Source of the DNA: Atractiella rhizophila
Lineage: Eukaryota
DNA length: 64,000 bases
Assembly (NCBI GenBank): GCA_021432655.1
Contig: MU271275.1
Span: forward strand, 1-64,000
Direction: 5' to 3'
Shown: piece by piece, positions 1-64,000 of the stretch
How the letters are laid out: every line of letters begins with the position of its first letter
Position numbering within the stretch: position 1 is the stretch's first letter
Notes under the pieces: model-generated
What the model was told of the DNA's origin: nothing
Seen by the model: only the letters and a program-made list of their open reading frames with translations
Databases searched by the model: none
Position numbers and translations under genes: made by a program

Positions 1-395
1 GCTCGCCCTCCTCCTCCGGCGGCGTCTCCTCGCCGCGCTCGGACTTCTTCCCGCCCCCCACCGTGGGCCTGAACACGACCGAGAGCGAGCTGCTCTCCTT
101 CCTCCAGTCCGCCCTGCCCTCCGTCGTCACCGTCGGGAACCAGCCGCTGGTGTCCATCGTCCGCGCGCTCGTGAAGAGGTGTGGATGGTCCGCGGGAGGG
201 TTGGTGGAGGTCGCGGAGGATGAGAGGGCGTTGAAGGAGCTGTGGGAGAGGACGGTGGAGAGGTTGTGGCCAGGGGAGGAGGGGAGGAGGGGAGGCTTTA
301 ATCCGATGCAGATCACGATGGTTAATAGGGCGTTGAGGAGGAGGAGGGAGGAGAGGAAGGCGAGAGAGATGGAGGGTAGGATCGCTATTGATTGA
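1..395 (+). CDS. 3' end of a hypothetical protein (5' truncated by window edge)
   Basis: The frame is open from position 3 to TGA at 393-395. It is GC-rich with coding-like codon usage, followed by an abrupt drop to AT-rich 3'UTR-like sequence. Confidence 0.6.
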   Translation, partial: SPSSSGGVSSPRSDFFPPPTVGLNTTESELLSFLQSALPSVVTVGNQPLVSIVRALVKRCGWSAGGLVEVAEDERALKELWERTVERLWPGEEGRRGGFNPMQITMVNRALRRRREERKAREMEGRIAID

Positions 396-1038
396 TCGGA
401 TTTACTATATGCTTTATGGGGAAGGTGAAGATGGGTAGGACGAGGTTATTTAGGATTGTGAGCTATGTATTCTTTGGCAAATGATACTTAACGGAGTGAG
501 TTGGTGTGATGTGATTGACAGCAATATTCACACTAATCTGTATGTGTTCTCAAATCCTCTTGCAATCGATTATCTTGCAGGATCATCACAATCCTCCTGG
601 CTTCGTCACAGCATCATAAGTTTCTCAGACCTCCAAAGCGGCCAGGAAGAGGACGGAAAATGGGCTCCCCCGATGTTGATTCTTTATGACCAAGCTATTG
701 CTCCCTTAAAACATGCAAGCGTTATCCTGTGAAGTCTACCATAAGCAGTGAAGACATCTACACGTCTGGTCCAAACTGCAATCCCTTGTCTTTGTCGTGC
801 AGAGGCTCTGTATCCCTTTGCATGAATATGCATGAACAGGGCTGCTGCATCAGCGGCGAGTCATCCATTGCGGGAGAGATACGTTATAGAACAAATTGGC
901 ATTTCTTGATTAGTATAACCAAAGGGTATGAATCTCTCAGCAGACCGTGACGCTCACCAGTTGACTGCTCAGAGTAAATGCAACCGAAATTCAATGCGAT
1001 GAGAAAGGATAAAAACAAAGTGTAATGAATATGTACAT

Positions 1039-1632
1039 TTACACATCTCGAGGGCGGATTGTAAGATTCTTCATCGCGCTGCTGAGAATAATGTGCTCGA
1101 TAGGTGTGCCTGGAGGGGCGTCGCGAGATTCTGGAACAGGCTCTGTCGGCACGAGTGAGGAAGGATGAGAGCCGTGGTGCGAGCCCAAGTGAGAATGATG
1201 GCTTGGGCTTGAAAGACCCCTGTCGCTTCCCCCCGTTTGCACGGCTGCTTCTTGATCCGCGCCGACAGAATCGCCAATTGCTCGTTGAATAACTAGCTTT
1301 AATTGCTGTTCCAGATTTTCCATTCGTCCGTTGAGTTGGAAGTTGTTCTCTTTCAGTGTATCAACTTCCACCCTGAGCTTGTCCCCTTCGGCCCGCAGCT
1401 TGTCGCCTTCAGCTCTGAGTGCGACGACTTCATTCTCCAGAACGTTCACTCTTTCCTTAAGAAAAGAGTTCTCTCTCCGAACGGGGTCGTCTTCGGATGG
1501 TAATGTTTGCAGTTGATCCACAGAAGATGGTGACCCCGACATTACGGTGAGCAAGGAGGAATGGAGATCTACACCGAGTGTAGTGTAGGAAACGGAGCTC
1601 GAGGTACTCGATGGGAGGCTGTTGCAGCGCAA
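1039..1632 (-). CDS. Hypothetical coiled-coil protein (ATG start possibly at 1542)
   Basis: 197-aa ORF with a heptad region (LKERVNVLENEVVALRAEGDKLRAEGDKLRVEVDTLKENN) containing a 21-bp internal duplication. The 5' end is unresolved. Confidence 0.45.
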   Translation of the reverse strand: MRCNSLPSSTSSSVSYTTLGVDLHSSLLTVMSGSPSSVDQLQTLPSEDDPVRRENSFLKERVNVLENEVVALRAEGDKLRAEGDKLRVEVDTLKENNFQLNGRMENLEQQLKLVIQRAIGDSVGADQEAAVQTGGSDRGLSSPSHHSHLGSHHGSHPSSLVPTEPVPESRDAPPGTPIEHIILSSAMKNLTIRPRDV

Positions 1633-2292
1633 CAGAGGTTTGGGATACTACACGATCCCTAGCGCTAGCTGAACATACATGGTCAGCATGCTTGCTTTTA
1701 CCACTGACAAGGCAGGTGCCACCAACTTCTCCCGTCGTCCATCAAATGTTGAGAACACTTACCCTGTTTCGTCCTCTTTGTCCTCAACCCGCTGCACCTT
1801 CAGCTTCTGGACTGTTTGAAAGCAGCTTGGTTGAATGTGCCTTCGTCACAATAAGTGCTCTGCTGGTGGAACAAGGGAAGAGGCCTGAGGGGCCAGGCAG
1901 CAATTCCCTTCACGTGATCGATCACTCAGTGGTTCTCAGAGAGTGCCATTGTTGTTGGAATGAAAAACTCTGGACATCTTTTTCTAGCTCTTGCGCGAGT
2001 GCTCAACTACTCAAGGGCTCTAGCGCGTTTCTCTTAAAAGAAATGTTACACTGGTTAATTCGCCTTTTCTCAGACCTATGTCTCCATTGCTACTATAGCC
2101 ACGAGGTGACAGCATTAAAGCAGGTTGTTAATTCAGCTACCGTGAGCCTAAGCGTGTTTAATCTCTCTTTGATCTGGTGTTTTCGACTTTCAAAGGTTCG
2201 TTATGTATCTGAATGATTATTCCTGTTGTGTCTAATGACACCTGGAAGTAACTTCTTTTGCAAACAATCGTGAGACATACAGCGAGCTTGTT

Positions 2293-4720
2293 TCAATCGT
2301 GTTTAAGAATGATTGCCTTCACCTTTTCTATCGAGTAAGTCTTGTCGAAAATTACCAAAAGCACAAAAACAAACCTCAGTCCAAACTTCCAAAGCTAAAC
2401 AATTATCAGACGAATAATCAATGAATAAAGAAGATGTGGAACGCACCTTGTGCACTCTTCTCCCTCCCGACGCCGCTTGACTTCCAACCTCCGAACGGCA
2501 TATCCTGTGCACTAAACACAAACGATACGTGAAAAATGAAATCTGAACGAAGCAGGGAAAGGCGAACTGCATCGGGGAATTCGTATTGATGGCTACAGAC
2601 CCAGCTTCCAGAGCCTTCGCAACCCGCATGGCCCGGTCGATCTATTTTTCCTTCACTTTAACGACCGCTCCATCCAACATGGTCCACTTACATCTTTTGT
2701 GAATACGGCTGCATAGAGACCGTCTAGTAAAGTTGTCAGCGAGGCGGGAGAATGGTCTGGTGTGGCTTACATTCAGTATCATTTGCACGTTCGATGACCT
2801 CCTCTTCCGTTTTACTGCATTTGCTTCAGCATCTGAACCTTCAACGAGGCAGCGGAGGACAAACAAGGTATGAAAAACCAGCACCGGTCCGAATATCTGT
2901 TCGTTGCTGTTAGTTTCGGCTCTCAATCCAAAGTGAATTCACTGACTTCCTCTATCGGTCATATCAGCCCACTGAGTCCCAGCTCTTTGGCATTAAATCA
3001 CTCACCTTTATTGATTCTAGAAGTTTCCGGAGCCTCAGTGAAGATTGTAGGCTGGAAGAAATGCCCTTTCAGTCCTTCGACGCGCTCGCCTCCCAAAACA
3101 ACTTTTGCTTCTTTCTTCCTGTTCACACAGTCAGCGCATACAAAGAAGAGAGTTTCCTCTAATGCACACCCAATATCAAGATAAGATGCCACAGTGCGGC
3201 CTTGGATATCGTCTGCCATTGGTCTACATGATTTCGAGTTCAGAACGCGACAGAAATCAAGGATAGAACAGACCCCATCGTTGTCGAGGAGTCCAAAGGA
3301 TCGCCGTGCTTTACGTTGGAAAAGCTTTTCTTGTACTTCTCGAGAAACTTCTCGGCTACTGTTTCTTGAACATACAGGCGCGTCGAGGCCATACAGATCT
3401 GTCCGCTATTACGACACAGACGCCATCAACCGTGCTCAGACAAATTCAAGAGAAGCATACGCGTTGATTTGAAGCGAGAACACGCTGGAAGCGACCGCCT
3501 TTTCCAGGTCCGCATCTTCGAAGACAATAGTAGGAGACTTCCCTCCCTATTTGTTCGATATTTGATCATCGTCAACATGCCAAATCTGGGCAAGAAGAGT
3601 AAAGACGCACAAGTTCCAGCGTAACATTCTTCAGGTTCGAGTCAGCAGCCGCTTTCTGTATCAGCCTCCCTGTCCTTGTGCTGTTGTACCGTCAAATAGT
3701 TATTCAGCTTGGAGTGTTCGTGAAGCGGAAAGGAAGTTTAGACCTTCCGGTGAACGCAATTTTGCGAATCTCCATGTGCTCTGCAAGGATTTTGCCAGTG
3801 TCACCTGACGATCAAGGTTACCAGCCAAACTTATTAGAACCAGCATGACACAAAAGCCAACCTGCTCCTGAGACGACATTGATCAACCCATCAGGGAATC
3901 CAGCTTCTTTCGTAAGGGAAGCCAAGTGGATCGACGTGAGAGGTGCCTAGCCAGGCACGAACGGCATCAGTGTCATCCCAATGGGACCAGAGGATGCATA
4001 CCTTCTCACTGCTCTTGAGAATGATGGCATTGCCGGCGGCGACAGCTGGCGCGATCTTGAGACAAGCCATAATGATGGGTACATTCCAAGGGATGATTCC
4101 AGCAACCACGCCAAAAGGCTGACGGATGCTGAAGTTGAGGTGTCCTGGGGTATTGAGGGATGTTGTTCCTCCGAGTGATTCTCCCAGACCCTTCGCTTCG
4201 TGAGTGGGTAGAAGAGGGAGTTGAGGAAGGAGGCCTTACAGCAAAGTACTCGAAGTGCCTTGCACCAGACTGTACATCATTCCCATATCCAGAAATTGGG
4301 CGACCCATGCTCTGAGCCTCAAGCCAGGCGAGCTTTTCACCTATCGTAGATCCAACTCAGGGCTTGCACTGGAGCGGAAGGAAAAGGCACACCTTCCTTT
4401 CGTAGCAGATCAGCCATCTTCTTCATCACTGCAGATCTGGCTGCAGCAGATAGGGCTGCCCACCCCTTCTGAGCTTTCTTTGCACACGAAACAGCGTAGT
4501 CGATGTCTTCTTGATTTGCAGACGGAAGTTTGCATACCAAGGTTTCAGTCGCTGCCACCCAATCACAATTAGTCGAAGCTATGAGCTTGAGGAGAGAGAG
4601 GCAAGTTCACTCAGGAGACAGGAGGAATTCACCTGGGTTGTACAGATCAAAAGTCTTTCCTCCCTTTGAATCGACAAACTGGCCGTTGATCCAAAGCCTC
4701 GTTTCAATGTTATGGCTCAT
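2293..4720 (-). CDS. Aldehyde dehydrogenase (ALDH superfamily), ~18 introns
   Basis: Spliced by hand: [15 protein letters not shown]..., IIPWNVP, KSSEK, FTGST, TLELGGKSP, catalytic [25 protein letters not shown], ...KAIILKHD*. All junctions are GT-AG, including a 5-nt exon at 2947-2951. Confidence 0.95.
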
Positions 4721-5734
4721 GTTGAGTATTATCGCTGTTGCTTCACTTATCTGAGGATCTGAAAATGATATGCGGGACAAGATCTGAGAGAAGCGATTCA
4801 GAAGAGAACGCCTTTAAAATCGAGCACTGCTAGCGACTCAGTAAGCGAGAAATGAACTTGTCGGAGCAAGTGTTTTGCCTGGAGGATCGGAGACGAGGAA
4901 AATGTGCAAATGCGGGACAGCAGAATACCTCCGGAAGCAAAAGTGCTTGTTTTGCCGCAGTCCTTTGTTCCAAGTGAGAAAATAACCGATAACATTTCCT
5001 CTGCCATTTAATCTTCAAGTTCTAAACAACTGAGCATCAAGCACCCGACATGTCGACACGCGGTGCCTGGCGCCAGCTTCCCTACGATCTACGACGGCCA
5101 GTGAACCTCCCCCCAAACCGGTTCCAGCGCTCCGTCCAACTTTTCACCTGGGTCACCCTTGCTGGTCCGTCGTCCGCCATTCTCCTTTTTTACGGAGTTA
5201 GCTGATACGCGTTCGAAAGCTACTGGGGCATATTTTGTCTTTTATCATGATTTTGGGCCAATGGAGAACTCTTTCACACCTGTATGCCTTCCTCGTCCTC
5301 CTCGATTCATGATACAGCGAGCGTTAACTGAGGACGAACGAATAGATTCGACAAGCTCTTAAGATAGATAAATACGAACACCCCGTTCCTGCTTCCATGC
5401 CCATGCCGAATTTTACACCTCGATATGAGCCGGTGAAGTCGAGGGATTATCATTCCAAAGAATGGAAAAGGGCAAGGGCAAGGGAAGAGATGGAAAGCAG
5501 AGCGAAGGAGGAAGAGTCTGGAAGTTCATAGCGATAAGTCTAGCCGGTGTGTGCTTAATTTCTCGTGTATATTTGCATTCCGTCATTCCTCTCAAAAATA
5601 CAACTTGATTCCTTTTGCACGAAGTCACAAGAGAGATAATACAGTACCCATACATACACATTCGATATTGTTGAACAGCGCCGCATATATACAGCGTGCA
5701 TTATCCGCTTTACTTAATTCCTTCATCCTGGTAC

Positions 5735-6780
5735 TCATTTGCCAGTTAGCTTTGGACCCAACCACTTGTCGAGTCCTAGACCCCTCAAGATAGAGGTCAA
5801 ACCTGTCGCACCGACTTGACACAATTGCATCAGTTTGCTTTCTGCATCAAAGGGCGGAGAAAGGGAAGGACTTACGGATGCCTCTGAGAAGCCCGTCAAG
5901 ACCCAGACCGCTCAACAAATTGGCGACCAGGTTGAGAACTCCTGAGAGGAGGAGACCGATTCCGCCTACAATTTGAGTGAGAGGTTGTCCGAGGGCATCA
6001 AGGAGTGGTCCCTGGTTCAATACGTGTTGGTCAGCATTTAGTCTGATTGGGAGAAAGAGGCTGATACGCACGAGATCCTTCTTCGCTTTGGGGAAAGAGT
6101 CCAGTTTGCCTTTTGCCCATTCAATGGTGCCTCCGACTTCTTCGATCAACTGTTTTCTTCTTAATACGGAGGAGAGAAGATAGGACGAGAGAACGTACGA
6201 CTTTGAGAGCTTCTGCTAGTCGTTGCTCCTCCGGAGTTGCTGTTCCCCCACCACGCTTCGTTAGTACATATTGACTCTGGTGTACAATAACGGCAAGCGA
6301 ACCGCTATGGTCCTCCTTGTGTCTCTTCGCCGCGTTCGTCAATCGATGATCCGGATCCGCACCCTTGATCGCTCCTTGTGTCTGCTCCAAAATGGACGTC
6401 GCCTGCTCAAGGAGAGGCTTGACGGCTTTCACTAGTTCACCTTCGTCTCTATCTTCTTCCTTCTTCGCTTCCTGGTTCTCGATATGCTACAACCCCAACA
6501 CAGCACGGACCACTTGATCTTAGCTTTGACATCGCAGAAACCAAGAAGGGAAGCGAACCTTTCGGATCATCTTAACGATGGGAACGACCTTCTCGTTCGC
6601 GTCCTCGATGAGGATAGAAAGTCGGACAGCGAGCTCCTTGTCCTGTTTCTCCTGATCTTCCTTGGATTTCGCATCACCGCCACCTTGAGGAGGAGGAATG
6701 GCGACTTCTCCGCCTCCAGCATCGGAAGTGAGATCCGGGACGTTCTTCTGGATTTTGATCTGGTCTCCAAAGTCTGACAT
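5735..6780 (-). CDS. Conserved fungal helical protein resembling the C-terminal (DUF6987-type) domain of fungal 'LEA domain' proteins
   Basis: Spliced: MSDFGDQIK...DKELAVRLSILIEDAN...EGELVKAVKPLLEQA...ATPEEQRLAEALK...PKAKKDLGPLLDALGQPLTQIVGGIGLLLSGVLNLV...GLDKWLGPKLTGK*. Family recognised from memory. Confidence 0.75.
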
Positions 6781-7498
6781 GTCTGTGAATTCTGTTTGGG
6801 AATGTAAGCTTCGATTTGATGATTTGTCTGAACTGGATCGGTGATTGTTTTGTAGCTCTTGTTCTGGTTCTGGATCGGGTGAAACGAAGTGGTCTGCTTC
6901 GAGAGAACTTGTGGAAGGGGAAGAGTTTTGGGATTTGGGAAAGGCACCAGACAGGTGCCTTTTATGCAGTGACGGTCGACTTTGCTCATTTCCCATGAGG
7001 GATTTCGAAGGGATGATGATGTAGCCGCGATGTAAGTTGACAACGTGGCAAGTCGTCAAATGAATTGTGGGAGGCAAAAGACTCGATGGCGAGAAACTTC
7101 AAACGCAGGCTTTGAGAAACGTCATGATTTATGGGATTTCCAACCATTAGACATTTTTACAACTCTACATGTACCACCTTCTTTGGCCCGATCTTGTGGC
7201 AATCTTTGCCCCAGTTTGCCCTCTTCTGAAGATACCAGCCAAAACTAAAAGCGCAATCTACAAGCGGGCGGAAAATGGCGCGTCATGCATTTCGACAGGA
7301 GAAGGTTAATGAATCCACGTCACAACAGAGTTCATTATGAAGACGCGTCTTCATGACCTCACGCTGCCATCACAGCTTCTGTCTCGAGGAAGGGGTACAA
7401 AAGATGTGCCCCTTTCTTTTCCCTTCCTACTAAATCCAAATAATCCTTTACGAACTCCAACAAGTGACGATTTACGAAACCTCTTCCGTCTGTGAACC

Positions 7499-8008
7499 AT
7501 GTCCGAATCTCCCTCCCGCTCAGCTTCCCCAGATCCCCAACCCCAACCTGCCCCAGAATACAACCGTCAACGATCTCGTCCCATCCGCTCGCGCGATCCT
7601 TCCGTCGCCTCGAACGCTTCCGAGGAACCCGAGGCGGGTGGAAGACGCCGAAGGAACAGGAGGAAGCAGCGCGGCGGACCTCTCGGTGGACTCGGTGGAT
7701 TGGGAGACGTCGCTGGAAAAGGCGGCGCGCTTGCACCAGTCACGGATACCGTCGGTGGTGTGACGGATTCCGTGGGTAATTTGACCGGCGGCCTTCTCGG
7801 AGGTGGCCAGGAGGATGATGAGGAGGAGGGCGGAAAGAAGGGTGGAAAGGAACCGCTCAAGTTGAGGTTGGACGTGAATTTGACTGCTGAGATTACCTTG
7901 AAAGCTAAGGTTCGTTTAAATCTACTGTTTTGCTTTTCGTGGGAGGGAGGTTAATCAATTCGCTTGTCATAGATTCACGGGGACCTGACGCTGTCGTTGC
8001 TTTCTTAA
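7499..8008 (+). CDS. Small conserved fungal protein of unknown function with C-terminal LRLDxNL...LKAKIHGDLTLSLL motif
   Basis: Exon 1 from ATG 7499, intron 7910-7972, exon 2 IHGDLTLSLLS* (TAA 8006-8008). N-terminus is low-complexity and Gly-rich. Confidence 0.8.
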
Positions 8009-8451
8009 TTGATGACGATATGGACTTTTCTCAACAATGATTATGGTGCGTTACTCCTATCTTCTCTTGTCTTCGTATCTCTCAACTGATTCTTGCTGGA
8101 ACGCAGGAGGTTTTGTGAATAGCAGGATACCTTCGATACAAAGAGTTTAATCAGTCAAATTGTATTATGACCTTTTGTGAAAGGACTTTCTCTGGCTTCG
8201 CCACTTCCCTGTAAATCTGTGCGGAGCCTTATTACAAGTTTCTGAGCTTCTCATTGGCCCTACACTCTCCTCACTCTGTTGTCTGCTGTTCGAAAGGCAA
8301 TGCACGTGAAACCATTGAACATCCAATTCTTCGCCACCCTCCGTCAACGTAAAATATGGAATGCGGAGGACCAAGTCACAAGTGACCACAGTGCTTTCCT
8401 TTTCTCCAAGGTTTCTTAACTCGAAACCATCAAGAATACCTATTACGCAGG

Positions 8452-10044
8452 ATGGGACAAATTCAAAAGGAAGACTTAGAAGAATGGGAATCTGGTGGAG
8501 AGACGGAAGCATGGGACAGCGAAGGTGAAGAGTGGGAAGCTGTTGCTGGAACAGGTCAAAAAAGAGCTCAAAATAATGCTGAACGAAAGGAGAAGGAGCT
8601 ATCAACTGATAGCAAAGAGAAGGGAAAAGAAAAATCTCAAGACGGACAACTTGAGCCTGACACGAACGGTCCACCAGCGAAGTCAATCATGAGGCAGCCA
8701 ACGCAAGCGAGTCAACTGCTACGGGACTGGGACTGGGAGGTTGACTCAATCGCAACCGAAGCTTCAAAAGCTCCAGAGTTCTCAGCTACATATCCCCCAC
8801 CTCATACCCAGGATTCCTACGAAAATCGAGATAGGAAAGTCACCATAGCGCAAGCTGACAAGTCTTCCGTTCCTTGCGATACCGTGCCAGTGGAAGAACA
8901 AGTATCTATGCCTGCCGGAATTCAACCAGGATTCGGAACCATAAAGGCTTTCTCTCCTACTCCCGAAACAGAAGAGCCTGCAGGATCGAAACCTTCTAAA
9001 ACGTCGAGGAACAGGCACGGTTCGGGTTCGACGAAGAAGGCGTCCAAAGGCATATCCGCTGCATTGGCAAACCCATTTAAAGACTGTATGGAAGAAACAG
9101 GACTAAAGACGAGTGTTGGTAGCGCCAAAGTGCAATTGACGCTGGAGCTAGGCCCAGATATCGTATTTCAGGTGGTATGTCTTCGCCCCTCCCACTCCTC
9201 AACCGTACTGAAGACGTTTTCAGACGGAAGGATGTCCTAAGTGGACGAGGGTGAGATTTTGTCGCCTCCGATATTTACTGATTTTGACCGTCACTTTCTA
9301 GAACGTGATCTACAAGGCTTTTCACAAAAACGCAACGCGGTTCGCCTGGCTTGACGTGCTGGGGGACAAGACGTATGGGTAAGTTCCACAACTTTGCTAA
9401 ATACCTGTTACTCAGTGACGCGTTTAGAGCTTTCAGCTTCAATTCCTACAACCTTGTCCCCTCCGATATGCTCAACTACGACCTTCCGGCTGAAGGGGAC
9501 GTTGTGCTCTATAAGGACAATTACAGCGGCTTCCGCTTTGGCCTCTTCTTTCGTCCTGGCGCGAGGTTCTACACTCCTCGTACGTTTCGTCCCCTCTTTT
9601 AAAGTACAATCAAGATATTGATTCTATGCGCATCACGAAGGCTTGAAAATTGGCCACTTGACTCCAGAGAGCATCGAGACGTTGAGGAACCTCTCAGATT
9701 CTGGGATGTACACCTACAAAATCGAATCCGTTGGCGCAGAACGCACTAAGACACGAGCTTCATCCAAGTCATCTGACCTGTTGCCCACAACTTCGACCGC
9801 CGTTAACAGAGAATGGGCGCGGATAGAGACGGAAGGGACAGCGATTGAGGTGACGCCTCCAATGTCGAGAGGTGCGCAGGCGCTTGATAGCCTGACGGAT
9901 CAACAGTGGAGAACCTTAGAGACCTTCATGCTTCTTACCGCCTCACAGGATGTGGAGCTGGCTGCGAATATGTTGGCTTGCCATGAATGGAACATGGATC
10001 AAGCGGTGGAGGTTTTTTTGGATGTCAATGCTTCCACCCAGTAG
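8452..10044 (+). CDS. Hypothetical multi-exon protein with C-terminal UBA-like domain
   Basis: Consecutive ORFs 8452-9240, 9351-9602 and 9643-10044 can be joined through GT-AG introns. The C-terminus LETFMLLTASQDVELAANMLACHEWNMDQAVEVFLD fits the UBA-like (UBA_4/TAP-C) pattern. Start uncertain. Confidence 0.65.
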
Positions 10045-10199
10045 TCTGTGGTCTCATTTCTTCTCTTTTGAATGGCTTGGAAACTTGAGGCGATTGCTGT
10101 TGTGTTGTTGTGATTGTACTGCCCGGAAGTTTCAGTTTATGGAATTGCCTCATATCTCAGGAATTGCATGATCCCTCAATATTACATTAGTTTTCCTTT

Positions 10200-11821
10200 T
10201 TAGCGTCGCAGCAATCTACTTCCTGTGCTGAATATTCCAGCTCCAAGCATTAAACTGCCAACAAAAATCGTGATGTTTTGAAAACCATGTGCCCCATACG
10301 TATGTTCTTTTGTTGCAGGTTGATAAAGCAAGCTCGCAAGAGGAGGACCGGCTAGCACAGCAATCCCTTTGAGAATGGAGAGGAGGGAAAAGATAGAGTT
10401 GCTGTCGAATCGTCCTGTGCCTCCACGCTCGGAGACAGAGCGAACAATATGTGTACCAGCAGCGGGCCAAAGAGCGGCTGCCCCTCCAACTGATAATCCA
10501 AAACCTGAAGCGAAGACGAGGGTAAGAGCCAGATTTCGAGCAAAACCCCAGACAGTGTATGATAAGATAGACGCAAGTAATGAGCAGGATATCAGCAGTG
10601 TTCTAAAGTCGAATCTGTCTGCGAGATATCCAATGAGAATGTAAGAACCAGCTGAAGCGACATTGTAGGCGCTTAAAACAAGTGTAGATGTTAAGAGCGG
10701 GAATCACAGGGTAGACGCGTAGATAGGAAGGTAAAAAGACACTGGAAATATCGCCATCGAGTGCAGTGTGACTGTGGTTGCCTACAAATTTGCGACATTC
10801 AGCATTCTACAGAGCAGTGGATAAAATAAGAAACACACAACAAGCAAAAACAATGGGTTGCCCCAGAGCTCGACCTGCCTGCCCGTGGCAGTTTTGAATG
10901 TTCCCCAGCTCCAGGTTCGATCCTTCAGTTTCTTCCCACCTTGTCCCATACCACTTTCTCGCAATATGGGGCGAGACGGAGGTGGGATCCTGGGTTTCGC
11001 GTAAGGGAGACTGAGTGCACCTAGGATGAAGTAAACTCCAGCCCAAATACGGAGCGCCCATCCGAATCCTACCCTTTCAAGGAGGAATCCTAAGAAAGGT
11101 GGGATAACGGCTCCTCCCACGCCAGTGGCTGCCATTAGGATGCCCGTAGCCAGGCCACGGCGAGTAGAGAACCACTCTCCAAGATAAAGGAAGACAGGAG
11201 AATGCCTTTTCGCATGCATAAGCCATCGCAACCAAGGGACGTATGAATAACAGACAGCGCGGAAGAAGAGATTCCCCAAAGAACTCCTTGGGACAGGATG
11301 AGCTGCCACACCTTAAATTGGGGTTAAATGTGACGAGGAATGTAGATTAGGAACGGACCCTCCTGCCGAAACTGCTCAAAATGAGACTTCCGGTACTAAT
11401 GACGAGCATCCATTTCATCACAGCCTGAATCCAATAAGGATGTCGCTTGTACCACCACAGCGTGGTGGCCAAGCAGCAGTACTGAAGGCATACGCCGACG
11501 GTCCCTATTGAAGCAATGACAGCAGAGGATGACGAGGCGAAAGGTTCATTCGCTGTCAGGTAAGCTTGAAACGTACCTATTCTTTTGTGTTATAAAGTCC
11601 CAGCCTAACCCACAGTGCTACATACCAAAAGAAGCGCCCCATGCCCATACAAGGAACTGAAGCACGAAGGCAGAGCAAACGAATGCCCATGCCCGAAACC
11701 CGGCGTCGACGGGCGGGAGAGAGCTGATATCTGATGGTCCACCTTCCGGAATATCCATTCCTTGGTTAGATTGCTGTTCCAGCTCAATCTCAAGGTCACC
11801 TTTCCTCGAATCTCTCAACAT
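10200..11821 (-). pseudogene. MFS monocarboxylate-porter-like (MCH/MCT) transporter with one in-frame TGA (10704-10706)
   Basis: Five exons collinear with the paralog at 47023-48702 (LPPVDAGFRAWAFV, EWFSTRRGLA, LAGPPLASLLY). TGA occupies the position of the paralog's GGA. The frame is otherwise intact to TAA at 10200-10202. Confidence 0.75.
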
Positions 11822-12026
11822 GTTTCGCTATCCTCATCTCATCTCCGCCAGCCGCTTTATTGCTCAAGAAGCTTCCCGAGTCAGCTCAATTCATACTTGG
11901 GACGTAACCGAGGCTAGGACGCATAGATTAATAACATGTTGCAAGCAGCTGTCGACAGCAGACATAGGGGAGTAACAGTAACTTAATGTCAGAAATTACG
12001 ACGTACAAGTCAGAAATACCGCATCT

Positions 12027-14044
12027 TTAAGATTGAGCATACTTGCTCCACTTCCGAACTTCGCCTCCTCTCTTGTAAAAGAACCAAAGAATGGGGATCA
12101 TTGGAATACTGAGTCCGGCGAGAAGAGAGCAACCACCACCGATACCGAGCGTTGCGAAGAGGGGATGCCCTAAGAGAGGCGAACCAGCTCCGGCACAGGA
12201 ACGGATGAGGTCGTTTCCTGCGAGAAGGGACGCAGCGTAAAGGGGGAAGGTTGCTGGGAGATATATGAGGCAGGATTGAAAGAGAAGGAAGAATGCGGGA
12301 ATGTAGAGGGTGGCAGAAATAATCGGTGCGATCCAGTGGATGGAACGGCGCGAAAACCAACCTGTACGCAATCCTGTTCATGAATTCCGACCGAGAAGAA
12401 CAGTCCAGAGTGACTAACCGAACATGAAGAGTGACACTGGAACGAACAAACTCCCAACAAAGCCAGGTAGGAGTCGTTCTTCTGGCGTAACAAAGATCCC
12501 TGTCCGGCGAACCTTCGGCTCGACATAATAATACTGATAGGCAGCGTATCCAGCATAGCTGAGGAATGTTCCAATAGCTAATCCACTGAAAGCGACGCCT
12601 TGAAGACCAAGGTTGAATCCATAAATGTCCCCAAAGACGAGCGGAAATGTCTCAAACCTGACCCGAGAACATATCAGCCAGATTGAGGGTAAGGACAGGA
12701 ACAAACCATAGGAAGAAAATGGCGTAAACTAAGGCTAAATACACGTTGATGAAAAGAACAGCAGGTTCTAGAGCGAGCTGGAATGGCCTAATAAGGGTTT
12801 CATAGAGGACGTCCTTTGCAGAGGTGTTAGCTTGATCGATTTCGCTCTGCGCTCTTAGGGTTTTGTTATTCAGTAGTTTCCTCAATCGTTGCGCGCGCTT
12901 CAGCAGAATTGTCGATGCAGAGGTCTCAGGGAGGGTGAAGGACAAGACGAGAAGTGTGAAGCCAGAAAGAATGAGAAGTTCGTACAGTGGCCATCTCCAA
13001 CCTGAATTCATGGCTGCAAACCCGCTGATAACCGGTCCCAAAACCTTTGCTCAGGCTCCATCAACATCTCGACATTCAACACGACGGAAAAGGAACTCTC
13101 ACAAGTGACATTTCCGCTGCCACACTCCACAAACCGTAAACGTATGGCAGTTTGATCGGAGCCCACACGTCTGCAAAGGAAGCGCCGGCAGTTGCGAAAA
13201 CAGGGGATCCAATAAATCCAGCAAAGAATCTTGTTGCCATGAGAGTGTTATAGTTCGAAGTGGTGGCAGCAGGTATTTGGAGGATAACGAAGAGGAAAAG
13301 AGTCGCCATGTAGATGGGATTGCGACCAATTGCAGGTATCTCTGAAAGAGGAGAGAGAATCATAGGTCCTAATTCCAACACCACGTCATGATCTCCACAG
13401 AGGAAAAGGGAACTCATATACCTAATCCGTATCCCAGAACAAAGAGGGAGAGGCCAAGGGTCGCTTTTGTTTGCGAGACGTGAAAGTATTCCATCACTCC
13501 GGGAATAGATGAAGAACTATGGCCACAAATCAGGGCACAAACCAGCGAGGAGAAGAGAGGCATACTAAATGGCACTCCCTATGTAGAGGGAATATGTCAA
13601 GAGAAGGATCCCAGCAGTCACAATGCTCTTTTTCGTAACACTCCAGTTTTGGGGGTTTTCAGGGTCGTCGTCTCCATACCAATCAACAAGGTATCTCTCC
13701 TTGACTTGTTCTCTATCGACCACCTTTTTCCCATTTTCCAAATCGTTATCTACTCCACTCCTCTGGCCCCTGCAGCGATCCTCCTCGTTCTTCTCTGGTC
13801 CGCCGTCATTCTCGACGTTGTACGCCTTCACATGGTTCTCCTCGTCAATGGTTGCCGCCTCGAAGGAGGGGGAAGCAGATGCGACCTTGGTCGAAGTTGT
13901 AGTAGGTGAGCAATTGTTTGATTGGAGACAAAATCTCAGCGGGACTTCAAAACCATCCTTCTCTTCAGGGTATCGCAAAATACGTCCTCTGGAAATTACA
14001 CGAATTAGCTGACCTGCAACCGATTCCCGCAGAAGGTCTGACAT
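12027..14044 (-). CDS. MFS drug:H+ antiporter, DHA1 family (Flr1/Caf5/Tpo1-like)
   Basis: VDWYGDDDPENPQNW, LGPMILSPLSEIPAIGRNPIY, LPET, ETFPLVF, PEERL, YAASLLAGNDLIRS, ending RKWSKYAQS*. Exons join in frame. Confidence 0.93.
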
Positions 14045-15269
14045 GTTTGAGAGGGATAATAAAATAGTAAAATCTATCTTGCTGTCTCAAAAATGGTGAT
14101 GCAATGGCCACTGCGATGAACTTATATATGCTGAGGTTGATATCTTCCAAAGGGCCCGCAACAACAAAGGCACTGGCAACGAAACGTAATAATGAAACTC
14201 ATGTAATTGATGGCGTCTTCCTGCCCATTGCCAACCGGCAAGCGCCTCTCTAGACATCAAAGCGCAAAGGCTACAACTTCAGATGACAAATACTGCTCGG
14301 TTTATGAATCAATGGAGATCGAAATTCGTGATGTGTCTATATACTTGAATTGATCCTGCACCTGTTGCATCACAAATAACACAGCTCAGCATACTTTTAA
14401 ACTTTTAAACAACCCTAACTGAGGGCCAGCCATTCCCCGGCCTCGCTCTGCGCTGAACGGAAGGCAGTTTGGATATCTATTCGGGATTGTTTAACTCTTC
14501 AAACGGAGCGGAAAGGAGGTAAGAGGCCTGACGCGTAGAAAATAATGATACAAGAGCACCAGTTGCCAGAAAGAATATCCGGGTAAAAATTCCAGTGGAA
14601 TTGGCTTTGCAAGAAGGCGGACAGATGAAGGGAAGAAGGCTCCTTGGAACATAATTATCTACTAAGCGGTTGGCTATACAACATGCCCATTCTGATGAAG
14701 GCACACAATATTGGCGTATATGTAGATCGACATGAAAGGATAAGAATGCTTAATACAGTGATACTGAATCGTACGCACCTATCCACCTCCAAGTTCACTT
14801 TCTCCTCAAAAGCAAGCTCTGCGCCGTCGCCCAACTACATTCTCTTTGAATATTGGTGATGAGCCATCTTCCCTTGTTCTGAAAACGTGATCTGCCTTTT
14901 GGATGGGGCCCGACATTGCCGACCCAGAGAGATGCACCAGAACCCTGAGTGTGTGGAAGATGATTGGAGCAAGCAATGGACTACTCCAACAGACAGACAG
15001 TGGTGACAAAGCTTTGCGAATGTAGACCATTAAAGGCCACCGGAACATATATGTGACAATTTATTTATTTCTTCAAGCACCTCGGCCCATTCTAACGCAG
15101 CATGATGTGATTGTTAAAAATGACTTTACAAGCATTTATCCTGCTCTATTTATCAGCGCCTAATATGTACACACTGAAACCGAGAACCGCCAGACAAAAA
15201 GAGTTGGAAATTTAGAGAGAGACTGACAGGAGGTCCATATCCTCCAGAGACCGATTGTCCTTCAATGAA

Positions 15270-16856
15270 TCAAGCGAAGAGGACAGTGCTGAGAGCAGCA
15301 AAAATCAGAGCCAGCCAACCTGCACCGGGGCCACCAGCAGCACTGTTGCTGCCGCTTCCGCTTCCACTTGAACTACCACTGCCACTGCCACTTCCGCTTC
15401 CAGATGTGCTGCTGTTGCCAGTCCCGTCAGTTCCAGGGAGGCCAGAACCATCGAGAGATCCAGAGTTCTGTTGGACGGCTCGAGCGAAACCAATTTGGTG
15501 ATTGGTGGTCGAGTTGTAGGAGAAGACGGTATACCAGTTCTTCATGAATGTATCTCCAACGACGCCGAGTGGTGTGTTATCACTATCGACAGCCTATGGA
15601 ACTGCACGTTAGTCTTGCCTGTGGCTAAAAGAGGACGAGCGACTGACATCCGTCGCCGCGAGAATGATACCGCATTGGCCGCTTTGAGTGGTTCCGACAA
15701 ACAAATCGAGAGGCGCCACGTCATAAATGTTTCCCCCAATGTTGAACCCAAAGTCAAGAGTGGCCAGGTCTCCACAACTCATGACAAGGACGTAATTTCC
15801 GCCTCCTTGATTCTGGATACTAGCTCCAATACCTTCAGCATAAGCTTGAATGATGTCCGCTGGGAGGTTGACGATTGAGCTTCCCGAGTCGACCAACATC
15901 CTCATGTTCGTCCCGCTGATAGTCTTGCCTTTCGCAGTCAACCCTTGGCATTCCACAGCCCAGAACACATCAGATGTGACGTCTGCAAACTTAACGTCTC
16001 CTGTGTAATGCGACGAATCCGTGCATCCGACGCAGATCTCACCACCCGTAGAGTCCGTGGCAGAACCAGAGTCGAAGTTCTTAAAAGTGATATCGCGCTC
16101 CAAGAAGAGGGAAAAGACGGGCGAGTTGAGAGTGCCTCCATCACCAGCAATGAGATGCTCCATGAACGTCGTCTGCTTGTTCGAGGCCAAGGTAGAGAAA
16201 CCAAGACCGATCAATCCATCCTCCACTTCGCTATCCAGCTGTTCTGAAGTGATGTTTGCGACCGAGAACCCTTGGCTGGGAATCCTAAAACCAGCTATGC
16301 CGAGGGTGTCTTGTGCCACGAAGCCAGTAGTTGTCGTTCCGTCACCGTACGTGATCTCCCACGGAGTCGTGCTGCCGACAAAGGTGGAGGAGGCTGAAGT
16401 GGCGAATTTAGGATGCTTCGTTGTATTAGCATCAGGACCGTAGACCCATAAGTCGGCTGATCCAGCTGTACAGAAGGAGGATGAGCTGCGCGCTGGCGGT
16501 CATTAAAGAAAGTAACGAACTATCAAACTGGAGCGTAAAGTTTTGGCCAGGGGTTCCAAGTTCGATTTGACCAAGGTAGATTCCTGCATCCTTTGTATCA
16601 GGCTCCAAACAAACCGGGGAAGGAAAGACAAACCGTCGAGCGGTGCACCATTTGAGAACTCTTCCTCTCCGTCTGCCCGCTTTGAGAACGCCAGTCTGCG
16701 ACGTTCGTTGGACTCCGATGGCTTGATGTGCTTTGTGAGGGAGAGGACGTTGAGACCCCTCTTCTGCAACTGTCCATGCCGCGAAGATGACGGAGGGAGG
16801 GAGGTGGCTGAAGCGCCAATGACGCTCAGGCTGAGCAAAAGAGACACGGTGGCCAT
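15270..16856 (-). CDS. Secreted, probably GPI-anchored pepsin-like (A1) aspartic protease
   Basis: Signal peptide; KR sites in the propeptide; catalytic FDTGSADLW (split by an intron) and LVDSGSS; DGLIGLG; LGDTFMKNWYTVF; Ser/Gly-rich linker and hydrophobic C-terminal tail. Confidence 0.92.
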
Positions 16857-17444
16857 CTAACTGGAGTACTGAGACTGAGACAACAAAGGAAGTCTTGGTA
16901 GGATCCTGAAGAGAGGATTCGAGTGTTCTTTGTCTGTGACAAAGGGACAAGGCAGCTGAAAAGTTAAAGGGGAATATTCGAACGGAGGGACTGAAAAGGA
17001 TTCAACAGAAAGGCGATGGGGACGTCAGTTTATGTATGACCTTTCCCGCATATAAATAGTGGCCGGAAAAGGCTGGGCGTCGTTATTTTTGTGACCGCTG
17101 CGAATATACTCGCAACCGGAACACAACTGGACGACCAGACACACAACCTTGCCCAAAATACGCTGGCGGGCATGAGAGCACATTGTATCAGTATATTGTA
17201 AGGACTCTGATGCATTGCAAGAGTACACAGAACTGCTTTGGTAGTGACAACGTTTGATTGCGATGGGAAGTTACCGTTACAAAAGGGATGATAGAGTCCG
17301 ACATAATGCATATTGGAAGACCGTCCGCAGCCTGAACTGATAGATTACAGTTGAGCACAGCGAGAACGCTGGAGGGCTTTGCAGGACCTCCAGCCTGGGA
17401 AAACGAAAACGTCACGAGCCGAGGAAGAGAATATGGAAGTGGAA

Positions 17445-18390
17445 TCAATAGTAGCAGACACTGTGGAGCAGTTGATGCGGATGTTTGGCTGAGTGTTGTT
17501 CGAGAATCTGATCAATTTCTTGATCGAGGTCTATTGCACTCTCCAACTGAATTTGACGCATGAGAGAGCTGGAAGGCCTGAGGTAAAGGGGACATACTGC
17601 AGAACATAGCTCTAGCATGCTTTTTCCGGCTATCAATGCCTCCTCATGGCTATCCTTGATCTCCATATTGATAACATGGACTGGTTTATTTTGCTCTCCC
17701 CCCCTCAACAGCAAGTCTATAACAGCGTCAGCGCCATGTTGCCAGGCCTCCAAAAGAAACAAAGCGTACCATCGCAGACAGCGTCGAAGCACCTCTCCTC
17801 ACAGGTAATGACCACGTCCACGATCTTCTGGCTATCCTGCCACCTCTCGGGAAACTGTTTGACATTCCGGTTCCGATCCAACATCTGTAAAAGTCCATTC
17901 GAGGCGTAGAGCCGCTCATCCTTGGACCGCAGATCATTCCACATGAAATCGTACGTCGTCCCAAAAGAGTATATGTTCGGTTTATCAATAGTGGCACCTG
18001 GCAGGCGTACAGCGGATCCCGTTCCACAAGATGTGACCAGAAAGTTGTTTTTCCTATAACAAACATGTCACTTCAGCTTCGTGGCACACAGAATTAAAGA
18101 ACGAACATAAGAACATTGTGACCCTCCATCGATCGATTATTGTTGCTCGCACACACGATGCAGAAAGACTTCTGGGACTTCTTTCCCGGTGGAGCTTCTG
18201 GTGGCGGAGGAGGAGGCGGAAGTTTCGAGGTAGAAGCAATAGCGAGTGATGAAGCGGCTAGTCCTGGCAGGGCAGAGGGAGAAGAGGTAGCACTCATCCC
18301 AGGTATGACAGAAGAAGGTCCACCAAAAGAAGGTGCCTGAGCAGATTGACGCGCTTGGCGAGCACGGAGACGTGGGTCGTTGGAAGCCAT
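17445..18390 (-). CDS. SSU72: RNA polymerase II CTD phosphatase Ssu72
   Basis: Catalytic [51 protein letters not shown]. Has an extra low-complexity N-terminus and a 5'UTR intron at 18392-18583. Confidence 0.95.
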
Positions 18391-18451
18391 TCTGCAACCG
18401 GTTGAAATTCGTTCAGTCTTAAACCTCTACAGATAAACAGAGTAAAGGCAG

Positions 18452-18559
18452 AGGAGAGTCAGAAGTATCTGCGGTCGTTTGCTCATCATTTTTCTGAACC
18501 TGACGGCTCTGAAATTTGACAGCTCCAATAAAAGTGACTTATTCATCATTCCCGCTCCT
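18452..18559 (-). ncRNA. Intronic box C/D snoRNA (SSU72 5'UTR intron)
   Basis: On the minus strand: C box ATGATGA (18549-18543), D' CAGA (18496-18493), C' ATGATGA (18489-18483), D box CTGA (18462-18459), and terminal complementarity AGGAG/CTCCT. It lies within a GTGAGA...GCAG intron about three times longer than neighbouring introns. Confidence 0.8.
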
Positions 18560-19353
18560 AGAAACCAAAGAATAAACTCTCACCTGAAAGATGTTGTGGA
18601 AACGGAAATTTGTTGTTGGTGGCTTGTGGATTGTGAGAAGAAAAATTAGCAGGATGCCTGTTTTGGAACCGAAGCCGTCTTTATAAACCTTGTTCGATAT
18701 GAACACACTGCAGTCTCTTTCACGATCTCGCTGGCTTTCCAGAATCTTGAACTCCTATTAGGCTCTACGATAGTGTGATTGTTATTTAGTTATAGTATAA
18801 TCAATATCCGCCTGGAACACTTCGGCTTGTTTAAACATGGATGAGCACCCAAATTTCGACTAAAGATTAAGGGAGGAAGAAGTACTTGGAGAAAACTGAG
18901 AACTCAATCATCAAACACCAGTTCAGCCAAATCCCGAAAACTACGAACAAATAAATCTCGAGAATTACGGATTAGTTATTGAAACACGACTCGATTAATC
19001 TATTAACAGGAAAAGGAATATGGGTGGCTAAGTCAAGGATCGTAGTAAGATTGGAAATGAATTAGAAGTTTATCCGGTCATTTTGCTAAATTCCTGCGAA
19101 GCTTTAACTGTTATTGTTGTGGTCGGAGCCAACATCCACGAATTAGCAGAGCAAGAGAGGGAACTGAGATGGCACGCGATAACTGGTATCGTTAACAGGA
19201 CGGGATTACAAAAGATCGTGACACGTTACGTATACTGGAAATTGAGCGACGGAAGGTTTAGGCAAGGAGGAAACGAAGGCGACTTCGAAAGTTCGACTGC
19301 TATGCATCAGTGCCTCGGTCGCTTTCGGAGGGAAGCACTCACAGGTCATTCAA

Positions 19354-20865
19354 TCACGAAGCAGAGCTCTGTGAATAGGTTTGCTGCAGAGCAGGCGGTA
19401 CCCCTTTGATAGTTCCACTCTTCTGTTCCAAGGTATCGAGCATCTGTTCCATTCCCTCCGCTCCAGCCTCTCCCTGTCCCCCAATACCTCCATATCCATC
19501 CCTCTCCCACCCTCCAGCAGCTGCAATTCTTTCTTCGTTCAGAATATCTGCATAGCTCATGAAGCTCAACCTCTTCTTGTCTCCTGTGCTCGTGACTGTT
19601 GAACCGCGCTGGTGAACGCGACGAGCAAACATCTCATCGTTCAAGGCAATGTTGGACGTCGGAGAAGGAGGCAAACCAGTAGTGGTAAGAGGAGCACCAA
19701 CGAGATTCGGAGAGAGTGAACGTGGGCGGGGCGACTTGTCCTTGCCCTCATTTGACAATCCGACGGAATCTGTCGTAATCGCCAGTTCTTCAATCTTGTC
19801 TTGATGGGCAAAGAAGAGAGGAGGACTTCCGCTGGCAGGAAGCGGAGGAGTCTGAAGGCTACTTCCCGAGGCGGGACTCGTGGGATAAGTCGTGGAAAGA
19901 GGTGGAGGTGATGAGGAGCTTGGGCTTCCCGCGAAAGTAGGAGGAGAATAAGCACCAGTTGGACTCCCAGCACCAGAAGCACTTCCACTACCCACTTGCG
20001 CCATCGGATTGGACGAGTAGTAATAACTCTGCCTACTGGGACTGCTCCAGCCAGTCGGACTGACATGTCCACTTCCAGCTCCGAAGATCAAACTGCTCCC
20101 CATGTCACCAAGCGGGCCGTCCCTCCCAGTGCCTTGCTCCCTCACCAAATCTACAAGTTCATCAATATCCTTCGGAGCCTCCTCACTCGTCAACAGTTCC
20201 GCCGCCTCCAGCAAGACCGGAGGGATCGCCACATCCACCGCCTCGTGTGCCGAGAGAAGATGGTCCGAAGGAAATTCGACATCTCGCTCAAAAATAGATG
20301 AAGCATCGTCAGCTGACAACGGAGGCCTTGTCGGGTAGAAGTCCGTTCGATGAATGAGCGGAACGGTCGAACCACCAGACAAAGTACTTTGCATCGCCTC
20401 GGAGCGATGGACAGGACTGAGGTTGAGACCAGTGAGGTCGAGATGGAGGGGCAACTCTTTGTGTCCGGCTAGCGTCGGGGACGGAGGACTCGTCGTTGGC
20501 GACACGGAGCCTGCTCGATGTGGATGCGGAGGTGAAGCGGATCGGGAAGGATGATGAGGTGTAACGCTGCCGTGTCCATGGGCAGGTGTGGATGGAACAG
20601 GAGCAGGAGGAGAGAGTACGGAACTAACTGCATTGGGAGATAGAATGGGTGCAGCCCTAGCGGCTGTGATCACCTTGGAGTTGCTATGGGAGTGTTGGTG
20701 ACCGGACGGAGGAGGAGGCGAAGAGGATCCTTGCTCCGATCGTGCTCGAGACGCCGGAGCAGAGGCGGCCATAGGGTCGAGGGCTTGAGCAGGTAGAGCA
20801 GGGGAAGTCGAAGCGGACTTCGCCTTGGATTCAAGTTTGGATTTCGAACCTAACAAACGTTTCAC
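19354..20865 (-). CDS. Ser/Pro-rich disordered fungal protein with conserved SIFERDVE and KRLSFMSYADIL islands
   Basis: 503-aa uninterrupted ORF. Short motif islands recall an uncharacterised fungal family (yeast YMR206W/YNR014W-like, from memory and unverified). True start and end exons are uncertain. Confidence 0.75.
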   Translation of the reverse strand: MKRLLGSKSKLESKAKSASTSPALPAQALDPMAASAPASRARSEQGSSSPPPPSGHQHSHSNSKVITAARAAPILSPNAVSSVLSPPAPVPSTPAHGHGSVTPHHPSRSASPPHPHRAGSVSPTTSPPSPTLAGHKELPLHLDLTGLNLSPVHRSEAMQSTLSGGSTVPLIHRTDFYPTRPPLSADDASSIFERDVEFPSDHLLSAHEAVDVAIPPVLLEAAELLTSEEAPKDIDELVDLVREQGTGRDGPLGDMGSSLIFGAGSGHVSPTGWSSPSRQSYYYSSNPMAQVGSGSASGAGSPTGAYSPPTFAGSPSSSSPPPLSTTYPTSPASGSSLQTPPLPASGSPPLFFAHQDKIEELAITTDSVGLSNEGKDKSPRPRSLSPNLVGAPLTTTGLPPSPTSNIALNDEMFARRVHQRGSTVTSTGDKKRLSFMSYADILNEERIAAAGGWERDGYGGIGGQGEAGAEGMEQMLDTLEQKSGTIKGVPPALQQTYSQSSAS

Positions 20866-21625
20866 ACGTCAGAACAACTGATCACGGTTTGACATGTTCG
20901 TTCACGATAAATGATCCCCGCAGCGGGAAAGAAAGCTTCGTTTCTCCTCGTCCTCATTGTTGAATGAAAATGGCATGGAGTGGCAATATTGGCGCACGCC
21001 GTGATATGCGCAAAAGCGCACCTCGTGGGTCAGACCTTGTTGTTGCGAACCCCGCTTATGGTGTTTGCACAACATCGAACGTTTCAGGCTTTCCCATCTA
21101 ATGTCATCCATGCCCATGTCTACAACTCCTTCACATCCATCGAGGAGAAAACCATGGTAATCCCTTCACCAACCCAGCATCTGGTCCAAACAACATGAAA
21201 CTCACCCTTCTCTTGAGACTTGGGTTTCCGCAAAAGAGGCATGATTATCGTTGCTTGTTGATATCCTAGCTAAAAGTTCAAGCTTTCGAGATGGATTTGT
21301 GGCTGGGAGAAGGGATTCTTGAACAACTATTTGGCAGTCGTCTCGTCGTTTTGCTGTTTCCGTCCTCGCCGCGGCTGCGGAAGTGCTATGACGCCAGGAT
21401 GGCACGGTAACAAAGCCGACTAAACCCGAATAACCCCAAGCAATGTGGCACTGTGATGAGCGGAAGCTGAGTGAAGTGTTGGTTGGGGAGCATGAGATGG
21501 AACTATTCAGAAAGCAGCACTATCGTCTGAGTGTTACCAGCTAATTGCATGCTCCGTACTTCCGAAATAGTCGATTCTACACAAGTTTGTGATTTGCCTT
21601 TATTTGCACAACAATTCCGTTCCAT

Positions 21626-22544
21626 TTACAAGGCTCCGAACATCTGTGACAGTTCTCAGCACGCAACTCGCAATAAACAAATGCATGAAGCTCACCTTTG
21701 CGAATTCGTTGTAGTCGATCTTTCCATCACCGTTGGTATCAGCTTCCTTGAGCATCTGTTTCGGTTCCAGATCTTCAGGTAACGAATCTCAAATCAGGAA
21801 GAAAATGAGACCCACTTCGTCCAGCTGTTCGCTTGACAGCTGATCTCCTAGCTTCTTCATAACGCTTTCAATCTCAGCTTTGGTAATGTATCCGTTTCCT
21901 ATGAGACATCTGCAGGTCAGCTAAAGTCACGGAGCGGAACAAAGCAGGACACACCGTCAGCGTCAAAGACCTTGAAAGTCTCCCTCAGCTCCTTCTCTCT
22001 GTCGCCAGCGGCGATCGAGTCCCTAGAGATCATGGCCAAGAATTCGTCAAAGTCGATTGTCCCGTCTTTATTCTGGTCGATCTCATTGATCATCTCTTTG
22101 AGTTGGGAATCGGTTGCTCCTTGGTTCAGTGCTTTCATTACGTCCCCGAGCTCAGCAGTACTGATCGTGCCATCGCCGTCTATAGGTCGAGCAAATTACT
22201 TTTCGAAAAGACATTCCAGGGAGTATGGGGAAGAACGGACTTACTCTTGTCCTGAGAAAAAGGCAAGGCATGGAATCAGAACTGGCGGTCTCTTCAGTTT
22301 GTAAGGAGGAAAAACGAACGAAAAGCGCAAAGGTATCCTTGTATTCTGTTACCATCAACGACATGAGCAATAATCCCTGTGAGCAAACGCTAGGTAAGGA
22401 AACCTGCCTTGAAGCTGCTCTACAGATCCAGAAATGATGAACACTTCGCATGGCGGACGAAAGAAATCCTACCGGGTGACTACGATTCCCTCCGTTAGGT
22501 TAGAGCCAAAATGTATGCAAATAACTCACAAGTTTGCTGGCCAT
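21626..22544 (-). CDS. Calmodulin-like protein (divergent calmodulin paralog, four EF-hands)
   Basis: Spliced: [32 protein letters not shown]...[12 protein letters not shown]...[12 protein letters not shown]...[20 protein letters not shown]. Contains two 7-nt exons and one GC-AG intron. Confidence 0.9.
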
Positions 22545-22674
22545 TGCTGTATCAGAAGATTCACGTCAATCCTTCAATAGATTCCCTCCGTTAGGTTAGA
22601 GCCAAAATGTATGCAAATAACTCACAAGTTTGCTGGCCATTGCTGTATCAGAAGATTCACGTCAATCCTTCAAT
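22484..22674. repeat. Perfect 95-bp tandem duplication (period 96) covering the calmodulin-like start exon
   Basis: 22484-22578 is identical to 22580-22674. Confidence 0.97.
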
Positions 22675-22854
22675 CCTCCTTACGTCCTTGTCGTCGTCTA
22701 AATGCTACCGTACCAGGGCGGTCGGAAATATCCACGTGTCCGGGAACAGGAGAGGTTGCCGTCCTCCAACAACAACCGTCGAAAGACGCGTCCATAAAAG
22801 CCTTGTAAGCTGGACTTAACAGCCGCCTATTACATCTGGACCAGCTAGTTCAAA

Positions 22855-24004
22855 ATGGCCTCTGCACTTTTTTCCGCTTCGTCTCTCATCCTCCTGTCAC
22901 TCGTCACAGCTTACTACGTTCGACTGCTCGCCTTTCATCCGCCAGAAGCAATCTCTAACTTCGCTCTGAGAGACATAATTGAGGAGTGTGTGGACGAGTA
23001 CAGGGACAAGATGATATGGATAGACCAAGGTTGGTATGGTGGAGGGGACTTGATGTGCATTCTTGTAACTTTCTTCAAGACACATATTGACCAGGGCCAA
23101 TGGATTGCTAAAGGCGTCAGTGCTTCCGATTCTACCAATCTAGCATGTAACGAACAAAGTAATTGTGGATAGGTCATTATGATTTTTGTTGCTCTTGTTG
23201 CCGCTTTTTCAGAGTTTATCGCGTCACTCAGGTCAAGGAGTTGGCTGCTTGGATCCTGGCTTTCGACATTGTGCTTTTGCATCGGCCAATTTATGGCCTT
23301 CGGGGTCACATTTCCTGCCATCTATGTCCCCTTCTTCATCATAGACCGATTTTTTATGCAGGTCAGTCAATTGTTCAATACATGGAACAAATGCTGACGT
23401 GGAGTCGGGGAGTAGAAGAAAGAAAGGTACATTCACCCTTACTCCTACTACTACCGTTCGCTTGTTGGCTTGGGATTTGCCGCCATCACCTTTGCCATGA
23501 CTTTTCTACCAACAAACTCGGATTATTGGATCCCAATTTGCATTGCGTTTGTCCATTCCCCTCACGTATGTGCTACAGACAACTAAGCTACTATGCAGTT
23601 TTCAATATGCGCCGATAGCATATACACCGCTCGCGTTCCTCTCAACAACAGCCCCTCATCCAACTTCCTCTGCACTCGCTCGAGCGGCGATAACAAAAAC
23701 CAAGCTTCAAAGCTCAGTCGCGCATGTTCTGGGCATTAGCATGATCGTCTACGGCGTCGTCACAAAATCTGGCAAGTGGAATGACGCGACACAATTCCTA
23801 GTGTTCGACTATTTTGGCATCCTGCTAGCTTTCATTTATCTCCAGATCGCAGAACGCTTGTCTGATCGCACGGAGAAGACGAAGGCAAAGAATCCATTTG
23901 GGTTGAAAGCGTGGATTTTGGGTCCCGGTACTGTTTTATTGGATTGGGTGGAGGAGAATGAACACCTGAGTGTCATTGGGGCAGCAAAAGAGAAGGAAAA
24001 TTGA
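22855..24004 (+). CDS. Multi-pass membrane protein, possibly CtvD/AurD-like
   Basis: Four exons with several hydrophobic helices. Motifs ILVTFF, GQFMAFGVTFPAIY and ILGPG resemble CtvD-like proteins (weak, from memory). Confidence 0.65.
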
Positions 24005-24533
24005 GCATCAAATTTTCGAGGAGGATGTATTTGTATTCTATATTTCAGCCAGAGCAAAATTGGAAGTAATGCACCAGCCAACATTTCTTCATGCAAGAGA
24101 CGTCGTCGCGGTTAGTCAGGCGAGCTTGCTCACCATGATAGTTCACTGATACTTCAGCAGAGTTGATTTTCACCATTGAGCTGAACAGTGTGGCCACTTA
24201 AGTTTCTGAGCTACTGTCCGCAGCAGTAATGTAAGGTCAATCACCACTGTGTCCCGCATCTTTGTGGCACTGCTATCTAGCCTGCCGACAATAACTGCCT
24301 TAGAAACTGTCTAACTGTCGTTCATGACTTTTGATGGTTGCTATTTCTTAGTACGATTGTCTTGAGAGCTGGAAGGTGTGCATCCTCTCGAGCCCTTGAG
24401 TTCAATTCCTGGAGAGATACATGTTTGTGCCTCTTTCAAACCTTCATTCTTGACCGCACTTGTTTTATTGCTCATACACCGCTCTAGCCGAGTACTGATG
24501 ACTTTTTGCACTAGATCGAATGTTACCAGCACA

Positions 24534-26075
24534 ATGACGGTGTCTTCTCCTCATACAACCAAGTCAGCCAGGCAACCAATCGCCCTCCTGGACCTCCCAC
24601 CTGAAATTTTATATACGATCTTACAGAATGTGATCATCCACCCAATTCCTCGCTGGAAGGAAATTGAGGATCTGCCGGCGGTTTGCACCACCTTTTCTTC
24701 AATATTTGACGTTGTCATTCAGGAGTACCCCATTTGCGTCGAGTCTGCAACTCGGTTGATAAACAAGTTCCCTCATCGACGCCTTCATCATTCTTACTTG
24801 GTGTGCAAGCAAAAACAATCTTTTTCCCTCTGCATGCAACTCCTTCAGCTGATGCAATCGTGCCGAACTCTCGAAATCACTTGGTCGATAAACCTGGAAA
24901 ATTCCTCCTTCTGTTTTAGATCGACCTTGGCTGAAATTTGGGATCTGCCTACGCTGGGCTCATCTTTACAAATCGTCGATATTTGGGAAAGTGCGATGCC
25001 ATTTCCTACATCGCTTTGGGATTGGCTTTTCGATCGTTTGCGAAAGCTGCCTAAACTCCGCCATCTGTACATTAAGAGTTGTGGCATCATGACAGAAGCT
25101 CTTCCTTTCCAGAGCTCTTTGAGAACGTTATTCCTCAGCAAGCTCCGATTTTGTTCGTGGTCACAAGTTCTGGAACCAAGTTTTCATTCTTTAGTAGATC
25201 TCTGCATCAAGGAGCATAGTTTTAGACCTATTGAAGATCTGCACGCAGTGCTAAAGAATTGCCTCAACATCGAAAGACTCGATCTGAGCTTCCTCCGCTA
25301 TAGGTCTGCACCGCCGTTTCGACGTTTAAAATATCTTCGTCTTAGCTCTGAAAGCAACATGGAGTGTGTGCCGTTGGAACAAATTCTGCCTCATCTCCAA
25401 GCCTCTCGATCCCTCAAGGTTCTCAGCTTATCACGTTTGCGAACGCTTGATACTTCTTCAATCAATCCTGCCGAATTGTCCCTCGATCAAATCGATCTCC
25501 CTTATAACGAGAACATTCAACAGCTGCTTGAATCCAGTGTGGGAACCCAAGCCCGCTTGCAATCTCTATACTTTTATGAGCCGGAGGCTTTTCACGGTGA
25601 ACCAACGGATAAATTCTATGTCTGCTGTTGGGACACAATCAGCTGTTGGCGAAGCTCTTTGAAGGTGCTGGAACTAGGCTTTTACAACATCGATCTCGAT
25701 GCGATACGCGTCGTATCCGAATGTCCACTCCTCTCCTTCCTGCACTCCGGCGACATGGACGTGTCCGCTCTAGATTGGCTCATCGACCAGAAGCTTGCAC
25801 TCCCACTACGATATCTTCTCGCTCCACGTATAGAGAGGGATCAGGTGCGGCGCTTGATTTCGAATGGTGTCCTGCCTCATCTAAGCGGTTTGCGGCGGTT
25901 ATACGACGAAGAAGAAGATGAGACTTGGAAAGAATGGACTGAAAGGTACCAATTTGAATTGTTGCTGCACAACGACGATGCAATCGTTTGGAAATGGAAG
26001 ATGCAGGTTTATGAACCATGCTTGATCGGCCTCTCAACAGAACATGGATTATCGAGGACTGAATATTGGTTATAA
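24534..26075 (+). CDS. F-box-like / LRR protein, intronless CDS
   Basis: N-terminal LLDLPPEILYTIL, then repeated LxxLxL units (LPKLRHLYI, LRTLFL, IERLDL, LKYLRL, LKVLSL, LKVLEL). ATG 24534 follows a probable 5'UTR acceptor. Confidence 0.8.
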   Translation: MTVSSPHTTKSARQPIALLDLPPEILYTILQNVIIHPIPRWKEIEDLPAVCTTFSSIFDVVIQEYPICVESATRLINKFPHRRLHHSYLVCKQKQSFSLCMQLLQLMQSCRTLEITWSINLENSSFCFRSTLAEIWDLPTLGSSLQIVDIWESAMPFPTSLWDWLFDRLRKLPKLRHLYIKSCGIMTEALPFQSSLRTLFLSKLRFCSWSQVLEPSFHSLVDLCIKEHSFRPIEDLHAVLKNCLNIERLDLSFLRYRSAPPFRRLKYLRLSSESNMECVPLEQILPHLQASRSLKVLSLSRLRTLDTSSINPAELSLDQIDLPYNENIQQLLESSVGTQARLQSLYFYEPEAFHGEPTDKFYVCCWDTISCWRSSLKVLELGFYNIDLDAIRVVSECPLLSFLHSGDMDVSALDWLIDQKLALPLRYLLAPRIERDQVRRLISNGVLPHLSGLRRLYDEEEDETWKEWTERYQFELLLHNDDAIVWKWKMQVYEPCLIGLSTEHGLSRTEYWL

Positions 26076-26452
26076 TAAACTTGTCCTCTACGGAACATAT
26101 CGTGTAATCCCAATATGTCGCCAAAGAGTGCATCATTTCGATCTGCTTGTTGTTTTGGCCTCATGATGCGTTCTTGTCGTGAACAATGAGAGCGGGACGG
26201 AGATGGGCATGGGGTGACCCGTTGCTCGAAAAGACTTGCAGCAAGCAAGCATCCTCAAGAGCACCTTATGATAAGATGGCTTTGTGGAATGGATCACGGT
26301 GTGTTGCAGCCTGAATCCAATACCGTCATCCGTAGGTAACAGAAATTCTCAGACATCAGATGCATCACAACCCACCTATAATTATCTCAAAATATCGAAA
26401 CTAAACAAATTGCCACCGGATTGGAAAGACATCACAGCGAAAATCACGGATA

Positions 26453-27734
26453 TCAAAGAGATTTTTTGTCCTGTTCCATTACAATCTGGCGCAATTCTTC
26501 GATGACCCTCGTTCGGAACAGGTCCGATTCGCTTGAGAGTGCAAAATCAGAAATCCTGTACCACCATTCACCGTTAGCACTTATCTAAAGGCTTCAAAAG
26601 TGAAGGTTGTTTCTAAATGGCACAAGCTTACTCAGTCTCCTCGCAGTTCGATATAAAGGCTCCTGGCGTAGTTTCGTTCAAGCAGGACCAGACAAGAGGG
26701 GTGCAGGCTCTCTCGAGTGTCCGTCCAAACGGCTTTGAAATCGCGCCGAGAACTTTGTAGACGCTACACCACCGAAGGTGATTATCTTAACAGAAGGTAG
26801 ATTAGTTGTGATAGGAACACACAGCCCTAAATCCTTCGTGACTTTATGACAGGACCATGAGCATCAATCACAAAGAGGCAGACACGAACGACTCACATTC
26901 AGTGTGAGCGCACGCTCCTGGATTCGCCACGTTCACTACTACATCTGGTCCAGCAATCTTGGCCAATTCTTGACCTATGTAAAGCGAAAAGAGTTTCGTG
27001 AGCTCGTATCGACCCTCTTCCTTGAATCTTTTCTCGCTGTTCATCGCCGTAATGGGCTTCGCTTCTCCCCTAACAGTCGCTTTAACTAAATAATGCATCC
27101 AAGATCCTACTATGCAGAGATGGGGCTTCATTTGCGTGTTCGCAGAGGGAGGATTTGGGAGTTTGGCCGTCGCCTGGAGCAGAGGGAGGAGCATTTCGCC
27201 TAACCAATACGTGGAGATGGCGTTGACTTGCGTTTGGACACAGTAACCATCTCCTGTCGTCTTGTACTTGAGACCACCCAATCCCGCGTTCTCGAGGAAG
27301 ATGTCGAGGCGGTCCAGTTGGGCGAGGACACGCTTCCCGAAGGCCTTCACGCTGGAAAAGGACGCGAGATCGACCTCCCACACTTCCATCGTTTTGCAGC
27401 CTGTTAAGGCTTCCACCTCCTTCATGGCTGCTTCTCCGCGAGGGATGGAGCGGACAGCGAGAATGAGACGAGCTACCTCGTGGATAAGGAATTGTCGTCA
27501 TGTTAAGCAAAGAAAAGTGGTCGCACCTGGTTTCATGAGTGCAACTTGGGAAGAATCAGACCCTGCGAGCAAGCAATGGAAGAGGAACTAACATTGCCTC
27601 AAACACTCTTTGCCCAACCCTGCACTCGCTCCGGTGATGATAACGACTCGTCCACTGAGATCCTTCATGACCTTCTCAGTGGGAGGGCCAGAGGACGTGA
27701 AACGCATTTCGTTCATGAAATGAAGCTTGCCCAT
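26453..27734 (-). CDS. Short-chain dehydrogenase/reductase (retinol dehydrogenase-like)
   Basis: ITGASAGLG, LILAVRS, VDLASFSSV, LDIFLENAG, catalytic YELTK, ANPG. Six exons joined by hand. Confidence 0.92.
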
Positions 27735-28566
27735 CTTGTTGACAGTTCGGCCAACTCAGCTATAACCGAAGGAGGATCATGAAACTGGGCTGTCTTTATA
27801 GGAGTCCAATGTTAAGCCATCCCACCAAACGACCGCCGGCAACACGCAGGCCTATGGCCATGAATGGGAATGGCAGCATGACCAATGACGAGGAACCAAT
27901 ATGTTGTGTCCCAGAGTGCGAAATTGTCGGGCCCGCACAGGAAGGATTCTTGAGATCCATCTGTCCTGTGGAAAGGTGGAGCTTTGCAGCTCAGACGTTT
28001 CCCGTCGAGTAGCAAACATCAATGAAGGCTTGACCCAAAGGGAACATCCTACAATATAACGAATGCCGCAGAATCTCAACCTCAGCTTGCATCCATCAAC
28101 CCTGGGAATAGAACATGGGATTTTGTGCGCAGCCATGGAACGCGTAGACCATTGAAAGCTCGAATTAAAGATCGCAGTTTGCTCATTGGGGTACTGTTCG
28201 TCGAGCTTCCAAAGGACTTAAAAATTTAGGACAATTCTCGCACCGTTTTAAATTGCAGTGGCCTTCTCAAAGATCATGTTCGCAAACAACAACTCAACAC
28301 TCCTCAAACACTGGCCACACACCCTGCCATTTCCATACCGAAAGCTTTAGCATAGCAGCTTTCCCGCTTGTGTTGTCGCTACACAATGGCACAAGGAAAA
28401 AGAGAAGGTTCTCAGCACAGTCTCGGCTCCAAAACAGGCACTCCGCTTGCCTTTGTTGTCAACTTGCCCACCAACCACGACGGCAGACAAATATTCTCAA
28501 AACTGTACATACCACAGCATTACCAACGCACGCCTATGACCTGAATCTCATTCTCAACCTGCAAGC

Positions 28567-31500
28567 ATGGACTCCTCCCCATCGACGATCTATCCCTCTC
28601 CCAATCCCTCTGTCGTCAGCGTCACCAGCACCTCCGCCTCGACGACCTCACACCCCGCTCCATCAGCTGCATCTGTTGCCTCGGCATCAACAACGGCAGC
28701 ACCAGAGGAGCAGCTCGATTCTACCCAAGTGGTCGAGATCGAGAAGTTCGTTCTGAAGAAAGTATGGATTGACGAGAAAATCGCCGTGCTATCCAACTTG
28801 CCTGTCATCAAGCCATTCGAGCCGTTGCCGCCGGAGCTTAGTAGTGTTGGGAAGGAGGAGTTTGAGCGATGGTGGGAGGAGCATATGAGTGTGGAGACGG
28901 AGATTACGGATTATGATAAAGGCGACTTTGAGGGATTGAGGAAGTTAGCCCTCGGTATGTGTTTCTGTTTCGGACTTGCTCGAAAGGGATTTTCGCGATT
29001 CCTTGGAACCGAACACATCCTGTTGTGTTCTCTGCCAGCTCTACTCATTGCCTATAACCTCGGCGAGACGTCGTTCCTATCTGTACAGCTGTCATGTTTC
29101 TTTGAGCAAACATAGTTACGACGTCCTTGCACTCTATTCTCATCAAACAAGACAGCTCTAGACAAAGATGCATTTACGAAATTCTTTGTCTTTCTTTGTC
29201 CATGCGATCAACAAACTGTGGCTGTTTACTCTTGAGTGTTGAGCTCACATATATATCACCGGGCTCTCATGGATTTTCTCCAGTTTCTTAGGCAGTTACG
29301 CGTTCGAATTTTGTTCTCAGACTGTGCATGCCCACGTAATGTGTGAAAGAGATGAAAGTCACGTTCTACCTGTTCTAATGTGTCAGTTGGTAGGAGGAGA
29401 ATATGTTTTCTGTGATTTACTAAGTCTTTCCCTTGCCATAATCTGCCCTCCCAACTTCAACTTCCCATTATGAGAAGTGATGCAGATGAAGAAATAGAGC
29501 AGTCGTGCAGCGTTGCGACGTGAAGCTATTCAGGATTCAAGAGGCGCAAGTTATGGGCCAGTCTGTCATGAAAGCAGCTCCTGCCATCGCGATTCCCGCA
29601 TTCTTTGGACCCACTGCTGCTGGCATGGTCCTATATCGAACTTTCGAGTTGTGCACTTAGAGGTGGTCAAACTTCTCGTTAAATTCAAATCCGAGAACGT
29701 TATCTGCAATAGGGGCTGTATGTCGAATCACAGTCCCAAGGAACACTTGACTGGCTTCCAGGTAGGGAATCGCCACAAAAAATTGAACGCGATCCTTTGT
29801 TGGTAAAATACTACTCCAACTCGGACATCTAATGCCGGATGACATGTCCAACTTACGAACATTGTACTATTGACGATCAGGATCCAATGTTCAAGCCGTC
29901 TACTCCTCAGCGATATTTGCCTGCCTAGAAACATAGTTGCGAAGGATCCTACATAGAGTGTGCCAGTTCTTCATCAATCTACCTTTGATTGTTTCAATTC
30001 AACACATCTTACCTCATCTTGAAGCAATATGCTGAGTATTCCTTCAGCTGCCTCAAAACGGAACCTTTCGCCAAAGGACACCGATCTTATTGACATTACG
30101 CTCACTACCGTATTCGCACTCGACAAACTTCTTCATCTCCTGAAGGACCGCCGAGTCCGGCTCGACTCCTTGAAGCTGCGTTTGAAGTGGGAAAGCGAGA
30201 TCGTCGCGTACCGAAACGAATTGGCTGCGCTCTTCAAGGTGGACATTCCAAAATACCTCTCGAAGGCTCGATGGGTCAAGCCTGTGGAGAGTGACGTGGG
30301 CAGAGGAAGGGCGGACAGCCTCAGCCTTTCAAAGAGCGTTTCCGGGAAACGGAGGACGAGTCAAGGCTCCAGCCGTTTATCCATGTTCATGAACCCCAAC
30401 AATTCCTCAGAAGAAAATTTGGCAAATGCTTTGGCCATCGGTAACGGTCGTCCTTCTTCTCAAAATTCAACATGGATCCCATCTCGCAGTGTCTCTACCA
30501 ATGCTCCCAGTCGTCCGACCTCAATGTCTCGCCAACTCATCGCCGATTCAATATCACTATCTCTGTCTCCTCTCACTTCTCGCCTCACTTCCATCAACAA
30601 CACCCTTGTCCCTGCCACCGGGAAAACTCTCGATGCGATGATCGCAAAGTCCCGTCTCCCTGACCAATTCTTCGACGTCCAAGATGAAATAGAGGATGTT
30701 GCACCGAAGGAGGTGGCTGGAGTAGGGTCCTTTCTCAACGAAGTCGTGCATCAGTGGAGGAAGGCAGACGAGGTCTGGTGGAACTGTGACCGGCTGAAAG
30801 ATGAAAGTGCGGAGGTACAGCGAAATGTTGAAGAGTGGATCAAGAAAGACATCGACGAAGATTTGTTGCGGAAATGGGAATCGGGGTGTCGGGACATGAG
30901 GAAGCGACTGGCGCAAACGAAGAGCATCATGGATTCTTCCAAAGCTGGTGGTCTTCCACTGCCCATTCATCTCAAGTTTTCGGACCAAGTCTCCAAAAAC
31001 TTCGAGCTCGTCCAGACCTTGAATCTTCAAATTGATGAAACAAGCGATGACTTGCGAAAGATGGAGGAGAAGGTTGCTGAGTATAGGTTCGCAGTTGAAA
31101 GTATCAAGAGAGGGCAGAGGATACGCAAGACCGTGGAGGAGCTCCGAAGAGGAATCGAGGCCAACCGAGCAGAACTGAAGGCAGAAGTTGAGGATCGAAC
31201 GAAGGATGGTCGACCTGATCTCGAACAAACGTCAAACGACAAGATGCCATGGACTTCATACGGTGGGAAGTCCGAAGACGCTTATCTCGCGCGAGTTAAG
31301 AAGCTTCAAGACTCTCTCAAGAGTCAGATATCGACTACTAGCGGTCTCCAAAACGAAGTTTCCCTCATCCTCCGAGACCTGATCAAAGCTGGAGTCGATC
31401 CAAACCTGCGACGTGACCTTCGCGATGCCGGGGACTCCTTGCAGGACCGTGCAAAGGAGAGTCAGGCTGAGATGGATCGTTGGTTCGCATGGTATAATAC

Positions 31501-34500
31501 CCTGGTGGCAGAAGGAAGGAAGACTTGGAAAGAATGTGAAGAGCGAAGGAACGAGTTGGAGCTAGCGGAGAAGGAATGGCAGAGTCGTTCCGAGCGCGCG
31601 AGATGGGTTGAGAATGACCAATCAAAGCAGCAGCCCGTGGACCAGGCGTCAGATGAGAAGAGACTTGCGGCTATGTTGGAACGGATAGATACTTCTTGTT
31701 TACCCATTCGAGCTTACTTTCCGTCTCTCTACGCTCCAGACCTTTCTGCTTCAAATACCAAGGCCGCGGTTCCTCGGTCCCTCTTCGCAGCTCATTCTTA
31801 CACGCACGTTCCACCGTTCTTCCAAGCAATAGAAGCGCAACTTCGACATGCTCACAGTAGGCTGGAAAAGTGGAGGCGACTGGAGAATCGGCTCAGACGC
31901 CAGAGAAGTGGGGTAGAAACCTTCTTGAAAGACCTTTCGCTGGTAAAGGCTACCGCAGACGGGATCCGATCTTCCCTAAATGAAAGTTCACAAACTAATC
32001 TCAACCTGACGGTCGAAGACGAAATCGAAAGCCAACTGGAGGCCTTGAAAGCTAGCGAGGAAAGCCTCACGGCTGCAGTCCCTACCTTGATATTTTTTAT
32101 CGAAGATGCAACCGATGTGCCAGAGAATCCCCCCGCTATCGCCGTGCCATTCAATCTCTCTCAACAGGATAGTTGTGTCCGTGACTTTGTTCACCAACAG
32201 CTAGCAAATCTTGCAGGCGAACTTGATCAGCTTAGCAGAGACAAGACTCTGTGGCAACAACGCAGGAAGCGACTGCGGTTGACATCACTAATAAAGGAGA
32301 TACGAGAGAAAATTGAACGCAAAGAGACGGAACTGCATGCTCTGCTTAAGGAAGGTTTGGATGGTATGTACAAATTGCGATCGATTTCCTCTACTAACCG
32401 TAATGTGTTGTTAGGGGATGTCAAATCTCTCATCTCATCAATGGAGGAACTGGCGAAAGCATTGTCCAATATTCGCGAACAAATCACCTTGAGTCGCCCC
32501 CACATTGAAGTTTTCGACACAGAACTTGGAGTCTTGTCCATTACAGAAGCGGAGTGCGAACCACTGATCCCATCTTTGTGCGAGACCGAGAAAAAGCTAG
32601 AAGCTTTGCAGCAGGACCATGCAAGCCTTCTGCAAGCTCTTCACGACGAGGTTCAACGACGCGAGAGTATCCGCCAAGGGTGGTTGAAGGAGAAAGATGC
32701 CTTGCGATTATCTCTTGCGGAGACGGAAGGAGCCGTAGAGGTTACATCTCAGCGTTTGCAAAACCTGCAGAAGGCTGTCGAGTGCTGGGATTCCGAATTT
32801 TCTAGGTTAGAGGAAGATCAGGCAGAAAAACTGGCGAATCTGTCTGTGAAGGAATTCATCATGTTCCAACCAGTTCATTCTCCATCACTTGATACAACGT
32901 TCGAGGTCATGGGAGAAGTTAGTGATCTGTTTAACGCAGCATCGGAACGTTTGGCGACCAACCAAGCAGATTGCTTTCGCATTACCAATTCTGCAAAAGA
33001 GTCCTTTCTTTTGGATGAAGAGTCTAGTGTCAGTGGAGAAGCGGACACCATTCACACACTCGGAGCTCGCATGCAAGAATCTCAAAGCCTACTGACTGCG
33101 CTCTCGTCGCGGCTGGAATCAATGCAGGGGCGAAGAAATGCCTGGGATGAGAAGCAGCAGGACCTCCAACAGAAAGCTGAAGCAGCTCGTTTAAAGCGGA
33201 TCAACGAGCTCAACGACTGGTCTGCCGCCTTAGCAGAGATACGATCGCAACTGTTGGACCTGTGTCAAATCAACGAAAAGGACTTTGACCAGCTGAGCAC
33301 CGAAGTTTCCGCTAATCTCTCATCTGCGAGATCAATATATCAGACAGTAAGCTCTGAACCCGTCGAATCTGAAGAGATAGATGTACAGGGTGGTCGCTGG
33401 TCCGATCTTCAGCAGAAATTGCAACGCCTACAGAGTAGTCACGCAATGTACCTCGAACGCATTGACAACCTTGATTCTTCATTCACGGGACGGTGCAAGG
33501 AAGAAGACTTTGCTTCAGAATCATCGCTTTCGGAGCTGGTTGAATCTGTACGCCACGCTATTTTATCGGCACGCGAAAGCTATGGAAACCAAGACGCAAA
33601 ACTTCAAGCTTTGCTGGTCGAGAACACTGACGTGGACGAGCTGAGGCGGAACTGGTTGGCTCATCAGAAGCATTTGAAAGTACAGAAGGACGCTGCGAGG
33701 GCCGAATGGCGAGAAGCTCTTCAATCAATTCTGCGCGAGGGCGCTGAAGCTGCGGATACCTTTTCAGCTCTTGGTCGGTCAATACCTGATCTATCGACTC
33801 GATGCTTGGCCATAAAGACAACGTACGACCTTGCTGAAATTTTGCACTCCGAACCAGAGATCGAGGAGTACGAGACCGCTCATTCGGCCTTGATAAACGG
33901 TGAGTGGATTCGCTGCTTTAAAAGGAGCCCAATGTGACTCTACGTAGACTGCGATACAACGGTGCAGCAATGCCAAAGCCTCTTCACCAGGGCTAAAGCG
34001 ATTGCTGATCGTGTTAGCGTTTTGTCGCTTCAAGGCAGCTTTCCAGACACGGTAGCCGACGGGAATCTCCTGACACAAGTCTGTCAGAGCCAGGATAATC
34101 TAGTGGAACGTCAAGAATCTGTGCGATCACAAGCCGACGCTTTAGAGGAGGTCCTTGAATCACTAAAGGCAGCTCACGATACATGGATGGAGACTCAAGC
34201 ACAGTTACGAAGGGAAAAAACACTCGCAGCAGAGCGGGAGCTGGCAGACTTCCGTGCTAAATTGCAAGAACTGCGAGCTGCATTTGACGCTCAGCGAGTC
34301 GCTCTTACGGATCTTGAGAAATCTGTCTCAGAAACAGTCATACGATTTAACAACATCATAGCGCGAGGAGCTTTGGTTACGAATGACATGGACACCGTTC
34401 AGAACGCTCTGGAGGATTTGCGTGACCTCTCTCAGGGGTATTCTGCGGCTCAAGACGCTCTACAATCTCTTCAGACTGAAAGGCTTAGGTTCCCCACTGT

Positions 34501-36956
34501 CCTCACCGATGTAACATCTGCTGCTCCACAAACCATTTTGGAATGCCAAGGTGAGATCTCCAGCCTAGGCCAATCCCTTAATACCTGGGATATCTCTCTT
34601 GAAAAGTGTTCGAGCGACCTCTCGAGCCTACAACAGCGACTATCATCCTCCATTTCGGATCACAAAGAACTACTCATCGCTCTGGAACGTATACATGGAC
34701 TGATAAAGCAACGTGAACGATTGGAATCTACACTAGCTAAATTGACCGGTGCAATTTCAGACGCGGATGCCTCATATACCCAATCCGCCAGCATTCCGGA
34801 CGAATCTACAACGCAAGTTCTTGTCGATGCTTTGAAAGATCTGGATGTGCAAGTTTCTGCTTTGGAGCAGCCCTTTGAAGTGACGCAGCGGGATTTGACA
34901 ACTTTCTTAACTCATCACAGAGAAGTATCGGCTACTGCTTCACTGTCAGCATCCTCCTCCGAAGGCTTGATTGCACCCGTCGACGACCTTTCCCATCGGG
35001 TGTCTTCTGCCGGGCTAACATTGCGGTCCCTGGAAGCAAAGGTGAAGACTGAGTTGGAGCGTCGAATTGACATCTTCAACTCGCAGGAAACTCGTCGCCT
35101 TTCGATTTCTTTGACTGGTGCTGATGGGTCTCCGCTGGGAGATATATCAAACAACCATGGTTCCCGAATTCTGTCCCAACTACGCACCCGTTTGAACCAG
35201 CTCCGCGTTGATGCCATTGATGTCTCCAGTAGTGAGGAACGAGCATTACGGTCGCTTCCGACGACCAAGGAGTTTGATGACGTTCAAAGTCATCTGGTTC
35301 AGCTCTCGAATCAAGCGGAAGATATTGAAGAAGATGATGTTGATGAGGAAGAGTTGGAAATGTTCATGCGAGATTTGAGGAGCAAGCAGAGGGATTTGGA
35401 AGTTATGTCCCAACTTGCGGAGGTTGCGGCTTGCTTGGACGTCTGCGATGGCATCTTCAGTGATCTTCTCGATTCAGTCGACGATCTGGGGCCAGACAGT
35501 GACTCCGGTCCTTTTAATGTCCCTTCTCCTACCCCCAAGCCTTCGAACACTCAAACGGCCTCAACGTCTACTTACAGTATTGATTCCAACAGATCAATAG
35601 TGGACAAGACCTTTAAGACTGCAAAATCTTCAGTGGAAGCCCTTCACCAAGCTGCAAGCCCAGTAAAAGCCGACTGCAGAGTTCGACGACATCTAGGACG
35701 CATTGATCAGACGTGGGATGAGCTCTCTTCGCTTGTTCTGGACTTTACAGGACATTCGCCTGCCACATCAGTGAGCAACGATCCCCCAATCTCGACACCT
35801 GCGAAGGCTCCGTCAACGAAAAAGCGCGAAAGAAACAAGCCTCCGCACATAACTACGGGAAGCTCTGTAGCTTCGCCGTCTCATCCCTTATCGACGCCTA
35901 AACAACAGAACCGTACCCTCTTCCCCCGCCGCATCCCATCGTCCGATCATCTCTCCTCACGCACACCTCCTCATCCGCGAACTGTTACCGGCCCTGGCCC
36001 TAACACCACTCCCCGCCCCAAATCTGCATTCGGTATCTCAAGTTTTTCGCCAGTTCGCCTCACATCTCCACATTCTGCGTCTTGGAGTAAAACCACTGCA
36101 AATCGGTTCACGAGTCAGCTGTCTCCAGTTCAGGACGCTTTCCCCTCCATCGCTTCCAAAACTCCTAGCACTCCCAATCTCCAGGCTTCGAAACCTCCCG
36201 TTCGGAAGAGAACAACGTCAACCGCCACAGCGAGGACAAGAAAAAGCTCGACTATGAGTTCAAGACCCCCAAGGCGGCCGAATAACTATAAGGCTAATCC
36301 GAAACGACAAGTTGATGTACAAGTTGGGAAGATTGTTAACGACCTACCTGTCTGTTATCCCTTTACTCTGAAAGTTTTCGGTTCATTGTCCTACAGGTAC
36401 AAATTACGATCGCTCCCGTTGACACAGATACATATCAAGATCAGTGTGGCCGATACTGGATTGGTGACAAGGATCCAAAGTCTGTCTTTCATTCCCTGTC
36501 AAGTTAACAGCCTCAGATGACAGAATAGGTTATGTTTCTGCCGTATCCTACGTAGCAGTACCGTGATGGTTCGAGTAGGCGGAGGCTGGCAAGAGCTCGG
36601 CTCGTACGTTTCGTCTTATTCAGTGCCCGCAGAACGGCTAACTTTGTTCCAGGTTCCTCCTTGCACATTTCGGCAGCTCTTTCAGTGTCAACGTCAGTTC
36701 TTCGAAGGGCCCTGAGGAGCGATGGATCTCTTCTTCTACGGTTCAAGAGGCACAAAAATCGATTAACGACCTTACAAATTCCACCAACACATCCATGGCA
36801 TCCCCTCGGGTTTCACTCTCCTCTCGAGTCTCCTTGCCTGGTCAAGGTGCAGACTCATCATCTCCTCCTCAACCGCCCGACAAGTTTTCATTGTTCATGC
36901 ACAAATACGATTCACCGCCTAAAAACAAGAAGATCATTATCCCTTGGAGGTATTGA
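28567..36956 (+). CDS. Very large coiled-coil protein with C-terminal GAS2/GAR microtubule-binding domain (~2,370 aa)
   Basis: Exons 28567-28954, 30048-33899, 33948-36349, 36397-36479, 36529-36603, 36653-36956. GAR signature GRYWIGDKDPKLCFCRILRSSTVMVRVGGGWQEL is assembled across introns. Confidence 0.88.
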
Positions 36957-37343
36957 TGATCCCGCATTGATATTCTTTGGACAATTCAGTCTCCTTCGAG
37001 CTTCTTTCCTCCCAATCTCATTTTTGGAACGAATGCCTTTGTTTTTGGAAGTGTCTCACCTCACATAGGATGCCATAACCCCCATACCCACCTAATCACG
37101 CTCTAATCAAACATATTCTGTACTGCATGATGAAGTGTATTCGCATTGCATTCCACATAGATTGGCTCAAAGCTTCATCAATAATTCTGCTAGTCCCACA
37201 GTGTCCCGTGACGAGCATCGCTGTCAACGACCGACTGTCAAAACTAACTGCCCAACCTGTTCTCCCTTCACCTTCGCCTCCTTCACCCCTTCACGAAACA
37301 GCCAAGTGCCCTTCGTGGTACATTACATCGGCGCCTTTTCACG

Positions 37344-40112
37344 ATGTCAGAACTGTACAAAACATTGAACAGCCCCTCGGGCAGACAGGTGCGACTAGGG
37401 CTGCTCATTCTTTTGTTTTAGAAAGGTTTGATGACTTGTCCTACTCTAGATCAAAGTCCCTACTGGGCTCTTCATCGACGGCAAATTTGTGCCGTCGTGA
37501 GTTCTGATCTAACTTGCACACAGAGAGTATTGATGAACTGGATGAATCAGAATCTCAGGAAAGACCTTCGAGTGTGTCTGCTACGATTTGGATGCAGATG
37601 GAGCCTTAATTCATACTTGATGATAGGACGGTAAACCCAGCGACAGCTGAACCCCTCCTCTCCATCTCAGCTGCCCAAACAGAAGATGTGGATGCTGCCG
37701 TTGTGGCCGCGCGGAAAGCTTTCAAAACGAGTTGGGGGAGGAATATGCCAGGAGTTGAACGTGGGAGGCTGTTGCTTAGGGTATGTTGTTTTCTTGCTTC
37801 CTCTTCCTGGACCTGTGCCGTGTTTGACTTCTTGTTTCTTCATTCACAGTTGGCAGATCTGTTAGAACGCGATAAACAGGAATTAGCAGAGCTTGAGTCG
37901 TTGGATGGAGGCAAGCCTGTACACGTCGCAAGGTCCTGTTCTTCATCGAACTTCAACTACCCAGCTAATACAGTCTAAAGGGATCAAGACATAATCTCAA
38001 GTGCAGCTTGCATCCGTTGTTCGTGTTTCTGCCTCTCTTTCAGATTCAGAAGAGAAGCGATGATCAAATGTGCACACTTGCAGATTACGCTGGACATGCG
38101 GATAAAATTGCGGGCCAAACGCTGGAGGTGGACGATAAGAAATACTTCACCTACACACGTCAAGAGCCCGTGGGAGTATGTGGACAGATCAGTGGGTTTA
38201 CATCCTCCCTTTCCGTTTTGCTAAATACCGCAGAACAGTTCCTTGGAATTACGTGAGTTCTCTCTTTCTCCCACCCTCCGCTGACGCTGTGAACAGCCGT
38301 GAGCTGCCTTGTTACCCGATGGTTGAACGGATGTTGACCTAGCTGAGGAAGGATAATGATGTTGGCTTGGAAAATCGGCCCAGCCCTCGCGGCAGGTTGC
38401 ACAGTGATTCTTAAACCATGCATGTATCCCCTTGACTCATTCATCCCATGCTCATATGAGTGGCTGTAGCTGAAAACACCCCTCTTACTGCTCTTGTCAG
38501 CGATGCATTTTCGCTTTCCAGGGAGAGAGGTGAACGAAGGATTAGAAAATATGCGAGCTCATAAACGAGGCTCAATTCCCTCCTGGCGTCGTCAACGTCC
38601 TCCCTGGCTACGGAGGGGAGGCCGGAGCAGCTATTGCGGCTCACATGGGCATTGATAAAGGTGAACCACGATTACACCATGAGAATGCCAAAGTATTGAA
38701 CCTTTGTGTTGGCAGTTGCATTTACTGGAAGCACGTTGACTGGAAGGAAGATTATGAGTGCTGCCGCTAACAGTAATCTCAAGAAGGTAAGCCTTGTTTT
38801 GGCAATGAAGCGGCTATCAGAAGATCAAACTAATCCGACACCAGGTTACGCTCGAACTTGGTGGAAAGGTGTGCCACTGCTCATCAGGATGGAAGAAGTG
38901 TGACGGTTTAAGAATAGTCGCCGAACATCGTCTTTTCCTCCGCTGACATTGGACAAGCGGTCAATTGGGCTTGCTCTGGAATATGTAGGCATTTTCTTCC
39001 TTCTTGCAGGTCCTTGTTGATGGTTGGAGATAGTCTACAATGCTGGTCAGGACTGTTGTGCTGGTTCTCGCATTTACGTGCAGGATACGATGTACGACGA
39101 GTTTGTATCGAAAATGACCGAAGCTGTGAAGAATGTGGTAGTCGGAAACCCGTTTGATGTCGGCTCACTGCTTATCTAACGCCCCGAATGTGCTAATGAG
39201 CAGAGCTTAGGAAAGCACATTCTATGGGCCTCAGATTACGGAGACGCAGTTTGATAAGCTCATGGGGTATATTGAGAGCGGAAAATCTGTACGTTTGCAA
39301 AACTTCGTTACCCTGGTGGCTTAGAGACTGCACGTAGGAAGGTGCGAAAGTCACGACTGGTGGGTCGAGATTCGGGAGCAAGGGATACTTCATCCAACCA
39401 ACCGTGGGCTTACTGTGCCGTTTCCTGTCAAGACCTGCTAAACAATTTCCTTCAGGTGTTCACCGACGTGAAAGCGAGCATGAAAATTGTCGGGCGCTTC
39501 ATCCATATCCTCAAATGTGTTCTGAGACAGGGCTAGGTAAAAGAAGAGATTTTTGGGCCCATTGTCGTTGTTGGGAAGTTCACAAATGAGGAAGAAGCCA
39601 TAGAGCTCGCTAGTACGTCTTTCGACTACCCTGTAAGCAGGTACCAATGAGGGGACAAAGACGATACAACATATGGGCTCGCAGCGGCGGTCCATTCGAG
39701 TCTGTTTTCTTCACTGTTCTACTCCCAAAACGTAACAAGACTTTCGCAGATGATCACAGCCAAGTCATTCGCGTTACTGAACGTCTCGAAGCAGGAACCG
39801 TATGGGTGAACCAATATGGAGCATTGTGGGTCGCCAGTCAAGGGTTTGTAGTTATTTTGATGGAGGCGAATAGGTACAACAATGTCCCCTTCGGTGGATA
39901 CAAGCAAAGGTCTGCCCTTTAATATTGAATTCTCCAATCGTCTGACCAACTTTGACAGTGGGATTGGAAGAGAACTAGGAGCTCACGGTCTTGAACCGTA
40001 CTTGGTGAGTTTTTCGGCGTTCCTCATTCCAGTTCTGTGTTAATGCTGGCAACAGACGACGAAAGCTGTCCTTCACAACATTGGTGACAGGCTGGATTGG
40101 CCTATTGCCTGA
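37344..40112 (+). CDS. Aldehyde dehydrogenase (family 1/2-like), ~24 introns
   Basis: Spliced: MSELYKT...[10 protein letters not shown]...[22 protein letters not shown]...KPSENTP...FTGST...TLELGGKSP...GQDCCAG...EEIFGP...[16 protein letters not shown]...LDWPIA*. Confidence 0.95.
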
Positions 40113-40332
40113 ATGAAACAAGCAGAGCACAGAATCGTGTACATTATCGGCATTGGAGATGCAAACAAACGTCTGTTGGAGTCAGGGACATTCTGCTCAA
40201 ACTAAACAGCTCTGTGCCAGCAGCGCAATATTGTTTGAACCAAGCATGCACGATTGAATTGAGGGGACGATGCATAGATGAATGTGATTAAGAGACATAA
40301 ATAATCTCCATGCTCTACAGGGATGCGATACT

Positions 40333-41189
40333 TTTACTCCAAAGTGACCTTGGCTCCAACCTCCTCCAACGCCGCCTTCATCTTCTCCGCATCTTCCTTC
40401 GTCACATTATCCTTCAGAACCTGGGGCAAGCTCTCCACGAAAGTCTTCGCCTATAGCACCATTGCACCAGACCACACAACATCAGGTACATCACTTTGCA
40501 CCACTCCTCTCAGGGTGGGGAAGAGAAGGATAAACGCACCTGCATCAAGTTCATATCCGCTCTAACTCCCTTGACCGCCTTGATGACCTTTGCTTTAGCG
40601 TCGGCAGCTATCGATTCCAGCTTGACGGCAAAGATGGTCTTCTCCTTTGGTTTCTCAGGTGTGGCAGCTGGCTCGTCTTCCTCCACTGCTGCTGCTGCTG
40701 TTGGGGCGGCGGCTACTGGTCCGGTTGCGACGGGGGCGATGGCGGTGATGTTGAGCTTGGTCTGTGAGATTTACTCCAAAGTGACCTTGGCTCCAACCTC
40801 CTCCAACGCCGCCTTCATCTTCTCCGCATCTTCCTTCGTCACATTATCCTTCAGAACCTGCGGCAAGCTCTCCACGAAAGTCTTTGCCTACAGCACCATT
40901 CGCCAGACCACATATCAGGTACACCATATTGGAAGGGCGTTGGAGAAGGATAAACGCACCTGCATCAAGTTCATATCGGCCCTAACCCCCTTGACCGCCT
41001 TGATGACCTTTGCTTTAGCGTCGGCAGCTATCGATTCCAGCTTGACGGCAAAGATGGTCTTCTCCTTTGGTTTCTCAGGTGCGGCAGCGGGCTCGTCTTC
41101 CTCCACTGCTGCTGCTGCTGTTGGGGCGGCGGCTACTGGTCCGGTTGCGACGGGGGCGATGGCGGTGATGTTGAGCTTGGTCTGTGAGA
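40333..41189 (-). repeat. Tandem duplication of the last two exons and last intron of the mitochondrial L12 gene
   Basis: Copy B 40333-40769 and copy A 40770-41189. There are 7 exonic differences, and the internal introns are 89 and 72 nt. Confidence 0.95.
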
Positions 41190-42354
41190 CGAATGTCAGT
41201 CAGGACGATGTATTCAAAGTATTTTGCACTGGAGCTGCAAATAAAATGGCGGGTTGTACAAAATACTGTGGCACAGTGCTAACACCTGAATGATGTGCTA
41301 GGACAAGATCTTGATGCGAGATGAAACATGTTAAGTCAACGGACACAACATAGGAGCAACAACGCAGCAGTTCACATTCGCTTTGCATGCCAACCCTCGC
41401 TCACTGAGCGTTGATAAAGGCAGAAGCGGAAGAAAAGGTTTCTTCCCTCACGAGTATGGCCATTGTTGAAGGGAGAGGATATACGTGGTCACAATTGCGT
41501 CCAAGCTGGTAAGAGCAAATGGAACAAACGATGGTGCTGTTTTATCTACTTTTGTTTGATAAAAGGAGAGCAGGGGAGGTCCATCCACTTTGCCGCTCCG
41601 TTGCAATGTATGATTCAACACGAAAGCTACTTTCACAAAATGGTGAAAGTATAGAAGAAAGGTATGATATCGATGTATTCTTCATTTTTTCTTCTACGCG
41701 TACTGCAACTCATACCGCGCAGACAACGCTGTAGTGCGCCATAGTACAATCTATAGTTGCTTTCCATTTCGCTATTCTCTTCAAACATGCTGAATGAAAG
41801 TGCAGTTGCTATAAACACGAGAACGTAAAGGATATAGCTCCGACTAGACAAGTATGAGTGTATATCAACATTGCACTGCCGTCTAACTTTCATTATCCCT
41901 TTGGGGAATAAAAGTCAGGTTCAACATGCCAACACAACTAATACCGCCGCAATGGTTTTAGCTATGGTTTACCATCAACCGTCACCAACAGCAGGTCCCA
42001 GAAGCAGTACATGGAAGAACGAAACGACAAAATGACAGAGCATCACCGTTTCCTCTGGCAACCACCGCTGGAGCAAGGAAGAATACACACCTTCAAGCCC
42101 TCCACCAACCACCCCGCCTCGACGAGCGTCAACTTTGAAATCTCAGCAATAAGCCTGTTGACCTTTCCTCCATAATCCTTCGTTTCCGGCGCCTTCAGCT
42201 TCTCTCCCTTCTCGGCTGAGTTTGCAGGCGGCGGGGGTGTTGAGGTGGAAGCGGCGGGAGGAACTGCAGCTGGCGTGGCGTAGTAACGCTGGGCTTGCGC
42301 GTGGAGCGGACGTGAGCGCGAGAGGGTGCGGATGGCGGAAGAGGAGCGGTACAT
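40771..42354 (-). CDS. MNP1: Mitochondrial ribosomal protein L7/L12 (bL12m, Mnp1/MRPL12)
   Basis: Arg/Ser-rich presequence [47 protein letters not shown]...KAKVIKAVK...[13 protein letters not shown]...[20 protein letters not shown]. Intron 1 is 41182-42090. Confidence 0.93.
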
Positions 42355-42879
42355 GGTGCAGCTGGAAATGTCTTGGAAACTGAAAAGCGAGAAGAAGAGC
42401 CAAAGAAATTTGAGGACTTGACGACCCCTTGAGTCTATGAAATCGGCCCCTAGGCTCTGCATTTGAAGTTGATTTAATCTCTCTGCTGAATTTACTCTCT
42501 CGGCTAAGATAAATTTGCAAAGGAGGGGTGACGCGGCACGCTTTACAAGTCGAAATAAGGCATATCCTCTGTGTACTATAGCAGCCAGCATTGTAAGTCT
42601 TCCTGGCATTGAGGGAAAGAAAACATTTTGCCCGCTAGACGATGCGCCAGCTTAATCAATCGCCTCCATAATAACAGGTAGATGCAAGTGCATGAGCATC
42701 CTCGCTGCCTTTCGAGTTCGTAATAGCTACTATGTGGAGCGCAGGCTGGGGTGAATTATTGCTGCAAGTCGTAAAGGAATCGACCAAGGTATAGTGATTT
42801 CGATCCGAAATTTTCACGGAAAACTTAGACCCTGTCACAATTCTCGTTTTGGTGTCAGGGTTTCTGGTGGAGGAGTTAG

Positions 42880-43666
42880 TTGTGGGCTTGCGGGTTGCAA
42901 GACAAGTGCGTTGGTTGTGGACTGGAGAGTCTCCCTCTTCAAGTTACTGAATTTGCACTTGAATTTGCTTTGATCCTGCATACTCCACTCAGATGTTGTA
43001 AGCTTGCCTTGCAAAGTGTGGACTCAAACACTCTCACAGAACTCTCTGGGATTGACGACAGCCATTCCAGACTGTTTCCTTCGGTGGATCACTTGAAATG
43101 CCGATTACACTCTCTGAGAATCAAAGGGATTTGTTTCCATCTTGTGTATCCCTACTTCTTTGTTGCTTTACCCAACGTGACATACCTCAACGTTCCATTC
43201 GACCTGTTCATAAATCTTCCAATTTCTGAGCCTTTCTTCTGGCGTGTGCGCGACGGTTACAGCATCTGGCACTGGCGATAGATGATGATCTCACTCTTCC
43301 GAGCTTCCCCAACCTCAAGTTGCTGTCACTGTCTGCGTGTTCTCTGCATCCAACCCTGGTCCCACATCTTCTGCAGTCTCAAGGTCTGTCGACCCTGAAA
43401 CTGCAAGGCTTAAACGTAGACGGCATAGAAGGGTATCTACATCCCTACCCTTGAACGACCTGTCCCTCTCCTACCATCACTTTATTTCTAGCTCTTTTTA
43501 CAACCTAATCAATCAACACTCGGTCAAGCACCTCGCACTACGATATTTCGACGTGACTTTGGTCCGGATCCTTTGGAGGGGGGATACAGCGGGAATTACA
43601 ACTCGTCCAGCAGTCAGAAATAATCTGCTTGAATCCACAGTTTCTCCTGTTCGGGTTCCTCACTAG
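42880..43666 (+). pseudogene. Decayed LRR-like gene fragment
   Basis: LRR-like segments lie in shifting frames (LHSLRI, LPNVTYLNV, FPNLKLLSLSAC, LSTLKLQ, LNDLSL, VKHLAL) with no continuous ORF. Confidence 0.45.
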
Positions 43667-44075
43667 CTTTACCACAATCGCTGGCGAAATTCGCAATCTC
43701 TTTCGCTCTAACTTGAATGGTTTGCTACTGGAAATGCGTATACTTTGTCGGCTCGGATCAAATCTCGTATATTTGTTCTTTGCCAGAACTGACATATCCA
43801 TTTTTATATTCAATGACTGAATGAACATTGGAATATTTGAAACACACCACTGATACTGCTCACATTTAGAGTGCACTGCCTAGGTCGTGCTATTGAGAAC
43901 AAACAGAAAAAATAAGAACGATGTGAACTTCAAACCAACTCAAGAGGAAGAAGAATTCTTTTTGTGGACTGAATTGTGTCAGAAATTTCAAGAACAGGAC
44001 CAGTTTCAAGACAAGCGCACGCAGGAACCCTTTCGATCCATCATGACGGGAGCATTTATTTTATGTTGAGGCGCC

Positions 44076-44615
44076 TTATTGATCAGCGTTAGCTTTGAGG
44101 TGCTCGAAGAAAATGAGCCTATTGCCTTTCATTCCAACATTGTACGATTTACTAACGTCCCGCACAAAAACGAGAATAAGGTAGAGCGTACCATCTGGAT
44201 CAGTGACCAAGAATTGTCGAAAACCCCAAGGTCTCGTTTCCACTCTCTCGGTAATATCTATGCCGCTCTTCTCCAGCAACTCTTCTACCAAGTCCACACT
44301 ATTATCCCCTCCCTGCTCCCCATCCCAATCTCCATCAATCATCACCATCACCTCCCCGGTCTCCAGCTTTTCCTTATCTCCTCTAGTGAGCTCGTGCACG
44401 TAAAGGAAGATACCGCAAGCCGACTTTGGACCCCTGGAGACACTGGCATGCGTGGACGACTGAAAGTGGATTACGAATCCTGCCTTTTTGTACCATTCGA
44501 CGGAGCGTGGGAGGGAAGAGACAGCAAAGCGGGGGATAATCTTGCTGAACAGATTGCTCGTGGATTCTTGGAGGGATTGAATACGAGAGGCATTGTCAGA
44601 ATCCTGGGTGGCCAT
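44076..44615 (-). CDS. Glyoxalase/bleomycin-resistance (VOC fold) protein
   Basis: IIPRFAVSSLPRSVEWY...GF and ETRPWGFRQFLVTDPDG|NRLIF. One short intron; TATATAA lies about 70 nt upstream of ATG 44615. Confidence 0.85.
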   Translation of the reverse strand: MATQDSDNASRIQSLQESTSNLFSKIIPRFAVSSLPRSVEWYKKAGFVIHFQSSTHASVSRGPKSACGIFLYVHELTRGDKEKLETGEVMVMIDGDWDGEQGGDNSVDLVEELLEKSGIDITERVETRPWGFRQFLVTDPDGTLYLILVFVRDVSKSYNVGMKGNRLIFFEHLKANADQ

Positions 44616-44684
44616 TGGGTACGCTTCAGGGAAGTAGATGGGCTCAAGTTTGGAGCGATTTCCAGGAGAAACGTGAAGAAACCT

Positions 44685-44693
44685 CTTATATAA
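44685..44693 (-). promoter_or_regulatory. Probable TATA box of the VOC gene
   Basis: TTTATATAAG on the minus strand just upstream of the ATG. Similar elements precede the DHA1 gene (~14122) and the SDR gene (~27796). Confidence 0.45.
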
Positions 44694-47022
44694 ATGCCCC
44701 TTGAAATGACTTCGATCGGTGTGGAGGTTACGGTGTGCCGAACCATGATAATTACAGTAACTTACGGCGTCGTTCAAATCTTGTTGGGTGGCTTGGGATG
44801 TGCTTTATGTTGGATATACTCTGTGACTTAGGCAAGAACAGGGAGGACGGATGTACGGTTCCCATACACGCATAGAGATTCAGTGAGGTTTTCTTTAGGT
44901 TGTTTCACATCTACCTGCAGGAGTTTCTGTTGAGTGAGCTAGGAGCTTGAAACTTGTTGAGGAGAAGTGAATCAAGTCGCCGAGATGAGATGGAGGCATG
45001 CCTTGATTCGCAATATCGACTTAACTCATGAACTTGGCCTATCTTTCCTGCTCCTTGAATGCCGAACCACATGAAGAGGTTCCGAGTTTAAGTTCTACAA
45101 ACCGATGTTGACAGGTTGAAAGCTTTATCCATGTCTGGCACGAAGCAACTCATCATCGATGACAGCGCAGTGGAAAGAGTACCATTACTTTTCTTTGTGA
45201 CGTATCACATCCCTGTTATATTCTGCCGGGACCTTGCCTTGAATGTCACCATCACCAAGCAACAACTTGAACAGTTATTGGTGCCTTGGCACCCTGTTCA
45301 AGAACAGAATGGCATTTATCGCGTGCAGGTTCATAGCAGTGTCAAATCAATCATTATATTCCTGCAGTCCTTCAACGGGCTCAACTTGCTCAACTCAAAC
45401 AAGACAGCCCACTCCTCGATCCCATCACAAGCTGTGTCCCACTCCAGAACATGAATTATCGCTCCAAAGCGCGGTACTTCATTTGTGGGAAGCCCTACGC
45501 TTGCCATTCCGGGTCCTTTGGTGCTGCCGCTATCTGCTGGAGCAGAGCACTAGATGTGATGAGAGTGAGTTCGTTATGCACTTGTGGGATGGAGAGGCAG
45601 GTTGTTCGATCCTGCAAAGGGATTTCTTGAGCTTGAGAGTTGAAAAGAGGCAGAATAGGAGCATACGATCGTTCTGCATTGGACATTCTTAGTCTCTTGG
45701 GAAATCGATCTGTCTGAAGTGGGGATATATATCGCACGGTTGGGATAGGGAGGAAGGGCAAGAGATGTTTGAGCCGTGGCCGTGTCCGCGAGAGTGAGAG
45801 CTTGGACCGGACGAAACGCATGATGCAGACGCTTCTAGAGGAGGATGATCCCTCATGCTCTTGCTTATTTATAAGGACATTGGAAAGTCCAGCGCTCACC
45901 ATTCTGTGCGGAGCGCAGCGAAGCTTGGTCCCTCAGCTACAACTCATCCACCTTATCCCTTCCTCCTCCTCACAACGGAGCACGGTGGAGAGAATTTATA
46001 GGGCCGCGAATTTCGCACTTCCCTTCACACTTCTTAAGCATTCGGTGTTGGGGAGTGCATATTACTGTTATGCCACACACATTGTGACCGTAAGGATCAC
46101 AGGGAAAACTTTCCGTGCTTCATCTGAGGTACTTCCTAACGCACCATTCTCCATGATTTGTCAAAGATCTGCTCGGGTAAAGAACTCGTACATATTGTCG
46201 CTGCACACAGAGGTCGCATAAAAGAGCAGAAATTGTCTTCGATTGTTCAAGGATCAAAATGATGACTGCTGTTGTGACTTCAACTCTGGCCAAACCTGTC
46301 TTCACGAGCCAATCACCAATGCTCCGATTCTTTTCCAGTCGACACCAACCCGGAGTTGGGTTCTGCGGCTTCGTAAACCTATCTATCCCTATTGACTGGA
46401 GCGAATTCGTAACATTGTGCACATCGCTTGTGATTCCCCTTTCGTTCCACATTCATCGGAATGCAGCATTCGGAAACATGCGAAGGCATTGATGGCGTAC
46501 TCAACTTGATACATATCGCTCTACCGCCAGAAGCGGCAGCTAGTGGTCACGTTCACTAGTGGACCAAGAGAGACCGCTTCTGTTTCATCGACGCCGAATT
46601 GCGCAGAGAGAAAAAGTCACAGTTCATCCTAGTGTATTTGAAGTTTGAAGGTATGGAGTTATGCGGAAAGGCAGAGTTTTGGGAGGCGCAAGTTAGTTCT
46701 CTCTTCTAGTCAGTCAGGAAGTACTCGGGGATGGCTTCAGATTTTAAAATCCGAATATCTGATGCTAATTGTCCCGTTTGATTGTCAGTTTCTTCATTCG
46801 GTATATTCACAACTTCCCATATGTTGACAACTTCTTATTCCATCGAAGTTCAGATACACTAACCTTTCTGTCTGCAAATATTGCAGACTTCTCGCAATCG
46901 GACTTCCGACGTGACTTCACCATGACACATCTCCTGGTGTGAGTCTTGCTGACTGAGATCTACGACGATGATATTATCCACGGGGTTTTGAACGCTCGCG
47001 GATTCAGGAACTAGACCCTCTC

Positions 47023-48702
47023 ATGGAATCTATGATAGCGAACCCAGAGATTGCGCTGGCTGAACGACGATCAATTCATTGCCCGATGCAAAGCAACCAG
47101 CAAGCTGATATCTGTATACGGGATGAGAGACAGCATGCGCTCCCTCTTGAATCCAACGCCTCTTCCCTACCGCCCGTTGATGTTGGATTCCGTGCATGGG
47201 CGTTCGTCAGTTCTGCATTCATGCTTCAGCTACTCGTGCGTTCTTGGGGATCCTCATTCGGTTTGTCTGATTAAATCTCGTGAACCTCAAGTCTAAGTAA
47301 ATGTATAGGCACGGTTCAAGCCTACTTAACGACGAGCCCTCTGTTTTCGTCGGCTTCAGCCGCCAGCATTTCATCCATTGGAACGACAGGCGTGTGCCTG
47401 CAGTATTGTTGCCTGCCTTTTATCATGGCGTGGTACAAACGCAATCCGCGGCGGATCCAGACGACCATGAAGATTGCACTTGTGATTAGCGCTGCAAGTT
47501 TGTTTGTTAGCAGCTTCAGCAACTCGGTTCGACCCTCTGACCTCCATACACCATACGTAACTAACTGAGTATGATATGAAAGGTGTGGCAATTGATGCTC
47601 ACGCAAGGACTTCTATGGGGAGTGTCATCGTCTATCCTGTAGGGCTTGCTCCTTCAGTCAACGGAGATTAATTCCCTGTTTCTGATTGAAGGCAATCTCC
47701 TGTCCTCCTCTATCTATCCGAGTGGTTTTCAACTCGTCGTGGCTTGGCTGGAGGCATCATTTTTGGAGCGTCTGGCGTTGGAGGTGCCATCGTCCCTCCA
47801 TTTTTGGGATTCCTACTTGGGACGGTTAAATTTGCATGGGCAGTTCGTATCTGGGCAGGACTGTACTTTGTCTTGGGAACGCTCAGCCTATGGCACACGA
47901 AACCAAGGATTCCGCCATCTTCTCGCTCTCCCACAGAAGAGAGGGACAACGAAATAGGCAGAAGTAACAACCCTGACTGGAGCCGGAAGGGAGCTCTCAA
48001 GGCATTTAAAGAGGGGGCGGAAATCTGGGGCAATCCGTTGTTTCTTCTCATTGTTCGTACTTCCTTAACAACCCCTGATTATGGATAATTATGAATTGAT
48101 GGAGTTGGTGAACATCTCAGGCAATTACGGTTTCCCTTCAGTCAATCGCAACCTTTCCTGTCTCCTTTCACCTGCCCACCTACGCATCTACACTTGGATA
48201 CCCCTTTGTCACCTCCACGCTGGTTCTGAGTGCATACAACATTGCCGCCACCACATCGTATATCCTCATCGGTTATCTTACCGACAAAATTGATTTCCGC
48301 ACTCTGCTCATCTTCACCTCTGTTTTTGCCTCTATCTTCTCTTACATTGTCTGGGGGTTCGCTCAAGATCTTGCTCTAACTTTTGTCTTCGCTTCAGGCT
48401 TTGGGGTATTGATAGGAGGAGTTGGTGCCATCTGGCCCGCAGCAGGGACGCAGATCGTCCGTTCCGTGTCTGAAGGAGGAGGCATTGCACACTTCGACAG
48501 CAACTCCATCTTTTCTCTTCTTTCAACTATCAAGGGTATTGCAGCGCTGGCAGGCCCACCTCTCGCTAGCCTATTATATCAACCCACCACTCAAGAGCGT
48601 ATGTATGGTGCGTACGGGTTTCAAAACATCACAATCTTCGTGGGGAGTTTGTTGCTTGGAGCCGGAATTGTGAGTGCAGGAACACGGCTCCTGAAGCATT
48701 GA
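47023..48702 (+). CDS. MFS monocarboxylate-porter-like (MCH/MCT) transporter, intact
   Basis: Five exons in frame: LPPVDVGFRAWAFV, EWFSTRRGLAGG, WAVRIW, LAGPPLASLLY. Intron positions are the same as in 10200-11821. Confidence 0.9.
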
Positions 48703-49025
48703 AACAATAATAGGAACTGACACGGTGTCTCGTCATGCTCGATGTTTTGCGCGGAATGAAAAGATTTCAGCAGCCGTTGTCACAAAATCCGATGATACCG
48801 TTGCGAATATCGAATGCTGCTGTCAAAACGATTGTTACATAGTGGGTAATACTCCATCACATCCCATAACTTGAAGAAACTGCAATCAATCCCTGGTATC
48901 CTTGAGAAGCTTGATAAATAAGTAAGTATCATAAGAGAAACCGAAATTGAAACATATTTTGTTAAGTGGAGCGCCAGAAAAGGGAAGTCACACAATGAAT
49001 AACAGGCAGAGGGATCCAAACTCGA

Positions 49026-52000
49026 TCACCCAACTGGACGCATTCCCACTTTCCACATCAGCTGCTCCAACATCTGAATGTCCTGTTCTCTGGGTTTCGT
49101 CTTACCCTGGATGGAAGACCGTTTGGCGGTGGAAACCGGACGGCCTCGCACTTGCCGCTTTCGAGCTTGATGTTCAAGGTCTTCCATCATTCTCGCCACT
49201 CGTCGTCGCAGAGCTTCGTCAGAAGTCGCTGCATCAGCTGTGGCTGCGCTCGCATCTGCGCCGTCAGAACGCGTTGGCGTCGGGGTCGATGCCGGTGCAG
49301 CCTCCGTGGAGGTTTCAGCGGACGTTGAGGGTGTCGAGGTAGGGGTTGGAGTTGCCTCTGTTGAGGTTGACGTGGGGAGGGTAGTGAGCGATTGTCTATG
49401 AATGGCATCAGTCACAGATTGTCAGCTCGAAATACAGAAGACATACGCAGCGTTGGTCAAGCTGTTCACCATGCTCGAGGTGTTGGTAAGCGATGTGGTA
49501 GCGATCGACGAAGTCGTTGAGTTGGAGACGCTGCTGGACGAAGTCGCAGCTTGACCCAGGGGCCCTAATGGACCATTGGGACCAATGATTGTGAACATGC
49601 CGCTCCATACGGGATCGAGGAGGAAAGGGAGCCCGTCAAAACTGGTGTGTAGGATGCCATCGATGCACTCTATAGCACCTTCCAGCAGTCTATCATCGCA
49701 GTAATGAGAAGCACAGCCACAAAATCTGATGAGACATACGTGGCCAGTAAGCTAACAAAGGTGAGTACTTCGCCAGTCCATTCCACGCCGTTAAGTGTAA
49801 AATGAATATCGTATATCACGCGATCCTAGCATCATTTCATTAGAAATTGTGCATCAACAACCCTCTGATTGACAAACCTGATGATAGAAGAGTGAAGGGA
49901 TGGTATATCCGTCCAAAGATCCCACGGCTGCTCGTGCAGTAATGTCAAGGTCGAGACCGCGGTCGTGATTGAGGAGCCAGTTGGCCAAGAGCGGCAATGA
50001 CCCGAACAGGCCCTGCGTGAGTTCGGAGACAATTCTTTCTGAATTATCGGAAACAACGTGTGGTGGCCCCTCCAGAGGTGTCTGGAAGGTATGATCGAAC
50101 GATCCATATTGAACATGATCATCTTGGTAGGCGTTTACCTGGGTTCGCTCAATGAAAATCGGGGTCTCCAACTCGTTTGTAATCGTGAAGGTGAGCTCCG
50201 TCTCCTTATCACACACTACCAGACAAAATTGGACTTGAGCACGATGCAACGAAGGCAAGGCGCAATTAGAACTCACAGCTCTGGAAGATATCTAAGAAAA
50301 TATCGATATGAGTTACCAACGGTGTTCCCAAGCCCGCGAAACTTGATTGCAGGGTTACTCCTTCAAGCGCGGCAGCCAATGACCCGTAAGGGGTTGAAGA
50401 TTCAGAACCGTGAATTTGAATTGGGATCTGATCAGTAGTAGACAGGTAAGCTGTGAGAAGGGATTCGGCGTTAGCGTTGTTGGGATCCGCTGGCATATAA
50501 TGGAACTGTGATGGAATAGTGTTCGAGCCAGGGACCAGGTTGAGATCAGCAATGACAGCCTCTCCGACGACTGTGCCGTTGTAGACGACATCTAGCGCAA
50601 CTTCGTTTGTCGTGAGCGTGATTTGCGATGGGTTGTTAAGGATGACGTCCAGCGTGATGCGAATGAAATCGCTTCCAGTAGAATTGCCAAACCGATCGCT
50701 GTTCGATCCAGATCCAACGACCAGCGGCCTTTCAGGAATGGTCGCAGTCCCTCCAAAATCACTTAAACCAACGAGCGAGGTGGAAACGTTGAAGGGAATG
50801 CCAGAAATTGGAACATTTCCAATAGCAGTTTCAGCAAGAACGTCAGCTCCACCCTTTAAAATGAAGTCTATCTCTGGGAGAAGTGTGACCCCACGGAAGA
50901 ACTGTTGATAAGCAGGGTCGATGACGGAATCGAAAGTCACGTTTGAGAATTTGAGAACCAGTGGTGCTGGCTGTCCCGTCGAGGTGCCAGCGGAAACGAC
51001 TGGTGCCATTGGGATATCCAACGTTGCGACGTCGTATCCTTGACCCGCGGCAGTGATATTTTCACCAGACCGCAGAGGAGTGAGCTGGCTCCAACATCAG
51101 CCTTTGCGTTTTTTTGCGAGAGCTTGCTTACTGAGAATCCGAAAGGATTGGTAAAAACAGCATCTGTTTCCTTATTCGAGATAGGAATGTGAAAATCTTG
51201 AGACTTCTCCACTAGAACAGCCTCTAAATCCAAAAGTCTAAAGAGTAGTAAATACCACGCATTGTAAACATGATAGAGAAGCTTACTTGATACTGTTGAT
51301 GATCTCGTATTGATGACCTGGCAAAATGACCTCTAAGGTCAACGTCTATAACGAAGTCAGGAGGAAGCCATCTGTGATAAAAGTGGCGAACCTTGAAAGC
51401 CTTGGACAACCACGAGACCGGAGAATCGGGTTGAGCGGGACTCGTAACACTTAGGCCAGTAACATCGAGTGTTTGATTGACGCCTACAAGGAGTCAGTCA
51501 CTATCCATCATTGGACGAGTTCTCACCTTGAAGGTAGTTCGAGCTAATGATACACAGGTCAACAGGGAGAAAAAAGAAAGTTGGGACATTACAAAAGTAC
51601 TCCAATAGTCTCCAGATTATCGCCTTTCTGTGGAATGATACGTCCGTCCAGATGTGTGTTTGTGACTGCCATCGGAGCGAGAGCCAGATTTTCAGCGACG
51701 ATGGGACCAAGAGTGACACCTTGGAAGGATGAAGTGAAATCTGCTTTTCCCAGTACAATTCCCAGATTCGCTGGGCTCGGGATGGAGCTGTCCGTGGAGA
51801 TGGTGATACCTCCAGCAGCTAAGCAAAAGACTCAGCTTGCAATGGGATTCAACATTGCTGCTTACGATCATCAGCTGGAAGCTCAAAATTGGAAATCGTG
51901 ACTCCAGGTAGGCCGTTGAAAGCTTGGAATCCAATAACCTTCGAGAGGGTGACGTTGTCGAAGATAATATCCAACGCACGAACGCGAAGAACATCAGTCG

Positions 52001-55000
52001 AAATGGTCCATTCAAAAGAGGGATCATGGAGAATTGCGGTCGCGAACTCAGTAAACTTCCCCTGGTTCGTGATTGTTAATTGTCCGGTCCTAGTTTCTAG
52101 CTCAGTGCTTTCCAGAGTGACAGATGTCTCACGCACGTAACAAGGTCTGGAATGGCCGTGTTGGCAGCAGCGCAAAGGTCGGGAAGAGTGATAGTAGCGA
52201 TGTTAGAGCCCTCCCAGCTCACAGTCACAGGCTTAGGAAAGCTGATTAGTGCATCGAACGGGCCACTGCAACAGGAGTGAGAACAAGCTGGTTTGTATCA
52301 GGCAAACCCACGTATTCAACAAGCTTCCTCGCACTATCATTACAACCGTCAGTGAAGCTTGCCAAGAACATCAAGACTTGTACGCTTACAATCGACTTGG
52401 AAACCATCATCGGTCACCTGAGAAATGTTGGCCTGAGAAAATTGAAGGGTCGATTGGTCCACCAAAGCCTAAATATGTTAATTGAGCCTCAGATCAGGAA
52501 AGAGATGATAGCCATACTTGAACAAGCGGAGCTCCAACAATGCCCACAAGGTACAGGGCGGTATCATCTACTTGAAGTGTCAGGAATATTCCAGCTGAGC
52601 TGTTTCAGTTTACCTGTGACTGCAGAAACATTGTGTTGCACAAAGTCGAGATCCGTTCGGTAGTCATCCAACCGTGTAGTTGATTCAATTGTGAGGTCCA
52701 CAAAGAGGTTCTTCAACGTGGCCAAAATAGCGCCTGCATGTCCATCAAAAAATGAGCAACTAAGTCAATAGAACGCACCAAGAACATCAAACTGCTGTCC
52801 GCTGTGACAATTCGGAGGGTTAAGGTCAGGAGTTGGGGTGACCGGAGTATCAGTACTGGGTAAGTTGTGCACGTATTGCAAGAGAGGGGGGAGAGGACCC
52901 AAATCCACCCCATTTACTTGCGAGGCGATGAACAAGAATTCGATGATAGCCTGTAGTCAGGATGAGCGAGCGAGGTTTAGCTTGAGGAAGAGCTTATACC
53001 TTTGGATCGATATTGAACTCGAAGGGCAACTCTCTACTGGTGATCGTGGAATGACCGGCGGCGCTTATTACAGGCGAGAGATTGCGTTGCTGTCAAGACA
53101 AACATGAGCCTTCTTTGACTGGATATAGTCTCCACATACGTTGATGCGACCAAGATTAATACCATGGTATGTCGCGTTTGCAACCACTGCTTCCAAATTG
53201 ATGGACGCAGTGAAAGGATTTACGAGAGTAAATGTGCTTGTCGCCAGTCCAGTCTGAGCAATGTTCAGAGGGAACTTGAGTGTTGCTTGGCTAGGAAACG
53301 TAGCATCAGCAATTGATCATCTGAAAAGGAGGTGACAAACGTAATGAGGTTTTGTTCCAGAGGGGGTATCTGCGTATTCAAGCTGATAGACGCTAATGCC
53401 TGCTTAAGCGAGGCGTATGGAGTCGTGTCTCTCGACCCTTGAATGACGGTGCTAGAGACTATTGCTTGAATGTAATTCTCGAGCAAGACTTGGCCAGCCG
53501 CCCTCGCTGCTCCTCCTGACGGGGAATAGTGCACTGCTGTGGCTACGGTGTTGTTTCCAGGGACCAAAGTCAAACCCGCAATATTGGCTGTTCCGATTGT
53601 CTGGCCCTGAAAGACGAGATTGAATGCTACATCTCCTGTTATGATCGTGATATTGCTAGGGTTGAAAAGGTGCGCATTCGTATTGATCTGCAAACGCATT
53701 AGACCTCGAACTAAGACTAAGGCGCATGACTTACTTGTAAGTAGTCGGAGTAGCCGTGGAAGACATCCAAACTGTTCACATATTAACTATGACCTAAAGC
53801 GATCGGCCAAAGAAGAACTCACTCAGACACCGTAGTGGGTTGAGCATTCAGTCCCTGAAGCCCAGCTAAAGATGTTTCGACCCCAAAAACAATGTCGTCG
53901 ACGTGCAGATTTCCAATGGCAGTGCCCGCGATGGCTGGAATCCAGGTTAAACAGGAGGAATACTACAATAGAGGTACCTACTATTCGCGTTCCCTGTCAA
54001 ACCAAAGTTCTTGGTCGTGCCTTGGGTGACATCCGTCAAATATTGAGAGAATGTGTCGTGAGCACTACCGATGGCAGCGAAAGGAACGTTGGCGAAGGTG
54101 AGGAGGATCACCCGAGTCTGGACGTTGGTTTGGGCGGGGGAAAGGGGCACTTCAATGTTAGCGAATGGTCTTCCATCGACCGCAGTAATGCTGTTTTGAA
54201 TTTGGGTAATATCGACCGGAAAAGCGAACGGAAGTTGGAAGGTAGCAACGGTGTTGTCTGTCGAGAAGAGTGGGGCCCAATCAGTGCCTCCTGGGAAGTC
54301 AAGCGTAACCTGGTTAAGAGCGATTGATGTAATGACTTCAAGATCGACTGCTGCAGGGAGAATGACAGGAACACGAAGAGACGAAATGGCATCGTTGAGC
54401 CATGAGACGCCAGAAGGACCAGCGCTATCTCCCTGAACGACGAGATGGGCCGGGATTCCGTGAAGATAGGCGTTGAAAAGAGTCGAAACATCGTCCAGAC
54501 CTTCTTGGGAACTCTGGGGCACAAGGCGACCAACGAGACTGAGATCAAAGCTTGCTTTGGGGAGGAGAGTGAAAGCGCTAGCGGCTGAGGCAGGTCCGAT
54601 GTTGGTGTCTCCGTAAAAGTTCTGGAAGGAGATGCCGGAAAGCTCAACACCCACACTCGAAGGGTTCGTAATGGTTGTCTCCAAGGTAAGATGAACGCCA
54701 CCAGCAGGATCGTTGGCGGGGAGATCAAAAGAACGAATGACGACGCCATTATTGCGCAGAGAGTTGATACCATTGAGAACAACAGTCTTTGAGATGGAAA
54801 TTCCGGGCACTTTGCACCAGTTTAAGTTCAACTTTACAACAAAAGAGGAGCAAGAACCCACCAACGATCCCCAAAGCGCTCACTTCAAGCTCCGTCCCTT
54901 GAATTTGCCAGGTGAATTCTGGTTCTGTCAACAAATACCGGGTGAAGTCGGTGAGACGTCCAACATCAGCGACAGTGAACGCAGATTGGAGGTTCAGGCT

Positions 55001-58000
55001 CGCTCCAACATCTCCAGTCAAAGCAACATCAGGCATGGCGAGAGATCCCAACTCCGCTCCATCCCAGAACACCCTGAGGCCAGACGCGAAAGTAATTCTA
55101 GCATCGAAGGGACCCGCGTTTGTGATCGCTCCAGTCAATGTGGTCCCAAATGAAGTAGGTTGGGGATTCGTGATGATCACAGTGTCGATAGATAACGTTG
55201 CTGCGTCTACAAGCTTCTGGACGATAGGAGCGGCGAGGATGGGCAACAGGAGATGGAGCGTAGCATCAGTTCGAACTGGCACATTTTGCTAAAGAGAAAC
55301 ATCCTCATTATGAATGCAACGAGTATAGCGAATGAAACTTACCTGAGCGTAAGTGAGGGTAGTATGATAGTCCCCAATGTTGACGCCAGACACCAGACCA
55401 ACCTCGACCGTGAGATGCGAAAAGGCTTGATCGACGAAAGAAGGTAAGTCGAACCTAGAGACGATGACTTAAACTCCTATCTCCAGAAAATGATATACCT
55501 ACCCTCTGTAAATGTCAGCCTGGCGCTTCCAAAGCCCCTTGACATCAGCAAGCCTGTCGCTAGTCCACTCGCTGATGCTCCTCAGGTCTGGGCTAGAGAT
55601 CAAATCCGCCTGAAATTTCTCTCCAGGACCGATTTCCCTCGAAGGTGACACCAGCAAGTGCTCGTAGTCATCTTGACCGAAGACACTCCAAGCACTGGCA
55701 TCAACTCCACCTTCGATCAGACTCCTCGTTTCCAAAGCAGCATCCCTCTTCACCATCCTCGACGACGGCGGACCAGTCGTGGGAACATAATCGTATCCAC
55801 CAAGCGCGACAATGCCATCAATTTGAGCTGTGGAGAGGCCAGCTTCTGTCGCCAGTTGTCGAAGGAGCGAGAAAATGTCAGGAGGGAACAAGTTCAGCGT
55901 GCTGATCCGACAATTTCTGAGCACAAACGTTGGGTGAGAAAAAGAAAGACATACAACGGTAATTCAGGAGAGTAGGTGCCAGCATGGCCAGCAGCGGGGA
56001 AGTTGGTTTCCGTTACGATAGAGCCTAGGTAGAGGCCACGTGCAGTGATATTCGATTGAATCTGTAGCACTCGGAGATTAGTATGCTGGAGCGGGTGATG
56101 AGGCGGAGAAGGTCTTACATTCGTGATCGTCAGTCCAGACGTGAACTACCAAGTGCCAAACAAGTCAGCACGTCAAGTCAATGTGACATGGGGATGGCTT
56201 ACAGGATTGTTCAACAATACAGCGGTGTTCGCAATGGTATTAGTGACACCAGTGGTAGGGAGAACTGCAAATTGGATCTCAGTCACTCTCTTCAAGCTCA
56301 ACGGAGACAAACCTGTGAGATTCGCGGCACCAAGAAGAGGAGTGTCCAATCCTGGAAGCGTAGCGTTAAGATGGATGGCCATGAAAGCCTGAGTAAGCGA
56401 ATCGACGGAGGTGGATCCATTGACTGCACAAGCAAGGTATCATTATTATCGATTGATAACACGACAGGAAGAAATGAACCCACATCCAGAGATAAAGAGC
56501 GATGTATCGAGCCCATTTGCGAATCGGTTGAGGGTGTCAAGAGCTCCCGGGTTGGCGTTAGCTTGGAAGAAACCTCTGGCGGCTACGGTTTGTGGACCGA
56601 TGGCGAGTGAGAGGTTAGGAAGGAGCGATTGGCCGAGGAAGTAGTCGCCGTTGAAAAGTTGGAAGGTGACATCTCCAGTCGCGAGTTCTGCATCCAGCAA
56701 AGGACAAGTCAGTCGAAGGAACTGGATTACAGAACACGACGAGGGAAACATACCAAGGTTTGAAGGGTTGTTAAGCCCGACTATGGTCCAGAACCAAACA
56801 TCAGTTTCTGCCTTTCAGCAGGGGAGAGAACAGACCTTGAATCCCAAGTTCGATATAATCAGCTGTTCCACCGAGCACGTCTACGCTACTAATGACAGTC
56901 GGATACTTCTTCAATCCCTCCAACCCAATCAAACCAGCAGGGACGGCAAATCTCACGCCATCGAGGGTGATGGTTCCAATCGGTGTGTCAGTGATAGCCG
57001 TAGCGCTTCCATTGAGGTCGATCCTGCTTCCATTAGTGGTTGTCAAATCGTACTGAAACTGGGAGAAGACGAGATGTGAGTCGTAGGAGTTGTCCGGGAG
57101 CTGCAAAGCAGTAGGAGGGAGCGTGATATCGAGGTCTCCAGTCGTGTATCCAGCGTTCTGAGACGTGATCCTGGTGCTCGACTGTCCAAAAGGAGCGGTG
57201 ACGGACGCGACTTCCGTGCCATTGGTATAAAGAGAAAACTGGTTCTGGACGTCGGTGATGTTAAAGCTGAATCCAAAAGGCAATCCAATCGTTCCCCTGA
57301 TACCGGGGGAACTCGTCATGGGGTTCCAAGAAGTTTCCGGCGTGTAGTTGATCGCCAGACTCTCTATCGTGATAGCCTTGATGGGATTGATGGGTTGGGG
57401 GCTCCTCAAGGGGACGTTGAGCTCGAGCGCCTGGATTCCCTTCTTCAACCAGCTCGTCGCCTCTCCGGTTGGGGGTATGACGTCCACTCCCCTCGCTGTG
57501 ACGTTCGAAACGTCCCCGTTCACGTATCGCGTGAAGAGGTCGGAGAGGATAGCGAGCGCGGTGGCGTTGTCGGCCGCGGGGAGGATGCGCCCTGTAAGGT
57601 CGAAGGTGTTGTAACCCGTGGTAAGATTGAGGCTGGATGCGGTTTGAGCTGGTCTGTTTCGCCATCACAATTCAGCAACGCGCTGCTCTCGAAGGGGGAG
57701 AAGGCATACCCGATGTAATGTCCGTTGTACCACAGATCCAACTTCAAAGTGCCAAGCTCTACACCGAAAGCGGAAGGATTGTACAGTCTCGTTGTAGTGA
57801 AAAGCGTGATTCCTCCTTGAGGGTCCTATCGAAACAAAAACCCACTACATCAGTATCCTCACTCTGACAAAAATTGGAGAAAATGCAAGAAACGCACATT
57901 GCCAGGCAATTGAAAGTCCAAAATCTCGATATTCGAAAAATTTGCAATTCCAGCCAGCGTAGTATCCTTACTGAAAGGCAAGTCATTGACGTTCAGGAAA

Positions 58001-59187
58001 GCAAAAGCCTTTGCTTGGACTCGATCAGCCTTGATGCGCCAGGTGAAGGCCTCCTGGGTGAGAAGGAAGACAGTGAAGTCCCCGAATGCGTCTTCGTCCG
58101 TGATCTCAAACTCTGCCAACTGCTTCAAGGTCGCTTTACCCCTTGAGGTGATTCCTAGTCTCGCCAAGGCTAGAACGTGATTTATGAGCGCATATTCAAT
58201 TAAATTAAATTAAAATGGCAAGGAAGGAAACGTACGAAATTGTCCGAGTTGAACTTCATTGTAGCCAGTATAGGGATTGATCCAGTAAACGTCCGCTTTT
58301 TCCTTGAAATGGACTTGGGCAGGAAAGATACCCGCTTTTGTGATTTTGCCTTGGAGTGTGAGGTCGAAGCTGTTGTTGGTGAGTGAGGTGAGGTTGGATT
58401 CGGCGACGTGGATTACCTGTTACGAAGGAAGAACAAAGTGAGCAGCTCGTAACGTAAGGCAAGCAAAAGGGTGGGCGGTGCATGTGAGGTTTTCTCACTG
58501 CCAGAGTCGGAGAACGCAGTTTCCGTGCAAATTGCACATGAGAGCTTGTCTCTCTCCTCACAGTTTTAACCGTCCCACTGCCCCAATAACCGCGCGAAAC
58601 ACGAAGAGAAAACTCACACTGGTGTGCAACGTGTGTTTCGCCACAGGTTTCAAAACAACATAAATAAGAATGACGACCGCAATAACGAGGGTGACGGGAA
58701 CGACGGCTAGCGAGAAGATGATGCACTTCTTCGTCTTGAAAATATTCTTCTTCTTCCTCTCAGGCGGCGCGTACAGAGCTCCAACCGGATGACTGGCGAT
58801 GGGAACAGGCGCTTCTCCTCCCCTCCTACTCATATCGCTCGCGCCATCATCCGCATCTCCATCCCTTTCGTCCACTGCAGCACCACCCTGGTGCGACGCG
58901 GCGTCGCTTCGATTCCCAGGAGGAGCTCCACCCGTGTAGAGTCTCCTCTCTGAAGCCGTATCCGAAGGCTGGTGGGAAACGGTGCTCGCATGATCGTCCG
59001 ACACGGCAGAAGCGACGTTCCTTCGTCGTGGACCCGAGCTCTGAGCGATCTCTCCTCCTGAGGCTGACGACGGATCTTCGCCTGAGGATGGGAAGAGGGT
59101 GGGCACTGGGATGCGGGAGGTGGAGGGACCTTCGCCCTGCGATTGGTGGGAGTAGTCGAGGTAAGGCGGTGGCCCTGGTGAAGCCAT
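49026..59187 (-). CDS. Giant Tag1/DUF3712-like type II membrane protein (repeated LEA_2-like beta-sandwich domains), many introns
   Basis: Disordered N-terminus and a single TM after a basic patch (KKKNIFKTKKCIIFSLAVVPVTLVIAVVILIYVV). Recurrent NPS...GD/GN/GE and PFGF/PFAF motifs; FDLPANDPAGG; Ser/Thr-rich C-terminus. Not every exon was resolved. Confidence 0.85.
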
Positions 59188-60386
59188 GATACAGCAAAAC
59201 TATCCTGTCCTGTCTTCCTAACCGAGTAGTTGCCAACCAAACCACGATATCGATGCTGATATGTTGATATGGAAACGGCAGGAAAGAAAGAAGCCCCAGG
59301 TGAAAGAGGGAGTGAAGGAAAGTGCGGGGTATAAGGGAGGGTCGTCTGGGGTAAAGAGACTGAAAAAATCGTCTCTGTGGTCAAAGGCACGGCTTCTTGA
59401 ACGGTAACGGAATGAAGGATGGAGGCGGCAAAGTTGATCGTCAACCATGTGCTCCGTTAGAGACGTCAAGATGGGCCCCACATTCCGCTCTTTCGGGACT
59501 ATGCACCTTGTCCATTCAGTGCCCTTCCAAATCGATTGGGATTCGGCCTCTCCAGTAATTCCCAGCCCAACCCAGCAGTTCTCAGAGCCAAAACTTATCA
59601 ACCCGGTCTTACGACATCACACCAGCGAAAGAAGGAGGTGTTACGAAGTTGCAAACCTGGCTTGCGCCAGTTGGTTGGGAAGAGACTCCGTTGAAGTTTG
59701 CAGCCGCCGCAGTTGTGGGAAAGGTCTGTGGAATTTCCACTCTTCTTTCTGTTTCTCATCATGAATCAATTCCATCCACGAGGTGTCCAGTCCACCTGAA
59801 AAAGCAAGACGGCATCCTCCCTTTGCCAGGTCTCACGACGCCGATGACTCCTGTCAACAGCAAGGATCGAGTGGCAAGAACCGAGGAAGAAGAAGTCGTG
59901 AGACCGATGGAGAGTGCGAGGAGCTTGGAGGAAGAGAAGGAAGGAAGTTGTGGCTGGGAAACCGCAAGTTTATGCCTTTGTCTCTGTGGGAACCATGAGA
60001 CGCGCACGCTGTGAACTTTCTACCGGACAGAGGGGGTCCCGTCTTCACGAGCATAGAATTCCTCCCATTTGTCATTCATAAACTCCTTTTCATGTCGCCA
60101 GCACTTCCTCAGTCTGTCTTACTAACGCTGAACCCCCGTCCTTTCACAAACTCCGTTTTGTCCTTCATCTTACGAGGACGTTATAAAGCTGTCATGGGGA
60201 CTTTCAATGAACTTGATTGTGCCACGGTCGCAACCGCAGAGTTGATTACGATGCTTAAACACCTTGGCGGTGGTTTCAAACGCATCCAACAGAATTGCTG
60301 ACTTCACTTTTGCTGGGAATCTGTACAGTTAATTAAGACTGGTTCTGAGACTGAGAGCTTGAGATTAGATGTAATTCAAGTCCTTT

Positions 60387-60422
60387 GTGATTTCGTGATT
60401 TCGTGATTGCGTGATTTCGTGA
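60387..60422. repeat. 8-bp tandem repeat (GTGATTTC) x ~4.5
   Basis: gtgatttc gtgatttc gtgattgc gtgatttc gtga. Confidence 0.85.
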
Positions 60423-60545
60423 ATAACGAACAACAGCCTGATCTCGAAATCAGATTTATCCAGATGAATAGTCTCGAATCACCCCGTTGATTTGCCACTT
60501 GCGATATTAGGGCTATCAACTTCCCTCTCTGATTGTGAAAGTTGT

Positions 60546-62031
60546 TTAATGCAATAAATTAACCGTGCTGTTTGAAAGACGCATGATATACGACGCCGAG
60601 TTTAACGAAGTATCCATACAGCTCCAACGGCTCGTGCGCAATCCATCCCAGAGATCTGAAAGCTCCCTCAAATACCTTGGGCAAACTTCAAGCTTCCATT
60701 TTTGCTGTTCTGAATTCGAAGGAGAGCAAGGACTAGAATCCATACCCTCACTGGCAGGCCATTCACAGCGAATGCCAGCCTTCCTAGTCTCCTTAGATGA
60801 GCTCTGCTGTAAACTCTTGTAGACCTGGCAGCAAGCCGTTCGAAATCAAGCGTCGAGCCCGTTCTTGTTGCGTAAGGAATACAAACATATCGCAGTGGAA
60901 GTGCGCTTTTGATTAATTAGTGATTAGCCATTCCATGGCGAGTTGGTCAATGTCGTCAGCTGCAAGAAAAGACAGCTGTGGACATTCGGACAGGATTTGC
61001 ATCGAAGACAGGTTGAGCTGTAATCACGCAGTTCCACCAAGAGTAAGCCCGTCAACGTCACATTATGTGCAAGTCCCTACGCTGACCGAACATTATCATT
61101 CTCACTAAGTGTACACATTGTAGATCAGCCATGGTTCTTGCGCAGAAAGCTAGCTCGTCCACAACGCAACGTTGGAGATGGACCGTTCTTTGCACAAGCA
61201 GTTGAGGAGTCATCGCGTGTACAAATGTTTGAAAGAGTGGGTCTGGAGGCTCGTAGATGAGGTAGTACGAGATCGATGTGCAATCGGCCGTTCCCGACGA
61301 AGAAAAAGCGAAGACATTTCCATCGTCAAAATGCCAGAACAGAGCTGTATTCTGCGAACCCAAAGTTGAGGCTTTCCAGGTTGGAACAGCCATTCAAAAA
61401 GCCGTCCAGACCTTCAATCGATCCAAAGTCGATTTCTGAAATTATGAGTCGATCAACGAATGGAAACTTGCTTGCAACAGCCGTGTCCACAAAGTTAGCT
61501 TCGAAGAAACCGCTACTCAAAGCGCTCTGAAAGGAAAGGAAGTGTATGCGTCATGGAGTTGTCGCTTTCGATGTACAGGTGATAGAGATTAGGTAACTGT
61601 AGCAAATATCAAAAGACCACCCCAAATTGCTGTTGGCAAATGAGTCCTGTTTGTTAAAGTCGACTTGTTGAAATAATACCAGTCTCTGTACAAACAGATT
61701 TCAAGAATTTCGGCACGATGTCATCTTTTGGAGGACTTGCGTACAGATGGCCAGTGATTATATTCGCTTAAAGACGGAATAAGAATGACCATAGGGCCGA
61801 CGTGGAAACGTCTTCATCCATTTGTCGCCGACTCAACGTAAATTGGGAATTGTAGGACGACAATATCGAATATGGAAGAGAAGGTGGTGCAATCACTAGG
61901 TTTTTAACTTCCTCCCAACGCGGCATTGGACGGGTGATCACAATCTGTAAGATGGCATGTACCCTTTCCAATGGAAGGTCCAGTAACGTTATTCGTAGCC
62001 TGATCGCATCAGGAGGAGAGGTCATTGTCAT
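60546..62031 (-). pseudogene. Frameshifted paralog of the F-box/LRR gene at 24534-26075
   Basis: ITLLDLPLERVHAILQIVITRPMPRWEEVKNL matches IALLDLPPEILYTILQNVIIHPIPRWKEIEDL; ARRLISNGLLP matches VRRLISNGVLP; LPLRY is shared. Broken by multiple frameshifts and stops. Confidence 0.8.
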
Positions 62032-62836
62032 TGTTTGGGCAATAATCGATCTGCTGTGAGCGGCAATTAGTAAATGGTGCTTTGAGAAGTGAAGTCATAA
62101 CAAAAAATAAGAAATTGTCGCGACAATGAGTGACAGATGCTCATCCATATCTGCCTTCAACATTGTTGTGCATAGCCCAAGACGATGCAGATTCTCAAGC
62201 CTACAGTAACTTATGACGCAGAGTTCTCGAAATTTGATTTGAGAGGCTCTGTTTGGCATCTTCGCCAATATACAATCCTATTCTTTTAAGTTAACCTTCA
62301 GGTTTTCTTGAAACAGAACTTACAAACGGTACAAAATGATAATCCGGCTTGCAGGTGGAATGAGCACCCCTCGATGTAACTTGTAATACACCCTATATAT
62401 GTCGGTATGTAGGAAGGCATGAAGACGATGATGGACGCTGATTCCTAACCCATACGATCCCTACTTTCTCCTTTTAATGTTTGCAAAAGTGCGATGCCCT
62501 GCCACTTGCCTGCCATGCGGACAAATTTACAATTATGTCATCTGGCCCACATACAATCCTAAGGTAAGGTCCTCTCTTTGACGTACACTTTAGCCTGTCG
62601 ATGTTGCCTAGCTCAGCTTAAATGGTACCGTCAAATGGTAAATTGATACCATGGGTCGAAGATATTTATTTATTGCGATTAAACGCAAAGAATTGATTAG
62701 GATCACAAGTCTGTTATAGTACAGGTTTTTCTAATGAGTACAATCTGTTGTAATATGCTTTTGATAAAGAAATGCGAAATCTATAGTAAATGATGAAATG
62801 CGAATGCAATGATGGAATAAAGGTGAGAATGCACTC

Positions 62837-64000
62837 CTAAGCCTGCGCGTACTTGCTCCACTTCCGAATCTCAGCTCCCTTCTTATAGAAGAAGAACAAG
62901 ATGGGAATCATGATCGCGCTCAATCCCGCCAGGAGGGACGAGCCGCCTCCAACTCCGAGAGTCTTGAAGAGGGCGTGGCCGAAGAGAGGGAACGCTGCGC
63001 CACCGCTCGACCTGAACAAGTCGTTTCCGGCGAGGAGGGAAGCGGCGTAAAGGGGATAGGACATGGGTAGGTAGACGATACAGGATTGGAAGAGGAGGAA
63101 TATGCCGGGGATGTAGAGGGAGGCGGCAATGATGGGACCCATCCAGTGCACCGAGGGACGAGAGAGCCAACCTATTATCAAATGATCATTAGCACTTGGT
63201 CCTACACATGAAAATGTGGGAAGACATACCGAAAAGAAGTAGAGACACTGGAATAAACAAACTTGCGACAAGGGCAACTTGGAGCCTCTCTTCAGGCACG
63301 AGAACTCCTGTGCGACGGAACTTGGGTTCGACGTGATAGTATTGGAAGGCGGCATATCCAGCGAAGGCTAGGAAACAACCGACGGCGATGCCAATGAATG
63401 GGAGTCCTTGAAGGCCGAGATTGAAGCCGTAGATCTCTCCAAAGACGATTGGGAAGGCTTCAAACCTGCGGAATAATCAGTACTGTGATTCACGAGAGGA
63501 CACTAGCAGCATACCATAAGTAGAAAATGGAATAAGCCAATGCGATATACACGTTGATGAACAGCACCGCAGGCTCTAGCGCAAGCTGGAAAGGTCTCAC
63601 GAGGGCTTCGTACAGCACATCCTTCGTTGTGGTGTTAGCCTGATCGATCTCGCTCTTCGACCTGAGGTTGTTGTTGCCAGTGATCTTTCTCAGCCTCTCG
63701 GCGCGCTTAAGGAGGATAGTCGCTGCATTCGTCTCCGGGAGTATGAAAGACAGAACGAGGAGCGCGAATCCGGAGATCATGAGGAGTTCGTAGAGTGGCC
63801 AGCGCCATCCAGCGTTCATAGCCGCGAAACCGCTGATGACTGGTCCCAAAACCTTTATTTGCCTTGATCAGCATTATTCGAGCAGAGACGTAGCGAGAAA
63901 GACGTACAGGTCCAAGGACAGCGCCGACGCTCCACAGACCAATCACGTAAGGCATCTTCATCGGTGCCCAGATATCTGCCAAACTCGCTCCTCCCGTCGC
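62837..64000 (-). CDS. MFS DHA1-family transporter, 3' part (5' truncated), paralog of 12027-14044
   Basis: GPVISGFAAMNAGWRWPLYELL, LPET, LEPAVLFINVY, YAASLLAGNDLFRS, RKWSKYAQA*. Shares intron positions with the first copy. Confidence 0.92.

What the first reader, a model, noticed from the sequence alone, without database searches (positions are those of the whole stretch)
18452..18559. Unannotated box C/D snoRNA in the SSU72 5'UTR intron with atypical guide elements
Seen: a complete C, D', C', D set with a terminal stem in a 192-nt non-coding intron (18392-18583) that ends 1 nt before the ATG. TATTGGAGCTG (18530-18520) is an 11-nt complement of conserved 18S rRNA CAGCUCCAAUA, but it is not directly beside a canonical D/D' box. 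The D-box guide CAGATACT is complementary to AGUAUCUG in the U2 snRNA branch-recognition region (8 nt, 9 with G-U), so the D+5 rule would point to the U2 A38 equivalent. The D' guide has no target I recognise. The host is notable because Ssu72 acts in snoRNA transcription termination in yeast. All targets are inference.
Basis: partly seen in the sequence, partly recalled or inferred. Interest (0 to 1): 0.7.

Follow-up and report, generated by a model that had tools for sequence, protein, structure and literature searches.

The report
Intronic 18S methylation guide in SSU72
A spliced leader intron of a fungal SSU72 gene carries a real small guide RNA that most likely methylates one cytidine of the small ribosomal RNA, matching a guide already described in Neurospora, so it is mostly ordinary; the proposed extra target in the U2 splicing RNA is weak.

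Summary
The snoRNA is real, but its main guide is not atypical. The 192-nt intron is spliced in 2 of 4 public runs laid. In two relatives the RNA body has 0 substitutions, against 11-12 in the 63-nt 3' flank. An internal hairpin puts D' at CAAA (18518-18515), one base after a 12-bp duplex with the genome's own 18S. D'+5 then gives C587, and 0 of 1000 shuffles pair as well. Neurospora Nc CD30 (PMC2780460) has the same 12-bp D' guide, in the same register, for the equivalent 18S-Cm584. So this is a basidiomycete counterpart of a published family that no Rfam model picked up. The U2 complement exists (9 bp, A38 equivalent) but is short. 205 of 1000 shuffles match some target as well (38 for snRNAs only), an LSU site scores similarly, and Nc CD30 lacks the element. 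No distant homologue was found. Earlier scan notes held no match by sequence or by name. Verdict: new member of a known kind, with about 20% chance of an added U2 guide.

The parts
18392..18583 (-). Spliceosomal intron in the SSU72 5' leader (GT..AG, 192 nt) that hosts the snoRNA
   Evidence: Sequence; contigs of runs X3 and X4 skip exactly 192 nt here (table 5)
18452..18559 (-). Box C/D snoRNA with its terminal stem; mature RNA about 95-100 nt (ends inferred, not mapped)
   Evidence: Boxes and stem; 0 substitutions over 18455-18555 in X4 and over 18455-18538 in X9
18543..18549 (-). Box C (AUGAUGA)
   Evidence: Sequence
18520..18531 (-). D' antisense element, 12 bp with 18S rRNA 584-595; predicted target C587 (equivalent of Neurospora Cm584)
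   Evidence: -17.2 kcal/mol, 0 of 1000 shuffles as good; same duplex as Nc CD30
18515..18518 (-). Degenerate box D' (CAAA), in the register of the Nc CD30 D' box
   Evidence: Directly before the internal hairpin; same register as the published D'
18491..18514 (-). Internal hairpin that brings D' and C' together
   Evidence: Predicted fold -8.4 kcal/mol; no covariation available
18483..18489 (-). Box C' (AUGAUGA)
   Evidence: Sequence
18464..18473 (-). D-side element of uncertain role: 9 bp with U2 (own A37, human A38 equivalent) or 10 bp with two G-U pairs to an LSU site
   Evidence: near chance level
18459..18462 (-). Box D (CUGA), 67 nt from the 3' splice site
17448..18390 (-). SSU72 coding region (host gene, 262 aa, interrupted by further introns)
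   Evidence: Pfam Ssu72 E 9.7e-43 for exon 2; tblastn of P0001; intron 18053-18105 skipped in all 4 runs

Best explanation
An ordinary intron-encoded box C/D methylation guide, the basidiomycete counterpart of Neurospora Nc CD30. It is transcribed with SSU72 and released by splicing of the leader intron (splicing shown; trimming to a stable RNA inferred). It assembles with Snu13, Nop56, Nop58 and Nop1 at the C/D and C'/D' motifs (inferred from the family). Its D' element pairs over 12 bp with 18S 584-595, the 3' strand of the hairpin holding the 530-loop equivalent (helix 18; name recalled), and directs 2'-O-methylation of C587 by the D'+5 rule (predicted, not measured). The D-side spacer is probably not a methylation guide, or is an accessory element.
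For: Perfect C, C' and D boxes, 0 of 20000 shuffles. Intron spliced in X3 and X4; body unchanged against 11 of 63 and 12 of 63 substitutions in the 3' flank, Fisher p about 2e-5 each. Best D' duplex -17.2 kcal/mol, 0 of 1000 shuffles. I placed D' at CAAA and the target at C587 from hairpin geometry (note) before reading Nc CD30. Nc CD30 has a 12/0 D' guide for 18S-Cm584 with cDNA and northern support, and the same duplex with the same end G-U. Offsets agree: Nc Um575 to Cm584 is 9 nt, and own U578 to C587 is 9 nt. The two RNAs share 16 identical bases through the first base of D' (read by eye). Of 4 genome-wide matches to C box plus guide, only this one has the full layout. D' boxes vary often in fungi, 15-45% per position (PMC5824354).
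Against: No small-RNA reads and no methylation map; contigs cannot show RNA ends. D' CAAA matches CUGA at only 2 of 4 positions, and an overlapping CUGU would give A591 instead (-9.6 kcal/mol). Cm584 is a prediction in Neurospora too: the passages read report primer extension only for CD11 and CD29. Likeness to Nc CD30 is confined to the guide region, so independent origin is possible. X4 and X9 share 9 of their substitutions and count as roughly one comparison. The 24 intron bases 5' of the snoRNA are also unchanged in X4. No distant homologue was recovered.
Confidence: 0.82

Rival explanations
1. [quoted passage not shown]
For: 8 Watson-Crick pairs starting at position 2 from a perfect D box, plus one G-U; 8 of 1000 shuffles give such a run against snRNAs and 12 of 1000 reach this energy on U2. 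The 20-nt spacer is unchanged in X4 and X9 (p about 0.02 at the flank's rate). Mixed rRNA/U2 guides exist in fungi: Nc CD29. Lineage-specific second targets are described for 14 of 68 fungal C/D families.
Against: 9 bp is below the 10-21 bp range stated in PMC2780460. 205 of 1000 shuffles match some canonical target as well, 38 of 1000 an snRNA. Nc CD30 has no such element. The human U2 list read has Cm40 but no Am38, and two searches found no report of U2 Am38. The whole RNA is unchanged in the relatives, so conservation does not single out this element.
Confidence: 0.18
2. The D element guides methylation of an LSU adenosine about 325 nt before the 3' end of the LSU match.
For: 10 bp, -11.9 kcal/mol, the best score for this spacer; the site is present in all 3 LSU-containing stretches fetched.
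Against: Two G-U pairs, one at position 2; 56 of 300 shuffles do as well.
Confidence: 0.08
3. The D' box is the overlapping CUGU (18522-18519) and the target is 18S A591, or the element only chaperones folding of this 18S hairpin without methylating.
For: CUGU is closer to CUGA than CAAA is. The target strand is paired inside an 18S hairpin in the predicted fold, so binding must precede or open it.
Against: The duplex would shrink to 9 bp, -9.6 kcal/mol. The hairpin geometry and the Nc CD30 register both put D' four bases later.
Confidence: 0.08
4. Not a functional RNA: chance boxes, or a conserved 40-codon upstream ORF that starts at the ATG in box C.
For: An open frame runs from 18549 to a stop near 18427. 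The 108-nt fold is no more stable than shuffles, z -1.09.
Against: Box layout 0 of 20000 shuffles and rRNA duplex 0 of 1000; match to a northern-verified family. The 3' part of the frame takes insertions and deletions in relatives (table 4). Weak folding is common in fungal C/D RNAs.
Confidence: 0.03

Closest known systems
Neurospora crassa Nc CD30 (GenBank EU780954; Liu et al. 2009, PMC2780460; Table 1, passages and supplements 1 and 4 read)
   Same: D' guide of 12 bp to the same 18S segment with the same end G-U, one unpaired U before D', and the equivalent target (Nc Cm584 = own C587). 16 identical bases through the first base of D'. A stem between D' and a UGAUGA C' box. The table lists no homologue in S. 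pombe, S. cerevisiae, Arabidopsis or human.
   Different: D' is CAAA here and CUGU there. Longer (about 95-100 nt against 84). In a 5' leader intron of SSU72, whereas Nc CD30 is listed as intergenic. The D-side spacer is unrelated and carries a 9-bp U2 complement that Nc CD30 lacks. Basidiomycete rather than ascomycete.
snR77 / Nc CD24 / HBII-135 (18S Um575 in Neurospora numbering)
   Same: D' guide acting on the same 18S hairpin
   Different: Target 9 nt upstream; different antisense element; a separate family
Nc CD29 (U2-Am31 plus 5.8S-Am42) and Drosophila scaRNA:MeU2-C41 (PMC5733568, section 8 read)
   Different: Other positions (A30/31 and C40/41 equivalents); CD29's U2 match is listed as 16 bp and was checked by primer extension, whereas this one is 9 bp and untested

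Membership tests
Box C/D snoRNA | Terminal box C (RUGAUGA) and box D (CUGA) with a closing stem | tested here: met
Box C/D snoRNA | Internal C'/D' pair | tested here: met
   C' perfect; D' degenerate (CAAA), placed by the hairpin and by the Nc CD30 register
Box C/D snoRNA | Antisense element of 10 nt or more directly before D or D' | tested here: met
   12 bp to own 18S, 0 of 1000 shuffles
Box C/D snoRNA | Sequence constraint relative to the flanking intron | tested here: met
   0 of 101 against 11 of 63 (X4); 0 of 84 against 12 of 63 (X9); close relatives only, not independent
Box C/D snoRNA | Stable small RNA bound by Nop1/Nop56/Nop58/Snu13 | not testable with these tools
   Only assembled contigs were available
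Nc CD30 family (18S-Cm584 guide) | D' antisense element to the same 18S segment, same register and target | tested here: met
Nc CD30 family (18S-Cm584 guide) | Homology outside the guide, or a continuous chain of orthologues | tested here: inconclusive
   By eye only 4 bases beyond the 12-nt guide are shared; no intermediates found; family alignments of PMC5824354 not readable
Nc CD30 family (18S-Cm584 guide) | Methylation at the predicted cytidine | not testable with these tools
   One paper search found only the Neurospora prediction
Any Rfam 15 family | Covariance-model score above the gathering cut-off | tested here: not met
   0 hits in the window; two noise hits at E 1.7 and 5.6
U2 2'-O-methylation guide (scaRNA-like) | Duplex of about 10 bp or more with U2 at the D box | tested here: not met
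   9 bp with one G-U; 38 of 1000 shuffles as good on snRNAs
U2 2'-O-methylation guide (scaRNA-like) | Guide conserved in distant orthologues and target methylated | tested here: inconclusive
   Unchanged in two close relatives, absent from Nc CD30; methylation not testable

The most novel reading that the evidence does not exclude
A CD30-type rRNA guide that has gained a second, short D guide in this basidiomycete lineage and methylates U2 at the A38 equivalent, inside the branch-point recognition region. I found no report of a 2'-O-methyl or a guide for that position. One intronic RNA in the leader of a Pol II CTD phosphatase gene would then mark both the 18S hairpin around C587 and the spliceosome's branch-pairing RNA.
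Probability: 0.18. Interest if true: 0.55.

Novelty: new member of a known kind. Interest (0 to 1): 0.2.

Why it matters
Modest. It places the 18S Cm584/587 guide, published for Neurospora with no yeast, plant or human homologue, in a Pucciniomycotina fungus. That suggests the modification is older than the ascomycete-basidiomycete split, or arose twice; this may already be in the supplement of the 2018 fungal survey, which I could not read. It also shows a gap in Rfam. If the U2 element proved active, it would add a new modified position in the U2 branch-point recognition region, where guides for even the conserved Cm40 were reported only from Drosophila.

Tried and rejected
Rfam at gathering and E-value thresholds: nothing real. 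Pattern scans for distant homologues: metagenome contigs gave 48 hits; 0 of 48 had an SSU72 tblastn match, and 4 of 48 had a CTGA at D-box distance but read as coding or repeat sequence. The prokaryotic control gave 32 hits, 1 of 32 with such a CTGA. Two looser patterns saturated at 120 chance rows. Tighter patterns gave 2 prokaryotic and 10 viral hits, none with a C' box. These collections are probably poor in fungal genomic DNA, so absence means little. A search of the own genome for a separate U2 C40-type guide gave 9 matches, none convincing apart from this locus. Extra pairing of the D spacer beside the 18S target: only 5 bp (-9.3) or broken duplexes; not claimed. A regulatory link to Ssu72-dependent snoRNA termination: one paper search (58 papers held the terms; 15 titles and abstract starts seen) showed no snoRNA hosted in SSU72; left as speculation. 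No report of U2 Am38 in two searches or in the passages of PMC7960923, PMC5733568 and PMC8583080 read. No rRNA modification map for Neurospora was found.

Full report
Setting. The feature lies on the - strand, in the leader of SSU72. Exon 2 scores E 9.7e-43 against Pfam Ssu72 and is 100% identical to a protein record labelled Atractiella rhizophila; the named next hits are other basidiomycetes at 77% or less. That 262-aa protein starts at the ATG at 18390. The genome holds one copy of the intron sequence.

The intron is real. 18583-18392 is 192 nt, GT..AG, and ends 1 nt before the ATG. I laid 4 of 24 listed public runs on the region. Contigs of X3 and X4 skip exactly these 192 bases (table 5). 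X4 and X9 also have unspliced contigs across it; X5 does not cover it. The RNA labels of these runs are guesses, and contigs cannot show RNA ends or levels.

The snoRNA is real. Box C is at 18549-18543, C' at 18489-18483 and D at 18462-18459, with a short terminal stem. This layout occurs once in the window and in 0 of 20000 shuffles of the intron (spacing ranges set around this locus). In X4 the 63 bases 3' of the body carry 11 substitutions and several indels, and the 101-base body none. In X9 the counts are 12 of 63 and 0 of 84 (Fisher p 1.5e-5 and 2e-5). The listed rows account for all differences counted on those records. One change (18454) turns a stem G-C into G-U, and a 5-base insertion in X4 recreates the 5' arm of the stem. 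Caveats: X4 and X9 share 9 substitutions, so they are about one comparison, and the 24 intron bases 5' of the RNA are also unchanged in X4. Rfam has no matching family.

The D' guide. I took targets from the genome itself: 18S, LSU, 5.8S, U1, U2, U4, U5 and U6. The best duplex by far is 18531-18520 with 18S 584-595: 12 bp, one G-U, -17.2 kcal/mol. Bases 18514-18491 fold into a hairpin (-8.4) whose base is flanked by C' on one side and by CAAA (18518-18515) on the other. With CAAA as D', the guide ends one unpaired base before the box and D'+5 pairs with C587; 0 of 1000 spacer shuffles do as well against 5962 nt of targets. An overlapping CUGU would give A591 with only 9 bp.

The known counterpart. 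Table 1 of Liu et al. 2009 (PMC2780460; first two of six parts, passages, and supplements 1 and 4 read) lists Nc CD30: 84 nt, cDNA and northern, D' guide, 12/0 match, 18S-Cm584, intergenic, no homologue in either yeast, Arabidopsis or human. Its printed duplex has the same guide, the same end G-U and one U before D'. Nc Um575 to Cm584 is 9 nt, as is own U578 to C587. By eye the two RNAs share 16 bases through the first base of D' and little else. Of 4 genome-wide matches to C box plus guide, only this locus has the rest of the layout. I therefore read it as the CD30 counterpart. Common descent is the simplest account but is not shown. Canzler et al. 2018 (PMC5824354; parts 2-5 of 9 and passages read) searched 147 fungi with the Neurospora families and name an Atractiellales species, but the main text does not mention CD30 and the supplement was not readable. 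The locus may already be annotated there.

The D-side element. It pairs with U2 34-42 (8 Watson-Crick pairs plus one G-U, -10.7) and points to own A37, which is human A38 by recalled numbering. Of 1000 shuffles, 205 reach that energy on some target, 38 on an snRNA and 12 on U2; 69 and 8 give a run of 8 Watson-Crick pairs on any target or on an snRNA. An LSU site scores -11.9 with two G-U pairs, matched by 56 of 300 shuffles. In favour: correct register at a perfect D box, no change in two relatives, and precedent in Nc CD29 and in lineage-specific second targets (PMC5824354). Against: shorter than the 10-21 bp range, absent from Nc CD30, and no Am38 in the human U2 list (PMC7960923, passages) or in two searches. 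The conserved methyl in this region is Cm40 (PMC5733568, section 8 and passages), two bases off the D+5 position. Complementarity alone often fails to predict activity (PMC8522698, passages). I put the U2 guide at about 18%.

Mechanism. Shown: host gene, spliced intron, boxes, constraint and complementarity. Inferred from the family: release by splicing and trimming, assembly with the four core proteins, and methylation of 18S C587. The target strand is paired within an 18S hairpin in the predicted fold, so the guide must act early in pre-rRNA folding (inference). Leader or intronic hosting is the rule for Neurospora C/D genes, 45 of 55. Ssu72's role in snoRNA termination is recalled, and I found nothing linking it to this RNA.

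Limits. No distant homologues were obtained, so no covariation test or covariance model was possible. No methylation data were found. Other papers opened gave nothing on this RNA: PMC8216456, PMC9941101, PMC11971394, PMC8476143, PMC2377427 and PMC8583080 (passages only), and PMC6770171 (abstract only). Earlier scan notes held no look-alike by sequence and none naming CD30 or this site; several report other intronic guides that match Neurospora families, which I did not check.

Verdict. Real, correctly spotted, partly misread. A new member of a known kind; interest 0.2, or 0.55 if the U2 guide proved active.

Noticed in passing
window 22484-22674: Exact two-copy tandem repeat of a 96-nt unit at the 5' end of a calmodulin-like gene (gene label by eye from ORFs). 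A recent duplication or an assembly artefact.
   Followed up: partly
window 18763-18900: A much deeper contig in run X3 has a poly(T) loose end at 18763: a polyadenylated - strand transcript, probably of the 504-codon ORF at 19354-20868, ends about 90-140 nt before the region where SSU72 leader contigs begin.
   Followed up: no
window 18549-18427 (-): The only ATGs of the intron are in boxes C and C', and the first opens a 40-codon frame. An intron-retaining transcript would gain an upstream ORF; the spliced leader has no ATG. Unspliced contigs exist in X4 and X9.
   Followed up: partly
window 18463-18458 (-): The D box with its neighbours (TCTGAC) is the only CTRAY branch-site match in the intron, about 70 nt from the 3' splice site; a weaker CTGAAC-type site lies about 25 nt from it.
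   Followed up: no
L006, L007, L008, L014-L016 (G000 contigs C25, C12, C187, C109): rDNA is scattered over several contigs, partly as fragments; the C109 LSU match is 4072 nt and holds an internal duplication.
   Followed up: no
L002-L005, L017-L020, L024-L027: Multiple snRNA gene copies: 4 U2, 4 full U6, 5 U1-like (below the Rfam cut-off), 2 U4 and 1 U5.
   Followed up: no
window 15270-17000 (-): Pepsin-like aspartic protease gene with a Ser/Gly-rich, GPI-anchor-like C-terminus directly downstream of SSU72 (label by eye from ORFs).
   Followed up: no
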